Positions 1 to 64,000 of a stretch of 64,000 nucleotides of DNA are shown piece after piece (position 1 is the stretch's first letter; each line of letters opens with the position of its first letter). The notes beneath the pieces are model-generated. The model was not told the DNA's origin, did not search any database, and was given only the letters and a program-made list of their open reading frames with translations. The translations under genes were made by a program, and so were the position numbers. The DNA lies in the sequence record NC_010811.2; one strand, given 5' to 3'.

Positions 1-5
1 TGGCG

Positions 6-2000
6 ATGCCGTCGGACTTCACGGTGACCAACAACCCGCTGACGGCAAACGGCACGCTCATCGTCAATCGTCTGGCGCAAAACGCCAATACGTTCCTTGC
101 AGGTCCAATCTCAGGGAATGCTGCGATTCCCGGCTATCGTACGATTCAGTGGTCGGATCTGCCAGTAGCCACCACGCTCAATCCAGGAGTTGTGCGTCTT
201 GGGTCCGGCGTCAACTACACAGGCGGCGCACTCAACGCAAACGTGACGACAGTTGCAGGTCGTACGGGTGACGTGTTGCTGGCAGCTACCGACGTGAGCG
301 GACTGGCTACTGTTGCGCGTACTGGCAACTACAGCGACCTGAACGGACTCCCGTCGCCATACGTTCTGCCTACGGCCAGCGGCACGGTGTTGGGTGGCAT
401 CAAGGTGGGAGCCAATCTGTCCATCGACGGAAACGGGGTGCTCAGTGCACAGAACTCGTTCGTGTTGCAACCGGCCACTTCGTCAGTGCTCGGTGGAGTG
501 AAGATTGGAGCCAACGTGAGCGTGGCTGGTGACGGTACGATCAGCGTTGCTGCTCCGTACACGCTGCCTGTTGCCACATCCACGGTGTTGGGCGGTGTGA
601 AGCAGGGCACCAACGTGAGCGTGGCTGGCGACGGGACGTTGAGTGTGGCGACCGCCAGCAGCACGGTTCTGGGTCTGGTGAAGGGTGGTGGAACCAACAT
701 CACCATCGCAACGGACGGAACGCTGAATGTACCGACGGGCGCTGGCTACACTTTGCCAATCGCCACGACTAGTGTCGTTGGCGGTGTGCAAGTGGGCAAT
801 GGTCTGGCTGTGACCGCAGGCGGATTGCTGTCTACCAACATCCAGACGGTGGCTGGCGTCAGCCCTGTGTCTGGTGATGTGCCGCTGGCTGTCGCCAACA
901 TCACTGGCGCCGCGCCGCTGGCAAGTCCGACGTTCACGGGCGCACCTGCTGGTCCGACGCCTACGGCCGGCGATCAGAGCACGAAGCTGGCAACCACGCA
1001 ATTCGCCTACAATCTTGTGTCTGGTGTACAGACCGTGAACGTGGCGGGCGGGGTAGATGTGACGTTGACTCCGACGCAGTATGGAGCGGGCATTCTTCTG
1101 CTGAGCGGTGCGCTCACTGCGAACATCAACCTCATCCTTCCGGCGCAAGGAGGCAACTACACCATCTACAACGGGACGACGGGCGGGTTCACAGTCACTG
1201 CCAAGGCATCGGGCGCTACAGGCACCACGGTAGCTATGGTGTCCGGCCAGACCTACAGCCTGATGTGTGATGGGACGAATGTTCGTGCGCTGGGGGGTGG
1301 AGCAGGGTCCACCTTCTTCTCACGCACTTCGTTCTCCGCCACTGCTGGACAAACGACGTTCAACGTCACGTATCCGCCGGGCGCACTCATCGCGATCGTG
1401 AATGGTGCCGTGGTGTCTACCGCCAACTACACGGCAAACGACGGGGCGACCGTAGTCTTCAATCAGGCGTTGGACGGTACCGAAGAAGTCGTGTTCTTGG
1501 TGTGGACCGCGTTTGCGGTAGCCAACGCGCTGCCGTTGAGCGGCGGAACGATGGCAGGTCCCATCACGTTGACGGGCAACGATACGTCGGTCACACAGGC
1601 GACCGCGGACAGCAGCACGAAGCTGGCCACTACGGCGTTCGTTCACACGGTGGTCGCCAGTGTGGCGCTGGCGCGCGCCGTAGTAACGCTGGGCAACCTC
1701 ACCGCCAGCCAAGTGTCCAACACCGATCTGTCGACGGTTGGGTTCACCAATCAGACGCAGGTGGTGAGTCTGGTGCGAGTGGACACGGGAGCAAGCGACC
1801 AGTATCAGGTGCAGATCATTGAGACTGTGTCGGGTGTAGAAACTGTTGTCTATCAGTCGATCGTTGAGACCGGCCCTATGAAGGATCTGGTGCCGTTCAC
1901 CATCGATCGTACGGTGTCCAACAGCACGCTCACGTTGCGAGTGACGGCCACCACGGCCACCACTGGCACCACGGTCCGACTGGTAAGTCAAGGAGTGTAA
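6..2000 (+). CDS. Long tail fibre / virion fibre protein (probably 5'-truncated by the window edge)
   Basis: G/T/A/V-rich 664-aa ORF with tandem LPxATxxVLGGVKxG repeats and the phage fibre motif SPTFTGAPAGPTPTAGDQSTKLATTQF; frame is open at the window start. Confidence 0.8.
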   Translation: MPSDFTVTNNPLTANGTLIVNRLAQNANTFLAGPISGNAAIPGYRTIQWSDLPVATTLNPGVVRLGSGVNYTGGALNANVTTVAGRTGDVLLAATDVSGLATVARTGNYSDLNGLPSPYVLPTASGTVLGGIKVGANLSIDGNGVLSAQNSFVLQPATSSVLGGVKIGANVSVAGDGTISVAAPYTLPVATSTVLGGVKQGTNVSVAGDGTLSVATASSTVLGLVKGGGTNITIATDGTLNVPTGAGYTLPIATTSVVGGVQVGNGLAVTAGGLLSTNIQTVAGVSPVSGDVPLAVANITGAAPLASPTFTGAPAGPTPTAGDQSTKLATTQFAYNLVSGVQTVNVAGGVDVTLTPTQYGAGILLLSGALTANINLILPAQGGNYTIYNGTTGGFTVTAKASGATGTTVAMVSGQTYSLMCDGTNVRALGGGAGSTFFSRTSFSATAGQTTFNVTYPPGALIAIVNGAVVSTANYTANDGATVVFNQALDGTEEVVFLVWTAFAVANALPLSGGTMAGPITLTGNDTSVTQATADSSTKLATTAFVHTVVASVALARAVVTLGNLTASQVSNTDLSTVGFTNQTQVVSLVRVDTGASDQYQVQIIETVSGVETVVYQSIVETGPMKDLVPFTIDRTVSNSTLTLRVTATTATTGTTVRLVSQGV

Positions 2001-2003
2001 TAG

Positions 2004-4925
2004 ATGGCACGGCCACCTTTCCCAACGGCCACTGACTACCTGCAGATTCTGACGGATGATTTCTACGCGGGACTCAACCAGAAGAATCTGCGGGAGATGT
2101 GGACCCCGTACACGAGTGCTTCACTCATCAACAGCTTCACGCTCCCAACGGGAGGCTCTACCATCAATGGCGCGTGGTCAATTGACTCGGGGGACCCTTC
2201 GCTCCCACTGAGTCAGCAGGAGCCACGTGCCTACTGCGTTAAGGGCAAGATCAGCTGCTCGGTGAGTGGCACCACACTCATCGTTCGAGTGCAGCTCAAC
2301 AGTGGCTGGGGCAGCGCCAGTGTGTATGTGGACGGGGTCAAACCCTCCACTATCTCGGGCCTCGCGTCGTATGCCGACACGATTGACTGCAATCTGGACA
2401 ATCATGCGGGTGTGGTTGGAGGTAATCAGTACTACGACTTGGTGATCGCGGACGGTCTGTCGAGCAGTGGCCCACACACGATCGATCTGTATGTGAACAA
2501 CGGGGCTTCGGGCTTCGTGGTGATTGCTGGATACAAGAGTCGCGCCTATCAGCAGGTTGGCAACAACTACAGCGGATGGGTGGCTGATGCGACGACCGGG
2601 CTCAATCGGAAGACGCTCACCCTGAAGAACGTGAGCACCAATCCGATAGCAGCCGTGTCGCTTGCTATACCGTCCGGGGTGGTGAATCCAGACGGATCCG
2701 CCATCAGCAGTCCGGTGAACGTAGGTACTATCAGTCCTGGAGCTTCGTACAGCCTACCCTACGCAGTGAACGGAGCCTCTATTGGTTCGTTGACACCCGT
2801 GATCACTTTTGGAATGAGTGCGCAGTACGCGGATCCCGCAGGATCCATCAGTCTGCCGGTGGCAGTCACGCTGCCAGTGGGCAACACTGGACTCACGTTT
2901 GACACGCATTGGTCGATGGACAACAGCACGCCGACCAGCGTGGAACGTGCGTTCAGTACGGCTCTCAACGCAACCGTGTCTTGGACGATGACCGACACGC
3001 AGTTCACCATCACTCTGCAGAAGGACAGTGGATGGGGAACGGCAAAGGTGATGGTGGGCGGCACGCAGTATGGAACGTTGAGCAGTAACGACGCGGTTGG
3101 CGGTGGCTTTCTTGCAGACACCACGATCACTGGGTTGCCCGCAGGTAGCAAGACGGTGAGTCTAGTGGCGACCACAAATGGCAGCAAGCCGTTTGTGTTC
3201 ACTCAGGTGGCGTTCAACACCACGCTCACGCTGACGCAGGTGTCGGAGAATGTGAATCTCAACTACGCGCTGTCCTACATACCGCCGTTTGCGCCAGCAA
3301 ATCCCTCACTGGGCGCAAATGGTGAGATCACGTGGACGGCGTCTAGCAGTTCGGCTTCGGACTATTCGATCCCGCGGGACAACACTGGCATCACCGAGTA
3401 TCGAGTGAAGACTCGATTCCCAACGTTCGCTGTGTACTACGCAACCGGGATGGGCGATCTTCTGTCCAACTTCGACGTGGTGATAATCGAACCGACCGCG
3501 GTGAGTCGCGCGCAAGTTGCTGCGTGGCAGGCCAAGGGCATTCTGGTTTTGGGCTACGTGTCGTTCGGCGAAGAAGACGGAGAGCGCGTCGATATCTACG
3601 ACTTGAGTGACAATCGTCTCCAGCCGCACGTGGATGACGGCAAGGGTCCTGGCGGATTTGCATCCTACTACAACAAGGGAGGGAATGGATTCCGCGAGGC
3701 GTCTGAATGCCAGAACGACAATCAGGCGGCGAACGGGACGAAGACCTGTGCACTGGCCAACGCTCACTACTTCAAGGGAGTTGGGCGTTGTGGTCTTGCC
3801 TGTCAGTGGGACTCGCAGAACGGGTACGCAGCTCAGTCAACGGGCGGTGCCTGCGCCAAGGGCTACACGAGCGCCAACTTCTGGCAGCGTGATGCAACGC
3901 AGGCTTGTCAGAATGCTTCGTGTCCTCAGTACAATCCGACGAATACCAAGTGTCCGCAGTATCAGCAGGCAACGGTACACTGGGGACAGGACTTCTCGAT
4001 TGCTACTCCCAATCTGCCGGATCAGAATGGTATCTGGGGTTCGACCTACACGAATCCGTTGATGCCTCGGTGGAAGCAGAAGCTACAGAACTTCTATATG
4101 CCGTACGTGTTCGGTACTCAGACGCAGATGACGGAGAACATCGCTGTCAAGTCGCATGTGGGTGGCGCGAGTGGCACCAAGACGTTCGTGGCGCGAGTCA
4201 ACGGTTATCCGTTCGACGATCAGGCGGCGTTCTCGGTCACGACTGTGAACGGGTCCTACACCTATTTGCCGAATTCGGACTACGGGTACGACGCAGTGAC
4301 CGGCGTGTTCTCGTTTGATCTGACGGCAGGTACAAGCGGTGGAGCACCAGCCCTCACTGATGGAACGCAGCTGAAGTTCACGTACTACAAGAAGGGACTG
4401 CAGTGCGATGGGCTGTTCATGGACACTGTGGACACGGTAGACGTGTATCCAAGCGATCAGTTCAATCAGGGTATGGCCGACATGATCAACGGCCTGAAGC
4501 AGCAATACCCGAACGCGCACTTCTGCTCGAATCGTGGGTTCTCGGTTCTTAACAAGATCATCAAGAGCTGTCGATTTGTGATGTTCGAGTCTTTCCTGTC
4601 GGACTACAACTTCACAACGGGAAGCTATCAGCTGGTGACGGATCCGGACAGTGTGGCGTTCAACAACGAGATCATTCAACAGCTGAACACGTTGCGCAAT
4701 CAGTACACGTTCGACGTTATCGCGTTGAACTACGCGCCGAACGATTCGTCAGGGGACAGCATACGAGACACGGTGAACGCCAAAGCCTACGAACTGGGTT
4801 ACATGTCGTGGCTGTCGGTCATCGATCTGAATGCGCCCCAACTGACGAATGTCAACGTGAACCCGAATGGCGTCATTCGACAGAATCAGTGGACTATCGT
4901 GAGGAAGAAGAAGTATGGCAGCTAA
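2004..4925 (+). CDS. Virion-associated glycoside hydrolase, GH114/PelA-like endo-alpha-1,4-polygalactosaminidase domain with N-terminal beta-sandwich modules
   Basis: Motifs FAVYY..FDVVIIEP, GYVSFGE, DGLFMDTVD, SNRGF, VMFESF match the TIM-barrel GH114/PelA hydrolase pattern; lies among fibre genes. Confidence 0.7.
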   Translation: MARPPFPTATDYLQILTDDFYAGLNQKNLREMWTPYTSASLINSFTLPTGGSTINGAWSIDSGDPSLPLSQQEPRAYCVKGKISCSVSGTTLIVRVQLNSGWGSASVYVDGVKPSTISGLASYADTIDCNLDNHAGVVGGNQYYDLVIADGLSSSGPHTIDLYVNNGASGFVVIAGYKSRAYQQVGNNYSGWVADATTGLNRKTLTLKNVSTNPIAAVSLAIPSGVVNPDGSAISSPVNVGTISPGASYSLPYAVNGASIGSLTPVITFGMSAQYADPAGSISLPVAVTLPVGNTGLTFDTHWSMDNSTPTSVERAFSTALNATVSWTMTDTQFTITLQKDSGWGTAKVMVGGTQYGTLSSNDAVGGGFLADTTITGLPAGSKTVSLVATTNGSKPFVFTQVAFNTTLTLTQVSENVNLNYALSYIPPFAPANPSLGANGEITWTASSSSASDYSIPRDNTGITEYRVKTRFPTFAVYYATGMGDLLSNFDVVIIEPTAVSRAQVAAWQAKGILVLGYVSFGEEDGERVDIYDLSDNRLQPHVDDGKGPGGFASYYNKGGNGFREASECQNDNQAANGTKTCALANAHYFKGVGRCGLACQWDSQNGYAAQSTGGACAKGYTSANFWQRDATQACQNASCPQYNPTNTKCPQYQQATVHWGQDFSIATPNLPDQNGIWGSTYTNPLMPRWKQKLQNFYMPYVFGTQTQMTENIAVKSHVGGASGTKTFVARVNGYPFDDQAAFSVTTVNGSYTYLPNSDYGYDAVTGVFSFDLTAGTSGGAPALTDGTQLKFTYYKKGLQCDGLFMDTVDTVDVYPSDQFNQGMADMINGLKQQYPNAHFCSNRGFSVLNKIIKSCRFVMFESFLSDYNFTTGSYQLVTDPDSVAFNNEIIQQLNTLRNQYTFDVIALNYAPNDSSGDSIRDTVNAKAYELGYMSWLSVIDLNAPQLTNVNVNPNGVIRQNQWTIVRKKKYGS

Positions 4926-5151
4926 TCCGTTTCTCACCAACATTCCCGTGGTGAGCATAGTGACGGCGGTGCGCGTAGTGAATGGAGTGGAAGTCGAAAC
5001 GCCGGTTGGCGACTGCATCCGAGTGTGGGGGCGCGTTGGTAACGCCTCGCACTCCAACCAAGATGACCCACTGATCCCCACCGCCCAGAATCCGCGACTG
5101 ACTCCCACGCGGTACGATTTCATGCGCCAGAAGCCGTACGGCAAGGCATAA
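4915..5151 (+). CDS. Small hypothetical (probable virion) protein
   Basis: 78-aa ORF filling the gap between two large + strand genes and overlapping the upstream stop. Confidence 0.55.
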   Translation: MAANPFLTNIPVVSIVTAVRVVNGVEVETPVGDCIRVWGRVGNASHSNQDDPLIPTAQNPRLTPTRYDFMRQKPYGKA

Positions 5152-5164
5152 CATAGGGTGACGT

Positions 5165-7444
5165 ATGACTCAATCATTGAATCTTGCTCGGTTGTCCACA
5201 TTCCTGACGGTGGATGCTTCCGGCAACATCGTTGCAAAGCAGAACCCTGCGGCGCTGGACAACACACTGAAGCTGGTGACCTCGTCCTGGAGCAATGCGG
5301 CGATCTCACAGGCGATCGCAACACTGCAGACGTCACTTAGCGGCAGCACAGGCGCCAGTCAGGTAGGGTTCATCGCAGCCGGATCTGCCGCCGTCGCTCG
5401 CAGCGTGCAAAGCGTGCTGCGCGATCGCGTGAACGTGCGGAACTACGGTGTGTTGGGCGTTGGTACTGACGACACGCTGGCACTCAGCACCATGATGGCC
5501 ACACTGCAGTCTGCCGGTCAGGTGGTAGACGTGTATTTCCCAGCAGGTCTGTATCTCGTATCAGGGTCAGGGATTGTTGGCAATCAGTTCATCGGGCGCA
5601 TTCACGGCGATGGTCCTACGGCATCTGTCATCCAGGCAGCCAGCAGCGCAATGACCAGCCCTGCGCTGTCGTTCAGCTCGACAGCGGACGGTATCACTAT
5701 CCAGGACATCGGCATCCTGGGTCCGGGTCAGGCAGCGGGTGCGGGCCAGGACGGTGTGGTGATCGCCAACGGATCGAGTCCGGTGCGTCAGCCGCGTCTC
5801 GTGAACTGTGAGGTGTACAACTGGCCAGGACGTGCATTCAACATCAGCACTCCGATCGCAGGGGTGGCCGAGAACTGCCGCGTGCAGAACAACGTGCATG
5901 GCTTCTACCTGAACGGCGGCACGAGCTTCACGTTCATCAACTGCTATCCCAACGGTAACCTGAAGTCCGGCTACTGGCTGAATGGAACAACGTACAGTGC
6001 GGCGATCGGCTGCGCAGCAGACACCAATGGCGTCGCTTGGCTGTTGTCCGGCGTCACCGTCTTCAGCATGGTGGGTTGCGGCAATGAGGCGGGGACTGCC
6101 TACAACCTGACGATCACCAACAGCAGCTTGACGTCGAACGTTGCGACCTTCACGTATTCTGGTCCCGACCAGTCGGCGGACTTCATCGGCAATGGCCGCA
6201 CCATCGTCATTCGTGGATCGACCAACATACCAGCGGCCAACGCCGGGATTTCGGGATTGGGTGATGGTCGGTGGCCAATTGCAAGTGTTGGCACCAACAC
6301 TGTGAGCATCGCGCTGACGGGCACCAATATCACTTCGGCTGCGGACGTGGGTACCGTTAGCTTCTGGGCTGGGGACGGCATCGTCAGTAATGGTTCTACC
6401 GTGATCCAAGTCATGGGTTATCGGACGATTGCTCCGGCACAGACCAGCAGCTCCATGATTGTGACCGAGGGCAGCAGCAACCAGATCACGCTTCAGGGCA
6501 TGCGCAGTACGCAAGGTAGCGGACAGGCGCAGACCACGGACATGTGGTTTGGTTCGGGTTCCAGCAACATCATTCGCATGAACAACGCGTTCAGCGGACA
6601 GACGTATCAAGGAGCCACCAACATCACGACCGTGTCCAACGGTACGTGGACTGTACCTACACTCACTGCAACGGCTGCCATCAACTCGAATGGTGCGTTG
6701 ACCCTGACGCAGTTGGCGTCGGCCTCCTCGGGATCCAACGTCAACAGTCCAGCGGTCAACCTGCTCAGTACCTACTGGACGGGCACTGCATCGGCGCAGG
6801 ACACGGTGACGATTCAGGCAAAGCCAGCCGCGTCGGGCGCCAATCCGCTGATTTCGCTCAACTTCCAGCACAGCTCAGGATCGTCTGGTGGTATGCAGCT
6901 GTCCGTGAACGGTAACGCCGTTATCACTGGCGGTGGTCAGTTCATCGGCGGAGGCGGTATCAGCACGACTGGCAACGCAGTGATTGGGGGCACGCTGAGT
7001 GTGACTGGGGTAGCGACAGGACCTACGCCCACGCCCGGAGACAACAGCACGAAGTTGGCGACCACCGCATTCGTTCAAGCTGCGATTCCTGCGGCGGGTA
7101 CCATCCCGTACGACATGCCGATGTTCTTCCCAGGAACGATGACCGCGAATCAGTTGCTGGCGCGCACCATCTTCACGCGAAACATCACGTGGCCTGTATC
7201 GCTGACCGGCACTCAGTGCAGTGCCCCTTCTGGACAAGGAGCAACCGCCAGCACCACGGTCACTCTGTACCAGAATGGAACAAGTATCGGAACGTTGACG
7301 TGGGCCGCAGGTAGCACGACGCCTACCATCACGTTCAGTGCGCAGGTCAACTGGGTAGCAGGTGACGTACTCACGATCTTTGCTCCAGCATCCCCGGACA
7401 CAACGCTGGCCAATGTAAGTCTGACTGTAGCAGCCTTCCGATAA
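5165..7444 (+). CDS. Tailspike / depolymerase with pectate-lyase-like parallel beta-helix
   Basis: DRVNVRNYGVLGVGTDDTLAL..VYFPAGLYLV beta-helix cap motif, repeated N/G-rich coils, fibre motif PTPGDNSTKLATTAFV near the C-terminus. Confidence 0.75.
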   Translation: MTQSLNLARLSTFLTVDASGNIVAKQNPAALDNTLKLVTSSWSNAAISQAIATLQTSLSGSTGASQVGFIAAGSAAVARSVQSVLRDRVNVRNYGVLGVGTDDTLALSTMMATLQSAGQVVDVYFPAGLYLVSGSGIVGNQFIGRIHGDGPTASVIQAASSAMTSPALSFSSTADGITIQDIGILGPGQAAGAGQDGVVIANGSSPVRQPRLVNCEVYNWPGRAFNISTPIAGVAENCRVQNNVHGFYLNGGTSFTFINCYPNGNLKSGYWLNGTTYSAAIGCAADTNGVAWLLSGVTVFSMVGCGNEAGTAYNLTITNSSLTSNVATFTYSGPDQSADFIGNGRTIVIRGSTNIPAANAGISGLGDGRWPIASVGTNTVSIALTGTNITSAADVGTVSFWAGDGIVSNGSTVIQVMGYRTIAPAQTSSSMIVTEGSSNQITLQGMRSTQGSGQAQTTDMWFGSGSSNIIRMNNAFSGQTYQGATNITTVSNGTWTVPTLTATAAINSNGALTLTQLASASSGSNVNSPAVNLLSTYWTGTASAQDTVTIQAKPAASGANPLISLNFQHSSGSSGGMQLSVNGNAVITGGGQFIGGGGISTTGNAVIGGTLSVTGVATGPTPTPGDNSTKLATTAFVQAAIPAAGTIPYDMPMFFPGTMTANQLLARTIFTRNITWPVSLTGTQCSAPSGQGATASTTVTLYQNGTSIGTLTWAAGSTTPTITFSAQVNWVAGDVLTIFAPASPDTTLANVSLTVAAFR

Positions 7445-7471
7445 TCGCAGGCTAGGTCCAAAGGAGAATTC

Positions 7472-7876
7472 ATGACTACCGTAGTGGGAGATTGCGCGGA
7501 CTGCATCATCAGTGTCCCAAACAACAGTCTGCTGAGCATGGTGTATCGGGTGTCGGTGGACGAGGGTCAAAATCATCTGATCCGTCATCGTGGCAACGTG
7601 AATGGCTACTATCCGGCGCAATCCGTGAGCGCACAAGGCATCACGCTGGCCGCAGGTAGCAGCCATACTGTGAACGTCAGTACCTCCAGCATTCTGGTGT
7701 CAACCAACACTCCTCTGCAGATGTCGTTGGTGCAGGCTGGAGTCACGGTCACCACCATGACTGTGCGTCAGCTGATGATCGTGGACGACGCGTTCAGCAG
7801 TTTTACGCTGACCAACAACGGAACGACGGACGCTACGATCTTCCTTGCGTACACGTCTGGAAGCAGCACGCAGTAA
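7472..7876 (+). CDS. Hypothetical virion protein
   Basis: 134-aa beta-rich ORF with SD AAGGAG upstream; last gene before the terminator. Confidence 0.65.
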   Translation: MTTVVGDCADCIISVPNNSLLSMVYRVSVDEGQNHLIRHRGNVNGYYPAQSVSAQGITLAAGSSHTVNVSTSSILVSTNTPLQMSLVQAGVTVTTMTVRQLMIVDDAFSSFTLTNNGTTDATIFLAYTSGSSTQ

Positions 7877-7879
7877 AGC

Positions 7880-7909
7880 AAAAAGCCCCGCTGTTTAGCG
7901 GGGCTTTTT
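7880..7909. terminator. Bidirectional intrinsic terminator
   Basis: Perfect 13-bp inverted repeat AAAAAGCCCCGCT-gttt-AGCGGGGCTTTTT between convergent stops at 7876 and 7919. Confidence 0.9.
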
Positions 7910-7918
7910 CTTTGGCAC

Positions 7919-8695
7919 TTACCACGTGATACTGGTCACTGCATCGGCGGTGTTGGCGTCTTCCACCTCACTCTTAAGCTGTTGCAGACGCTGGAAGTTT
8001 GTCCACCGGCGATCCACGATTGCGGCCAATAGCGCCTGGAGATCAGTCAACTTCAGCTTCACTCCAGTGTTATCTGCTGCCTGCCAGAAGAATCCGGTAG
8101 GAACAGAGCCTGCTGCACTGTACACAATGACCGCCGACTGCAACAGGCGCTCGCTCAAGCCGTCGGCCTGAAACTCGTTCTGCTGATAGGTGATGTTGGC
8201 CGTGGTCGACGCCATGTACGCAGCATCCAATTGCGACAGTTGGCGATTCTTGATGTCGACAAGTGTGTTGCCGCCAGACAAGGATACAGGTGTGCTATTA
8301 GCAGGCGGTTCCACACCCGCCTCAGAGATGGTAGTGATGGTGCCATCTGCCAACTTGAACATCTGTCCTCGATAGTCAGAAACGACTGTCCACTGGCCGT
8401 CTTGAATCAGCGCTACTTGATTCTCGCCGACCTTTGGCTTGTTGTAGACAGTCACCGGGGTAGACACAGCAGCCGGAAGAGCTGAAGGGGCTGGAGCCGC
8501 CATCAGCTCCGTGATGGTCCACCGATTGCCATCCCATTTGGGAACCTGCGTACTTGGCTTGAACGAAGGGGGTTCGAATTGTGTGGTGTTGGGCGGCAAC
8601 AGAACAGTGTTGCCCTGTGCACAGGTTGGATCGATCTGTGCTTGCGCCGTCCCAGTATAGAAGCCTGAGGCGTCATAGGTGTAGACTGTGATCAT
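7919..8695 (-). CDS. Tail fibre assembly chaperone (Tfa-like N-terminus, DUF4376-like C-terminus)
   Basis: YTYDASGFYTG..LLPPNTTQFEPP..W and FQAD..S motifs; directly downstream of a collar-domain fibre gene. Confidence 0.75.
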   Translation of the reverse strand: MITVYTYDASGFYTGTAQAQIDPTCAQGNTVLLPPNTTQFEPPSFKPSTQVPKWDGNRWTITELMAAPAPSALPAAVSTPVTVYNKPKVGENQVALIQDGQWTVVSDYRGQMFKLADGTITTISEAGVEPPANSTPVSLSGGNTLVDIKNRQLSQLDAAYMASTTANITYQQNEFQADGLSERLLQSAVIVYSAAGSVPTGFFWQAADNTGVKLKLTDLQALLAAIVDRRWTNFQRLQQLKSEVEDANTADAVTSITW

Positions 8696-8702
8696 GGAGC
8701 CC

Positions 8703-10199
8703 TCAATACTTGATGATGTAGTTCATGGCCACGTTCTTAGGGGTGGTCTCGGCGCCGCCATTAACCAAGGTGCCAATACCGGTGACGTTGCCGTAGATAC
8801 CGATGCCCGTCCCGACTGCTGCTGTAGTTTCGGTGAATTGGAATTCGCCGCCACCGTAGCGCGCACTTGGCACGTAACACGAGGTATCGCCACCCGACTG
8901 ACGAAGGGTACCCAGTGTCCATGTGTGACTATGGCCTGGATCGTACACTCCGTGCGCGTGTCCCGGATCAGACACTGCGTGATTGTGTGAGCGGAAGGCA
9001 TCACCCTGATAGGTACCGAACACTCGGCCAGGATCCTGTCCACGTCCATTGTCCCAGCCTCGCACGAACACACCGCGCAGATCAGGCAGGTTGAACGTGG
9101 TGCTGCCGTTCCCGACACCATACGTCGTACCAATGACGGAGTACAGACTTGCGAACCCTGTTCGACTGATAGCAGCCGCGTTGCAAGCAAGGTATCCAGC
9201 TGGGATCGTGGTGCCTGCAAACGGCAGAATGGTACCCGGCGGAACCAACTGAGGCGGGTTCAGAATCTGATCGTAGAACAGATTCAGGCCCTCAACGTCG
9301 CAGCGGTACAGAATGACGTTGGACCCCACTTGCGGAGTATTCGGCAACGGTACATTGTTGTACGTACCGTCGTTCGTCACATTCAGGTTGAATCGGTAAT
9401 TGGAGCCGCTCGTCTGAACGTTGTTCACAGAACGGAAATAACCATCAGCAGTCTGCAGCAAGAATCCACGGTTTCCAACGGTGAGGTCTTGTGTGTTGAG
9501 TCGACTTGCCGCGATTTCCACCCATGAGGTACTGGCGTTGACTACTGGGAACGTCGTCGCGTTCAGATTACCCGCACGACTTCCCAGATAACGACGATAT
9601 GGAGTCCCCACGTTCGCCCACGAGCTCGCATTATTCTGCTCCAACAGCGACGCTTCTCCGTATGCCGACAGTTCGTGGATAGCCAGCAGCGGGGTAAGCG
9701 GATTTGCCATCAACGCAGGCGGTGCCACATCGGACCACTGGTAGATGTCGATGACCTGCGGTGCACCGGTCGGCGTCACGATTTGGAAGACGGCGGTGGA
9801 CTGGGCCAGCCGCAGCAGGCAGTTCAACACGTAAGCCGACGCGACATTGGTGCCCAACGAGCTGAACTTGGTCTGCGGCGTATTGAACACAGCCTTGGCG
9901 AACATCGTGCCATCACTCATGAACAGGGCCACTTCACCGAACTGCCACGGACCTGCATCGGGTGGGATCGTACACACAACGTTCAGCGTATTGCCGCTCA
10001 CGTTCTGCCATGCGCTGGGAGCTGCTTGATACAGTAGACTGCCGTTGATGTCAACGTCGGTTGGCTGAGGAGTGTATCCGTAGCCTGACCCAATCTTGAA
10101 GCTGTTGATCACCACGAAGATGCCGTGCTGTTGCGCGTTGGTGGCGGCTGCCAACCCCGCATTTGTGATGACCAGCAACGGACTGCTGAGATCTGCCAT
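8703..10199 (-). CDS. Tail fibre protein with baseplate-attachment N-terminus and tail-collar domain
   Basis: ITNAGLAAA N-terminus; collar motif VPPGTILPFAGTTIPAGYLACN..TFNLPDLRGVFVRGWDNGRG; HxH repeats. Confidence 0.85.
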   Translation of the reverse strand: MADLSSPLLVITNAGLAAATNAQQHGIFVVINSFKIGSGYGYTPQPTDVDINGSLLYQAAPSAWQNVSGNTLNVVCTIPPDAGPWQFGEVALFMSDGTMFAKAVFNTPQTKFSSLGTNVASAYVLNCLLRLAQSTAVFQIVTPTGAPQVIDIYQWSDVAPPALMANPLTPLLAIHELSAYGEASLLEQNNASSWANVGTPYRRYLGSRAGNLNATTFPVVNASTSWVEIAASRLNTQDLTVGNRGFLLQTADGYFRSVNNVQTSGSNYRFNLNVTNDGTYNNVPLPNTPQVGSNVILYRCDVEGLNLFYDQILNPPQLVPPGTILPFAGTTIPAGYLACNAAAISRTGFASLYSVIGTTYGVGNGSTTFNLPDLRGVFVRGWDNGRGQDPGRVFGTYQGDAFRSHNHAVSDPGHAHGVYDPGHSHTWTLGTLRQSGGDTSCYVPSARYGGGEFQFTETTAAVGTGIGIYGNVTGIGTLVNGGAETTPKNVAMNYIIKY

Positions 10200-10220
10200 G
10201 TTGAACCTCTAACGGTAGGA

Positions 10221-11339
10221 TTAGATTTGACGCGAAGAGCGGAAATTGAGAGGCACACCACTCTGCGACTTGATCAGATTGGTGATGTACTGGTTCAGGC
10301 CGTAGTTCAGATCGAACGCAATGGGATACGAGGCCAGACACGGCGTGCTGCCAGTCACAATCAGCGCACTGGTATCCGACCACGTCACGTCCAGCAATCC
10401 ACTGCCGCTGGACGAGTTGGTGGCCGTCGTCTGCAAGAAGATAGACTGTTGATTGTTGCCTGCGTAGTCAGCGTAGAACTTGATGAAGTTCTTGCGACAT
10501 GCGAGCTGAGCCGCGTTGCTGCCACTGGTGGCGGACACGAGAGTGCCCTGCACCTGGAACTGCGAAGCGAACTGATGCAGCTCGGTGCTGGAGCTGCGTG
10601 CCTGCACACCAAGGAATCCCCAGTAGGCAGTCGGGTCAGTGATGTTGACCACTGCGCCATCCAACTGCACATAACCACGAGCGTCGCCGTCCACCCCACG
10701 AACCATGTCCGACAGTCCAGTGTACAGACTGATCGACGGATTGCTGGGCGCCGCTGGCAGGTTGATTTGCACGCCGGAGAACACTACGTTGCCCGCGAAG
10801 CGGTTGATGCCTGACAGCTTGTTGAGGCCGGTTACCAGACTGGCAGTCGGCGTGATGATCGGTCGCTGCAGATCAGACATGAACGCGGGTACAGTAGTGC
10901 CGTTCACAAGCGGTCCGTTGAAATCGCCGTACTTCGGATCACCGTAGAACGTGAACATGATCTGTCCACCGTAGATGTTGAAGTCGTTGATCAGTGGATA
11001 CGTTTGGCCAGCGGCCAGCGCCAGCGTCACATTGCTGCGATACAGACTGTCGGGCGACGGGCCAATGACCTGCGACAGTGCGTAGTCGATGGTCTTGAAC
11101 GGTGCGGCCTTCGACCCGTTGTTGACGGTGTCAGCACCAGTCGCCGTATTCACGTAGTAGGTGCCGGTCAGCGCGCCACTGTACAGGCCGTTCTGGCTAC
11201 CGAACGCGGTCAGCACTTGAAGCCGATTCCCAGGATAGGTCGAGACCTGGATGGTGGTAGGATCCACTGTGTCTCCCGCGTCCATCGGCCGATGGACGGA
11301 GTTTGCAGCGTCGTAAAAGACTGGAGTACGTTGGGTCAT
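10221..11339 (-). CDS. Virion structural protein (fibre/baseplate associated)
   Basis: 372 aa; YYVNTATGAD..NNGSKAAPFKTIDYAL motif typical of beta-helix/DUF1565-like starts; inside the baseplate operon. Confidence 0.55.
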   Translation of the reverse strand: MTQRTPVFYDAANSVHRPMDAGDTVDPTTIQVSTYPGNRLQVLTAFGSQNGLYSGALTGTYYVNTATGADTVNNGSKAAPFKTIDYALSQVIGPSPDSLYRSNVTLALAAGQTYPLINDFNIYGGQIMFTFYGDPKYGDFNGPLVNGTTVPAFMSDLQRPIITPTASLVTGLNKLSGINRFAGNVVFSGVQINLPAAPSNPSISLYTGLSDMVRGVDGDARGYVQLDGAVVNITDPTAYWGFLGVQARSSSTELHQFASQFQVQGTLVSATSGSNAAQLACRKNFIKFYADYAGNNQQSIFLQTTATNSSSGSGLLDVTWSDTSALIVTGSTPCLASYPIAFDLNYGLNQYITNLIKSQSGVPLNFRSSRQI

Positions 11340-11347
11340 GTCTTAGC

Positions 11348-12586
11348 TCAATCAGTGAGGTTCCAGTAGGGGCTAAGATATCCAGTGCCCCCTATGTCCG
11401 CAAATCCAGCAGGATTCGCCAGGATGTACTTGCGTTGTGCGCCGACCATCGCCGTGACCGCGGTGCCAATCGTCGACTGCGAAGGCGTAGCACTGTATCC
11501 AGGCACACGACCGGGACTGGTGGGCGACGTGGGAATCGGCACCCACGACACGGGACCCGCCAACAAGCGGAATCCGTTGACCTGTCCGTTGGTGCTGGCC
11601 CCGCCCATCACGTTGGTCGGCACGTCAGGACCAGTGGTCAGCTGCTGATCGGTGTACGAATACACCGGGAACTTCTTGTCACCCTGGATCAACCACGAGC
11701 TAGGTGCCGCCAGCATGTAGATAGACGGAGCGCCAGCAGGCATGTAGATCTTAGTGTTGACCGACGGATCAGTGCTGTAAGTGCTAGGTGGCGACGCACC
11801 GAAGCGCGCGAAGTTGGACATCGTGATGTCCTGCACCGCGTACATCGCAGCCGCGACGATGGTGGCCGTCGTGTAACCGGGCGCAATGTGGTCCACCATC
11901 CACAGGTCATAACTCAGATCGATCGACTGCAGGACAAGATTGTAGTTCGCAATCTCGTAGAAGAACAAGGCCAACGACGCTGGGTCGATCTGACGCAAAC
12001 CTCCTGCTGCGCTGATGCTCACATGCGACGTTGGGTACCACGTGCCTCCGTTCCAGATGGGAGTACCAATGCTGGGGTCGTTATCAGGCACGAACGACAC
12101 ATAGTCCTGCGTCCACAGGCGCTGCACTGTGAGCTGCACGCTGAGGCAGTAGTTGATGAAGTCGATGAACGACTGCGTGCCCTTGCCAAACCAATACTGA
12201 CCAATCCAGCGGCTGATGGTCTGATACTGATCGTCAGTGATAAGCCCCGCTGACTGCAGCTTCATGCCCAGCGCGTTCACCTGCTTAACTGCGATCGAGC
12301 GCTCGAACTGCGGCCAGTCGCTGAAGTCCAGCATCTGATTGGTGAGAATCTTCTGTTCAAGCGTGGGGTTCGTCACCCACATGTTGCGCAGATTGGCCAG
12401 GATCTCCGTCTTCTCATCGACAGCAGGACCCAGCACATCATCCAGCGACTGCGCGTAGTCCACATAGTATGGATTCTGCGACAGGTAAGGCGGCAACAGG
12501 ACTGACCGCGGAATGCGGTAGCCCAGTCGCTTATTCTCTTTCACGTCGGTCGACGGCTGATCCAACGTGTAGGTGAACATTCCCAT
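11348..12586 (-). CDS. Baseplate wedge subunit (gp7/tail protein I-like)
   Basis: Follows the gp6-like gene with a TAATG stop/start overlap; GKGTQSFIDFINYCL pattern resembles wedge proteins. Confidence 0.6.
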   Translation of the reverse strand: MGMFTYTLDQPSTDVKENKRLGYRIPRSVLLPPYLSQNPYYVDYAQSLDDVLGPAVDEKTEILANLRNMWVTNPTLEQKILTNQMLDFSDWPQFERSIAVKQVNALGMKLQSAGLITDDQYQTISRWIGQYWFGKGTQSFIDFINYCLSVQLTVQRLWTQDYVSFVPDNDPSIGTPIWNGGTWYPTSHVSISAAGGLRQIDPASLALFFYEIANYNLVLQSIDLSYDLWMVDHIAPGYTTATIVAAAMYAVQDITMSNFARFGASPPSTYSTDPSVNTKIYMPAGAPSIYMLAAPSSWLIQGDKKFPVYSYTDQQLTTGPDVPTNVMGGASTNGQVNGFRLLAGPVSWVPIPTSPTSPGRVPGYSATPSQSTIGTAVTAMVGAQRKYILANPAGFADIGGTGYLSPYWNLTD

Positions 12587-14370
12587 TATTGGCCCCCAAG
12601 CAATCGGGTGGGATCCGCGTCAGTGATGGTCGGTTGCTGACGTTCGCTGTAGTAGGCGTTGACCGTGAGCGACGAAAGCGAGTTGTACCGGATCGGGAAT
12701 TCTCCGCTAGACGGCAGACCTCCTGACGGCGTGATGCTCCCGTTGTCCGTGAACGTGGTGCTGGTCGCAGGCACGTTCGCCAACAAACCCAAGCCTCCTG
12801 CCTGACGTCCCCACACTTGATACGAAGCGGCGCCCGCCACCGCAGGCCACGTCAGCGTGATCGCGTGGGTGTTGCCTGGATCAGTGATCTGCGGGAAGAT
12901 CCACTTCGTCGGATAACCGACGTCGCCGTTGGTGAGCGTAGTGCTTACCGCGTACGCATACACAAGCGGCCCCAACGTGCCCAGACTCGGAAGGATCGTG
13001 AACGTGGGCAGCGGGCTTTCGGGCGCTGTGACGATCATCGGACCAACCGGGCTGTTGACTCGAACGTACGACACTTGACCGGGACTGGCGTTGACCACCG
13101 TCTCGATCAGATCAGACGTGTAGAAGTTGGTCATCAGCAGGCCGGGGCGCGGCGCAAACAGATTTGTGAGCGCCGTAACGCTGTTCTGCTGAACCTGAGA
13201 GGGGATCGCCGAGTTGAACACGAATACATCCACGTTCACGTCCCGCGGAATTGCAATCGGGTCTTGCCACAGGAAGTATGCAGCATACATCGTCACCGAT
13301 TGGCAGTAATTGAGGAACGACTGGATCTGGTCCTGCGTCCACGGGCTGCTGGTAAGCGCCGACACGCGGATCACATTCATCCAGCGAACATCGCCTGGAT
13401 CAATCTCGCGCTGTGCCTGAGTCACAGCGTCCTTTACCCCTGGATACGTAGCGATCAACGCCTGATACTGCGACTTGGTGACCGCCGAGCTGTAGGTGCC
13501 GAAGCTGCCGGACGCCACGTTCTTGTAGGCGACGATCGACTTCTCGCTGCTGCCACCTGTCGGGTTTGAGGTAGCGACTCCGGTGATCGATGAGAAGCCG
13601 ACCACGGTCACTGCCTTGTTCAACGTGATGATCGAGTCGCCCGCCTGTCCCTGTGTGACCGGATAGCTGATGGTCACGATATCGTTGACCTGAGGGATCG
13701 TACCGAACTGGCCGCTGACCCCGCCCAAGTTGCCGAACACCGTGATCAGACGACCGTCCGACAGCGTGAGGTCGGCGAACGCAGGCAATCCGTCGTAGTT
13801 CCACAGCGTGCCGAACGACTTGGGAATGAACGTGCCGTTGACTTGCACCCAGACGTCCTGGTCCGAGATCACAAAGCTGTCCTGAGTCGAAACCCATGTC
13901 TGCCGTTCGGTGCCCAAACCTGCCATGCCATAGCTGTAGATCTGGCCTTCGTACAGCGTAACCGTGGTCGGGCTGTTTGCCGCCAGCGTCAGCTGCTGAC
14001 GGTTGAAGAAGTAGTTCCCAGCGCAGCTGAATTGAGTCAGCGGGGGAATGGAAACAACGCTGGAGCTGGTCAGCGTCACGGTCATCGCGCTCGGCAGCCA
14101 GCGTGTGATGCGCAGCCCCTGCATCTGCGCGATGGACAGGATGGCGTCATCGGACAGTGCAGTTTCCGCGTACGCATCCTCGTACGAACGACGGATACGA
14201 CCCTGCGCAAAAGTGCCGACGGCCGACGCGAAATCGACGAGCGTGCTGCTGGTCTGGGTAGGCAGCGTGCCCTTCCAGCTTTGACGAGTCTGCAGGTTGG
14301 ACTGGAACTGCGAGACGAACTGATCGAAGTCGACTGTGGCGTCGCTCAGGGTGAGTACGGTACTTGGCAT
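12586..14370 (-). CDS. Baseplate wedge subunit (T4 gp6 / baseplate J-like)
   Basis: 594 aa; DFDQFVSQF, AYAETA, SAVTKSQYQALI pattern; position after the gp25-like gene. Confidence 0.75.
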   Translation of the reverse strand: MPSTVLTLSDATVDFDQFVSQFQSNLQTRQSWKGTLPTQTSSTLVDFASAVGTFAQGRIRRSYEDAYAETALSDDAILSIAQMQGLRITRWLPSAMTVTLTSSSVVSIPPLTQFSCAGNYFFNRQQLTLAANSPTTVTLYEGQIYSYGMAGLGTERQTWVSTQDSFVISDQDVWVQVNGTFIPKSFGTLWNYDGLPAFADLTLSDGRLITVFGNLGGVSGQFGTIPQVNDIVTISYPVTQGQAGDSIITLNKAVTVVGFSSITGVATSNPTGGSSEKSIVAYKNVASGSFGTYSSAVTKSQYQALIATYPGVKDAVTQAQREIDPGDVRWMNVIRVSALTSSPWTQDQIQSFLNYCQSVTMYAAYFLWQDPIAIPRDVNVDVFVFNSAIPSQVQQNSVTALTNLFAPRPGLLMTNFYTSDLIETVVNASPGQVSYVRVNSPVGPMIVTAPESPLPTFTILPSLGTLGPLVYAYAVSTTLTNGDVGYPTKWIFPQITDPGNTHAITLTWPAVAGAASYQVWGRQAGGLGLLANVPATSTTFTDNGSITPSGGLPSSGEFPIRYNSLSSLTVNAYYSERQQPTITDADPTRLLGGQ

Positions 14371-14377
14371 AGCTCGC

Positions 14378-14782
14378 CTACGGAATTAGGTTGAAGTTCA
14401 CCACCTGCCGATTCGATCGCAGATTCAAGGTAAAGGCAATCTGCACACGGTAGCCCGGCAGGCTGTAGTCTGGCAGGATGAACGTACTGCTTGTGTCGAT
14501 CGAGATGCGGGGTTCCCACGTCTGAATCGCCTGGATAGTCGACAGGTTCATCTTGTTGGCAGTCACATCGTCGATTGGTTCCTGTAGGAACTGAGTCCAC
14601 AGCGTACCGTACGTCGGGTTGAAGATTGGACCACGCGCACCAATCGGGCAGTTCAGAAGATTCGCCAGACTGTTGCGCACTGCGTATTCATCAGGCAGAA
14701 GATCGCCGCTACCGTCCAACGTGTAATACGTATTGGCGTCGATCCATACTGCCTGATCCCATTGTAGACCGGAGACTTGCAT
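14378..14782 (-). CDS. Baseplate wedge / sheath initiator (T4 gp25-like)
   Basis: VRNSLANLLNCPIGARGPIFNPTYG..AIQTWEPRI motif; start moved to ATG 14782, just after the spike gene stop. Confidence 0.8.
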   Translation of the reverse strand: MQVSGLQWDQAVWIDANTYYTLDGSGDLLPDEYAVRNSLANLLNCPIGARGPIFNPTYGTLWTQFLQEPIDDVTANKMNLSTIQAIQTWEPRISIDTSSTFILPDYSLPGYRVQIAFTLNLRSNRQVVNFNLIP

Positions 14783-14786
14783 ACGT

Positions 14787-15581
14787 TTAAGCCTGTTGAG
14801 GAGTGACCAAGGACGTACGAGTATCGCCACCCCCTTGAACGTTCGGCACATCGTGAACGTGGATGTCGTACAGGTGACGGAATTGACGTGCACTGAGTGT
14901 GTTACCGGTATCTGTGCTATCGGTCATATCACCGCCCGACGTCACAGTCTGGTCTGCGACGACCGGTCCGTGGAATTGATGAAGAGTGGCTGTGTACGTA
15001 GCGGTACCTCCTGCCTGGAAGTTGACGTTGCCGCTCGCTTGAATGCTGGCGTTGCCCGTCACGTTCACCTGCCAGTCACCATTGGAATTCGTTACGTCGC
15101 CGTTGACCGCGGTAATGCGCTTGCCATTGGCGTCGATATTGATGACTGCACCGCCCGCCGTCACGAACTTGTAAGTGTGCGCAGCCAGATCGTAGATGAC
15201 GATATTGCCGTCAGGGTCTTGGAATCCCCACACGTGAGCATTGGCAAACTGTGGAGGGACTGCAGGTGCCGTCAGCAGGTTGGTGTACAGCGGCTGATGT
15301 GGATCACCATCTTGCAGCTCCACCTTCACAGTGGATCCTGCTGGAGGCGTGCCGAACACTCCATACGGACCCTTAGCCCCAACACCAAATCCGAACGGAC
15401 TGTCCTTCAGCGGACCTACCCACGGCACTTCACCTGCGGACGCGTCAAACAGGCCGGGCACGTTGGCCTGAACGCGGCCCATGCCCGTTGTGTCTTGTTG
15501 ACCTGCGACAGTTCCCAAATAGTAGCCATCGCTGTAGTCTTCGCTTCCCTCGATCTGATCGTTGACTGTTTGGAAACTCAT
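14787..15581 (-). CDS. Baseplate central spike (gp5/gpV-like)
   Basis: OB-fold start YYLGTVAG..GRVQANVPGL, beta-helix repeats and C-terminal HVH metal-binding apex. Confidence 0.8.
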   Translation of the reverse strand: MSFQTVNDQIEGSEDYSDGYYLGTVAGQQDTTGMGRVQANVPGLFDASAGEVPWVGPLKDSPFGFGVGAKGPYGVFGTPPAGSTVKVELQDGDPHQPLYTNLLTAPAVPPQFANAHVWGFQDPDGNIVIYDLAAHTYKFVTAGGAVINIDANGKRITAVNGDVTNSNGDWQVNVTGNASIQASGNVNFQAGGTATYTATLHQFHGPVVADQTVTSGGDMTDSTDTGNTLSARQFRHLYDIHVHDVPNVQGGGDTRTSLVTPQQA

Positions 15582-15590
15582 AGCATCCTC

Positions 15591-16712
15591 TTACGCCGAC
15601 TTGTACTGCATGTTCGTGCCCTGACGCACGCCCAGGATCTTCTCACCAAACGACGCACCCTGAACGAACAGCGCCTGCGCGGCGATCGTGTACTCACCTG
15701 CGTATGCGGTGTCCGACTTCTGATTCTCTGCGTCCACCGCGAAGGTGAACTTGTCGAACAGATTGAAGGTGGTCGGAGTCAGCATCAGGAACTCGACCGC
15801 CGTGTTGTACAGTGCTGCGAACCGTTGATTCTGATAGCGTGCCTGCTCGTAGGCCGGATGCGTGTTGCCGATGTCCAGCCCACCGTACGAACGATAGCCC
15901 GACACGATCTTCTGACTGATCGTTTGATTGAGCATGGGGCTCGTCACGTCGGGCACATAGGTGAGCTGCGACCAACTGTCAGTAGCCTGCGGATTGACCA
16001 GCGACTGGCCGTAGCGCGTGTGCTGGTAGCCCTGCATCTTGTTGCTCATGCCGCTGGCTGCAACCGGCTGATAGTCCATCGCCACGTAGGAGCCCGGCAC
16101 GATCTGGCCCAGAGTCACCTGCAGCTTAGACTTCGGCAGCTGATTGACGTTGCGATAGCGCAGCACACCGTCCAGCCCCAAACCCGCGACCATGTAGGAC
16201 GTGTTGTTGACGTAACCGCGAGCCACCACCGCCTTGACGAACTCAGCATACGAGCGATTGCGAGGCGTCCACAGTTGACTGTCGGTTGTCGACACACCGT
16301 CGTACTTCAGACCACACGTCGCTGCGATCTGCTTCAGCACCTCGTCTGAGGTTCCGCGAATGCTTGTGGTACTGGTGCCCGCCCAGTACAGAGGACTGTC
16401 CCAGTAGCCGTCAACATCATAGACGAAGCACTCACCGTTGAACGACTTCTTGTGATTAAATTTCCGAAAGCTGTACGTGCGCTGATCACCACCCAACGCA
16501 CGCAGGGTGATGGTCAGCGGGATGCCATCCTGCAGATTGAACGCGTCCATCGCGTGACGCGCATCCCCAATGACGAAGCGGCAAGTGGGAACACGAGTGC
16601 GCGTTGAACAGCCAATGTGCAGCATGTGCAGGAAGTTCAAGGTGTCGAGCGGAAACTCCACACCATCGATGAGGATCGTTACTTCCAACCGATCGGCTAC
16701 TGTGTATCCCAT
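15591..16712 (-). CDS. Baseplate hub protein (gp27/gpD-like)
   Basis: 373 aa directly upstream of the spike gene; SDEVLKQIAATCGL hub-like pattern. Confidence 0.6.
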   Translation of the reverse strand: MGYTVADRLEVTILIDGVEFPLDTLNFLHMLHIGCSTRTRVPTCRFVIGDARHAMDAFNLQDGIPLTITLRALGGDQRTYSFRKFNHKKSFNGECFVYDVDGYWDSPLYWAGTSTTSIRGTSDEVLKQIAATCGLKYDGVSTTDSQLWTPRNRSYAEFVKAVVARGYVNNTSYMVAGLGLDGVLRYRNVNQLPKSKLQVTLGQIVPGSYVAMDYQPVAASGMSNKMQGYQHTRYGQSLVNPQATDSWSQLTYVPDVTSPMLNQTISQKIVSGYRSYGGLDIGNTHPAYEQARYQNQRFAALYNTAVEFLMLTPTTFNLFDKFTFAVDAENQKSDTAYAGEYTIAAQALFVQGASFGEKILGVRQGTNMQYKSA

Positions 16713-16715
16713 GAC

Positions 16716-17060
16716 TCAGATGGTGATCGTTTGTTGACGGTTCGTTTGCTGACGGCTGATGAAGGCCAGCAGACTTGCCTTGCTTGGGATCTTCAACACG
16801 ACGCCGGGTTGCACATCGGTCAGGGGATCGCTCAGGCCGTTGTACGACAACAGAGCGTGCCACAGACTGGTGTCCGCATACAGATTGTAGGCCAAGCCCG
16901 GCAGATTGAATGCAGTGCTTGCGTCCAACGTCACTTGCTGCGACTGCTGAACGTTGAAACGGACGTTCTTGAAGCCAGATCGGAAGATGTCGATGTAGCC
17001 AGTGTTGTCCACCGGCGTGTACTTCGAGTAGTTGAAATCGCCAGAGTAGGTTCCGCTCAT
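16716..17060 (-). CDS. LysM-like baseplate wedge protein (gp53/tail X-like)
   Basis: LAYNLYADTSLWHALLSYNGLSDP..GVVLKIP motif. Confidence 0.75.
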   Translation of the reverse strand: MSGTYSGDFNYSKYTPVDNTGYIDIFRSGFKNVRFNVQQSQQVTLDASTAFNLPGLAYNLYADTSLWHALLSYNGLSDPLTDVQPGVVLKIPSKASLLAFISRQQTNRQQTITI

Positions 17061-17071
17061 GCTCGTACTCC

Positions 17072-17986
17072 TTAGCCCAGATTGAAGACGCCAGCACGAC
17101 CACCGAGGCCCGAACCCAACAGCGCGCCGCTATTGCCTCGATTCAGGTACACGTTGTCCAGATCGTCTTGCGTCAGGACGAACATGGGCCGGAAGCCGAT
17201 GCCGACCTTCACGTGGTGCGGCAGGTGCGTCAGGCTGTCGAAGTTGCTGGAGAACGTCTGCGCGATGCGGGTGATCACCACGTTGTCGAACAGCAGATAT
17301 TCGCCAATCTGAATGCTGATGCGGTTGGACACCAGACTCTTCCAGTACTGAGCGCTGCCCAAGTTCGGGTTGTCGGTGGTGGATGTGACGCCCGCCGTGT
17401 TGTTCCCGTCAGTGGACTGCTGATTGGTGTTGATCATGGCACTCGGGTAGAACAGACCGCTGCCCAATCCAGTGCTCACTACCTTCGGATTGTAGTTGTA
17501 CGAGGCACTGGACGAGCTAGTGGTGCCCTGCTGCGTGAAGATGTTCTTGCCCTCGGTCAACGCGTCCTTCGCCAGTTTCTGAAGCTGAGCAAAGTCCAGC
17601 TGAGGACCGGGGCTGATGAGCAGTCCGCTTTCCTTGCTGATGCTGGGGGTCGTCATCTTCATCAGGTTGAGGATGGGCAGTCGCACGTCAGTCGCAGGAT
17701 CGTTTTCCGTGTGGAACTCAACCTCGAAATACAGGTCACCCGTCGTTGTGCCTTGCCACAACTGAGCGGTCAGCGACTGGACTGCGAGCTTCACACCCAT
17801 GACGGCGAGCGCGTTGTTCACCGTCTTGTTGTCGGTAATGCCTTGCGGCATCAGCGGTTCGTACGAAGAGTCGGTCTCAAACTGAATGCTGTCCGGCAGC
17901 GGAGCAGTCACAGAGATGTTGGGCTTGGAGCTGCCGGGCACGCCATACTGCTGGATGTACGCGAGATATGCTGAGTTCAGAGCCAT
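17072..17986 (-). CDS. Baseplate / tail-tube initiator-like protein
   Basis: Tube-fold-like segments (ISIQIGEYLLFDNVVITRI..VKVGIGFRP); context between muramidase and LysM genes. Confidence 0.5.
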   Translation of the reverse strand: MALNSAYLAYIQQYGVPGSSKPNISVTAPLPDSIQFETDSSYEPLMPQGITDNKTVNNALAVMGVKLAVQSLTAQLWQGTTTGDLYFEVEFHTENDPATDVRLPILNLMKMTTPSISKESGLLISPGPQLDFAQLQKLAKDALTEGKNIFTQQGTTSSSSASYNYNPKVVSTGLGSGLFYPSAMINTNQQSTDGNNTAGVTSTTDNPNLGSAQYWKSLVSNRISIQIGEYLLFDNVVITRIAQTFSSNFDSLTHLPHHVKVGIGFRPMFVLTQDDLDNVYLNRGNSGALLGSGLGGRAGVFNLG

Positions 17987-17994
17987 GATGCATC

Positions 17995-19338
17995 CTATGA
18001 CGCGCTGTTGAGCGCAATCGTTGTGTTACGTGGCCCACGGACCAGAGTGCGGTCCTGCGGCTGATTCTGTGCGATTGTTGACGGTGTGGGGCGTGCTGTC
18101 CCGTTAGTGGCCTGTGGTGCGCCACGTGAGGTGGCGGCAATCGTCGTGCTGGGAGTCAGCACGTTAGCTCCCTGCCCGTACGTAGCGCGTTCCGCCTGCA
18201 ACACGTTCGCCATCTCTTGGGCTGAGATAGAAGCCCGGTTGCCTTGGATCCCGTCGTAGTACGACACACGACCATCGCTGATCTGACCATTGCGAATGCG
18301 ATAGCCAGCCGGAGCAGCGACCGACGCCCATTCTTGGGACAAGGCGAGCACCGCACCCCACAGGTCATCAGTCTGTCCGCGAACATAACGCATGACCTGC
18401 GTGCGAACCTGAGTCACCATGTACTCAAACGCTCGATTCTGGAACGCCTGATCGAACATCGTAGTCTGTGGATTGATGCCGAGACCGTGGACAACGGACG
18501 CGAGCGTGCCGCGAATGAACTGATAGCGGCCGACTGCGTTGTAGTTGCCAATGTCCTGCTGATGCTGAATCTGTGCCACCGTCATGTGGATCAGATCTTC
18601 GTGCCCTGCACGTCCCGCACGTGCACTGCGTGCGCTGTAGTTCACGCTGTTGTAGTCACCTTCGCCGCGTGAGATCAAAGCCTTCAGTCGACCAAGAGGT
18701 TCGCTGTCGCCGACACCGCCACGCACGGGACCAGCAACCGACGACGGAGCGGCCCCTACGGGAGTGGGCACCACTTGCGCGGAGCTTGGAGCAGGTGGCG
18801 TCGGGCTGATCTTCTCGGCGGTCTCTGGGAAGAAGCGACGCAGAACCGACATTGCCACCCAGCCCAGACCCGCAACACCTGCGATGATAGCAGCCGCGAT
18901 CAACACTTCCGGGGCCATGACTACGGCCACAACCCCTTCCAGCAACGGAACCAGCAGACTACGGGCGACGAACGACAGCGCGCCGCCCACAACGTCGAAC
19001 GCCAGCCACTTAACAGCACGCCACAACCCCATGAAGATGACGCGAGCCACTCCACGAGTAGCGATCCACGCGGCCTCCTTGGCCAACCAACGACCAACGC
19101 GACCCAGTAGCCCTTCTTCATTGTCAGGATCAGATTGCATCATCCGATCCATCCAATGCACAGCGCCCAGTGTGGCTAGGATATGATCTTCGGTCTCGGC
19201 GCGAGTGCGTGCGTTTTCCAGCAACTGCTGCATGTTGCTTGGGATTTGCGTGAAGAGGCGCGACTGCTCTTGCTCATCTTCAATCACATTTCCCACGTGT
19301 GGTTTGCCGTACGCAACGGCCAATTCCAAGAAGTCCAT
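17995..19338 (-). CDS. Tail-associated lysozyme-like muramidase with hydrophobic N-terminal region
   Basis: LISRGEGDYNSVN..AVGRYQFIRGTL..FDQAFQ lysozyme-superfamily motif; Ala/Val-rich hydrophobic stretch. Confidence 0.7.
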   Translation of the reverse strand: MDFLELAVAYGKPHVGNVIEDEQEQSRLFTQIPSNMQQLLENARTRAETEDHILATLGAVHWMDRMMQSDPDNEEGLLGRVGRWLAKEAAWIATRGVARVIFMGLWRAVKWLAFDVVGGALSFVARSLLVPLLEGVVAVVMAPEVLIAAAIIAGVAGLGWVAMSVLRRFFPETAEKISPTPPAPSSAQVVPTPVGAAPSSVAGPVRGGVGDSEPLGRLKALISRGEGDYNSVNYSARSARAGRAGHEDLIHMTVAQIQHQQDIGNYNAVGRYQFIRGTLASVVHGLGINPQTTMFDQAFQNRAFEYMVTQVRTQVMRYVRGQTDDLWGAVLALSQEWASVAAPAGYRIRNGQISDGRVSYYDGIQGNRASISAQEMANVLQAERATYGQGANVLTPSTTIAATSRGAPQATNGTARPTPSTIAQNQPQDRTLVRGPRNTTIALNSAS

Positions 19339-19342
19339 GATC

Positions 19343-21211
19343 CTATCCTAGCATGCCACTGTTCATCAACAGGAAGGTATCGTCGATCGCCGGGTTGAAG
19401 CCAAAGCTTCGCATGTTGACCGGCGCCGTGCCCTGTACAGGACTCTTACCAGGAACCTGAAGGCCAGATCCAGCAGCCCCTTGCTGCGAACCGGGTGCCG
19501 GAGTTGCGGTGCCCGGAGTGATCTGCACCTGATTCTGGTTGTTGACCGTCGTGTTAGACGTCGGTCGCCGACTGTCCTTATACAGAGCGTTGGGCGCTGT
19601 GCTGTTGATCGTGGTGTTGGACGAATTGTCTACAGACGTACGCGTCGGCGCCGTGCTGGCAGGAGCCGCCGGTACTTGCTGAGTGCCGCTCAGATTGCCC
19701 CCGTTGGGCATCGGCCCCAACAGTGCGGTCTGTGCTTGCGATGCAGGGTTGGAAGGTATGGCCGACGCTGGAGTGCCGGAAGACGAACCCGTAGTAGCTC
19801 CGGCTACCGAAGTCTTACTCTCGGCTTCGGCTAGACGCTTGAGCTCCTCTGGAGTAGCCTTCACGCCGGGTAGTGCTTTGCCCGAGGCCGTGGCTTCCTT
19901 CTCCATCGTGTTGGCGCTCTTGTCATCCGCCTTCTTCAGGCCGAGCTTTTCCTTGATCCAATCCCAGATGGCGCCGGACGTGTCCTTCATCCAGTCCCAC
20001 ACCTTGCCGCCCACTGCCTTGATGTTGTCCAACGTCACGTACTTGTCGTACAGGTCCGTGATCTCACCCCACGCACTCTTGGCGATCTTGATGATGTTGT
20101 CGAACGTCACGTACTCGTTGAACTTGTCGACCAGCGTCTTCCACAACTGCGGAGTCAGCAGCATGGCCATCAAGCCCTTACCCAAGGCCGTCAGCCAACT
20201 GAAGCCGGTTTTACCCGTCTTCTTCATGCCGCTCCACTTGGCACCGGTCCAGTCCGCAAACGACTTCCACCATGCGTCAGCCTTCCGGCTTTCTGCTTCG
20301 CGTACGTCCTCGTGCGAATCGTTTTCAGGCCCCAGCTCACGCTGTTCGTCACGTCCCTCGAAGTACGAGGTAAGGCGCGCGTATAGGTCGTCCAGATCGC
20401 TGACTCGCCCCTGCGCAGGAACCACCGAGCTGTCCGCAACCGAGGACAGGCCAGTGGTGACCGCCTGCGTGGACGTATCAGTGAACGACACATCAGCCAC
20501 GCTTTCATCCGGGATGTTGCGCTGCCCAATGAGCTCCAGCGCCTTGGCCGTCAATCCATACTGCAGGTCAGGACGGCGCTTGGTGTAGCGAAGCTTCTTC
20601 TGCTCTTGCGTGGGAATCTGCTTGTGCAGCTCTTCGCGGAACTCGGACAGGGTCTCCTGGAACATCGCGAAGATACGATCCAGCAGCGTATCCTCACGAC
20701 GTTCCCATTCGGCGACCCACTGCGCCTGCGCATCACGATCCGTCAGTTCCTCAACCAGCAGCTCGTTGTTCGCCAACAGATCGTCGACCGTAGGCAAGTC
20801 TTGCGGCGGCAGGAATCGACGGAAGTCGGAGAACGAGTTGCTGAGCGCACGACTGGTAGCCTCGTTCTGCTCCAGCGCCGACAGTTCGATCAGATCAGCA
20901 ATCTGGCCAACGATGTCCGGAGTTTGCTTAGCCAATGCCTTGTTGACCGCCACCTCGAACTCAGTCAGACCGTCAGCCACCACAGACTTCACATCTGCCA
21001 CTTGCTTGCGTGCGACGTCCATGGCCGTAGCCACCGCCTCGTCAAACACGTTGCTGGCCACCCCGCTCAACTGGGACAGTGACTTGCTGATGGCGTTCAG
21101 ATCGTTCTGTGTGGCGACACCTTGTGCCACCTTGGCAAGACTGGTGCCTACGCTGTTCTGTAGGCTTTCCCATTTCCGACGCTCGCGATCAGTGCGAAAG
21201 TTTGCTGCCAT
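19343..21211 (-). CDS. Tape-measure-like / hub structural protein
   Basis: 622 aa, helical, W-x10-W-like repeats (AWGEIT..VWDWMK..IWDWIK), S/T/P-rich tail; canonical position after chaperone genes. Confidence 0.45.
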   Translation of the reverse strand: MAANFRTDRERRKWESLQNSVGTSLAKVAQGVATQNDLNAISKSLSQLSGVASNVFDEAVATAMDVARKQVADVKSVVADGLTEFEVAVNKALAKQTPDIVGQIADLIELSALEQNEATSRALSNSFSDFRRFLPPQDLPTVDDLLANNELLVEELTDRDAQAQWVAEWERREDTLLDRIFAMFQETLSEFREELHKQIPTQEQKKLRYTKRRPDLQYGLTAKALELIGQRNIPDESVADVSFTDTSTQAVTTGLSSVADSSVVPAQGRVSDLDDLYARLTSYFEGRDEQRELGPENDSHEDVREAESRKADAWWKSFADWTGAKWSGMKKTGKTGFSWLTALGKGLMAMLLTPQLWKTLVDKFNEYVTFDNIIKIAKSAWGEITDLYDKYVTLDNIKAVGGKVWDWMKDTSGAIWDWIKEKLGLKKADDKSANTMEKEATASGKALPGVKATPEELKRLAEAESKTSVAGATTGSSSGTPASAIPSNPASQAQTALLGPMPNGGNLSGTQQVPAAPASTAPTRTSVDNSSNTTINSTAPNALYKDSRRPTSNTTVNNQNQVQITPGTATPAPGSQQGAAGSGLQVPGKSPVQGTAPVNMRSFGFNPAIDDTFLLMNSGMLG

Positions 21212-21223
21212 GATGACCTCCGC

Positions 21224-21376
21224 TTACCCGACAAAGATGTTGCCGTTCTGCGCTGCTTCGATGCGATCGTTGCGGCGCTTCATGGCGAACTCGGATAGCT
21301 GTTGGAAACGATAGATCGGCGTGTTGTCGCTCACCTCAAACCCATATTCAGCCGCGATCAGCACATGCCGATCCAT
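21224..21376 (-). CDS. 50-aa protein missing from the ORF track (gp51-like hub assembly partner?)
   Basis: Read manually: MDRHVLIAAEYGFEVSDNTPIYRFQQLSEFAMKRRNDRIEAAQNGNIFVG*; SD TAAGGAAG; fills the gap exactly. Confidence 0.6.
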   Translation of the reverse strand: MDRHVLIAAEYGFEVSDNTPIYRFQQLSEFAMKRRNDRIEAAQNGNIFVG

Positions 21377-21383
21377 GACTTCC

Positions 21384-22538
21384 TTAGGATTTGCCAGAGG
21401 CCAGAAACGAGTGCGCGTCGATGATCAGCTTACTGACCTGCGACGCGCCACACCCTTTACAAGTAACTTGAATCGACTCTTGAACACCGTAGCCCTTCAT
21501 GATGGCTTCATACTGCTTGAGCATGTGGGCCTGATCCGGGGTCAGGTCCTCCATCATATCCAGGCGCTCACGTAGCGAGTACCAACGGTCGCGGCCTTGC
21601 GTGTGGCTGGCCTGCGAACACAGATAGGCAAACTCGCTGCGTGTGTTGGGGTCCTTCATCTCAGGCGCATCCAGGAACTCCAGCACGTCAGCCATGGTAG
21701 GCGGCGACGGCACCAGCGGATGATCTTCGCCCAGCGTGAAGACTGCGGGGTCCGGAATCTGCTCCAGGTCCTTCACCTGCACGTTGGTACGATTCACCAC
21801 GTGGGTGATCTTCAGACTGTCGCGGTCCTTGGTCCCAGCCTTCACCTGCTCCAAGTGCTCGATGTTCTTACACATCGTGTTGTGGATGAAGCTGGTCTTC
21901 GTGAACGAGTTATGGCGCAGCCACAGCATGATCGCGAAGAAGTCTGGCATCGTCAGCATGGGGGCTAGATTCGTGTAGCCCTCTGTGCTCGTGTAGATGA
22001 CGCTGGACACAGCTTCCACGATCGGCTGCAGACTTCCCTCGTTGGCTGCACGCTGCAACTTGGCCAGATGCGCGTTCTTGAAGGGAACGACGTACAGGTC
22101 CTGGAATCCGTAGAATGCGAAGCGGCTGGGCAGCGCCAAGCTCGTGCCGTCTGCCGACGCCATCGGCACAACGAATGCAGGCTGCGGATTGTCGACCATT
22201 GCTGCGTCCACAGGCGGTGCGCTCATCGGCTTCGGAGGTTCGTACCACTCGCCCGGCGGATCCTGTGCCATAGCCTTCAAACGCGGATCGATCGCCGGTC
22301 CGTTGTTGGCAGTCATCGGATGTTGAGTCGGCGGGCGCTGTGCTGCCTTTTGCTGCTGCACACGAGGACTGGGTTGAGCGGGAGCCGGCTGATGGGGGAT
22401 CGTAGGCTTGGCCTGCGGAGTGTACACTGCGCGAGGTGCACCGCGCTGTCCACGGGCCTGAGCAATGCGGTCCTTCACCTCCTGCGGGAATTCCATCGAC
22501 GTGGTCGAATGGACGACTGGTGCGGAAGAGTTTGTCAT
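21384..22538 (-). CDS. Baseplate hub assembly protein / tail chaperone (T4 gp26-like)
   Basis: Pro/Gln-rich N-terminus, D..AIMLWLR..S motif, C-terminal CKGC Zn knuckle. Confidence 0.6.
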   Translation of the reverse strand: MTNSSAPVVHSTTSMEFPQEVKDRIAQARGQRGAPRAVYTPQAKPTIPHQPAPAQPSPRVQQQKAAQRPPTQHPMTANNGPAIDPRLKAMAQDPPGEWYEPPKPMSAPPVDAAMVDNPQPAFVVPMASADGTSLALPSRFAFYGFQDLYVVPFKNAHLAKLQRAANEGSLQPIVEAVSSVIYTSTEGYTNLAPMLTMPDFFAIMLWLRHNSFTKTSFIHNTMCKNIEHLEQVKAGTKDRDSLKITHVVNRTNVQVKDLEQIPDPAVFTLGEDHPLVPSPPTMADVLEFLDAPEMKDPNTRSEFAYLCSQASHTQGRDRWYSLRERLDMMEDLTPDQAHMLKQYEAIMKGYGVQESIQVTCKGCGASQVSKLIIDAHSFLASGKS

Positions 22539-22553
22539 ATGCGTATGAACTGG

Positions 22554-23642
22554 TTAGAACAGCGCGCTGATGCCCTGACCCAACAGGCCGAGCCCAGCAT
22601 TGGCAACGTCGGTAATGCCTTGTTTCACAACATCACCCAACGACGGAGGGACTTCAATCAGGTTGATGAATACATCACCCACGGAGAAGTCCACTTGATG
22701 GATGATGCGCTCGCTGCTGGAACTGACGAGGGCGTATGGAGAAATATCCAGTGGATAGCACTCAACGTACTGGATGTTCATCAGCACGTTCTTGTCAGGG
22801 TCCAGCATGTAGATGTTGATCGGACGCTTGTAGTCCGTGGGCCGATTCCACCCGCCGCCCAGCACTTCACTGTACTGAGATGCGAACGGATTGAGAACGG
22901 TAGCCTGCCACGCCTGAAGATACTGAAGGCTGACGTTGCGCGTGTCAGCATACAGGCCAAGCCGCAGATTCCCAACGCTGTAGCGACTCGGGTAATGACG
23001 TTCGCGACCCTCACGGAAGATGGAGATCTGGGAGTACTGACGGAATGGGCACGTGGCATCTTCCACGTAGTACCACGGCAACTGCGAAGTACCAACGCCA
23101 GCCTGCGCGCCGCCCAGTGGTCCGCTCAGTGGATTAGATTGTAGGAAGTTGGACACTGCATCGACGAACGAGCTGCCAGTGGACGTGGTCGAGCCTTGTT
23201 GCGTGGTGTTACCTACGATCGGCAATTGACAGTACCAGAAGCAACCGAGCAACGGATCGCTACGTGCTTGCGCACCGCCCAATGCGTCGCCGGGTGATAC
23301 ACCACCGGATCCACTCATGGCGAAGTCGCCACCACCGCTGCTCAGAGCGATACCTGATCCGCTGAGCAGTCCGCTGAACGCGGAGTCTGCGATCATTCCA
23401 GGGTTGAAGCTGGAGATAGCACCAGACACGTCGCCCCTGACGAGGGAAGACAGGGCACTACCCGCCTGACCAACGGCTTCCTGCACTCCCTTATTTACGG
23501 CGTTGCTTACACCCTTAGAAACAGCATTGGAGAGTTGTCGTTCGGTATCACCCACAACGTTCTTCACGCTGTTAGATTGACCCATGACAGAGTTGCGCAA
23601 TCGATTCTCTGCGGCACCAACCGCATCCTTAACGAAAGGCAT
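22554..23642 (-). CDS. Tail tube-fold protein (gp19/gp54-like)
   Basis: C-terminal tube fold (LRLGLYAD..QAWQ..YKRPINIYMLD..YPLDI..VDFS); start at ATG 23642 with SD AAGAAGGA. Confidence 0.6.
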   Translation of the reverse strand: MPFVKDAVGAAENRLRNSVMGQSNSVKNVVGDTERQLSNAVSKGVSNAVNKGVQEAVGQAGSALSSLVRGDVSGAISSFNPGMIADSAFSGLLSGSGIALSSGGGDFAMSGSGGVSPGDALGGAQARSDPLLGCFWYCQLPIVGNTTQQGSTTSTGSSFVDAVSNFLQSNPLSGPLGGAQAGVGTSQLPWYYVEDATCPFRQYSQISIFREGRERHYPSRYSVGNLRLGLYADTRNVSLQYLQAWQATVLNPFASQYSEVLGGGWNRPTDYKRPINIYMLDPDKNVLMNIQYVECYPLDISPYALVSSSSERIIHQVDFSVGDVFINLIEVPPSLGDVVKQGITDVANAGLGLLGQGISALF

Positions 23643-23648
23643 TTGATA

Positions 23649-23668
23649 TTCCTTCTTTAAAGAAGGAA
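23649..23668 (-). promoter_or_regulatory. Perfect 20-bp palindrome containing the SD of the tube-like gene
   Basis: TTCCTTCTTTAAAGAAGGAA is self-complementary and ends 6 nt before the ATG. Confidence 0.6.
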
Positions 23669-23874
23669 CCACGCATTTAAAGCATTAACCTCGAAGGGAG
23701 CGCGTGGCTCCTCGGGTAGGAAAAGAATGGAAGTGCCAGGACTGAGCGACTCCTGTTGCAAGCACTTCCGTAACTGTCAGGTGCGGAGAACTCTTCCGTT
23801 GAATCGGGATGACCTAACCAAGCACCCCAAACTCCGACCCTGCACTGCGCTCATCTTACTGTAAAATTGGCGGA

Positions 23875-24375
23875 TCACCCCAGATTTGGCGACCAAACTT
23901 GGAAGGCGACCGGGTCCGTTGGAATGTATCCGTTGGGGGCCGGTCGTTCCAAGCTCAGCGTGTCCGGCGACAGGCGTCCCTGCGGAGGCAGATAGTAGCC
24001 GTTGCCTTGATCTGGATCCACTTGCAGAAGGAAGTTCGGGTCCTTCTCGCGGACCTGAAGATCGCGCTGCACTTCACTGGTACACCAGTCCGGCGCCAGC
24101 GGGAACTGATCTCCAACCTTGTACAGCAGCCAGACTCGCGCCTTCTGCGGAATGGGCAGGCGGCGAATGCCCAGGGTCTTCAGCAGCGTGTCGGCCTTCT
24201 GGCTTTCACTCACCACGATCAGCTCTTCACCACGAGACAGCGTGCTGCAACACGCCATCAGATCACGGAGCAGTTGACCTTCCACCGCAGGTGTGTAGGC
24301 ATCGAACAGAATGCCGACATACTGACGATTGGTGGTCGACACGTCGGTGTCCAGCTTGTTGGGTACGTGAGGCAT
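23875..24375 (-). CDS. Hypothetical protein
   Basis: 166 aa from ATG 24375 with SD AAGGGGG; follows the stop of the upstream gene. Confidence 0.6.
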   Translation of the reverse strand: MPHVPNKLDTDVSTTNRQYVGILFDAYTPAVEGQLLRDLMACCSTLSRGEELIVVSESQKADTLLKTLGIRRLPIPQKARVWLLYKVGDQFPLAPDWCTSEVQRDLQVREKDPNFLLQVDPDQGNGYYLPPQGRLSPDTLSLERPAPNGYIPTDPVAFQVWSPNLG

Positions 24376-24376
24376 A

Positions 24377-24697
24377 TCACACCCCCTTAGCAAGACGTTG
24401 GGCCGTCTCCAGATCGATGGTCAGGACTCGGTTCTTGTCTTCCGGAAAGATCAGACGAATCTGCTTGCCGTTGGTCGACGGACGAACACCGAACTTCGTG
24501 CCCTTCTTGATCTCGATGTCCTTGCCACGGAAGCTGACGGTGACGGGCTTTGCACCCTTGAAGGTGAACCAGTCGTAATCCGTCTCAGGAAGGATGCGAG
24601 CCACGGTATGCGGCATGGGCCGACTGTCAACCGCTCCTGGGGCGGTCACATCGGTTGCCTGAAGCCGCTGGACTGCGGCACTGATGAAAGAGTACAT
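24377..24697 (-). CDS. Hypothetical (probable head-associated) protein
   Basis: 106 aa with SD; directly downstream of the portal. Confidence 0.6.
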   Translation of the reverse strand: MYSFISAAVQRLQATDVTAPGAVDSRPMPHTVARILPETDYDWFTFKGAKPVTVSFRGKDIEIKKGTKFGVRPSTNGKQIRLIFPEDKNRVLTIDLETAQRLAKGV

Positions 24698-24708
24698 GAA
24701 AGCGCCCC

Positions 24709-26568
24709 TTACAGAGTATCCTTACCTAGTTTCTCGACATTGCGACGGCGAAGTGTTTCGCGATAGTGCGGATCACGATCCACATTGCGTGCAATACGCA
24801 AGATGGTATCGTTGGACTTGGCGCGGCGCTCCGCACGTACTGCCGTTGGCACGTGGCGCACCTTGCCGGTCTTCGTCAGTTCAAACGTATCACCGCTATC
24901 GCCCCATTCCCGAGCCAGCAACGGAACACGCGGGTTCTGAACCAGATCGCGAATGGACTGCGAGGTGAGCGCGCCACTGCGTACGCCTGCTTCGGTGGCC
25001 TCGCCAACTGAACCGCGGTCCTCATCATCAAATTCGTGAGTGAACTCGTCCTCGCCTTCGTGTGTGGTGTCCTTGCCCGTGTACTTCTCGAGCTTCTTAC
25101 GCAGCACCGCGTCTTCTTCCAGGTCGCGAATCAGCGCGTCCGGGTCGATCTTAGCAGCAGCCATCCACAGCTTGAGCGGAACCGGAACCCCCTTGGCGCT
25201 GGCCATTTCCAGCAGTTCGGCAGCGTTCTCTTCGCCACGCGCTTCCAACGACTTATGCCAGTGCAGCGTCGGCATCTTGAGGTTGGCGCGGTTGTTGCGG
25301 TTGAACAGGAAGTCGATGATGTTGTTGCGGTTGGCACGACGCGAACGATCCACATACAGATCGTTGGTGACTGCCACCAGCGGGAAGATCTTGGAATAGA
25401 AGATGCGGTCCGTGAGGTCTTCACGGTAGGCATTCTGCGATTCCAGGAACGTAGAGTACGCGGACTCGGCACTTGCAAACGACGCGTCACCAGACAGAAG
25501 CGCTTCGCTGATGCCCAGTGCCCGCAGCTTGTACGGCGTCAAGATGTCCGCCATGTCCGTCCACTTCCAGAAGTCACCACCCGGACGCAGATCAACCGAC
25601 TGCACTGCGTTGCGCGTGATGACCCAGCCGCCCATCGGATCGAATTCAGCAGCTTGGAATTGTTCGGCGTAGGCCAGCAGTTCTTCACTGGTCGGCGTCC
25701 ACACGTCGTCGCCTGCAGTGATGTGGGTCATAGCCCGTTGACGACGCTGCGCTTCAACCAACGTACCCTTGAACAACTGCTTCTCGATCAGGTACATCGG
25801 CAGGATGCGATGCAGATACGACGTGTATGCACGGTCGGTCGTCGACCGGCGCGGCACGAACAGCGTGGTAACCGGATCCAGGGTGAATGCACCGCTGCGC
25901 AGCATGTCGATGAACTGGCTGGGCATCGACTGCAGATAGCGCTTGGCGTACTCCGACGTGTCGTGCATGAACTGCTGCGTCGCCTGTCCTACCCGCACGT
26001 TGATCGTCGGATCGATGTTGAAGAACGGCGACGGAATGACGGCACACGACAGTGCATCGTGGATCAGGGTGTCCAGGAAGCGACGGCTGCCTTGGTCGAA
26101 CACCAGACTGCCGCAGAAGAAGCCGTCCACCAAATGCGCCGTGCTGATTAGCGGCATCATCTGCTCAAGATTGAGTTGGGCCAGCGCCGAGTCGAACGGT
26201 TCCAGGTCCTTCGAGTCCAAGCCACGAAGCTCGAATTCGGAGAACGGGAAGCGCGACTGAATGTCAACGCAAGATCCGGCCACATTATCCAGCAGATAGA
26301 TGTCGCGGTAGAACAGGGCCAGGGTCGACGTGTCGATCAGGTACGGATCCGCTGGGATGATACCCGTCAGCATGTACTGATATGCGGAACCGAAGAAGCT
26401 AGACACGCTGAGGCTTGCGGCCCCAACGCTGCCGCCACCCACGTTAGCCGTCACTTGCTGCTTGCCATTGGAGCGGCTACGAAATGCGGCGTGGGTCTGT
26501 TGTTGAGCGTGCGGCTGGACACTGATGCCCGTTCCGTTCACACCCAGAATGCGCTGACGTGAAAACAT
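24709..26568 (-). CDS. Portal protein
   Basis: About 620 aa, mostly helical, near terminase; LALFYRDIY, LVEAQRRQRAMTHITAG..W.PT.EEL, EFDPMGGW pattern; start at ATG 26568. Confidence 0.65.
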   Translation of the reverse strand: MFSRQRILGVNGTGISVQPHAQQQTHAAFRSRSNGKQQVTANVGGGSVGAASLSVSSFFGSAYQYMLTGIIPADPYLIDTSTLALFYRDIYLLDNVAGSCVDIQSRFPFSEFELRGLDSKDLEPFDSALAQLNLEQMMPLISTAHLVDGFFCGSLVFDQGSRRFLDTLIHDALSCAVIPSPFFNIDPTINVRVGQATQQFMHDTSEYAKRYLQSMPSQFIDMLRSGAFTLDPVTTLFVPRRSTTDRAYTSYLHRILPMYLIEKQLFKGTLVEAQRRQRAMTHITAGDDVWTPTSEELLAYAEQFQAAEFDPMGGWVITRNAVQSVDLRPGGDFWKWTDMADILTPYKLRALGISEALLSGDASFASAESAYSTFLESQNAYREDLTDRIFYSKIFPLVAVTNDLYVDRSRRANRNNIIDFLFNRNNRANLKMPTLHWHKSLEARGEENAAELLEMASAKGVPVPLKLWMAAAKIDPDALIRDLEEDAVLRKKLEKYTGKDTTHEGEDEFTHEFDDEDRGSVGEATEAGVRSGALTSQSIRDLVQNPRVPLLAREWGDSGDTFELTKTGKVRHVPTAVRAERRAKSNDTILRIARNVDRDPHYRETLRRRNVEKLGKDTL

Positions 26569-26569
26569 T

Positions 26570-27022
26570 TCAGCTCTTCCTCTTATAGCGAGTTGCGTCT
26601 GCCTTCTTGAAGACAACGCGAACCATCAATTGGAATACGGCCTGCGGATCCAGGTCCATAGATTTGGCGCTCTGCACAGCGCGAATGGGATACTTGCGCT
26701 TGCGTTCAGGGCGCGGCTGCACCACAAACACACCGACGCCCTTCGGAATCAGATGCTGCACTGCGTCGTACGTGGCCTCGTCCATAGCGAAGTAGAACTT
26801 GTGGCAGTGATCAAGGTACTCCTGCCACTTCGTGTCCCGAACGAAGTCTTGCTTGCACGACTTAGTCTCAACAACGATCACGTGTCCGCGCATGTTGATG
26901 GCCAGCACGTCAACACGGCGACGGCCCCGACGCACGACGCCCGCCTCGTACACCACAGCATAGCGCTTCTTCGTGAGATACTGCGTGACCGCGGTCTTCA
27001 GCTGAGCAGCATCCATTGTCAC
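26570..27022 (-). CDS. mmcB: MmcB-family PD-(D/E)XK nuclease
   Basis: RRVDVLAI..VVETKSCKQDFVRDTKWQEYLDHCHKFYFA matches the MmcB/DUF1052 signature. Confidence 0.75.
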   Translation of the reverse strand: MTMDAAQLKTAVTQYLTKKRYAVVYEAGVVRRGRRRVDVLAINMRGHVIVVETKSCKQDFVRDTKWQEYLDHCHKFYFAMDEATYDAVQHLIPKGVGVFVVQPRPERKRKYPIRAVQSAKSMDLDPQAVFQLMVRVVFKKADATRYKRKS

Positions 27023-27813
27023 CTCTGCAGTGCCTGAACAGTCTGCGCCTTGATCTCCTCGTACTTCGAGTTGATGACGTTGGCCACCCGCCCTCGACTG
27101 TCCATCTGCGATTGACGCACCCGCGCATAGACGCCGTCGGGCACCAGCTCCTTCATATCGCTGAGCACCGTCGCGTACTCGGTAACGATCTGCGTAGCAA
27201 TGTCCAAGAACGCCGGGCGAATGATGGATTCGACGATCTGCATACCGACCGCCCCACGATCCTGCCGCGCTTGCAAGTCGATGACCAGTTCACGAATGGT
27301 CTGGATCGTGCCGTTCAACGAGTGAACGCCGTATCGACCATTGGACTGACGGATGCCGGTTTCCAGCTGCGGAAGCAAGTCGATCAGCGTTTGGATCAGC
27401 CGTCGATTCAGAAGATCGGTGGCACGCTCGGTGTCTTCCTGCTCCAGCAACTGCTGGATGGTCTCGGCATCGTCGCCGATGATGGACGTAACGGCAGTCT
27501 TGTCGAACTTGGACAGCTTGCGCTGCTTCGGTTCTTCGACCAGTGCTGGTAGCAAGTCCTTGGAACGCTTTTCGGCGTTCTTGCGGATGTTCTCTTTAGC
27601 CTCTTCCAGCCGCTTCTTCTTGGCTTTGGCGCGCTTGCGCCGCAACGCATCCTGTGCAGCATCTACAGCTTCAGGGTCCTCCATCTGCTGACGTCGGCTT
27701 TCCTTTGGCTGCTTGCTGACCAACTTCTTCTTGGTGGGTTTAGAGCTTACGTCAATGGTGAAGCTCATGTGGTCAGGTTCTTTGTTCTTGGCCATGAGCT
27801 GGTCCTCGGTCAC
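27019..27813 (-). CDS. Hypothetical helical protein (possible small terminase)
   Basis: Lys-rich N-terminus and coiled coils; lies in the packaging module; function inferred from position only. Confidence 0.5.
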   Translation of the reverse strand: MTEDQLMAKNKEPDHMSFTIDVSSKPTKKKLVSKQPKESRRQQMEDPEAVDAAQDALRRKRAKAKKKRLEEAKENIRKNAEKRSKDLLPALVEEPKQRKLSKFDKTAVTSIIGDDAETIQQLLEQEDTERATDLLNRRLIQTLIDLLPQLETGIRQSNGRYGVHSLNGTIQTIRELVIDLQARQDRGAVGMQIVESIIRPAFLDIATQIVTEYATVLSDMKELVPDGVYARVRQSQMDSRGRVANVINSKYEEIKAQTVQALQR

Positions 27814-28049
27814 TCAGCGGCGTCCGCTGTTGGAATTGCGATACGATGGCGCGTGCACACCATGACTGGGATGCCGTTGGCATGCGATGCGAGCATCGGC
27901 TGCTGGCATTCGGGACACAAACCAGCACCCGCCACTTCAGCGCTCATGTTGATGCGCGCTTCCACCTTGTTGGGAACAGGTTCCGGTGCCAGTCGCGCAG
28001 TGAGCGCGGAACGTGCTTCGGTGAATGCCTTTGGGAGCTTCTGGGTCAT
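27810..28049 (-). CDS. Small Zn-ribbon protein
   Basis: CPECQQPM..CTRH motif; SD GAGGTT. Confidence 0.6.
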   Translation of the reverse strand: MTQKLPKAFTEARSALTARLAPEPVPNKVEARINMSAEVAGAGLCPECQQPMLASHANGIPVMVCTRHRIAIPTADAAE

Positions 28050-28057
28050 AGTCAACC

Positions 28058-28660
28058 TCACATCCTTCGTTGTAGAAGGGGCAGGCGGGAAGTGTTCTCC
28101 ACCTGTACCCCAACATCGGCGGGCTCAAAATCCAACTGCGTTCGCAAACCCTTTTCCAGACCGTACACACCGATCAGCGATGCATCCAGCTGATGAGGTG
28201 GCACCAAGACCTGACGATACAGATCGTCGAGTGCAAAGTCAAAGCGTCGCTGGTAGGCGAGCTTCCACTGACTGGCGACGATCAGCAGCGTGTTCAGGCC
28301 GAAGTGCGCACTGACCAGAGCGTTCATAGTGGTGACGATTTCGATCAGTGGGCCGCCGATGCCGCGTGTCTGGAAGCGTTCTGCGATCAGCGCTTGCGGC
28401 TTGTACAGCTCCACCCACTGACCGATCTCGGCAAGGAACGTCTTCTTCTGAACCTCGAAGCGGGTCAAGTCGAAGATGGGATTGGTGACGATGGAGTTGG
28501 CCATCACCCGGACCTTGCCGTTTTTGGTCGCCACACAGCTGATCCCAAAATTGCGAGAACCCGGGTCAAAAGACAGAACACGTATCGTGTCGTCCTTCAG
28601 CCCGGATTTCGAGGGTAGCGTGTACGTCTTGTTGGGTTTGCGAGATTTCTTTCGAGCCAT
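28058..28660 (-). CDS. ruvC: RuvC-like Holliday junction resolvase
   Basis: VLSFDPGSRNFG, IAERFQ and HQLDASLIG RNase H-fold acidic motifs. Confidence 0.8.
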   Translation of the reverse strand: MARKKSRKPNKTYTLPSKSGLKDDTIRVLSFDPGSRNFGISCVATKNGKVRVMANSIVTNPIFDLTRFEVQKKTFLAEIGQWVELYKPQALIAERFQTRGIGGPLIEIVTTMNALVSAHFGLNTLLIVASQWKLAYQRRFDFALDDLYRQVLVPPHQLDASLIGVYGLEKGLRTQLDFEPADVGVQVENTSRLPLLQRRM

Positions 28661-28689
28661 GTTGCCTCCATGACATCAAATTGGAGGGA

Positions 28690-30882
28690 TCAGCGCAAAC
28701 CCGGATGCCGATAACCACCACGACTTAGGAACACAGGACGTGCAGCAGCCCCACCCTGCGCGCCATACACGAAGTCCTTGGCCTCGATCAACTTCTCCAT
28801 GACCTTCGGATTGTGAATGGTGGACAGAAGGAGGACCAGCGAACGGAAGATGTCATCGGTCATGCCTTCGCCCTTCTCGGGACAGCGACTCTCTCCAACG
28901 TCACGCACTGTCAGCATTTGCAACAACAGATGGGCGATCGGCTTGTTCAACATCTCTTGCCGATAGTTCTCAACCATACCTTCGATGGCGCGCTCCGCAT
29001 CTTTCTTGTCGACCGACGGCAGGACCGCATTCCGCTGTTCCAACATGCCACGAGCCATGTCGAAGTCTTTGCGACGTGGACTGTACTGCTTGGACTCGGT
29101 CCGCGTCTTTCCCTTTGGGTTCTTACCCATGTCCATCTTGATGCGGTGCAGCAGATCCAACGACTGCCACTGGTCGGCAACCATCCCGATCGCGTTCAGG
29201 TCTTTGGCCAACGGAAAGATGATCTTCTCGTAGATCAGATTGAAGTTGACTGCGCGCCCGTCGTGTGGCATGCACTCCAGGATGGTGGTGACCACCGTCT
29301 TGCCTGTATCGAAGTTGTAGTGACCCGCGGTCACGCAGAAGCTGTTGTTGACCGATCCAGCGTCCAGCGAGATGACCGACGGATACTTGAACGTACGAAT
29401 GCGTTCGATGCGTCCATAGATCTCACCCGGTCGATCGTACAGGTAGATGAAGTTGTGGCTGTTCTGCCCGTTGATGAAGAGATCGCTCTCTACGGTCTTC
29501 ACCTGAATGAACCGCGAGTGCACCGCCGGAGGATTCGCGCCAAAGTCGCGCTCTGCCTTTTCCGCGTTCGACGCATAGGCAGCAGCGATCACAGGGGTCT
29601 GACGCGTCATGAACGGGTTGACCTCCCAAGTGGGAAGGTTCACGCCCAAGATGTACTTCGAGCCCTCTTCTGTGCGCGACTCCTTTAACAGGCGCATCAT
29701 CTTGTCACGCAAGCTGATGGGCGAGCTCACGTTGAAGAGAATGGGAGGCGGCGCTGTGTTGTAGCCCTTCGACAGCAGTTCGTTATACGCCAAGTTGACC
29801 GTGGTCAGGCTGTTGTACAGCGACTTGTGAGCCTCGTCGGCGTTCGCGCGTTCGCTGTTCTCGTCCTCTTCCTCGTCACCAGACGGCAACGGGAACAAGC
29901 CCAATTCGTCAAGGGCACCACCAACGCGCGTGTCACCCCGCAGCGTTGTACTCATGGGACCGGACGGATAGAAGCGAAGGTTCTTGGTGTAGAACGATGC
30001 GTAGATGGTGGAGATGCGATACAGCTCCTTTCCATAACGCTGCTTGTAGTGATCCATCAGCGCCAAGTAGTCCTTGAACCACTTGTTGTCTTCAGTAATC
30101 AGCTTCTTGTAGGGAGTCCACATCACGCCGATTGCCTTGGATGCAGACAGGCTGACGAAGGTGAACGTCAACTCAGTGGATGCCTGCATACTGCTCGTCA
30201 TGTCTGCGTAGTTCGGGAACTTCAGCAGCATGTGCGTGAGGTACGACGCGTAGGTAGCCAGCGATGACGACTTACCACTCCGCTGACCAAGGACCGAGGC
30301 CAATTGGATGTAGTTGCGCAGGCCGTGCTTTTGGATGAGCTCCCACTTGTTTCGCTTGCACTTCGGGCACTTTCCATGTTCCAAGAACACAAGGTGCTCG
30401 GGCATGTCCTTTGCCTTGTAGTCCTTCGGCACATTGTGGACGTCCAGCCAGTCCTTGTTGGAACACACTGGGCAGATCTCGCCGAACAGCATGGCGCCGA
30501 TCCACATCTGGCGCGACCATGGATGGTGAACGCGCTTGCCGCTCAGATTGATAGCGAAGTCGTAGAAGTTCTTGGCACGCGGTAGATCCCGAGTGTCAAT
30601 CTTGAGATCGTGTAGGGTTCCCGTTTCGGGGTCTTCCAAGTCATCCATGTACCGGCGCACGTCGAAGTCGGCGATCGCGTTGCCTTGATCGTCAAATCCA
30701 CCGCCCGGCAGGATGTACTCGTCTTCCTTCACGTCCAGCAATTTGCTGGTCAGCTTCTTGCCGCTTTTCTTGGCCTTCTTCTTGCGGCGAAGATGGATTG
30801 CTTCCATCTCTTCAGAGGACAACAGCCCTGGAAACAGGGTGTCGGCCTTGGTCTTCATCAGGTGTGCGATATCCATAGCCAC
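28690..30882 (-). CDS. terL: Terminase large subunit
   Basis: Walker A GQRSGKSS, Walker B GALDELG, nuclease SLDAG and DDIFRS motifs. Confidence 0.9.
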   Translation of the reverse strand: MAMDIAHLMKTKADTLFPGLLSSEEMEAIHLRRKKKAKKSGKKLTSKLLDVKEDEYILPGGGFDDQGNAIADFDVRRYMDDLEDPETGTLHDLKIDTRDLPRAKNFYDFAINLSGKRVHHPWSRQMWIGAMLFGEICPVCSNKDWLDVHNVPKDYKAKDMPEHLVFLEHGKCPKCKRNKWELIQKHGLRNYIQLASVLGQRSGKSSSLATYASYLTHMLLKFPNYADMTSSMQASTELTFTFVSLSASKAIGVMWTPYKKLITEDNKWFKDYLALMDHYKQRYGKELYRISTIYASFYTKNLRFYPSGPMSTTLRGDTRVGGALDELGLFPLPSGDEEEDENSERANADEAHKSLYNSLTTVNLAYNELLSKGYNTAPPPILFNVSSPISLRDKMMRLLKESRTEEGSKYILGVNLPTWEVNPFMTRQTPVIAAAYASNAEKAERDFGANPPAVHSRFIQVKTVESDLFINGQNSHNFIYLYDRPGEIYGRIERIRTFKYPSVISLDAGSVNNSFCVTAGHYNFDTGKTVVTTILECMPHDGRAVNFNLIYEKIIFPLAKDLNAIGMVADQWQSLDLLHRIKMDMGKNPKGKTRTESKQYSPRRKDFDMARGMLEQRNAVLPSVDKKDAERAIEGMVENYRQEMLNKPIAHLLLQMLTVRDVGESRCPEKGEGMTDDIFRSLVLLLSTIHNPKVMEKLIEAKDFVYGAQGGAAARPVFLSRGGYRHPGLR

Positions 30883-30908
30883 TCACTCTACAACTGGAAC
30901 CGCGAATG

Positions 30909-31196
30909 TCAGACGCCCTCTACCCAGCGAAGGAATCGACGCCAGAGGCCACGATCCTCCAGCGCCCAGCGCTTTTCGCGCTCTTCACGGGCGATTGCTT
31001 GAAGACGTTCAATGACTTGATCGGCGTGCTCCAGCTGCTGCCGGAGACGCTGAGTACGACCTTCTGCCTTCTGTGCACGGCGATGCATAGTGTGGGCTCG
31101 TGCGTTGGCCTTGGACAGCTCAACACTCAAGCGATGTACCTCGTGGACGTTGGTCGTGTAGTGCTCAACATCCACGAGGACGGTACCACGCGTCAT
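30909..31196 (-). CDS. Hypothetical coiled-coil protein
   Basis: Coiled-coil ORF; start uncertain (ATG 31196 chosen to avoid overlap). Confidence 0.45.
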   Translation of the reverse strand: MTRGTVLVDVEHYTTNVHEVHRLSVELSKANARAHTMHRRAQKAEGRTQRLRQQLEHADQVIERLQAIAREEREKRWALEDRGLWRRFLRWVEGV

Positions 31197-31230
31197 GACC
31201 ACGCATGAAGTTTCCGGATCCACGTGCGGA

Positions 31231-31644
31231 TCACTCGGCGGCTTCATTCCCACTGGCGGGTTCAGGTTTTCGTGCACGGCGTTCGTATTCCATTGGGTTG
31301 ACGATCAGCACCTCCTTCTTAGGAGTAATGCTGTCCAGTAGATACTGCACGGTGGACGATGGGAGCTTGAGATAGCGCGTGATGTAGCGCGCGAGCACCA
31401 GCGTCGCTCCCTTGTGCAGCATATGCTCAAACTGGGCAAATTGACTTTCGTCGATCGGCACACCAAGCGCCCGCTGCACTACGTCCTTCGCCTGCTGACT
31501 TCCGGCTTGTGCTCCCAGCGTGAGCGGCGCAACGTCCCGCAGCCAGAACTCACGGACCCGCGTCAGATTCTTGTCCAACACCGGTCGCAGTTCCTGCTGA
31601 TAGGTCTTACGGCGTTCTTCAACCTGCTGGTCAATGAACTCCAC
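31231..31644 (-). CDS. Hypothetical protein
   Basis: Probable GTG start at 31644 (VEFIDQQ..); protein-like composition. Confidence 0.5.
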   Translation of the reverse strand: MEFIDQQVEERRKTYQQELRPVLDKNLTRVREFWLRDVAPLTLGAQAGSQQAKDVVQRALGVPIDESQFAQFEHMLHKGATLVLARYITRYLKLPSSTVQYLLDSITPKKEVLIVNPMEYERRARKPEPASGNEAAE

Positions 31645-31867
31645 CTCTCTTGGGCACGCTGATGGATTTGCGCGCTTCCACCTCCTGCGACACGGACTTG
31701 GTCGGCTGGTAGAAGAAGCGCGATCGGCGAGATACTCGTTCACGCCGCTCCAACATCGACTCAGCCTGTGCAAGAGGCCGCCCAATGTTGGAGATGGCAG
31801 CGAGTACCGAGTCGGCCTGCTCTTCTTCCTTCTTCGTGCTGAGAACCAATGTGCTACTCGTTGCCAC
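31631..31867 (-). CDS. Hypothetical protein
   Basis: 78 aa, SD GGAGG upstream. Confidence 0.5.
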   Translation of the reverse strand: MATSSTLVLSTKKEEEQADSVLAAISNIGRPLAQAESMLERRERVSRRSRFFYQPTKSVSQEVEARKSISVPKRGGVH

Positions 31868-31875
31868 GATGCCTC

Positions 31876-32268
31876 CTATTGCGGATCCAGCTTCTTAGTG
31901 TCCACCATCTCGTACTCGTAGGTCACGGTCATGTGCAGTGGCTCACTTTCCGCGCCGAACAACGCGGTTTGTTGGGAGCCGCTCATGGCGGTGATCGTGC
32001 GGTACGAGAGCCGGCTGAAAGTGAACGACACGATGGGCTTGAGCTCGGAACACAAGATGAGCTCAATGCTGGCACCCGGTTCCATAATGGAGGGCGGCGG
32101 AAGCGGCGCTTCTTCCGTGGGCACAATCACCAGCGACAGTTTGGAGCCCTTGATGCTGTAGCTTGTGACTCGCGGGTCCACGACGCCGTTCACACGGACT
32201 TGGAAGTCGCAGCTGAGAAGGGGCCGCCCCAAATCCGTCATCGCCGCCACATCATTCATCGTCGTCAT
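31876..32268 (-). CDS. Hypothetical beta-rich protein
   Basis: 130 aa downstream of uvsX. Confidence 0.55.
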   Translation of the reverse strand: MTTMNDVAAMTDLGRPLLSCDFQVRVNGVVDPRVTSYSIKGSKLSLVIVPTEEAPLPPPSIMEPGASIELILCSELKPIVSFTFSRLSYRTITAMSGSQQTALFGAESEPLHMTVTYEYEMVDTKKLDPQ

Positions 32269-32274
32269 CTTCTT

Positions 32275-33720
32275 TCACCTTGGAGTTCTTGAAGGCGTTG
32301 TACAGCGTTCGCCCTTGCCGGTGGCGACTTGCTTGAAGCAGAAGGCACGCAGATCCATCGGCTTGTAGCCCAGTGCCTGACTGATCTTCGTCTTCTCTTC
32401 CTTGGAACCGAGAACCCACTTCTTCAGCGTGCCCCAGTCGATCGACCGCTTGGCTGCACCCATGCCTTCGAGATCGAGGAACATGTTCTTGCGGTTCTTC
32501 GCGGTGAGCTGGCCAGTGGACTGCAGATAGTGCATGGTGTCGAAGAACGGGTCGAAGCCGCGAGCCTTGCCCGAACTGTCCGAGACCCAGATGCGAACCC
32601 ACATCTTGCGACCGGGGTTTGCCAGCTTGTTCTTCTTGTTGACGACCTGAACGTATCGGTAGCGATCCTTGCCACCGTCCGCCGACGGCTCGATTTCCAC
32701 ACGCTCTTCGCCGTCGAACTTGGCGTTGAACGGCATACCGCTTGCACGCGAATTCCACCAGTTGCGCACGTCGCTGTTGAAGCGCAGCGCCTGACCGCAA
32801 GCTTCCTTTTCCTTCGGGCCGTACATGGCCATCGGCACTTCGCGCAGCTGATTGACGCCGACCATTGCCACCATCTTCTGTGCGAGACGGCCCTTGACGC
32901 GAGGCAGATGCTTGGCGAAGAATCGAGCGTGGAGGCCCAAGCTGTTGTTGGCTTCTTCGTTGTCGTTGGCTTCCGGGTTCATGGCCGGATACGAATCGAC
33001 GAGGATCAGCGCTTGGAGGCTGCCGTCTTCAGTGGGCACCCACAGACCCTTGCCGTACTTGCGGGCCATGTTGGCGTCAGCCTGCTGGCTGTAAGCCGCC
33101 TTGTGCTTCTTGTTGCTCTCGTCGAAGACCAGCCACCACTTGTTGGCGACGAACTTCTTGTCCGGCATATCGCGCAGCATCTCGGCCAGCCAGTCGAAGA
33201 ACTTCTCGCCTCGCGTTTCAGCGATATAGCGAACGCGCGGAGGAGTCGTCCACTTGCCCGTTGCCGGGTCCTTGACGCCGAACAGTTCCTTCGGGCCTTG
33301 CTTCACACCCATCGTCTGCAGGATGTTGCCGACGTAGTCCAAGCTGTTGGCGGTCGACCCTTCATAGTCCCAGAAGGCGGTGGGGATGCCAGCCTTGACG
33401 GCTGCTGCCATTAGCGCGATGGCGCCCGTGGTCTTACCACCTTGCTCGAAACCGGCGCTCGTGTACATCGCAGGGCGAATGCCACCGCCCAAGATCAGAT
33501 CGTACGCCAGCAGACCGGTGGACAGGGGCTTCACGTTGTCCATCAGATCGGTGTCCACACCCTGACGCTTGCTGATCTCGTCCATGGTGTCGGTCATCAT
33601 GCTGAAGTAGTCGAATGTGGCCTTCGACATTTTCGGCGAATCCCCTGCGTCAGCGGCTGCGCGCTTTCCCTTCTTCGCGGCTGGAGCTTCTTTCTGCTTC
33701 ACTTGCTTCTTGGTTGCCAT
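32275..33720 (-). CDS. uvsX: RecA/UvsX-like recombinase
   Basis: STGLLAYDLILGGG, Walker A GFEQGGKTT, LVDSY, VNQLR, CGQALRFNSDVR; C-terminus possibly frameshifted. Confidence 0.9.
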   Translation of the reverse strand: MATKKQVKQKEAPAAKKGKRAAADAGDSPKMSKATFDYFSMMTDTMDEISKRQGVDTDLMDNVKPLSTGLLAYDLILGGGIRPAMYTSAGFEQGGKTTGAIALMAAAVKAGIPTAFWDYEGSTANSLDYVGNILQTMGVKQGPKELFGVKDPATGKWTTPPRVRYIAETRGEKFFDWLAEMLRDMPDKKFVANKWWLVFDESNKKHKAAYSQQADANMARKYGKGLWVPTEDGSLQALILVDSYPAMNPEANDNEEANNSLGLHARFFAKHLPRVKGRLAQKMVAMVGVNQLREVPMAMYGPKEKEACGQALRFNSDVRNWWNSRASGMPFNAKFDGEERVEIEPSADGGKDRYRYVQVVNKKNKLANPGRKMWVRIWVSDSSGKARGFDPFFDTMHYLQSTGQLTAKNRKNMFLDLEGMGAAKRSIDWGTLKKWVLGSKEEKTKISQALGYKPMDLRAFCFKQVATGKGERCTTPSRTPR

Positions 33721-33755
33721 GTGTTGTCCTGTGAAACTGTGTGCTGTATGAAGAC

Positions 33756-33788
33756 AAAAAGGCCCACCCAGTCGTTACCGGATGGGCC
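33756..33788 (-). terminator. Intrinsic terminator after the SSB gene
   Basis: GGCCCATCC-loop-GGGTGGGCC followed by TTTTT on the - strand. Confidence 0.75.
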
Positions 33789-33804
33789 GCAAAGGACGAA
33801 CTAC

Positions 33805-35277
33805 TTACTCGTCATCATCGCCGAAATCGTCATCATCGTCTTCGTCGGCCGGACGCTTCTTCGAAGACTTCTTGGCGGCGGGTTTGGACTTGCCCTTCTT
33901 GGCCTTGGGCGCCTCCTCTTCCTCGTCTTCATCTTCGTCATCGTCGTCGCCGAAGTCGTCATCGTCGTCTTCGTCAACCGGCTTCTTGCTGGTCTTCTTG
34001 GCGGGCTTGGTCGTCTTCTTGGCCGGTGCCTTGCGCTTGGCCTTGGGCTCGTCGTCTTCGTCCTCGTCCTCGTCTTCGTCGTCGGCATCATCGTCGCCGT
34101 CTTCGTCGTCTTCGTCGTCAGACCAAGGCGCAGACTTGCCGCCCTTCTTGGCGGGCTTGCCCTTGCCCTTCTTGGGCTCGTCGTCTTCGTCGTCGAAGTC
34201 GTCGTCATCTTCGTCGTCCGAATCCGAGTCCTCATCGTCCTCGTCATCATCTTCCGAATCGTCGTCTTCGTCCTCGTCGTCCTCGTCGGCCTTGCGCTTG
34301 GACTTGGCGGGAGCCTTCTTGCCCTTCTTGGCGGGCGGCTCATCGTCTTCGTCCTCGTCGTCGCCGTCATCGTCGTCGAAGTCTTCATCCTCGTCTTCGT
34401 CGCGAGCCGGTTTCTTGGCGGCCTTGCCCTTCTTGGACTTCGGAGCTTCGTCCTCGTCTTCTTCCTCGAAGTCCTCGTCGCTGCGCTTCTTGCCGCCCTT
34501 CAGCTTGATGCCGTTGCGCTTGGCCCACGAGGCGAAGTCGGCCTTCACTTCTTCTTCGGTCTGCTCGCTGGCCAGTTCCGACAGATCCCACTTGAGGTAC
34601 GCCAGCTCTTCTTCAGTGAGCGGGGTTTGGCCGTTGGGACCCGGCTGGATGGTGTACTGGTTGGCGGGGGACTCGTCCGGATCGTGCATGATGCGGATGT
34701 CCATGCCGAACTTCGGGTGGCTGAGGCTGTACGACTTGGTGCCGCCCTTGCCGTCGACCGTGTTCAGGCCCTTCATCTTCTGGATCTTGGCCACCACACC
34801 TGCGGGCAGGCGCAGCGCCACGACCGGCGTCCACGTGTCGCTGTCCTTGTCCTTGTAGCCCGTCTTGCGTTCGCTGCTGGTGGGCTTGGACTTGCGTGCC
34901 GGCTCCTTCTTCTGCTCGCTGCGCATGATGGCGTTGATGTAGAAGTGAGTGGCCACTTGGATGTTGCGATCCTTCTGGTCCACGCCGCGTTCGGCTTGGT
35001 ACAGATCACGCCACGGGTCGTACTTCGTGCTGTCGAACTCTTGAGTGTCCGGAGAATACGACGGGCTGTTGACCGAGAAGTTGGTCGTGCCTTTGCCGTC
35101 TTTCTTCTTGGTCTTGACCCAGTACGTGCAGTAGCTGAACGTCGGGCCAAACAGGCGAAGCGTGACCCACTTCTTGGCGGGCAGCTTCATGATGTTGACC
35201 TTGTCCGACGGGCGAATACGCTCCGCACGGTTGTTGGTCTTGACCGAATCGAAATCGGCGCCTTGTTGCTTTGCCAT
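33805..35277 (-). CDS. Single-stranded DNA-binding protein (gp32-like) with very long acidic/Lys-rich disordered tail
   Basis: OB-like N-terminal domain (VTLRLFGP..HFYINAI..GMDIRIMHD..Y), acidic tail, adjacent to uvsX. Confidence 0.65.
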   Translation of the reverse strand: MAKQQGADFDSVKTNNRAERIRPSDKVNIMKLPAKKWVTLRLFGPTFSYCTYWVKTKKKDGKGTTNFSVNSPSYSPDTQEFDSTKYDPWRDLYQAERGVDQKDRNIQVATHFYINAIMRSEQKKEPARKSKPTSSERKTGYKDKDSDTWTPVVALRLPAGVVAKIQKMKGLNTVDGKGGTKSYSLSHPKFGMDIRIMHDPDESPANQYTIQPGPNGQTPLTEEELAYLKWDLSELASEQTEEEVKADFASWAKRNGIKLKGGKKRSDEDFEEEDEDEAPKSKKGKAAKKPARDEDEDEDFDDDDGDDEDEDDEPPAKKGKKAPAKSKRKADEDDEDEDDDSEDDDEDDEDSDSDDEDDDDFDDEDDEPKKGKGKPAKKGGKSAPWSDDEDDEDGDDDADDEDEDEDEDDEPKAKRKAPAKKTTKPAKKTSKKPVDEDDDDDFGDDDDEDEDEEEEAPKAKKGKSKPAAKKSSKKRPADEDDDDDFGDDDE

Positions 35278-35344
35278 CGGTATAATCTCCGAGTTGGTTG
35301 ATTGACGATGATGGTTTGTTATAGGCCAACGGCCCGGGACCCAC

Positions 35345-35352
35345 TATTTACT
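35345..35352 (-). promoter_or_regulatory. AGTAAATA motif upstream of ssb (candidate phage promoter)
   Basis: Part of a 15-mer (actatttactgcgga, + strand) repeated exactly at 47528. Confidence 0.55.
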
Positions 35353-35773
35353 GCGGACTGCTTTCTTGAGACACGCGCTGCGCAAATGCCTGAGCGGCAC
35401 GCTCCTTGTGTACTTGCGCATCCACGTCATGGATGGTGGTCAACGCACGAGTCAACCCTTGGACCACCTTGACGACAGTAGCTCGCACCTGCGCGTCGTC
35501 GTAGCTGAGGGCAGTGGTGAGAAGCGTTACCGTGTTCTGGATGAGGTTCTGCTGGTGTACGCTGCGCTCGCTGCTACGTTGGTCCATCTGCTCGATAAGC
35601 AGTTGGCTGATTGCAGCCCACGGCGCGTCGTTCTGCAGCATGTTGAACATCTGCTCAGCCTGTCGTGCGCGCAGCGCGTAGTCCGACATCTGGCTTTGAA
35701 GACTGGCAACAGACATGCGAAGGCTTGCCAGTTCCATATCTGGTGCTTGAACCGCTACTGAGGATTGATCCAT
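35348..35773 (-). CDS. Hypothetical coiled-coil protein
   Basis: 141 aa, adjacent to the sigma gene stop. Confidence 0.6.
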   Translation of the reverse strand: MDQSSVAVQAPDMELASLRMSVASLQSQMSDYALRARQAEQMFNMLQNDAPWAAISQLLIEQMDQRSSERSVHQQNLIQNTVTLLTTALSYDDAQVRATVVKVVQGLTRALTTIHDVDAQVHKERAAQAFAQRVSQESSPQ

Positions 35774-35774
35774 G

Positions 35775-36749
35775 TCAGTGATTCCAGGTGAAGCGCTTCA
35801 GCGTTTTGATTTGGTCATTAGTGACGAACTCGGGAATACCCAAGGTCGCACGCAGATACCCATGGACGTCTACCTGACGAGAGATGTACGCCACGTGTTG
35901 AATGAGTTCGCCTTCAAGGTTGGGCATGACGGTGCCCAACACATCGTCGATCGAGTCGCCATACTGTTCGTGCAGTGCCTCGATCGACGGATCCATCTGC
36001 GTACGCGCCAGCGCCGCCACTTCAGCACGCGCCGACTTGAACCAACTGAGGATGAAAGTGGTGAGCACGCCCTGTCGCGCATTGCAGCGATCGATGGCCT
36101 TAGACACGGTCATAAGATAGATCTGCACCACGTCGTCCAATCGCACGCTGTGCTTGATGTCGCGATACATGAGTCGTGCATGATTCAGCGCCAGTCGCGT
36201 GTACTTCTGGATGATCAGCTCTTTGAACCAACAAGCCTTATCAGTCCAGTGGCGGACTTGCTGAATGACCGCGTACAGGCTGGCGCCGGTACGCAACCCA
36301 AGCTGACGCTCAATCTGGTAGATACGAGACTGGCGAACGATTGGGTCCATGTCCGAGATTTTGTGCAGCGATTCGTATTCTTGTACCTGACTGAGAAACA
36401 GGGAGAGGAATCCGAACAGCAGGCCGCGATTAAGCGACATTGCACGTGCGTGCGTGTTGGCACGCTTTGGGACGGGGTCGGTCACGAGATTGAAGAGGTG
36501 CACAGGCAGTCGCTGCCGGTCATCCGAGGTGAATTTTGTGCTGGCCTTCAGCGTCTGCGCACCGACTACTTGCGCCACATAGTTGTGGAACAGGTGCGGC
36601 AGCTCCGCATGAATAGGATCCAGCGCAGACCACAGGAACAGGTCAAGGGTCTGGAGATACTGCAGACTGGTCAGATTGTCGACGATCTTCTCTTCGGTGG
36701 CCTTCAATTTCTCGAAAGCAACAGAATGTGTGTAACCGGAGGCTGCCAT
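35775..36749 (-). CDS. Phage-encoded sigma70-family RNA polymerase sigma factor
   Basis: Region 2-like KYTRLAL..DDVVQIYLMTVSKAIDRCNARQGVLTTFILSWF; region 3-like PSIEAL. Confidence 0.65.
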   Translation of the reverse strand: MAASGYTHSVAFEKLKATEEKIVDNLTSLQYLQTLDLFLWSALDPIHAELPHLFHNYVAQVVGAQTLKASTKFTSDDRQRLPVHLFNLVTDPVPKRANTHARAMSLNRGLLFGFLSLFLSQVQEYESLHKISDMDPIVRQSRIYQIERQLGLRTGASLYAVIQQVRHWTDKACWFKELIIQKYTRLALNHARLMYRDIKHSVRLDDVVQIYLMTVSKAIDRCNARQGVLTTFILSWFKSARAEVAALARTQMDPSIEALHEQYGDSIDDVLGTVMPNLEGELIQHVAYISRQVDVHGYLRATLGIPEFVTNDQIKTLKRFTWNH

Positions 36750-36799
36750 GATGAGTTGGGTAGGTTGGGATCGTCGCCAATCCGCGTTGCTCAGTGTTG

Positions 36800-37102
36800 C
36801 TAGTCTTCTGCGTACTGCTGGCCGGTGTTCTCCGGCTTAAGAATGACAGGAGGTCCTTCCGTGGTCACGGACCGGGCTTCTGCCACTCGCTGTGCCTTGC
36901 GGAACAGAGCGAGAGGCGACAACTCCATCATGGTGAGAGACGTCACGATGAAGTTGTGAAGCTTGTCCAACTGCTCTTCGTCTATGGAGCCTGTACGCAG
37001 TGCGTGTAGTGCCCCGAGGGCACCTTTCTTGTAGGCGTCGACCACAGCCTTCTGCTCGGCCATTTGGTCGACCACCTGGACACGGCGTGATTGCTTGCGC
37101 AT
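36800..37102 (-). CDS. Hypothetical protein
   Basis: 100-aa ORF 2 nt downstream of the SWIM gene stop. Confidence 0.55.
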   Translation of the reverse strand: MRKQSRRVQVVDQMAEQKAVVDAYKKGALGALHALRTGSIDEEQLDKLHNFIVTSLTMMELSPLALFRKAQRVAEARSVTTEGPPVILKPENTGQQYAED

Positions 37103-37104
37103 GA

Positions 37105-37536
37105 TTACTTCTTCTTCGGTGCCGGAAGCTTGGGCTTGATCTTGGTGTAGAGCGCGAGCACATGCTTACAGCACATTACCTTGAGTTGAGGATTGGTAGT
37201 CGTTGGCAGATCGCCGTTCGAGTACTCGATTTCAGCCGCTCCCTTGGACGTCAACGCTACTTCCCAGCGATAGAGCATGTCGGCGCAAGAACAGCTGACA
37301 TGCACGTGAAGCTGCTGGTCGAGGAACGTGATGACTGTGACGTACTTGTGTGGATTGGGATTGACATGCGGACGCCCGTCCTGCCCAACGATGTGCGTGC
37401 TGTAGCTGGCGCCCGCAATGAATCCGCGTCCGAGACTATCGAACCCCTTCTTCAGGTCGATGAAACGGACGTAGCGACTTCCTTCCACACGAAGACGATT
37501 GGTCTTCTTTACGATTTGATGAATGGTCAATGGCAT
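37105..37536 (-). CDS. SWIM-type Zn-finger protein
   Basis: CSCAD..CCKHVLAL motif; SD GGAGG. Confidence 0.7.
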   Translation of the reverse strand: MPLTIHQIVKKTNRLRVEGSRYVRFIDLKKGFDSLGRGFIAGASYSTHIVGQDGRPHVNPNPHKYVTVITFLDQQLHVHVSCSCADMLYRWEVALTSKGAAEIEYSNGDLPTTTNPQLKVMCCKHVLALYTKIKPKLPAPKKK

Positions 37537-37560
37537 AGAGCACCTCCTGCCATGTCAAAT

Positions 37561-37728
37561 TCACCACATGAAGCTAGGCGAGAACTGTGGGAACGCACGC
37601 TGCGCAATGCGCCGCATGCGACGAGCGACCCGCCGCTGTTCCGGAGTCATAATCATATCGCGGAATTGCCATCGATGCGAGTGCACGCAGTTGGCTGCCC
37701 GGATTCGGCGATGCCGACGTTGTTTCAT
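37561..37728 (-). CDS. Small Arg-rich protein
   Basis: 55 aa from ATG 37728, ATGA overlap with the upstream peptide gene. Confidence 0.45.
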   Translation of the reverse strand: MKQRRHRRIRAANCVHSHRWQFRDMIMTPEQRRVARRMRRIAQRAFPQFSPSFMW

Positions 37729-37841
37729 AGCGACTCCCACCAATAGGCAACGAAGTAGATTTCGGTGCCCAAGCCGATTAAGAGGGTGACGACAAGCATC
37801 ACCAACACCGTCCAGCTTTTGATTTGATCAGTCAGGCTCAT
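37725..37841 (-). CDS. 38-aa single-pass membrane peptide (not in the ORF track)
   Basis: MSLTDQIKSWTVLVMLVVTLLIGLGTEIYFVAYWWESL*; fills the gap after the HAD gene. Confidence 0.5.
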   Translation of the reverse strand: MSLTDQIKSWTVLVMLVVTLLIGLGTEIYFVAYWWESL

Positions 37842-37843
37842 GG

Positions 37844-38374
37844 CTAATGTGCGTTGGGGTTATGCTGCGTGTGGTACGCAACGATTCCATTGGACCGCCA
37901 CATCTCGACGACATCCAAGGTGTCGTCAAACGCCATGAAGATTTGCTTCGGGTCTAGCCCCAGCCGCATAACGCGATCCCACTTGTATTCGCGGTCAGGC
38001 ACACGATTGGGCTCTATGTAGTCCTTCGTGCGCATCAGCAACTGATGGTCGTGGATGTCGGCGCCCACCCACTGACGCAACTGGTCCAGCGTTTGCTGAC
38101 GATATCGCTTGTCGTCACGGCGCGACGTGATGAACAGCAGGTGGAACTGCGGATCGAAGTAGAAGGCACGGTACACGAAGACGCCCTGCGGAATGGGCAG
38201 GTCTTCGTGCACCCGGCTGAAGTACTTATCGTACTCGCCGCTGAAGTAATACTTGGCACGGCTGCTCGAGTCAACGAGGCAGCCGTCGATGTCGCAGATC
38301 ACATACTTCTTGTCACTGAACACCGGAATCTCCAGTTGATCAGCGAACTCGATGCTTGAGGTAAGGAAAGACAT
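37844..38374 (-). CDS. HAD-family phosphatase (polynucleotide kinase-phosphatase C-terminal-like)
   Basis: Motif I CDIDGCL, motif II ITSR, motif IV AFDD. Confidence 0.8.
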   Translation of the reverse strand: MSFLTSSIEFADQLEIPVFSDKKYVICDIDGCLVDSSSRAKYYFSGEYDKYFSRVHEDLPIPQGVFVYRAFYFDPQFHLLFITSRRDDKRYRQQTLDQLRQWVGADIHDHQLLMRTKDYIEPNRVPDREYKWDRVMRLGLDPKQIFMAFDDTLDVVEMWRSNGIVAYHTQHNPNAH

Positions 38375-38401
38375 GCGGAACCTCTTAGGGTAGTTGTTGA
38401 A

Positions 38402-39100
38402 TCAGTCTTGGCCCATGCCCATTTGCACGGCCTTCATGCGCAGCTCCAGGAGCTTGGCGATCTCTGCGCGCTTGGCCGCACGCTTTTCCAGCAGCAAGGC
38501 GAAGTAGAAGATGGCGTCGCGCAGCGTTTCGTCCAGGCTCTCTGTGGAGTCCGGGTCTTCGTCCACGTTGAACACGTCGTACTTGCGCAGCTCGCACTGA
38601 GCTTCGAGCCGGTCGATCTTGCGCCAGATGGTGAAGAACGCGCCCGGTCCCAGACGGCGGCACCAGCTTGCGCCATACTCGCTGTCCTTCTTGATGCCAA
38701 CGGCCACCAACTGATCAAAGATTTCGCGGATGGACTCGAAGTTCGTGTGCGGGATATCGCGGTCGTTGAAGTTGAGCGACGCGATAGCCACACGACGAGA
38801 TTCGTCCTTCACCATGGCAAGCACTTCGGACGCAGGCATGATGTAGGGCTTGTCGGACGGCGCTTCCATCTTTCCGAGGACTTCACGCGCCGACGGGCTG
38901 GCCGCATTCAGCTCTTTGATCGTAGGCTGCGGATTGATGTTGAACGTGCCGTGCGCGCAATCGGCGGTGGGCGTCTTGGTGACCGGGTTGTCCGTCCAAC
39001 CGGGCGTGTACGGGGTGGTGTCTTTCTTGTCCATAAGCGTTGGGCTCGTCTCGTTGGGTTTGTGGCCGTTGGGCGTTAGGAAGTACGCGTCGTGGTCCAT
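38402..39100 (-). CDS. Nucleotide-modification-associated (DUF1599/Nmad1-like) all-alpha NTP pyrophosphatase-fold protein
   Basis: KKDSEYGASW..RKIDRL..ESLDETLRDAIFY motif; directly downstream of the hydroxymethylase. Confidence 0.65.
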   Translation of the reverse strand: MDHDAYFLTPNGHKPNETSPTLMDKKDTTPYTPGWTDNPVTKTPTADCAHGTFNINPQPTIKELNAASPSAREVLGKMEAPSDKPYIMPASEVLAMVKDESRRVAIASLNFNDRDIPHTNFESIREIFDQLVAVGIKKDSEYGASWCRRLGPGAFFTIWRKIDRLEAQCELRKYDVFNVDEDPDSTESLDETLRDAIFYFALLLEKRAAKRAEIAKLLELRMKAVQMGMGQD

Positions 39101-39103
39101 GGC

Positions 39104-40222
39104 TTAGAGAACTTGCGGAGGAACCGGCAGCTTGGCCTTCTCCGCCAGCTTTGCAGCACGACGATACAGCCAGTTCTTGCCAGCGAACAGCCAGTCGTTG
39201 CTGGTGTCGATCTCGTGGATGAACTCGTTGTCTTCGGTAGTCAGCACTTCCAGCGCTTCGTCGATCTTGCCTTCCTTGTACAGGTTGTAGGCATGGGCCA
39301 TGGGCGCAGCCACATAGCGGATGAACGGCACCTGATAGTGCTCCAGCGCCACTTGGCGATAGTTGTCCACCAGATGCGCGACTTCTTCGTCGAAGAGCGG
39401 ATCGTCCGACCCCATTTCCATCGGCGCTGCATTGCGCGACGCATACACGTCCGGTCCCTTGCGCAGCACAGGTTGCACACCATACGTGGTGTCCACGATG
39501 AAGCGCTTGGTGATGTCGAACTCCAGATACACGTGCAGATTGTTCGACACTTGGTAGTAGTGGCCGAGTGGCAGGCCACATTTCTCGGCGACGTATTCGT
39601 GCAGCATCGAGAAGTGCACGACGTTGGCGCCGTAGCAGCCCCAGATCATGTCGTTGCTGCGGTTGGTGACCGTCATGTTGAGCTTGCCCAACTGCGCGTC
39701 GAACATCACGCTCGTGTTGCACGGCAGGTCCTTCGACCCTTGGTTCAGCAGGTCGGATTCGCGCCGCACTGCCCACGAGTCCTCGCGGCTATAGAATTCT
39801 CGGCTAGCGTCCCACATCTGCAGAACGCAGCGGCGGCTTGCCGGGTTCTTCTTCAGCTCGTCGATGATGGCGTTCAGCTGATCGTAGCCGAAGTGCTGGC
39901 GCCAGCGGAAGCCGTAGGCACCATTCAGCGTGCTGCCGTCATCGGTGTATTCCAGCATCTGCTTGGCGTAGTACGACGCGAACTCCACGTCGTTGCGCCC
40001 GGCCAGCATCCACAAGGCTTCCATCAGGTGCAGGAACGGATTGGCATCACGCACTGCGTCGAACGACACGCGCTGGCGCGGATGCGTGTACACCGAAGTG
40101 ACCGGCGTTGGGAAGCGAATGACCGGACCGTTGCGGCTGTCCGTCTTCAGGCCAACGGTGCAGATGGTTTCCAGACCCGAGTACAGGCCCTGATCGGGAT
40201 TGACGACGTGTAGGACTTTCAT
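39104..40222 (-). CDS. Thymidylate-synthase-family dUMP hydroxymethylase
   Basis: SRNG, RDANPF, AYG.RWR, NPASRR, catalytic DLPCN, NRSNDMIWGCYGANVVHFS, SNNLHVY; Asn at the substrate-specificity position; start at ATG 40222. Confidence 0.8.
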   Translation of the reverse strand: MKVLHVVNPDQGLYSGLETICTVGLKTDSRNGPVIRFPTPVTSVYTHPRQRVSFDAVRDANPFLHLMEALWMLAGRNDVEFASYYAKQMLEYTDDGSTLNGAYGFRWRQHFGYDQLNAIIDELKKNPASRRCVLQMWDASREFYSREDSWAVRRESDLLNQGSKDLPCNTSVMFDAQLGKLNMTVTNRSNDMIWGCYGANVVHFSMLHEYVAEKCGLPLGHYYQVSNNLHVYLEFDITKRFIVDTTYGVQPVLRKGPDVYASRNAAPMEMGSDDPLFDEEVAHLVDNYRQVALEHYQVPFIRYVAAPMAHAYNLYKEGKIDEALEVLTTEDNEFIHEIDTSNDWLFAGKNWLYRRAAKLAEKAKLPVPPQVL

Positions 40223-40257
40223 GGTTTGGGTTGTTTGGTTGCGTTGTACACTAGGCT

Positions 40258-40265
40258 TATTTACT
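40258..40265 (-). promoter_or_regulatory. AGTAAATA motif upstream of the dUMP hydroxymethylase
   Basis: 35 nt upstream of the ATG, in a short intergenic gap. Confidence 0.5.
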
Positions 40266-41274
40266 AGCCGCCGTTGTAACGATTCTTCATCCGGCTGGTG
40301 TCGCCATCCAGAATAGACCGCACCATCTTGCTCGTCTCGCAATGGCAATTGCTGTAGTTGGGCATGGAAATGGTGGCAAAGCCGGTCCACGGGTCTTCAG
40401 TCCAATACTTAGCGGGCACTTTGGCCTTGACCGCAGCGTTCACCAGATCACGCGTGCGGATCATCGGCTCATTCAACTTGTCGCCCTTGTACACCGCCTG
40501 CATGTGGCCATTCAGCAGCCAGTTCATGCCCTTGGTGGTGCCGGGACCAGGACTGGTGAACGTGTTGAGGTCAGGGGCGCGGCCCAACCACTTCTTGCTG
40601 TAGGACAGATCGACCAGCACTTGATTGGACATGAACGCGCCCCAGCCATGGAACGACGTGAGCGCCGCCAGACTGTCCACCATCGTAGTTTTGAAGACGT
40701 GTCGCACTTCCTTGCGTCGTTCCCAAAGCGGAGCCAGCCCAACAAATGGGATGTACTCGGCCTTCGAGCCTTCGCGCTTCGGATAGCGTGGCGGGAACAC
40801 CGAGTTGACGATGTATGCGCCGGTGATCAGCTTGTTGCCAGCTTCCTTGTAGCGAACGAGCGACTGGTAGACACGTTCTGTGTTCCAGGTTTTCACAGGC
40901 CACACGCCGTCGTCCATCAGCCGCTGCAGCGTTGGAGGCCAGTTGATGAGACGTGCCGCGCACAGCATGAACCACAGATCCGGATGGTCTTCGTACGGCT
41001 TGACGATATTGTCCACGATCCACGTGGTGCCGGGGTCCAGCTCACGATAGATGTTGGTGAACTTGGAAGCGCGCAGTACCGGGTCCGTGGTCCATGGCTT
41101 GGGCAAACCCTTCTGCCGCTTCAGGAAGATCTTGTGGCGCTCGATGATGAAGTCGGCCATGGCGTCCACGCGCTCTTCTTCCGTGCGAAGAACGCGCGGA
41201 TCGAACAAGAACTTGGCAGGCGCCTCTTCCGCCGACGCAAACAACTGCCCTTGACGCGCATCACGCTTTGCCAT
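40264..41274 (-). CDS. 5-hmdU DNA kinase family protein (aGPT-Pplase clade 1 helical domain)
   Basis: FIIERHKIF..WTTDPVL..KFTNIYRELDPGT, RLINW and SPGPGTTKG motifs; adjacent to the hydroxymethylase; start at ATG 41274. Confidence 0.75.
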   Translation of the reverse strand: MAKRDARQGQLFASAEEAPAKFLFDPRVLRTEEERVDAMADFIIERHKIFLKRQKGLPKPWTTDPVLRASKFTNIYRELDPGTTWIVDNIVKPYEDHPDLWFMLCAARLINWPPTLQRLMDDGVWPVKTWNTERVYQSLVRYKEAGNKLITGAYIVNSVFPPRYPKREGSKAEYIPFVGLAPLWERRKEVRHVFKTTMVDSLAALTSFHGWGAFMSNQVLVDLSYSKKWLGRAPDLNTFTSPGPGTTKGMNWLLNGHMQAVYKGDKLNEPMIRTRDLVNAAVKAKVPAKYWTEDPWTGFATISMPNYSNCHCETSKMVRSILDGDTSRMKNRYNGG

Positions 41275-42088
41275 TCTGCTTCTCCAGTTGACGTTCAGCG
41301 GCCTCGGCACGATGGCGCCAGTACATGCACTGCTGACCGAGAGTGAAATTCCGCGGGTCCAGTTCCGCATTGTAGTGCGACAGTCCGGCGGCGCCAATGG
41401 CCATCGCATCTACGATATCTGCGTGCACGGTAAGTGCGGGCAGCACGCCTTCCATCTTGTAGCCGAACAGGTGGAAGTCGCGTTGGTAGATGTGATTCAC
41501 AAGCTGAAGCGTGTTGCGCGACAGATCGTCCATCGTAAGGCGGCGCCCGGTGTCGTACTTGGTCTGGTCCTTCGAGTGGCCCAGCCCTTCGAGCGAAGCA
41601 TCAAGGCCCAGTCGCTGACGAACATACGCCCAATCCGCCGCCAGATTCTCGTAGCGGCCGATGTAGGACGCGAACAGCTCGTTGTTCTTGTAGAAGAAGT
41701 AGTGCTGCGGACAGAAGTGGGTGTAGCGCCAGTCGAAACGCACGTTGGACGGGGTGAGATTGCGCGCAGCCCACTCGTTGAAGTCGGTGTCCGGGTCCAG
41801 CGCATGCTGGCGCTTGTGCTCGGCCCAAGCGCTGAACAGACGGTCGTAGGGGTTGCGCACAAACCCGAACTTGAAGAAGTTGCGGAACGTACGCTCAGGC
41901 CACACCGCCGGAATGTCGCCAACGCACACGTGGAACAGTTCAACCACACGCTCCAGCGCAGGCACGTATTCCTGATACGCGAGGCGATGGGGGTTGTCGT
42001 CGTATGCGAACAGCTGACGACGAATGCTGGTCCCTGCGACCTTCGGGTTGTGCAGGAACATGAAGCCGCGTTGGTTATTGATAATCAT
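41261..42088 (-). CDS. PAPS-dependent sulfotransferase (Sulfotransfer_2 type)
   Basis: 5'-PSB motif HNPKVAGTS, 3'-PB motif FVRNPYDRLFSAW, HFCPQ, IGRYENLAADW. Confidence 0.85.
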   Translation of the reverse strand: MIINNQRGFMFLHNPKVAGTSIRRQLFAYDDNPHRLAYQEYVPALERVVELFHVCVGDIPAVWPERTFRNFFKFGFVRNPYDRLFSAWAEHKRQHALDPDTDFNEWAARNLTPSNVRFDWRYTHFCPQHYFFYKNNELFASYIGRYENLAADWAYVRQRLGLDASLEGLGHSKDQTKYDTGRRLTMDDLSRNTLQLVNHIYQRDFHLFGYKMEGVLPALTVHADIVDAMAIGAAGLSHYNAELDPRNFTLGQQCMYWRHRAEAAERQLEKQNGKA

Positions 42089-42983
42089 TGAGCAGGTCTC
42101 GGAGGTATTGTTTGTCACGACCTTGGAACGCGAGCTCTGCGGTCAGCAGCTTGCGGCCCTTGGCCTTGAACAGTTCGTAACGGGGAGCGTCAAGGAACAG
42201 GCTGGGCGCGCTCATAAAGTCCACGCGCAGGAACGATGCGACGTGCTGCGCCTGCTTGCCTCGACGGATGAGTCCAGGGAACATCACCATCTGGCGCAGG
42301 AACGAATCCCACACCTGCTTTACTTTACGTTCGCGCCCGGCACCCGACTTGTCGGCAGGGTCGAACGTGGTGTTCCACAGCAGACCGTAGTCCACGACCG
42401 ACGTATGGCCATTGCAAAGCACTGCCAGATTGTGGACGGTGTCAATGCCCCACAGGTCACGCGTAGCGCCGCGGTCAATCACATTGAGCAGCACATCTAC
42501 GTCGTAGCCTGCAACGTTCGTGCACTTGTGATTGATGCGCTGGGCACCCCATCGCGCCATCACGTTCTTGTGCATGAAGTAGGGACCGGCGCCCACTAGC
42601 GAATTGCCAGCCGCGAACAGACGGGGCGCAGTCTTGAGGAACCAGCGATCAGCAGCCGTGCGGTCCTTGGTGGCACCAACGAACGACCCATCTTTCTGGC
42701 GACCGTAGAACAGCAGGTCGTCCTCAATCACCATCGCCCAGCGTCCGCCCTGCTTCTGATGATGTGCGTACACACCATATCGCTTGTTGGGCAGCAGCGT
42801 GTCGTTTGGCGTGGGAAGGAAGTCCACGTGCTTGGCGTAGGGCTGACGCTTGTGTTCACGCAGCTCGTCCTTCGGACACACAACAGTCACGTGCTGCAGG
42901 ACAGCGGGCGATAGGTAGGACAGCGTCTTCTGCCGTCCCAGTCGCCCCTTGGTCAGCAGGTAGATGTGATATCGCTTATCCAT
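42075..42983 (-). CDS. GT-A fold glycosyltransferase (TET-associated/GREB1-like), copy 1
   Basis: IYLLTKGR, VVCPKDE, VIEDDL (DxD-like motif). Confidence 0.65.
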   Translation of the reverse strand: MDKRYHIYLLTKGRLGRQKTLSYLSPAVLQHVTVVCPKDELREHKRQPYAKHVDFLPTPNDTLLPNKRYGVYAHHQKQGGRWAMVIEDDLLFYGRQKDGSFVGATKDRTAADRWFLKTAPRLFAAGNSLVGAGPYFMHKNVMARWGAQRINHKCTNVAGYDVDVLLNVIDRGATRDLWGIDTVHNLAVLCNGHTSVVDYGLLWNTTFDPADKSGAGRERKVKQVWDSFLRQMVMFPGLIRRGKQAQHVASFLRVDFMSAPSLFLDAPRYELFKAKGRKLLTAELAFQGRDKQYLRDLLNDYQ

Positions 42984-43750
42984 TACACGAGTCCGCCGAT
43001 CTTAGCGGCGCCCCTCCAGCTAATCCGAGTGTTGGAATCCGGATGTTGGGCTGAAGGCGGCTTCTCCTTGACTACATCCGGGTGTAGCTTGATCAGCTTC
43101 TGCAGCGCCTTCGCCGCCATCTCGCGAGTGCGTTCACCTTGCAAGCCTCCAGCGGCGTCTGCCTTACGCTGGCCGACAGCCATGTCGTAGGTCACTGCTA
43201 TGCGAACACCGGCCTTCAGCAGTTGAAGCGTGTAGTCCACATCCTCGTAGGGGAAGATGCGATTCCACTTGATGGTCTTAACCGCCTTCTTGTCCATACC
43301 GAAGACGAAGCCCAGATGGAAATTCTCCTTGATACCGCCTTTGGGTGCGAACGCCTTGGTGCCGAAACCAACGCAGCGATAGTCACAGCACAGCTTGGGC
43401 AGCGTCTTGGTCCAGAAGCGGTAGGTGGCGTCGCGTGCGGTGCTGGCCACGACATGCTTCTGCTGTTCTGGGTCGAACGCATACAGATACAGGTCGTCGT
43501 CCATCATGAAGGTGAAGCGATGCGGCGACTGCAGCATGATCCACTCGCGCTTGGCGCCCAACGTCTTGATGTTGTTGGGCTGTGCCAGCACGTTGACTCG
43601 CGGATAGTTCTTGCGCAGGGCTTTCACCTCGTCCGCGGGACACACTAGGGTCACGTGCTGATGCATGCCCTTTGGCAACCGCTCCACCGTCAACTGATTG
43701 TCGACCCGGCCGCGTGTTGGTATGTACAGATGATAGTCGATCTTAGACAT
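42983..43750 (-). CDS. GT-A fold glycosyltransferase (TET-associated/GREB1-like), copy 2
   Basis: LYIPTRGR, LGAKREWI, MMDDDL, YEDVDYTLQLL, GGLQ motifs. Confidence 0.75.
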   Translation of the reverse strand: MSKIDYHLYIPTRGRVDNQLTVERLPKGMHQHVTLVCPADEVKALRKNYPRVNVLAQPNNIKTLGAKREWIMLQSPHRFTFMMDDDLYLYAFDPEQQKHVVASTARDATYRFWTKTLPKLCCDYRCVGFGTKAFAPKGGIKENFHLGFVFGMDKKAVKTIKWNRIFPYEDVDYTLQLLKAGVRIAVTYDMAVGQRKADAAGGLQGERTREMAAKALQKLIKLHPDVVKEKPPSAQHPDSNTRISWRGAAKIGGLV

Positions 43751-44465
43751 GATCGGTCTTCAGATAGGCTTCCAGTTCTTCGGGAGTGCCAAGGCAATGG
43801 AACGAGTCACGCGGCACCGGCACATTCAGCACAAGATTGTTGGTCACAATCAAGTGGTTGAGCAAGTCGCTCATGTAGATTTCTTTGGCGATCGACTTGC
43901 GAAGCAGATGGCTTGCGGCCTCTGCCGCCGCGTATCCAGAAGAGAACCAGTAGACGCCGCATCCGCTGTACGTGGGAGTCGGTGCCGTGATGGTCCGTTC
44001 GTGGATATGCGTGACGAAGTAGCCATCGGTGTGCACTGCGCTGAAGTGGCGTGCAGGCTCTTCGTTCAGGAACGTGAGCATTGCGGCGGTGGCCTTGGAT
44101 TCAGCCGCAGGACGCAGGTACGCCAGAAGATCGATCTTGGCAAACGAATCACAGTCCAAGAACAGGACGGGCGCTGCCAGATCAATAGTCGGCATCTTCA
44201 CCAGAGCGTGCAACGCCGAATGCGCAGGGCCGCGCAGCGTTTGGCACGTGCTGAGGAAGCGCAGGCCGGAAGTTCCACGCGGCAGATGACGAACAGCTTC
44301 ACCGCTGAAGATGAAGTTCACGTCCTCGGTCTTCAGTCCGTATTCGGCCAGCACATGCTCGTACATTGGGACGCCGTGTACCGGGATCATTGGCTTGGCT
44401 TGACGGTAGCCAGCAGCCGTGAAGCGGGAACCAAGTCCCGCAGCCAACATGATGATTTGGGTCAT
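43743..44465 (-). CDS. Sugar-phosphate nucleotidyltransferase (BcbG-like)
   Basis: MLAAGLGSRF..KPMI, LRGPAHS, LDCD, GVYWFSSG, LGTPEEL; start at ATG 44465. Confidence 0.8.
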   Translation of the reverse strand: MTQIIMLAAGLGSRFTAAGYRQAKPMIPVHGVPMYEHVLAEYGLKTEDVNFIFSGEAVRHLPRGTSGLRFLSTCQTLRGPAHSALHALVKMPTIDLAAPVLFLDCDSFAKIDLLAYLRPAAESKATAAMLTFLNEEPARHFSAVHTDGYFVTHIHERTITAPTPTYSGCGVYWFSSGYAAAEAASHLLRKSIAKEIYMSDLLNHLIVTNNLVLNVPVPRDSFHCLGTPEELEAYLKTDHV

Positions 44466-44467
44466 TT

Positions 44468-45901
44468 CTATTGGATCTGGTTCAGAACTTTGCGGGCCAG
44501 TTCGACGAATCGCAACTGGCGCTGTTTGTCGTCGCTGTGGAGCGGAAGCATGCTGATGAACAACAGTCCCGTCACCGCCCACAACTCGTTGGACGAAATG
44601 CCGAAGCGCTGAGCGCCGTAACGCAAGATGGGGTCTGCCAAACCCTCCCATTCAGTGGGCAGTGGCTGCTTTGCGACTGCGTGGTCGTAGCCGATCACGG
44701 AGTGCAGAAGCTTTGCCAGCTCATAGCGAACGTCGCCATACAGCGAGGGGCGGTCCTTAGCGTCCAGCCCCCGTGGATCGAACACCAAGACACGATCCGT
44801 ACGCTGGTCCAACATGATGTTGGAGAAGCACAGGTCACCATGCATGATGGTTCGATGGTGTACCTTTGGATTCACGTTCATCGCGAACAACTGAGCCATG
44901 CCATGAAGGTCGGCCAACGGCAGATGTACGTTGCCCTCCTCTAACAGATCCAGGCGGCCCCACGTCTTCGTGACCGCAAGCTGATAGAAGTCGTTGACAT
45001 GCGCCCCCTGACACGCTTGATGCGCGTCTTCCACCCAGCACAGCGTCTGATGAAGAACGTGGGTCCACGCACGGTCGTCCAACTTGCCATACACATAGAG
45101 CTCAGCCAGCGTTGGCAGCGGCAGATACTCCATGGTGTACTCGCCGTCGTCATAGTGGACGATGCGCGGCACGTAGGTGGACAGCTTGCGTGGCAAACCC
45201 AGGAACCACTCGCGCTCTGCGTTCACCTTCTTCGTGTTGGCGCTGCGCTTGGTCAGCAGGTGGCCATCGTTGGTCAACCCGTTGAAGTGACGAGTGGTGC
45301 GGGACAGGAACTCGCGCTTGGAACTGAAGTACGTAGACAGATGCCCAAAGTCCAGCCAGTGCTCGTCGATCGAAACGTTGGGAAGGCATCCCGCCATGTG
45401 ACGCACAGCCGATTTCACCGTCTCGTAACTGTCGAGCGTGAACGTCAGCTCACTCAGGCGACACGCAAAGTACCCGGCGAACACGCTGTCCTTGTCCAGG
45501 AACTGCCAGTGGGCAGACGTACCCAAGGGATGAGAAACTACGCCCACCGACGGTTCTTTCAACCACTTGGTGACCAGCGTATCGCCCCACAGAACATGCA
45601 CACAGACGTCCGGCGCGTTCTCTTGAGCACCGATCAGGCGCAGCGCGCGACGCAACTGATAGGGCAGCGACTGATCTTCCGCCGACGGGAAGAAGTAGAC
45701 GTTGCCTCCCACGTATGGAACAGACGACATCTCGGGCCACGTCACGTAGATGTGGTGGAAGTTGTCGCCTGCTGCGTCCAACTGCAGGTCGAGCAGCGTG
45801 CGCCCGCCCACCGGCACACGGGCTGCAGGAATGGCCCCGAACAGGAACTGAAGCTCCTGATTGCATGGAGCCGATGACATGATGAGCAGGACGTTGCGCA
45901 T
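44468..45901 (-). CDS. Nucleotidyltransferase-like / sugar kinase (APH/choline-kinase fold) fusion, BcbE-like
   Basis: N-terminal LLIMSS..ELQFLFGAIP, WLDFGHLSTY; kinase motifs HGDLCFSN, FDPRG and GDVRYELAKL. Confidence 0.75.
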   Translation of the reverse strand: MRNVLLIMSSAPCNQELQFLFGAIPAARVPVGGRTLLDLQLDAAGDNFHHIYVTWPEMSSVPYVGGNVYFFPSAEDQSLPYQLRRALRLIGAQENAPDVCVHVLWGDTLVTKWLKEPSVGVVSHPLGTSAHWQFLDKDSVFAGYFACRLSELTFTLDSYETVKSAVRHMAGCLPNVSIDEHWLDFGHLSTYFSSKREFLSRTTRHFNGLTNDGHLLTKRSANTKKVNAEREWFLGLPRKLSTYVPRIVHYDDGEYTMEYLPLPTLAELYVYGKLDDRAWTHVLHQTLCWVEDAHQACQGAHVNDFYQLAVTKTWGRLDLLEEGNVHLPLADLHGMAQLFAMNVNPKVHHRTIMHGDLCFSNIMLDQRTDRVLVFDPRGLDAKDRPSLYGDVRYELAKLLHSVIGYDHAVAKQPLPTEWEGLADPILRYGAQRFGISSNELWAVTGLLFISMLPLHSDDKQRQLRFVELARKVLNQIQ

Positions 45902-46801
45902 TTACTTTGCCTTCTTCTGTTTCTGACTACTGGCGAATGCCTTCTCCCAGTAGACGATCACTTCCTTGCGGTTGATGGACCCCTTGTACTCCTTGTCCAC
46001 CACCTTGACGAACGGGTCGTGGATGGACGCCAGCTTGACCGCGGCACGGTCTGATCCCTTTACCGTACGCTCTTCGCTACAGCCGCCGTCCGAGCCGTAG
46101 TCGAGTGGATTCACAACGAAGTTGGTGAGGATCAGATTGGGGTAGCCCAGTCGCAGCAGGTGCAGCGTCACGTTGAAGTCCTCGCGGAATTTCACTTCGT
46201 CGAATCGGATGCCGTGCTTGAGCAGTGTGCGCCGATTGTGGCCGATTGCGTGCATGGCGCGTCCCACCATCTTGAAGTCGCCGCGCACATAGTTGTTCAT
46301 CAGGCGGCTGGCGATGCACGTGTGGACTACGCCCTTGTTCACCATCTGATCCTTGATGAAGTCCCAGCGACGCATCTTCTGCACGTCAGGGAACGGCTCC
46401 TTGAACAGGAAGGTGATGCCCTTGGCCTTTGCCGCGTCCGTCTGCACCCACTTGCCGCTCTTGGCACCCTGCCATTCGCGGTGCTCTTTGTTGCAGCGGC
46501 GGAAGAAGTACATGTCGTCGTCCAACTGGAAGACGTTGTCGGCGCGAACGTTCTCGATGATCCACTGGCGCTTCTTTGCGATACAGTCGACCGTGGGATC
46601 GTCCACCGCCCACACCAGCTCGTGCTTGTGCTTCTTGCGCAGGGCCTTCGCTTCATCCCAATCGCTGGCCAGCAACAGCGTTCGCTCGCGCAGTTCGGCA
46701 GGCAGCTCACGCAGCGTAACCTGACGATCGACGCGCCGATGCGTTGGGATAACCACTTGGAAGTCTTTGTCCGCCACCGGCGGGCGTCGATGTTGTGCCA
46801 T
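45902..46801 (-). CDS. GT-A fold glycosyltransferase (TET-associated/GREB1-like), copy 3
   Basis: VVIPTHRR, IAKKRQWI, QLDDDM, FREDFNVTLHLL, GGCS; start at ATG 46801. Confidence 0.75.
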   Translation of the reverse strand: MAQHRRPPVADKDFQVVIPTHRRVDRQVTLRELPAELRERTLLLASDWDEAKALRKKHKHELVWAVDDPTVDCIAKKRQWIIENVRADNVFQLDDDMYFFRRCNKEHREWQGAKSGKWVQTDAAKAKGITFLFKEPFPDVQKMRRWDFIKDQMVNKGVVHTCIASRLMNNYVRGDFKMVGRAMHAIGHNRRTLLKHGIRFDEVKFREDFNVTLHLLRLGYPNLILTNFVVNPLDYGSDGGCSEERTVKGSDRAAVKLASIHDPFVKVVDKEYKGSINRKEVIVYWEKAFASSQKQKKAK

Positions 46802-46802
46802 G

Positions 46803-47498
46803 TCAGTAGGTGAGTGTGAAGATGGAACGACCGTCGGCATCGGTAGTGAACGCCGAGTAGCCACGGACCAAAACGTTAAACTTGGTCACGTTATGCTCGA
46901 TGGTGGTGCCCGGCGTCATGTGCCCGCGCAGATCGAAGTGATCGACCAGCACTTCGTTCATGGTGCCAGCTTCGATGATACGCCACATATTGGTCAGGCC
47001 ATCGCTGTGCGTGTTGTAGCGGATGTAGTACGACTGATGGCCAGCCGTCACCTGATTGACGATGTCCTGCGCCACACGCTCGAAGTCTTCGGGCGTTTGC
47101 AGATATTCGTCCACCGAGTACTGGAAGGCACCAACACCCGGCTTCTGGTAGAGCTTGTTGGTGTCCGCGAATCGGCCTTCCTGGATGGTGTTCATCCACA
47201 CACTGAACACGTCGCTCACTTCCTTGAACTGGGTGAAGAATGCGCCGCGTGTTGTGCGCGTCGGACACACGAAGTCCACGATCACCCACGAGCCCTGCTC
47301 CATGACACAGCGTGCCAGTCGGCCCAGCGTCTTGGCCTGGATCACACGATCCTTCTCTTCGAACGACAAATGCGTCGTGATGTTGGCGCGCGCCCAGTCC
47401 GCGTTGAAGTGAATGGCGCTCAGACGCTTCTGAATGGCGAGGGCCAGCGTGGTCTTGCCACTGCCGGGCAAGCCTTGAATCATGATGGTCTTGGACAT
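46803..47498 (-). CDS. Adenylylsulfate (APS) kinase-like P-loop kinase with extra C-terminal domain
   Basis: IQGLPGSGKTTLA, FNADWAR, DR..Q, VDFVCP, RFADTNKLYQKP resemble CysC-like kinases; true substrate not established. Confidence 0.6.
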   Translation of the reverse strand: MSKTIMIQGLPGSGKTTLALAIQKRLSAIHFNADWARANITTHLSFEEKDRVIQAKTLGRLARCVMEQGSWVIVDFVCPTRTTRGAFFTQFKEVSDVFSVWMNTIQEGRFADTNKLYQKPGVGAFQYSVDEYLQTPEDFERVAQDIVNQVTAGHQSYYIRYNTHSDGLTNMWRIIEAGTMNEVLVDHFDLRGHMTPGTTIEHNVTKFNVLVRGYSAFTTDADGRSIFTLTY

Positions 47499-47529
47499 GT
47501 CTGTTCCTTGTGCTTTATGATAGTCAGAC

Positions 47530-47537
47530 TATTTACT
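47530..47537 (-). promoter_or_regulatory. AGTAAATA motif upstream of the modification operon
   Basis: 31 nt upstream of the kinase ATG; 15-mer identical to the copy at 35343. Confidence 0.55.
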
Positions 47538-47655
47538 GCGGAGTTATGAAGGCGAGGACAGCGAGTGCGATAAAAATGAAGACGCACGTCCAGCGTGGAA
47601 ACACACGCGCCGCGAAGATGGAAGCACTCAGGCTGTAGTAGTCGTGACGATTCAT
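47533..47655 (-). CDS. 40-aa membrane peptide (not in the ORF track)
   Basis: MNRHDYYSLSASIFAARVFPRWTCVFIFIALAVLAFITPQ*; ATGA overlap with the upstream gene. Confidence 0.45.
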   Translation of the reverse strand: MNRHDYYSLSASIFAARVFPRWTCVFIFIALAVLAFITPQ

Positions 47656-48383
47656 GATTTGATTTGGATTTCGAGATGGTCGAAGGTCAGGGTGTCCGGC
47701 AGATACAGGAGGCGTTGAATGTTGAGCGCATGGGCAGCCACACCACCCTCCAATTGAACGCCCAGGCGACCGCGGACTGGACGATCAAAGGTCAACGTAA
47801 CAGGAGCAGCATACGTGGGTGCGGTGATCTCAAATTGATGGCCGTACGGCACTGTCTCACCCTCGTGCTTCAACGGCTTGCTGCGCGGTATCCACAAAAG
47901 GCGCTCGTTTACCATCGTGTACAGTGCTGCGCTGAAGTGGGCGGCCACCGCGTCGGATTGACGCTCTGGTTTCACGGTCTGCGACACCTGCTCAGCAATC
48001 TGGTCCAAGATCTTCAGCATCAACATCAGAGTCACGGCGTCAATCAGACGCACACTTTGGCCGTTGTACAACGTCACCTGATCGTCGAAGATGACGACAC
48101 CGATACCAGCGAGCATCCCCACATAGTTGTAGCCATCTTGGAACAGCTGATCACGAACCGACTCCGATTCAGCAGGGCGCCACTTCAGCTGCGACATGAA
48201 CTGAGGGAACTTCATGCCTGCCACTCGATTGCCACTCATGATGTTGTGCAGCGCGCTGTACCATTCACTGTGGAATGGGACTTCCTCAGAGTTGAAGTAG
48301 TACACGAGCCCCGGCAGCAGGTCAGTGCGCGGGCTACGCTTGTTGGTGAGGACGAATGCGTTGGGTATCACTTGCTCTAGCAT
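47652..48383 (-). CDS. Hypothetical protein
   Basis: 243 aa from ATG 48383 with SD GGAAGAG. Confidence 0.6.
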   Translation of the reverse strand: MLEQVIPNAFVLTNKRSPRTDLLPGLVYYFNSEEVPFHSEWYSALHNIMSGNRVAGMKFPQFMSQLKWRPAESESVRDQLFQDGYNYVGMLAGIGVVIFDDQVTLYNGQSVRLIDAVTLMLMLKILDQIAEQVSQTVKPERQSDAVAAHFSAALYTMVNERLLWIPRSKPLKHEGETVPYGHQFEITAPTYAAPVTLTFDRPVRGRLGVQLEGGVAAHALNIQRLLYLPDTLTFDHLEIQIKS

Positions 48384-48385
48384 GT

Positions 48386-48790
48386 CTATCTCTTCCTTCC
48401 GCTCATTTTGTGCCGTGCGCGCTGTTGCTGCTCGAAGCGCTTCCGGTCCTGCTGCTGTTGCCACTTGGTGTGGCGTCGTTCGTCCTCGTCCGACATGTCA
48501 GAAGCAGGGGGCTGACAGGGTTCAGCGTGGTCGATGAATCCAAAGCCACCGCCTGCAGTCAGCGTTGGGTCAATACGGAATATGTTGGAATGCTCCTCAG
48601 ACACTGGAGTGCTGGTGGTCAACACCACTTCCCCAGTACGCGCAAAGATGCGACGGGCCTCGTCATCACTGATGTCAGGAATCATAACCAACTCCGTCTG
48701 ATTGTCTTGCAGCGCTTCCTTGATCTGCTCGGTGATGTGCGCTGACAGGTCACCAAGCACTAGCACACGGCGGGGACGGTCTTCGCTCAT
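48386..48790 (-). CDS. Hypothetical protein
   Basis: 134 aa, closely packed. Confidence 0.55.
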   Translation of the reverse strand: MSEDRPRRVLVLGDLSAHITEQIKEALQDNQTELVMIPDISDDEARRIFARTGEVVLTTSTPVSEEHSNIFRIDPTLTAGGGFGFIDHAEPCQPPASDMSDEDERRHTKWQQQQDRKRFEQQQRARHKMSGRKR

Positions 48791-48792
48791 AA

Positions 48793-49209
48793 TCAGCCTC
48801 TTCCGGAGATGCTCAACAGTGCACCATTGCCGTTCAGTAGGTCTTGAACTTCGGCGATTTGTGCTTGAGTAAAGGTGTCCGGGACATAGGCCGTAACTTC
48901 AATCTCGGTGTTGCCCCACTGGATCACGTTGTTCTTGTCCACGCCCACTGTCACTCGACCGGGTCTCCAGTCAGTCTTTAGCGCGCCCTCGGTCACTCGA
49001 ATGTACGTAGGCTTGAGGGTAGACACTACGGCCAGCGCCGTTTCATCCCACTTGCGACCGAGCAGCGACTTGGGGAAGGGAACGCACATGCGGACTTCCT
49101 TTAACGGAGCAGTCTTGTACGCATGTGACAGGGCGATGATGTCGCTGGTCAACGGATCTTCCGCTATCGGCTCAAACCACACGCCTGAAGTGCTTCGATA
49201 GTCACGCAT
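48793..49209 (-). CDS. Hypothetical protein with potato-inhibitor/I78-like motif
   Basis: RVTEGALKTDWRPGRVTVGVDKNNVI resembles T-D-x-RxxRxxV-x-xD..I. Confidence 0.5.
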   Translation of the reverse strand: MRDYRSTSGVWFEPIAEDPLTSDIIALSHAYKTAPLKEVRMCVPFPKSLLGRKWDETALAVVSTLKPTYIRVTEGALKTDWRPGRVTVGVDKNNVIQWGNTEIEVTAYVPDTFTQAQIAEVQDLLNGNGALLSISGRG

Positions 49210-49210
49210 G

Positions 49211-49603
49211 TTATGCTCCTGAATGCTCCGTGTAGTAGTCGATGGTTGTCAGCCACACGTTATCACCCTTGTTTTCAGTCGGAAGCAGATTGTAAAGGGT
49301 GTAAGAACGACCTTCAAAGTCAAGCGTCACCTCCGGCCAACGCATTCGACGGCGATCGTGCAAGTACCAATCGAACTCTACGGCGAGCTCCGTTTCGTAG
49401 TCGATAAGCACCTGAGGGATTTGGACGCGACCAGCGAACGCCATGCCGTACACCTCAGGTCTCTCTTCTTCACGGACACGGAACAAAGGACCAATGCCGA
49501 GCAGGCCAAGCGGATTGAAGCGAACGGCTACCGACTTCTCTGCCGGGCGATGCCCAACCCTCTCTAGGGGCTGCTTGACGCTAGGTGCACTAAGGAGTTT
49601 CAT
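49211..49603 (-). CDS. Hypothetical protein
   Basis: 130 aa, ATGA overlap with the upstream ORF. Confidence 0.55.
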   Translation of the reverse strand: MKLLSAPSVKQPLERVGHRPAEKSVAVRFNPLGLLGIGPLFRVREEERPEVYGMAFAGRVQIPQVLIDYETELAVEFDWYLHDRRRMRWPEVTLDFEGRSYTLYNLLPTENKGDNVWLTTIDYYTEHSGA

Positions 49604-49992
49604 CGCTTGTTCCTCGCAGGCTTAACTCGCTTCTTGCGACGGTGAACGGCCTTGGTCACACCGCGCTTGGATGGCGGCACAGGCTGTGCATACCAAGGAA
49701 GGGGCGGAGGCGGAGGGCGGTACAGATCATTTATGTGGACGACCCCTTCCATGCGCCCAATCTCCCCTGACATCAATGGAGCTTCTGGGTCCAGGGCCGC
49801 GTCTTCTGGATCTGGAGGCAGTGGTTCTGCGTCCGTCAGTTCAACCACGGGGTCCGGCGAAAGCAGACCGCTAAACGTTGTGACCTGCGGGTCAGCTGCT
49901 CCTTGCTCAAAGAGCCCCGCGTCGTCAATTGCACTCCATGACCTAAGACCACCACGTATCGGCTTCATCGCTTGGTCTCCGATACGCGGCAC
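49600..49992 (-). CDS. Hypothetical Pro-rich protein with basic C-terminus
   Basis: Fills the gap; start uncertain. Confidence 0.45.
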   Translation of the reverse strand: MPRIGDQAMKPIRGGLRSWSAIDDAGLFEQGAADPQVTTFSGLLSPDPVVELTDAEPLPPDPEDAALDPEAPLMSGEIGRMEGVVHINDLYRPPPPPLPWYAQPVPPSKRGVTKAVHRRKKRVKPARNKR

Positions 49993-50297
49993 GTGAGCAG
50001 CAACGTGTCAGGAACGACCACTGAATGCAGATGAACTTTGATCAGACACAGCGGCTTGAATCCTTCTTCTACACGATCGCCGATGCGTAGCGCCATAAAA
50101 TGAAGCTGCGTCATGAACTCGTGGCGATTGTCCACCGTGTAGTACAGCATGGTCGGTGCCGTGCTGTCTGCCTGCTCGGCACCTACGAAGGCGAAGTTGG
50201 AACCTGCCACGCGCATGAAGGGTGCACGATTCAGGCGGTCGACGAGCAGCGGAAAGGATTGGAACGACGTATAGTTCACGTTCATGTACTGGATCAT
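49965..50297 (-). CDS. Hypothetical protein
   Basis: 110 aa from ATG 50297 (ATGA overlap). Confidence 0.55.
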   Translation of the reverse strand: MIQYMNVNYTSFQSFPLLVDRLNRAPFMRVAGSNFAFVGAEQADSTAPTMLYYTVDNRHEFMTQLHFMALRIGDRVEEGFKPLCLIKVHLHSVVVPDTLLLTCRVSETKR

Positions 50298-50683
50298 CTT
50301 TGGTCCTCCGTCCAGATACGTCCGCAATGCGGGCAGCAGCACTGCACCCAGTAACGGTCCAGCGACCGATCATAATTGCCTGTGTCCGCCATGTACGTGC
50401 GCTGATGATTGGTGTGCGGACAGTTGTTGCGCAGCACTTCGAGTTGACGATTGGCGTCGCTGATCACGTTCTGCAAGTAACGATGCCGCGCCGCCACGTA
50501 GTCCAGCGACAGTGCTGGGTCCGGTTTCTTGATCGTGTGCCGTTCCCACTTCACGCCGTCGGGCAGCGACACTCGACGGTGCAAGCGCGGGCAGATGTCG
50601 CCAGCCTTCTGCTCCGCCATCATACAACGCATCGCCAATTCCGACATGGCCGGCGACAAGCAGTCGTCAGTACTAGAAGTCAT
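50294..50683 (-). CDS. Hypothetical Zn-finger protein
   Basis: CPH..CCCPHCG motif; start uncertain. Confidence 0.5.
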   Translation of the reverse strand: MTSSTDDCLSPAMSELAMRCMMAEQKAGDICPRLHRRVSLPDGVKWERHTIKKPDPALSLDYVAARHRYLQNVISDANRQLEVLRNNCPHTNHQRTYMADTGNYDRSLDRYWVQCCCPHCGRIWTEDQR

Positions 50684-50844
50684 GATTAAGAACTCCAACG
50701 TTAAGGCCGCCAAGTGGCGCACCCAGTGGAATGACGTAGACTGCGACCAGCCCTTCGCCGTCAGGTATGCCAGCGACTGGCGGCGTACCGTATTGGACCC
50801 AGGACCCATGCTGGTCGCCGCACAGCCATGCGAGCGCCGTTCGA

Positions 50845-51873
50845 TCAGCCTGGAGCGTGTTGTTTGCGTGCATAGGACAAGCTCCGTTCGAGCAACGCTT
50901 CCACTGCCTTGGGCAGCTTCTTGCCGGTGAGCTTGAAGGCCATAGATTCGGCGATCAGCTCCTTGTAGTTCTTGCAGGCGTACTCGCTGACCAGTGGCTC
51001 CAGATCCTTCTTCTGAACGCCACGCGCAGGCCACACGCCCTTCAGCTCGTCACGGTACCCAGCCTCGAACAGCAGGTCCAGTTCCTTGACCGAGACGTTG
51101 TGCTGTTGGCCGATATACTTGAGGATCAAGCGATACAGCTCGGTGTCCTCTTCCGACAGGTTGGCGGTGTACGCCGACGGAGGATCTTCCTGCGCCAGCA
51201 GGCCGTCCAGCAGCCGTTGACTGTCTTCCTTCTTCACCGACTTCACGCTGATCGTGGTGTTGAACAGCTTCACCCATTCGGCGTTCAGCTTGCGACTGGT
51301 GAGGAATTCGTAATGCAGGTGATGGCCAGCCAGCTCGTGGAAGATCACGTAGAGCCAGTCGGTCTGCGGCATGGTCTCCGGCTTGATCTGCAGTCGGTGT
51401 GGGCTGCGGTCCGGCGTCTTGCTGCGTTTGTACATCCCGCTATACTTCTCGCCGTTGGCGGGCAACACTTCCCACACGCAGATATCTGGCTGGATGATGA
51501 AGTCCAAGCGATTGGCCTTCAGCACTTTGTAGGCGCGGTCGAATGCACTGACCATGGCCTTGCCGTTTTCCGGCGTGATGTCGTAGAAGAAGTGGATGGC
51601 GCCAAACTGGTCGTGCCACTTCTTGCCGCGATACAGCGAATGCAGGTCCCACCCATGCACCTTACCAGGATGTGGATTGGGGCCAGCGTTGAGAATCACC
51701 TTCTTGACCGGGCATTCGAAGACCGAACGCTTCTGCTTCAGGTGTGGGTCCTTCTCGATGATGCCGGAAACGATGCCGTTACTGATGGACGACACCTTGA
51801 ACAGCACAGGTTTCTTGGCTTTGGAGTCGGCTTCTTGTCCGAAGACATAGTCGCCCTTCTGGATTTGGATCAT
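50845..51873 (-). CDS. Putative zinc metalloprotease-like protein
   Basis: IFHELAGHHLH plus downstream YACKNYKELIAE, similar to zincin HExxH..YA..N..E..AE layouts. Confidence 0.5.
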   Translation of the reverse strand: MIQIQKGDYVFGQEADSKAKKPVLFKVSSISNGIVSGIIEKDPHLKQKRSVFECPVKKVILNAGPNPHPGKVHGWDLHSLYRGKKWHDQFGAIHFFYDITPENGKAMVSAFDRAYKVLKANRLDFIIQPDICVWEVLPANGEKYSGMYKRSKTPDRSPHRLQIKPETMPQTDWLYVIFHELAGHHLHYEFLTSRKLNAEWVKLFNTTISVKSVKKEDSQRLLDGLLAQEDPPSAYTANLSEEDTELYRLILKYIGQQHNVSVKELDLLFEAGYRDELKGVWPARGVQKKDLEPLVSEYACKNYKELIAESMAFKLTGKKLPKAVEALLERSLSYARKQHAPG

Positions 51874-51936
51874 AAGCGGAAGACGTTGGTTGAATGCAAA
51901 AAGAGCCGACCATGTGGTCGGCTCCTTGAACTGCTA

Positions 51937-53034
51937 TCAGGACTGCGCCACGGGCGGCGGCACTTCGGTCTGCGGCTGGTCAACCTGCAGGTTGGTGTCT
52001 GCGGACGTTTGCGCGGTATCCAGCGTCAGCTCAATCACGTCGACCTTCACTTCCTGCGGCTGCGGCGTAACCAGATCGTCAGTCACCACTTCAGTGGCCT
52101 TGGCATCGTCGATCACCTGTTCCAGCTCCAGCGGAGTGAGCAGGGACGCGGTGGTTGCGCCGTCGCTTTCACCGCCGTGATGCGTGTGCTCTTCGATCTC
52201 GTCGGCGTCGGCACCCAGATCATTGGTGCCGACCAGCACGCTCGCGTACACGGCGCCATGCACAACTTCCGGGTACACGCCCATGAACTCGGTCCAGATC
52301 ACGGTGTCGCTGTAGTACGGAGTGCTGATGGTGAACGCGTCCACCGTCGAAGAGTCTTCGCTCGGAATGAACGCCGACTGCAGCGCGTTGAGCGAAATGC
52401 CGTTGCCCAGCGAGAACAGCAAGCGATGCTGGGTCAGCGTCAGGTTCTTGTTCGGCTCCTGGCTGTACATCACGAGCGCGTTCTTCAGCTGCTCTGCAGT
52501 AAGGCGCGTGTTTTCGCCGGCCGACATGATGAAGTCGATGCCCAGTTCGCCGGGCTTGTTCTCGTCCGATGCGTCAGCTTCCAGCAGTTGCTCTTCCAAC
52601 TGCTCGGCCAGCGTCTTGGTGCGACGGCCGATGATCTCGTTGGATTCGACCAGCGCACGCTTGGTCGTGGCGTTGGGTTCGGCTTCCGGCTTGGTCAGCG
52701 CCAGCGGTGCGCTGTCGTCGCTGGACGTGGCCACCACTTCTTCGTCTTCGTCATCTTCATCGTCGTCCGAGAACTGGAGCAGATTGTCCAGGCGCTGTTC
52801 GAGCTCGGGGTCGATGTTGTGGAAGGCGTAGCGGCTGAAGAAGTCGACGAGGCCCGAGTTGTAAACGGCGCCCGTGTCGTCAGCGTAGATGACCTGCGGC
52901 GGATGTTGCTTCTGCACACGTTCCGGCAGAGCAGTGTTGGTGATGTGCAGCACTTTCGACAGACGGCCGTTGGCGTTCTTCTTCCAAACGCTGCCCGGAG
53001 TCAGCAGGTCAAGTTGGTCTTGGAATTGTTCCAT
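51937..53034 (-). CDS. Acidic hypothetical protein
   Basis: 365 aa with phage-like codon usage, SD GGTT/GAAAGG, AGTAAATA motif about 50 nt upstream. Confidence 0.65.
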   Translation of the reverse strand: MEQFQDQLDLLTPGSVWKKNANGRLSKVLHITNTALPERVQKQHPPQVIYADDTGAVYNSGLVDFFSRYAFHNIDPELEQRLDNLLQFSDDDEDDEDEEVVATSSDDSAPLALTKPEAEPNATTKRALVESNEIIGRRTKTLAEQLEEQLLEADASDENKPGELGIDFIMSAGENTRLTAEQLKNALVMYSQEPNKNLTLTQHRLLFSLGNGISLNALQSAFIPSEDSSTVDAFTISTPYYSDTVIWTEFMGVYPEVVHGAVYASVLVGTNDLGADADEIEEHTHHGGESDGATTASLLTPLELEQVIDDAKATEVVTDDLVTPQPQEVKVDVIELTLDTAQTSADTNLQVDQPQTEVPPPVAQS

Positions 53035-53084
53035 TTGAGGTTGAACCTTTCGCGAATAGGTTGAGTGTCAGTTGGTGACCCGCT

Positions 53085-53516
53085 TTATTTACTGGCGGGA
53101 ACCGGGTCCAGGTTAAATGCCTGCCGCACAATACGCGCCAGTCGCCGGTGAGTAGCGGCGCACGTGTCATGCGTTGTGGCCCACGCACCAAGCAATTCCA
53201 ACACCTGTTCCTTGTTGTAGGTGCGGAGTTCGGGACGCGGCAGCGGCTTGCAGTCTTCGAGCAGTCGCTCGTCGATATCCACGCTCGTCTTAACTTGGAC
53301 CGTGGGCGTGGGCGGAGTGGGCACAACCGGCGCCGGAGCACAACCAGCCAGCAGCACGATGAGCAAACTCACCAGCAGTGCAGTGAGTACGAACTTGAGA
53401 TTGCCACGTTTCATGTTGGCGGTCGGGTAAAAGAATTGATGAAGCTGATACACGCAGAACGCGATCAGTGCCAGTACGCCAGCGCCAAGCCTAATGAGGT
53501 CCCGGTCCATTTCCAT
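53085..53516 (-). CDS. Outer-membrane spanin lipoprotein (Rz1-like)
   Basis: Lipobox LLAGC followed by Pro-rich linker and C-terminal Cys; overlaps the end of the i-spanin; alternative start ATG 53414. Confidence 0.7.
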   Translation of the reverse strand: MEMDRDLIRLGAGVLALIAFCVYQLHQFFYPTANMKRGNLKFVLTALLVSLLIVLLAGCAPAPVVPTPPTPTVQVKTSVDIDERLLEDCKPLPRPELRTYNKEQVLELLGAWATTHDTCAATHRRLARIVRQAFNLDPVPASK

Positions 53517-53958
53517 TTGCTGTCCCCTGATTGAGTGGAGGTGCCTGCGGGCCAAACACAGGGCTGGCGTCCAGCAGTTGATTGATGGCGTCGGCCATCG
53601 ACGTATCGAATCCGCAGCTTGCAGCAGACTGCTTGTTCTGCGTGACGTACTTAGTGATCACCGTCTGTCGCTGCGCGGTGACGCGCTGCGTAAGATCCTG
53701 AATGGTGGCTGCATCCAGATGCGACTGCCGTTCCAGGTCGGCGATGCGCTTGTTGGTGGCTTGATGCTCGGCGTTCTGCTGATCGATCATCTGATTGATG
53801 GTCGTCTGCTGCGTGTTCCACGCTTCCTTGTGTCCAACGTCGTAGCCTTTGGCATAGCCGCGACTGTTGCCAACAGAGTAGGCACCGACCACAGCGGTCA
53901 CGAGGATGATGAGCATCGCGCCATACTTGGCCGCGTAACTAGCGAGAAATGGGGGCAT
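53491..53958 (-). CDS. Inner-membrane spanin (Rz-like)
   Basis: N-terminal TM helix, coiled coil and C-terminal Cys (SAASCGF); directly upstream of the lipoprotein. Confidence 0.7.
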   Translation of the reverse strand: MPPFLASYAAKYGAMLIILVTAVVGAYSVGNSRGYAKGYDVGHKEAWNTQQTTINQMIDQQNAEHQATNKRIADLERQSHLDAATIQDLTQRVTAQRQTVITKYVTQNKQSAASCGFDTSMADAINQLLDASPVFGPQAPPLNQGTANGNGPGPH

Positions 53959-54256
53959 TGACAGCTCCTCGTTGATGGCTGAATTCCGGCAGCGGGTCAC
54001 TGAATTGGTGACCATGCGCCACATAGTTTGCGCGGTAGTAGTTAAGGCACGCATCAGGGCCAAGCGCAGCGCACTCACGGAACTGAGTGCGGTGATCGCC
54101 GCGAAGGATGTAGAAGCGTTCCATGTTGCCGATTACCAGCGACGTCGTAACATCACCGTACACTTCGGTGTCGGTGTCGTTGTAGCTGATGTAGAAGCCG
54201 TCGCCCTCCAGGATTAGGTTGGGGGCGCCCGGTGCACAAACCCATTCGAAGTTCAT
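53939..54256 (-). CDS. Hypothetical protein
   Basis: 105 aa, SD GAGGAG. Confidence 0.6.
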   Translation of the reverse strand: MNFEWVCAPGAPNLILEGDGFYISYNDTDTEVYGDVTTSLVIGNMERFYILRGDHRTQFRECAALGPDACLNYYRANYVAHGHQFSDPLPEFSHQRGAVNAPISR

Positions 54257-54265
54257 AGAATCTCC

Positions 54266-55303
54266 TCAAAAGAACTTGCTCTTCAATCGATCGATGATGT
54301 GCTGCGGGCAGTTGCCTGGATCCCACAACGCGACGCCAGCAGCCTTCGCTGCCTTAGACGGCGAAGGCTGGTCTTTGAACTTGAGCCAAGGACTGCCCTT
54401 CATTTCCCAGAGGCGAAGAGCGCGATACTGCATAAGCTGGCTTCGCTCGAATGATTCGGTGATGCGATCGGTGGCAGCCAAACCCGCACAGTCGCCGTCC
54501 ATGAACGTGATGCATCGGTCGACGCCACGTGCCTCGAGAATCTTGATCTTATCCACACTCCAACTCTGCGTTCCGAAGATGCAGACTGCTGGAATACGGT
54601 TGGACAGCAGGCGCAGCGCATCACGTTGCCCTTCCACGAGCACGATGCTGGTAGAACCCAGCTCTTCCATAAGTTGGATGCTGTAGTTCAATGGCCATAG
54701 ACCGTGAGTCTTAGACCATGTGCTGGCCGCTGATTTAGCCAGAAGATAGCTGGGTTTGTCCTCTTCCTTCTTCAATCGTGCCAGGAAGTAACCTACCTGC
54801 TGATCACCAATCTGCACCGGGAAGTGGATGAACTTCTTACCATAGCAGTGATAGTCCTCCAGCCACTTGCGAGCCAGACGCCCTCCCAACTTGATGAGCA
54901 GGTCCGTGGAGATGCCGCGCCACTTCTTGCCAGCGGGCAGCGGGCTGAACTTGAACTCATCCCTCACGAACTTGTCGCTCGACATGAGTAGATTCATGCC
55001 CTTGTCTATCTGCAAGTCCTGGGCCATGCGTACGCTGGGGGCCTGTCGGGTGAATGGCTCCAATCCAAGTAGAGGCGCCACCTTATCCCACGTATGGCCT
55101 TTCTCGCATGCGAAGCAGTAGAAGGATCCAGGACTGTACTTGCCATCCCCAACCGTGACGAACGCGCTAGGCGTGTTCTCGCTGTGGAACGGACACAGAA
55201 TCATCATCCGGTGTCCGGTCTCCTTCTTCACTCCGCTGTAGCGCGCCATCTGCTGGCGCACAAACTGCAACTTCTCTTGTCTAGTTAGCGGATCCATACC
55301 CAA
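54266..55303 (-). CDS. dnaG: DNA primase (Zn finger + TOPRIM)
   Basis: CPFHSENTPS..CFAC; TOPRIM LVEGQRDAL and MDGDCAG. Confidence 0.9.
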   Translation of the reverse strand: MGMDPLTRQEKLQFVRQQMARYSGVKKETGHRMMILCPFHSENTPSAFVTVGDGKYSPGSFYCFACEKGHTWDKVAPLLGLEPFTRQAPSVRMAQDLQIDKGMNLLMSSDKFVRDEFKFSPLPAGKKWRGISTDLLIKLGGRLARKWLEDYHCYGKKFIHFPVQIGDQQVGYFLARLKKEEDKPSYLLAKSAASTWSKTHGLWPLNYSIQLMEELGSTSIVLVEGQRDALRLLSNRIPAVCIFGTQSWSVDKIKILEARGVDRCITFMDGDCAGLAATDRITESFERSQLMQYRALRLWEMKGSPWLKFKDQPSPSKAAKAAGVALWDPGNCPQHIIDRLKSKFF

Positions 55304-55308
55304 TCACA

Positions 55309-56001
55309 CTACGTCAGTTCTCGGGTCAACGTGGGCACTTCGGGGTCTTTGAACAGGTAATGCTCAAGGCTGTTGAAGCATTTGAGGACGCCGTCCACTC
55401 CCGTATGCGTTTGACTCCACTTCCACCACTTGCCGCACAGTGCTTGGCTGTATAGGAAGAGGGGCCGATCGTTCAGGTCAGGGAAGCGGTAATACACGTA
55501 ACGAGGGAAGTCGTGCTGCCGAGTGTCCTGCACGAACCACTGATCCGTGGTCAGCACCAAGCGCACGCCGTTGTTCACGGTGTCGTACACGCCAATCACG
55601 TACACAGTGCGCCCTCGCGTCATGACTGCTAGATGCCCATGCTGCCCGCTGTTCACCATGAACGAGGTGAACAGCCAGCTATGCAGAAGAATCTGCTGCT
55701 GGATGCGATGCAGCTTGTACAACTGGCGGCTGGACTCGAACTCGGCTTCCATCAACGGAAGCCGCTCCTCCAGCACACTATTTACTGCTTCGGGCGTGGA
55801 TCCAACCGTGAACACCGAGAACGACTTGGCACGCTGGGGCACGTGAATAGCGACAGGCGGCACTTGTGCGGCTTGCACCTGACACTCGCCACGATAGCGG
55901 TGAGGGGTGTGGTTCCACGTGTGTGGGTCTTCAAACTGGGGGAAATTAGACTGCGGTCCGTTGGCGGACAGCACAAGGCTTGCGTATAACTGGCGAGCCA
56001 T
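55309..56001 (-). CDS. Hypothetical protein
   Basis: 230 aa, SD GAGGTT. Confidence 0.6.
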   Translation of the reverse strand: MARQLYASLVLSANGPQSNFPQFEDPHTWNHTPHRYRGECQVQAAQVPPVAIHVPQRAKSFSVFTVGSTPEAVNSVLEERLPLMEAEFESSRQLYKLHRIQQQILLHSWLFTSFMVNSGQHGHLAVMTRGRTVYVIGVYDTVNNGVRLVLTTDQWFVQDTRQHDFPRYVYYRFPDLNDRPLFLYSQALCGKWWKWSQTHTGVDGVLKCFNSLEHYLFKDPEVPTLTRELT

Positions 56002-56010
56002 AGAAACCTC

Positions 56011-56394
56011 TCAGTGGGTCGTGGCGCGCACCTGAAAGTCAGGAAGCGGGTCGTTGTTGATGAGCCCTCCAAACTGAAGGGCCAGTTCCTCTGGATCAGC
56101 GATATCCAGTGTCGTGATGTAGGACACTATCCAATTGGTCGCCCGTTCGATGTCGCGAGTGAAGAGCAGGTTGCTCCACACCTCGCGCACGAAGATCGAA
56201 TAGTAGTAAGAAGACGCCGGGGACAGTTCAACTATCAAGATCTGGTAGTTGGCCCACCCCGTGTCCACTTGTCGAGCCATCACCGCGTAGGTTGCATACG
56301 GATGTTGCTCCAAGTCGCTTATCACGTACTCCAATTCGCCAACCCGATTCACTGCATACCGTTCGCTGACGGCATCGGTATCGGTCATTGTCAC
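56011..56394 (-). CDS. Hypothetical protein
   Basis: 127 aa, ATGA overlap with the polymerase stop. Confidence 0.6.
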   Translation of the reverse strand: MTMTDTDAVSERYAVNRVGELEYVISDLEQHPYATYAVMARQVDTGWANYQILIVELSPASSYYYSIFVREVWSNLLFTRDIERATNWIVSYITTLDIADPEELALQFGGLINNDPLPDFQVRATTH

Positions 56395-59300
56395 TCCATG
56401 AACTCTGCAACAGCTTCGGAGATCTGGCGATCAAGGTCTGTGACCCCCAGCAGCGGATAGCTCTTCTGCAGAGCACGGCGTACCTTCGGATCAGTCCACG
56501 GCCGGAACACGCGGCGCAGCACGTCTTCCTTCTTGCCCTCCAGCACACCCAGCTTCTCGGCGTCGTCAACAGCCGCCTTCAAGTGAGCGACCAGCTCCTT
56601 CACGTCCCACGACCACTTGCGGCTCTTGTCGTCGGACACACCGATTTCGCACTCGATCTCAGGAGCAATCGTCCACTTGAAGTTGAACGCCTTCTCGTAG
56701 GCAGCTTGCACGCCGTACGTTGCTTGATACTGCAAGATGTGGATGAAGGGGATCACCATATCGTAGGGAACCATCTTGTACAACGCATCGTGCACTGCGC
56801 GTTGACTGAACACCCGCAGCTCCCAATCCGAACGATCGATGCCCAGCATTTTCTTGAGCTTCGGTAGCCGCTTGTAGTACTCCGTGATGATCAAGCGATC
56901 TGCCTTGTTGCCGATCTCGCTGGCCACCCCTTGGATTGGCGCGTTGGTGCCACGCCGCACCTGCTTGCTGATGATTCGCTTGTCACCGGTCATGGCGGCG
57001 TACAGGTGACGAACGCGGCCATTGAACGAGTAGACGTAGAACTTCTCTTCAGCCATCTTGGACATGCGCTGAATCCAGCGGTGACCCGCCTTAAATTCAC
57101 CGAACATCTTGTCGACGATGCCTTGCGCGTATTCCGAGCGATCTTCGTTGAACAGGGCGGTCAGCTTGTCGTCCAGCTCTTCCAGCATCTCGTTGATGCG
57201 CGCCAGCCGCTTCGCGTCCTTGCACGTCAAGCTCTCGTCGTACAGCTTGGCAACCTCAGCGCGCAGACTGGAGATGTCGCCTTCCTTGGTATCCTCGCCC
57301 AGTGTCTCAGCGCCCTTGCCATAAATCACGCCGAACACAACCTTCTTAACAGCGTCACGCAGTGGGTGATCCTTGTCCACCAGCTTCTTGAAGAAGCGCT
57401 GCACGTTGAGAATGTGGAAGTCACCCTTCTCCTTCAGCGCCTTCTTGTTGGCGTCCGACGGATCTTGAATGAATGCCTGACGCAGCTCAAGGCCAGTGCG
57501 GAACGCGGCGGCGATCACCTTGTCGCCGGACGCCACACTCCAGATACGAACTTCATGTGCCGAATAGTCGAAGCGCACCAGCAGGTAGCCGGGGCGCGCA
57601 ACGAACAGCGTCTTCAACAGTTTGGACAGCGGCCCGCGACTTGGGATCTGCTGGAGGTTAGGGTCCTTGGAACCCAAACGACCAGTATCCACAAGGAAGT
57701 AGTCAGCGCGCAGGCTGTCGTCAGTGGACTCGTCAAGCGCGGTGTTCAACCGACGCGACCATGCCTTGACGTAGGTGGAGATCACCTTGGTCAGCGCCTG
57801 ATACTCGCCATACAGCGCCACCACCTTGTTCTTGTCCTTGTAGTGCTTGATGAACTCCTTGTCGATCTGCGGCTTGCCCGTGATCTTGGACATGGACAGC
57901 GGTTCCAAGCCCAGCACGTCGAAGAACAGCTTGGCCTTGTGGTCAGGCTTCGTGGGTTGGAAGATCCACTTGTCGCTAACGCCACCAAACAACGACTTGG
58001 CCTTGAACCCAGAGTCGCTCAGCAGTTCTTTGTTGGCTTTGCGCACTTCGTTCATGAGACGCAACTGGTCTAGGGTCTTCGCCATCATCTCGCGCAGTGG
58101 GCTCTTCGGCCCCATCAGATGCTTGAGCGCCGGGCGCGACAGACTGCTGCCGTCGTTGCGCATGTGTGACAGCGCGTGCGCCGTATCGCTCATCTGCTGC
58201 TCCATGTGACGAACGAAGTACGGCGCGAAGCTCTGGCCATCGATCTCCATGTACGAAGCACGCTTGATCTGCATCTGACGGATGTGCGCAATCGACACGG
58301 TGTCGGTCGACGCATACTCCAGGAAGTCAGGGTTGTCTGGCTTCACCTGTCCACTAGTGCTACGCTGCGCCTTGGAGAAGGCCGCAGTGTAGTAGTGGTC
58401 GTTGCCGTAGCTGGTAAAGATCGGAGCCAAACCACCATACGTCGCTTTCTTCCCGTCAGGGTTCACGGCATTGGACGCCGCGTTCAGTAGGCTGGCGTTC
58501 TCGTCAAGGCTGTGCTCCGCGAACATGATTTCCCACACCGGCAACCACATGATGGGAATGCGCAGAATCTGGCGGATCACGCGCAAGTCAAACATGTGGC
58601 CGTTGAAGGTGATGAGCAAGGGACCGGTCTTGGCCGCGAACCGCTGGCGCAGCTCACGCTTGATGTACTGACGTTCTTCCTTCGACCAGTGAGTAAGCGG
58701 ATGGTCGATAGCCAACACATAACCCGCGTTGGGATTGTGATTGGTGGTGAACTGCATCGTGTAGATGCGGTTGTGCAAGCTGCTCAGGTTCTTGGTTTCG
58801 GTATCCAGTGCGCAGTATTCGGCAGTGTCAAACCGCTTCATCAGCTTGTCGAACTGGTCGATAGTCTTGATGAAGCGAGGCTCTGCCTTGACATGCGCCA
58901 GCGAGAACGGATGATGCTCGATCAGCAACTGCGCAAGGTGACGCGTCCAGAAGCCGAGCAAGTTGGCCAGTGCCCCATTCTTATCCAGCAGCCGGGCAAA
59001 GTCCAGGGTGGACGCGGCCTTGAACGAGAAGTCATCTTCCTTCAGCGTATGAATCCAACCCCGCTTGTAATGACCGTACGCAATCTGCGGATAGGTGACG
59101 GACAGCGCCTCGTCACCTGAGAACAGAACGTGCGTGGGGCGAAGCTTGCGAATCATCTGGCGCAGACGGTCAGCGAATACCAGTTCCGCGTCGTGGCGCC
59201 CACGTGACGACATGTGCAGATGGCGTGCCGCGTTGAAATTGGCCACGGCCAAAGCATATTCAGGTACCGTCTTGTCGGTACCGCGTAGGTAGGTCTGCGC

Positions 59301-59543
59301 CGTTTTGCGCGCATACTTGTATGCGTTGCGGAATGCAGTGAACGTGCCAACGTCGCCCAGCAATTCGCCTTCCTTGCCCGTACGTTCAGACGGCAGATCG
59401 CGACTGTCCACTGATTGGAACACGATGAGCAACCTGCGCTTGGACTGCTTCCAGTCACTGTCCATCTTCAGCAGCAGGTTGTAGGGAGCATTCCGCTTGA
59501 AGAACTCGTTCTGAATCTCGAAGCGAAACTGTTTGTCAAGCAT
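56391..59543 (-). CDS. Family A DNA polymerase with 3'-5' exonuclease and N-terminal UDG-like domain
   Basis: Exo I ALDTET, Exo II FNGHMFDL, Exo III YASTDT; motif A DYSAHEVRI, motif B RDAVKKVVFGVIYG, motif C VHDA. Confidence 0.92.
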   Translation of the reverse strand: MLDKQFRFEIQNEFFKRNAPYNLLLKMDSDWKQSKRRLLIVFQSVDSRDLPSERTGKEGELLGDVGTFTAFRNAYKYARKTAQTYLRGTDKTVPEYALAVANFNAARHLHMSSRGRHDAELVFADRLRQMIRKLRPTHVLFSGDEALSVTYPQIAYGHYKRGWIHTLKEDDFSFKAASTLDFARLLDKNGALANLLGFWTRHLAQLLIEHHPFSLAHVKAEPRFIKTIDQFDKLMKRFDTAEYCALDTETKNLSSLHNRIYTMQFTTNHNPNAGYVLAIDHPLTHWSKEERQYIKRELRQRFAAKTGPLLITFNGHMFDLRVIRQILRIPIMWLPVWEIMFAEHSLDENASLLNAASNAVNPDGKKATYGGLAPIFTSYGNDHYYTAAFSKAQRSTSGQVKPDNPDFLEYASTDTVSIAHIRQMQIKRASYMEIDGQSFAPYFVRHMEQQMSDTAHALSHMRNDGSSLSRPALKHLMGPKSPLREMMAKTLDQLRLMNEVRKANKELLSDSGFKAKSLFGGVSDKWIFQPTKPDHKAKLFFDVLGLEPLSMSKITGKPQIDKEFIKHYKDKNKVVALYGEYQALTKVISTYVKAWSRRLNTALDESTDDSLRADYFLVDTGRLGSKDPNLQQIPSRGPLSKLLKTLFVARPGYLLVRFDYSAHEVRIWSVASGDKVIAAAFRTGLELRQAFIQDPSDANKKALKEKGDFHILNVQRFFKKLVDKDHPLRDAVKKVVFGVIYGKGAETLGEDTKEGDISSLRAEVAKLYDESLTCKDAKRLARINEMLEELDDKLTALFNEDRSEYAQGIVDKMFGEFKAGHRWIQRMSKMAEEKFYVYSFNGRVRHLYAAMTGDKRIISKQVRRGTNAPIQGVASEIGNKADRLIITEYYKRLPKLKKMLGIDRSDWELRVFSQRAVHDALYKMVPYDMVIPFIHILQYQATYGVQAAYEKAFNFKWTIAPEIECEIGVSDDKSRKWSWDVKELVAHLKAAVDDAEKLGVLEGKKEDVLRRVFRPWTDPKVRRALQKSYPLLGVTDLDRQISEAVAEFME

Positions 59544-59568
59544 TTGAACCTCGTGGGCTGTGTGTTAC

Positions 59569-59913
59569 TTAGTGGGTGTCCTTGGTGTCCAGCACCAGAC
59601 GCCCCGAATTCTTGCGTACCTGAATGGCCTTGTCGTCAAAGATCTGCACGCAGTGCCGATCCTTGATGCAGGTAATGGGCAACACCTGACCGAGGTGTTC
59701 GTGGCACCATGCCTCGATGGCCCTCACCTTTTCGGGCGACGATTCAGCAACTCGCGCAGTGAAGATGCGAACGTCACGGCCTTCCGTCAGCCAGCGCTGA
59801 ACGCGCTTCACCATGATGAGAATGGGCTTTCCAATGTGCGTGGGGCCACGGTACTTGTCGTAATACGCCAAGGTACCATCAAGGTCCACGCCAATCCAAC
59901 CGCGTTCGCTCAT
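59569..59913 (-). CDS. Small HAD-family phosphatase (subfamily IIIC-like)
   Basis: GVDLDGTLA, IFTAR, IFDDKAI. Confidence 0.75.
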   Translation of the reverse strand: MSERGWIGVDLDGTLAYYDKYRGPTHIGKPILIMVKRVQRWLTEGRDVRIFTARVAESSPEKVRAIEAWCHEHLGQVLPITCIKDRHCVQIFDDKAIQVRKNSGRLVLDTKDTH

Positions 59914-59931
59914 GATCCATTCTCCAAAATG

Positions 59932-59961
59932 AAAAAGCCCAGTAGCAGGGCCACTGGGCTT
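59932..59961 (-). terminator. Intrinsic terminator
   Basis: AAGCCCAGT-loop-ACTGGGCTT followed by a T run on the - strand. Confidence 0.75.
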
Positions 59962-59971
59962 ATTTACCGCC

Positions 59972-61063
59972 TTACTTGTGATGTGCGAGAAACGACAGCC
60001 AATCGCGCTCCGATCGCTTGTCGTAGCCGCGCAACCCCATGGCGTTGAGGTTCAGTCGCGGGAAGCGTCGCTTCATACACAGCGCACGATCCATGACCGC
60101 GGCAATGCTGTCAGACGACGTGGGATCCGCTTGGTACAGCATGTTGAGCCACGTGATCTCGCGGCTGCCGATCGTAGGCACGCCCAACACCACGGCGTCG
60201 GCCGCTACGATGTTGAACGTTTCCGAGAACGACACCTGCGTCACCAAGTCCATGGACGCCACAAGCTCTTTGAACTTGGCGTGCACCATCCACGGATGTT
60301 CGACCAGCTCGTGTTGCGGGTAGTGCTTGAACATCAGGCGCAGATTCTTGAGGATCTGATCGCCGTTCATCTCGATGCGACCGCCGTTGATGTGGAAGCG
60401 CAGGCGACGATTGAGCCGGGCTGCCAGCTTCAGCGCGCCAATCGCCTGTTCCATGTGGTTCTTCAACGGACGTACGGCACCAAAGCACCCGATGTCCAGC
60501 GTGTCGCAGTGGTCCGGCTTCATCTCTCCGTCAACGAGATGCGTTGTCGGATAGTAGTTGGGCAGGTATGCGACCTTGGAGGCGATGTGTTCTGGCGTCC
60601 ACGAGGGGTTCGCCATCTGCACTAGATGCAGGGTTTCCTCGTACATGCGCGGGCTATTGGCCGACATGACGACATTGGGACGCTGCACGTACTTCAGCAT
60701 CCAGTCGAAGGCGATCCCTTCCTGGGCTAGGAATGGAGTCTCCGAGTGATTGCGGATCACATACTTGATCTTGGGGTTGACCGACAGCAGCTCGTCGAAT
60801 TTCTCCGGCACAACCCAGAAGGCTTCAACGATCACTACCTCAGCCTGGAAGGCCATCGCTTCCCGGTAGATCGTCGAATTGTCTTGCACGTGAACCAGCT
60901 TCACTGGCACGCCGTGTTGCATCAGCATGTCGACAACCATGCGAGCGCTATTGAACAGGCCGCTGCTCAGCGGCTTCTTGCCGTCGCTGTAGCACCAGCT
61001 ATTGATGTCGTTGTAGTCGCTATCGCGATACTTGAGGACGAAGAGGGTGCGTGGGTACGTCAT
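59972..61063 (-). CDS. GT-B fold (GT4-like) glycosyltransferase
   Basis: FGAVRPLKNH and SFSETFNIVAADAVVLGVPTIGS motifs. Confidence 0.75.
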   Translation of the reverse strand: MTYPRTLFVLKYRDSDYNDINSWCYSDGKKPLSSGLFNSARMVVDMLMQHGVPVKLVHVQDNSTIYREAMAFQAEVVIVEAFWVVPEKFDELLSVNPKIKYVIRNHSETPFLAQEGIAFDWMLKYVQRPNVVMSANSPRMYEETLHLVQMANPSWTPEHIASKVAYLPNYYPTTHLVDGEMKPDHCDTLDIGCFGAVRPLKNHMEQAIGALKLAARLNRRLRFHINGGRIEMNGDQILKNLRLMFKHYPQHELVEHPWMVHAKFKELVASMDLVTQVSFSETFNIVAADAVVLGVPTIGSREITWLNMLYQADPTSSDSIAAVMDRALCMKRRFPRLNLNAMGLRGYDKRSERDWLSFLAHHK

Positions 61064-61128
61064 GAACTACTCCAAATGTTGGGACCATCAGGGAACTCCT
61101 TGCATCTTGTTCTTGTGCTACATCAAAT

Positions 61129-61863
61129 TCAGGGGTGGTAGTTGAGGAGCGACCAATAGTCGGCAGCATTGCCAATGTCCAGCACCACCTTGTTGGAGTA
61201 GCGAGTAACGTCGGCACCCAGACACTTGAGCGCGGGTCCGCCGCTGTACAACACGAGAGGCGCGTCCAATCCGATGATGTGTTCCACGGCCTCGTCCAGC
61301 TGACGCCAGTTGTTGAGCTCGAAGTAGTGCACACGCACGCCCAGCACATCACGGCAGCGAATCTGGAGTGCGTCGGCCAAGCCGCGTGACGCGTGCAGGA
61401 AGATGAGGGACCCCGCCGTCTTGTACAGTTCGGCCTGCGCCTGCTGCGTCCACACGTTGACGAAGAAGTTGTCAACGTACTGCTCGCGCGGACGGAACAG
61501 GTCATGAACGCTGTAGTACGGCTGCGTGATGCCCGAGATGTTGGGCGCGAAATAGTCGCTGTCGTTACCAGCGGACAACAGGCGGCGATGGAGTTCGCCG
61601 TAGGTGATGCCTTCGATGCCCATGCGCTTGCGCCACGCTTCGTCGTAGTCAGAGACCATGGAGTCTGCGGCACGCCACCGTTTAGAGGCATCGGCACAGG
61701 ATTCCATCAACTGACGTTCACCATCGCCCATGCGAGCGACGCTCAGTGATCGGTTGTTGATCAGCGCGTCACCCACCAGATAGTAGAAGGCCCATGCACT
61801 CATGGTGCGATTGGCAATGTCGACGGCACGTTCAGACAGCGAGGATAGGACCATTCCGGACAT
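61129..61863 (-). CDS. Putative GT-D fold glycosyltransferase-like protein
   Basis: RMGDGE near the N-terminus and C-terminal LYSGGPALK..VVLDIGNAAD, typical of GT-D-like domains. Confidence 0.55.
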   Translation of the reverse strand: MSGMVLSSLSERAVDIANRTMSAWAFYYLVGDALINNRSLSVARMGDGERQLMESCADASKRWRAADSMVSDYDEAWRKRMGIEGITYGELHRRLLSAGNDSDYFAPNISGITQPYYSVHDLFRPREQYVDNFFVNVWTQQAQAELYKTAGSLIFLHASRGLADALQIRCRDVLGVRVHYFELNNWRQLDEAVEHIIGLDAPLVLYSGGPALKCLGADVTRYSNKVVLDIGNAADYWSLLNYHP

Positions 61864-61880
61864 GTTGATGCTCCTTAGTC

Positions 61881-61911
61881 AAAAAGAAAGGGGACCCAAT
61901 GAGGGTCCCCT
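61881..61911 (-). terminator. Intrinsic terminator downstream of the tRNA cluster and Zn-finger gene
   Basis: AGGGGACCC-loop-GGGTCCCCT with TTCTTTTT on the - strand. Confidence 0.75.
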
Positions 61912-61912
61912 G

Positions 61913-62158
61913 TTATGCGCGTGACTGCAGTTCGAGGACAGTGTCGTCGTCTGCAAACTGATCGAAGTAATGGTACTCAGGGCACCGAAGTGAGTAATGC
62001 CCGCCGCAGGAATCACACGCGGCTTCGCAGATGCGCCAGTCTTCCACAGGGTGGAACTTGTCGCATTCTGGACATTTCAGATCGTGCTCGGTGAGTGTCG
62101 GTGGACCATCCAGTAATGGACCGTGATCCTGAATGAAATCGTACACGGTAATGGTCAT
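61913..62158 (-). CDS. Small Cys-rich Zn-finger protein
   Basis: CPEC, CEAACDSC, CPEYH; SD GAGGTG; start at ATG 62158. Confidence 0.6.
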   Translation of the reverse strand: MTITVYDFIQDHGPLLDGPPTLTEHDLKCPECDKFHPVEDWRICEAACDSCGGHYSLRCPEYHYFDQFADDDTVLELQSRA

Positions 62159-62174
62159 AGACACCTCGGTGTTA

Positions 62175-62293
62175 TGGAGTCGCGCCCCGAATCGAACGGG
62201 ATGGGATGTAGCTGAATTCAACCAGACCAACGTGCGGCCGCACGCCTACACCTCTTATGTATTCATACCAGCAGCCTACTGGACTCACGCGAC
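62175..62293 (-). ncRNA. 119-nt tRNA-like RNA with acceptor stem, T-arm and CCA but an expanded branched core
   Basis: 5' GTCGCGT pairs with GCGCGAC-T-CCA; T-arm CCCG-TTCGATT-CGGG; no canonical anticodon arm. Confidence 0.55.
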
Positions 62294-62300
62294 AAAGACT

Positions 62301-62376
62301 TGGAGCGGGCGACGAGACTCGAACTCGCGACATCTTGCTTGGAAGGCAAGAACTCTACCAACTGAGCTACGCCCGC
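62301..62376 (-). tRNA. trnG: tRNA-Gly (anticodon UCC)
   Basis: Full 76-nt cloverleaf: GCGGGCG stem, anticodon loop CTTCCAA, TTCGAGT T-loop, encoded CCA. Confidence 0.95.
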
Positions 62377-62389
62377 AGAAACTGAAACA

Positions 62390-62459
62390 ACTCCCTTAGT
62401 GGGTTCGAACCACTGCCTGCCCCCGTCGGGACCGCTCTACCACTCTAAGCTAAAGGGAA
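62390..62459 (-). ncRNA. tRNA-like element with the anticodon loop reduced to a 4-nt loop and no encoded CCA
   Basis: Intact acceptor (TTCCCTT/AAGGGAG), D-arm (GCTT-AGAGTGGTA-GAGC) and T-arm (AGTGG-TTCGAAC-CCACT); anticodon arm GTCCC-GACG-GGGGC. Confidence 0.65.
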
Positions 62460-62528
62460 TTGAGTTTGCTCACCAGCATGGAGAAGGTGCGCACAGTGCA
62501 CCCCCTTGGTCCATACACGGCTTGCAGA

Positions 62529-62606
62529 TGGTCCGAGTGAGAGGATTCGAACCTCCGACCCCCTGATCCCAAATCAGGTGCGCTAACCAGACTGCGCTAC
62601 ACTCGG
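62529..62606 (-). tRNA. trnP: tRNA-Pro (anticodon UGG)
   Basis: Full 78-nt cloverleaf: CCGAGTG/CACTCGG stem, anticodon loop TTTGGGA, encoded CCA. Confidence 0.95.
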
Positions 62607-62613
62607 TAAACAG

Positions 62614-63000
62614 TTAGACCGCCAACGACGATCTATGAAAAGCGATGTGCCTGAACACTGGCAACTCTAGCGTCGGCGGGTTGATGGGTAGTCCCCAAGC
62701 TTCCAGCAGTGGATGAAACGTTGAGTCGATCCAGCCTTCGGCAACCACAGAATCGGAATTTGTGGACAGCGTAGGTAGCGGGCGCGCAGTTCGTCTGTAG
62801 TAGACAGACTTATCGACAGCGCCACGCTCATGGGGCAAGCGTTCAACCAAGTTGAGTTCTACGCCTAGTCGCAGCGCCAAACGCACTTGGTACACGTTGG
62901 ACCCAAGCATGGACACTAGGTCCAATGCCGCGACCTTTTCAAATTGCTCAGCCGCCTTCAGAATCTCGATCTGCTGGCGAGTCAGGGTAATCTCTGGCAT
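62614..63000 (-). CDS. Hypothetical protein, possible winged helix
   Basis: LTRQQIEIL..DLVSML..VRLAL..LVER..YYR pattern. Confidence 0.5.
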   Translation of the reverse strand: MPEITLTRQQIEILKAAEQFEKVAALDLVSMLGSNVYQVRLALRLGVELNLVERLPHERGAVDKSVYYRRTARPLPTLSTNSDSVVAEGWIDSTFHPLLEAWGLPINPPTLELPVFRHIAFHRSSLAV

Positions 63001-63340
63001 GGAAGTCCACGTCCTCTACGTCAGTGTTGCTAGGGGCCGCTAGTCGCGGCCGGGGTTGGGGCAATGCCAGCGCCGTTCGGTCAACACGTGGAGGCGCTTG
63101 ATACACTTCAAGCGACGGGATGACGAATGTTCTTTCATCTCGCCACACACTGCTCTTTACCGGTGCCACGCACACATACCACTTCTCGTTGTCGTGTGCG
63201 AAGCAGAACGGTTCTTTGGGGCGCAGTTGCGACAGATAGGTGGTGACCACCTGACCGTCGCGGTACACTTCGATCTCGCGATCATTCGGCCCTTGCTGCT
63301 GGCTTACGTCGCGCTGTGCTACGTACGGCACCAGTTCCAT
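62948..63340 (-). CDS. Hypothetical protein
   Basis: SD AGGAGG, ATG 63340. Confidence 0.55.
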   Translation of the reverse strand: MELVPYVAQRDVSQQQGPNDREIEVYRDGQVVTTYLSQLRPKEPFCFAHDNEKWYVCVAPVKSSVWRDERTFVIPSLEVYQAPPRVDRTALALPQPRPRLAAPSNTDVEDVDFHARDYPDSPADRDSEGG

Positions 63341-63680
63341 CTTCACCTCCTAACGCAGACAACATCTTCTGGAGCTTGAGGATGCGCGACTGAAGCTGGA
63401 CCTTACGGCGCTCAACGATTTCTTTCAGCGCGCCAGCATCTGGGCCGTAGAGCTTCGCCACCCACTGAAGCTTGGTGACGACCACCACTTCAACGTTGTT
63501 GGCGCCTGCGTCAAGCTGCACCAGCGCGTCATCACCGTAGAAGTCGATCTTCTCGTCGATGATGGCGCGCAACTGAGCGAGCGACCCGCAGAAATCACTG
63601 AGCGAGTCGATATAGACAGCGCCCGGCACAGTGATGAGTCGCGTAGTCTTCAGCTCTTCACGAAAATCTTCAAGACTCAT
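63282..63680 (-). CDS. Hypothetical protein
   Basis: SD GAGGTT; C-terminal coiled coil; overlaps the next gene. Confidence 0.55.
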   Translation of the reverse strand: MSLEDFREELKTTRLITVPGAVYIDSLSDFCGSLAQLRAIIDEKIDFYGDDALVQLDAGANNVEVVVVTKLQWVAKLYGPDAGALKEIVERRKVQLQSRILKLQKMLSALGGEDGTGAVRSTARRKPAARAE

Positions 63681-63695
63681 AGGAACCTCTAAGGG

Positions 63696-63998
63696 TTAGT
63701 CAAGAAATACGGCGTGGCCGTCTTGAATCCAGCCATGCCACAGACCACCAGCCGAACCGTCGATCGACGGATGGACGGTGATGTTGTCGAATGTGGCTGC
63801 GTCAGGATCAGGACTGCACAACCACGTGATGTTGGAATACGCGTCGCCTGTAACGCCTTGGACTCGCGTCCAGCCGTGTTCAGGATTCTTACCCTCGGCG
63901 ATCTGCAAATCGGCCAACGCCGCAGTGAACAGCGCGTGCTGCTCACGCCAGCCAACAGACTGGAACATGCACGACTGATAGAAGCTCTTGTCGGGCAT
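63696..63998 (-). CDS. Hypothetical protein, DUF6527-like C-terminus (possibly 5'-truncated)
   Basis: TFDNITVHPSID..WHGWIQDG motif; runs to the window edge. Confidence 0.45.
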   Translation of the reverse strand: MPDKSFYQSCMFQSVGWREQHALFTAALADLQIAEGKNPEHGWTRVQGVTGDAYSNITWLCSPDPDAATFDNITVHPSIDGSAGGLWHGWIQDGHAVFLD

Positions 63999-64000
63999 CG

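Follow-up and report, generated by a model that had tools for sequence, protein, structure and literature searches.

What is a tRNA-like sequence without an anticodon loop doing between two ordinary tRNA genes of a phage? The question is raised by phiRSL1, a 231-kb jumbo myovirus of Ralstonia (NC_010811.2 / AB366653.2) whose host is a plant pathogen. I analysed a stretch of 64,000 nucleotides of this genome, which is called the window below. Positions are window coordinates, and the record coordinate is obtained by adding 124000. All genes surrounding the short-loop element (the element, hereafter) lie on the minus strand, and in the direction of transcription (5′ to 3′) they are arranged as follows.

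62614-63000, minus strand: ORF262, an orphan of 128 aa from ATG 63000, which stops 8 nt before tRNA-Pro
62529-62606, minus strand: tRNA-Pro (TGG), the upstream neighbour, 68.6 bits with the Rfam tRNA model, CCA encoded
62461-62528, minus strand: a 68-nt spacer forming a long imperfect hairpin (-29.8 kcal/mol, z -2.7)
62390-62459, minus strand: the short-loop tRNA-like gene, 70 nt, found by ARAGORN and by the Rfam tRNA model
62301-62376, minus strand: tRNA-Gly (TCC), the downstream neighbour, 13 nt after the element, 69.7 bits, CCA encoded
62175-62293, minus strand: a second tRNA-like element directly after tRNA-Gly, with no Rfam match and no ARAGORN call
ATG 62158 to 61916, minus strand: ORF260, a small zinc-ribbon-like ORF with GAGG before the ATG
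61889-61911, minus strand: a strong intrinsic terminator, the end of the transcription unit

Since ORF262 ends 8 nt upstream of tRNA-Pro, the tRNA block lies within a same-strand gene string. The start of ORF262 at ATG 63000 is possible and would overlap the annotated ORF263. Equally good folding of the spacer was obtained in only 3 of 200 shuffled sequences, and from its predicted hairpin the spacer could be a candidate processing site or another remnant. The second tRNA-like element has a 7-bp acceptor-like closing stem and an interior of about 85 nt folded into hairpins, one of which is a perfect GC palindrome with a 4-nt loop. It ends in a T arm with a canonical T loop and a stem of only 4 bp, followed by T and CCA. 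ORF260 is annotated at 61913-62230 (minus strand), and the annotated start at 62230 intrudes into this second element. Judging from the GAGG upstream of it, ATG 62158 is more plausibly the true start. The homologues of ORF260 are weak and short only. The record also places ORF261 at 62212-62385 on the opposite (plus) strand, across tRNA-Gly; it is probably not a real gene. Farther away on the minus strand, ORF257 (59572-59913) has a weak PHROG match to polynucleotide kinase/phosphatase-type proteins, while ORF258 (59975-61063) and ORF259 (61132-61863) are glycosyltransferase-like, below the Pfam thresholds. ORF265 (63699-63998, minus strand) matches DUF6527/BubE, and the same family is found upstream of the tRNA arrays of three related contigs (L017, L257, and L262).

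The GenBank record annotates only tRNA-Gly ('RSL1_RNA1') and tRNA-Pro ('RSL1_RNA3') here, leaving the element unannotated. A review table credits phiRSL1 with three tRNAs (PMC5348500). From the two labels and this count, the depositors apparently saw an 'RNA2' and omitted it.

The element is a true tRNA homologue. A preliminary description made from the letters alone had reported intact acceptor, D, and T arms with the conserved GG and TTCGAAC, an anticodon arm reading GTCCC-GACG-GGGGC, the lack of an encoded CCA, and a location between two normal tRNA genes. The three arms were confirmed to the base on the minus strand, as was the 5-bp anticodon stem with its GACG loop. TGT follows the discriminator T, whereas both flanking tRNAs, a tRNA-Pro (TGG) and a tRNA-Gly (TCC), encode CCA. 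The parts of the element are as follows.

62453-62459, minus strand: acceptor 5′ strand, pairing with 62391-62397 in 7 bp, the first pair being a U-G wobble
62434-62450, minus strand: D arm with a 4-bp stem and a 9-nt loop containing A14, G18 G19, and A21
62419-62432, minus strand: anticodon-arm remnant with a 5-bp stem (GTCCC/GGGGC) and the loop GACG at 62424-62427
62398-62414, minus strand: T arm with a 5-bp stem and the loop TTCGAAC
62391-62397, minus strand: acceptor 3′ strand, with the discriminator T at 62390, after which TGT follows (to 62387)

U8 and A9 precede the D stem, G26 follows it, and a 4-nt variable region ends with C48. All of the 21 stem pairs are standard or G-U, and every conserved base of the D loop, the T loop, and the core is present. 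The tertiary network is thus complete (U8-A14, G15-C48, G18/G19 with the T loop, G26-A44, and G53-C61). The covariance-model check that had been suggested gave 37.3 bits (E 4.3e-7) against a gathering score of 29, over model positions 1-71, with 4 bases at the expected 7-base loop. This value comes from a 91-nt slice searched with laxer filters; a search of 1.2 kb missed the element owing to the speed filters. It is about half the score of the flanking tRNAs (68.6 and 69.7 bits). ARAGORN reports a 'tRNA-???' with a two-base anticodon, while RNAfold and the covariance model both choose the 5-bp stem with the 4-nt loop. The element lacks the canonical 7-base anticodon loop with U33 and purine 37, and it has neither G3-U70 nor a long variable arm. 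At E<=10, it has no match to the Rfam models of MEN-beta (RF01684), YrlA (RF02553), or tmRNA, and no tmRNA was called by ARAGORN. The earlier view of it as non-decoding holds, since a 4-base loop cannot present an anticodon while the remaining L-shape is intact.

Where does the short loop come from? The sequence GACG contains no U, and no single contiguous 3-nt deletion of a canonical loop having U33 and purine 37 gives it. Thus, no standard tRNA could have given rise to it in fewer than two mutational events. The best identity of the element was 70% in a comparison with 68 tRNAs (66 of relatives and the two phiRSL1 neighbours). The mean best identity across isotypes among the compared tRNAs is 77%. 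Since the element falls below this cross-isotype level, no parent isotype can be named. A tRNA-Ile of a Stenotrophomonas phage was considered as the parent and rejected; its 75% match is confined to the D and T arms.

Is the element found in other phages? When the element and its two flanking ORFs were used as queries against the phage collection (blastn and tblastn), phiRSL1 itself was the only match, and protein and DNA-pattern searches of IMG/VR gave the same outcome. Among 5.8 billion proteins, no homologue of ORF262 was found. The acceptor-stem pattern had zero matches in 185,579 species-representative genomes. A metagenome scan with a gap of 48-64, which covers normal-loop or longer forms (the element itself needs 46), listed one match, a chance one in a coding region. 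No close relative of phiRSL1 is present in the phage, IMG/VR, genome, or protein collections searched.

Distant relatives were reached by two routes. DNA polymerase I, at about 50% identity, led to BcepSauron, BcepSaruman, BCSR5, Motura, and one IMG/VR contig. The other route was the GT-D-like ORF259, which lies shortly downstream of the tRNA block and has 92 homologues, the closest at 60% and 56% identity. Two Logan contigs (SRR16915471 and SRR16915459) with a GT-D gene at 60% identity to ORF259 are the nearest leads, and in one of them the 787 nt upstream of this gene have no called genes. Where contigs share the order GT-D ... helicase ... PolA, a large tRNA array lies a few kb upstream. 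The fetched stretches contain at least 9 tRNAs in BcepSauron, 15 in L016, 10 in L017, 15 in L018, 14 in L019, 12 in L257, 6 in L262, and 4 in L260, each of these counts being a minimum. In contrast to the at least 4 to 15 tRNAs of the relatives, phiRSL1 has two intact tRNAs. Thus, its cluster is a reduced one, a setting in which relics are expected.

I performed a cloverleaf scan in which the acceptor, D, and T arms must pair and the stretch between the D and T stems is left free. Such scans see only damage in the anticodon region, so its frequency relative to other kinds of damage is not given by them. In the loci of the phiRSL1 group, the scan found 44 canonical tRNAs and 3 elements with a short loop of 3-4 nt. 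As a control, 20 shuffles of about 345 kb (the window and 11 related loci) gave 1 match; the matches are far beyond chance expectation. Besides phiRSL1, short-loop elements were found in two lineages. The BcepSauron element (L011 26031-26100; record 121030-121099) has a 5-bp stem with a 3-nt loop, encodes CCA, and is unannotated. It lies 9 nt downstream of a thioredoxin-domain gene. Structured non-coding DNA of about 230 nt comes after it, and then a terminator. With the Rfam tRNA model on a small slice, this element scores 40.3 bits with the loop region collapsed. The near-identical copy in BcepSaruman (L136, about 612-681) differs by one base, which changes a G-U pair of the capped stem to G-C. 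The other element (L016 435-502) belongs to a metagenomic phage (JGI contig Ga0395900_0000045, 231,605 nt), where it lies within a 15-tRNA array and is flanked by tRNA-Ser and tRNA-Tyr. It has a 5-bp stem with a 4-nt loop (GTTA), lacks CCA, and scores 43.0 bits on a small slice.

Neither the BcepSauron nor the L016 element was called by ARAGORN, and both are unlisted in an Rfam search of the loci at the gathering threshold. Even at E<=1, an Rfam search of the BcepSauron region missed its short-loop element. Between the D stem and the T stem there are 19 nt in phiRSL1, 19 nt in L016, and 21 nt in BcepSauron, against a canonical 22-23. The D stem GCTT is common only to the phiRSL1 and Sauron elements among all tRNAs listed, which is a weak hint, at the level of sequence, of common descent. 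Otherwise, the elements of phiRSL1, BcepSauron, and L016 have different, fully paired stems with no clear sequence orthology. The three may thus be independent losses.

Is the short loop confined to these jumbo phages? A loop-capped kind was defined by fully paired arms (a 7-bp acceptor, a D arm containing GG, and a T arm whose loop is canonical), together with a 4-7-bp stem carrying a 3-5-nt loop within a D-to-T stretch of 15-21 nt. The phiRSL1 element has both the paired arms and the capped stem. The scans of the collections looked for one common D-arm type with a T arm following too closely, and all counts from them are lower bounds. In IMG/VR, at least 116 loci were found, at least 83 of which pass the arm-pairing test with a shortened anticodon region; at least 37 loci lie within 500 nt of another tRNA. 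One viral family (in the range L021-L135) has at least 43 loci (for example, L024 272-339 and L030 5619-5688), on contigs of about 40-46 kb. Its 16 distinct sequences all agree at 40 of the 49 positions outside the anticodon/variable region but at only 3 of the 18 inside. By these counts of invariant positions, the tRNA body of the family is conserved and the decoding part is free. One member resembles a near-normal tRNA-Val. Most of the 35 further distinct viral sequences listed combine a stem of 4-7 bp with a loop of 3-5 nt, and CCA is encoded in 2 of the 35 only. Among the viral matches listed, 1 of 13 tetraloops is of the GNRA or UUCG type, which is no enrichment, and the loci listed on viral contigs have no neighbour gene in common as a partner.

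In prokaryotic genomes, the same scan found at least 120 loci with at least 27 cloverleafs. The loop is 3-5 nt long in 23 of the 24 hairpin-forming examples among the matches listed, and 8 of the 11 tetraloops among them are GNRA or UUCG (p 3.5e-10). A protein with an SPFH/Band 7 domain adjoins 13 of the 27 prokaryotic cloverleafs among the matches listed (L149, L151, L155, L173, L186, L198, L201, L209, L215, L239, L251, L253, and L254). These proteins form one homologous family of about 470 residues (approximately 465-530 aa) with a C-terminal domain, and the element mostly lies just upstream on the same strand. The taxa belong to very different phyla, from Planctomycetota to cyanobacteria. 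PADLOC has no model for the protein family. The window, the related phage loci, and the viral loci all lack an SPFH homologue. The phiRSL1 element is thus outside the prokaryotic subset, having neither a GNRA or UUCG cap (its cap is GACG) nor an SPFH gene in the window. Two Halorientalis genomes (L139 and L180) have related cloverleafs with the anticodon stem capped by UUCG, so the loop-capped kind extends beyond bacteria and phages. No description of loop-capped tRNA look-alikes, nor of their pairing with an SPFH protein, was found in a literature search. On the evidence of these scans, loop-capped tRNA look-alikes are a recurrent kind, and by their caps and neighbours the cellular ones are a selected RNA with a likely protein partner.

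What, then, is the element of phiRSL1? I consider it a retained, processed, non-decoding tRNA-like RNA, with a probability of about 0.5. It would be a member of the recurrent loop-capped kind, kept for its tRNA body, rather than a fresh accident. RNase P, the 3′-trimming nucleases, and the CCA-adding enzyme recognise the acceptor/T helix and the elbow, not the anticodon. Since the maturation enzymes ignore the anticodon, the RNA should be excised from the transcript like the neighbouring tRNAs, and CCA may be added to it. Codon pairing would be impossible. The signals for anticodon-independent synthetases (G3-U70 and a long variable arm) would also be missing, so far as the acceptor stem and the variable region predict. 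The most likely role would be a folding and processing module of the polycistronic transcript. The by-product would be stable and tRNA-shaped, invisible to translation and to loop-reading enzymes; anticodon nucleases would find no loop on it, and RelA no pairing with a codon.

The retained RNA is put first because the parts that are kept serve processing and the parts that are lost serve translation. It is also favoured by the contrast between at least two events in the loop and zero stem mismatches and zero lost tertiary nucleotides elsewhere, and by the short loops of BcepSauron/Saruman and L016 together with the wide recurrence. On the other side, this reading is weakened by the absence of a phiRSL1 orthologue from the collections searched, by the shrinking cluster, by the CCA missing here and present in both neighbours, and by a cap that is not of the stable GNRA/UUCG type. 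Furthermore, a processing role may be redundant, since the tRNAs 13 and 69 nt away already provide RNase P sites.

The strong rival, ranking second and with a substantial chance of being correct, is a neutral relic. The element would be an ordinary tRNA pseudogene in a vanishing cluster, transcribed and perhaps passively cut out with no use of its own. The larger arrays of the relatives with the GT-D/PolA neighbourhood fit this well, as do the second aberrant tRNA-like element in the next gene block, the halved model score, the missing CCA, and the depositors' decision to give no gene annotation to what they apparently noticed. Dead tRNA pieces do occur in this phage group, since a 3′ tRNA fragment at L017 6617-6672 has a T arm that equals the element's exactly over 18 nt. 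Nevertheless, the damage in a pseudogene should be spread over the molecule. Here it is confined to a 7-nt loop with at least two events, while all 21 pairs and all tertiary-contact nucleotides are intact, and pairing is perfect even though the best identity (70%) is below the cross-isotype mean (77%). Neutral decay also has to account for the identical type of defect in two other lineages and widely elsewhere. The preliminary description had preferred selection over decay on the ground that all stems are kept. That preference gains from the other lineages and from the wide recurrence and loses from the reduced cluster of phiRSL1, which favours decay; it stands in part only.

The preliminary description had also proposed a decoy. 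The RNA would distract an anticodon nuclease, a synthetase, or RelA, as an enemy or sensor that binds tRNA. To this I add a variant in which it would mimic a protein-partnered host tRNA-like RNA. A loop-specific nuclease could not cut the capped loop, and about half of the listed prokaryotic capped elements adjoin the SPFH family, whose partner RNAs a phage could imitate. However, what PrrC/RloC-type nucleases and RelA require is the anticodon loop or codon pairing, exactly the part that is missing here. As a decoy for anticodon nucleases or RelA, the proposal is therefore unsupported. Phage tRNAs are documented as counter-measures to tRNA-cleaving defences (PMC10264068, PMC11555353, and PMC11464382), which speaks for the general idea, but these are decoding-competent tRNAs and not mimics. 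No RNA-repair or tRNA-targeting gene adjoins the element, the neighbours being orphans and two glycosyltransferase-like genes, and a mimic is at odds with the lack of an SPFH homologue noted above. Altogether, a decoy or mimic is unlikely. Still less probable is a sequencing or assembly error hiding a true loop of 7 nt. Two GenBank records and the IMG/VR entry do all go back to a single deposited sequence. Filling one contiguous gap of 3 nt would still leave U33 and purine 37 missing, however, the CCA is absent too, and comparable elements exist in independently sequenced phages. The ARAGORN call, taken at its word, would make the element a working tRNA with a 6-nt loop and a two-base anticodon. 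This requires a 4-bp stem and a loop without U33, against the structure that RNAfold and the covariance model both prefer, and no natural decoding tRNA with such a loop is known. I regard it as the least credible explanation.

A broader reading would place the retained RNA of phiRSL1 in a widespread, undescribed RNA class of phages, bacteria, and haloarchaea, having a full tRNA body with a capped stem, or in sister elements a long insert, in place of the loop. The cellular members would work with the SPFH protein. In the phage members, the tRNA body would serve as a scaffold that processes itself and gives stability, or else it would copy the host RNA. I offer this only tentatively.

Is there a known RNA of this sort? 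The nearest objects are the phage tRNA pseudogenes that tRNAscan-SE and ARAGORN report with low scores or as 'undetermined'. They resemble the element in homology, cluster location, lack of decoding, and lack of annotation. They differ in that the damage of the element is confined to the loop, the stems and tertiary contacts are kept, and the pattern recurs. The mammalian mascRNA (MEN-beta, RF01684) is a cloverleaf with a small non-decoding loop within a longer, non-coding transcript, and resembles the element in its loop and its setting. RNase P and RNase Z release it, CCA is added, and it is not charged. A maturation of this kind is proposed above for the element. It differs in belonging to another domain of life, and its model, silent on phiRSL1 at E<=10, gave 11.4 bits for the L016 element against a threshold of 42.5. 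Murid gammaherpesvirus 68, an animal virus, also encodes tRNA look-alikes, which are cited in PMC6409571. These undergo processing and CCA addition but no aminoacylation. They differ in being transcribed by pol III, and no sequence relation to the element is expected. YrlA (RF02553) and tmRNA keep the tRNA elbow and the acceptor/T part without an anticodon, as the element does, but are much larger RNAs with other domains.

Some cellular and phage RNAs are more distant. Species 1 and 2 of the T4 tRNA cluster are stable non-tRNA RNAs that are co-transcribed and co-processed with the phage tRNAs. As they are usually described, they are longer and have no capped cloverleaf, and so are closer to the second element at 62175-62293. 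The 'tRNA-Other' of Bacillus cereus is a chromosomal pseudo-tRNA that is regulatory rather than decoding; it has an anticodon loop and is poorly charged. It resembles the element as a tRNA-like gene with a function beyond decoding and, by this description, differs in having the loop.

Phage tRNAs are now mainly viewed as a supplement for codon use or as substitutes for those that host defences have cleaved. A tRNA body kept without an anticodon matches neither view. If such look-alikes are maintained, phages and cells would use the tRNA fold beyond decoding, for transcript processing, RNA stabilisation, or protein binding. A class of RNA genes would then be concealed by annotation pipelines that overlook the look-alikes or dismiss them as pseudogenes. 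Even if the element is no more than a relic, it records and dates how the tRNA cluster of the phiRSL1 lineage shrank.

Other unusual tRNA-like sequences were observed in the related phages. The gap upstream of the GT-D-like gene (L017 9081-10000, L018 9264-10000, L019 9382-10000, and L007 3150-3800) has two conserved elements, each ending in a T arm and an acceptor-like strand. CCA follows in 5 of the 8 copies, and none was called by any tool. One of the two starts with a D arm of the tRNA-Leu type, and its D and T arms lie more than 100 nt apart. The second tRNA-like element of phiRSL1 sits at the corresponding position. In an odd tRNA gene at L257 5087-5207, the anticodon arm is replaced by about 70 nt that contain a second T-arm-like hairpin. 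At L017 7258-7336, a tRNA-Met-like gene has a 9-nt loop, and a tRNA-Gly at L016 1327-1414 has an insert of about 15 nt and lacks CCA.
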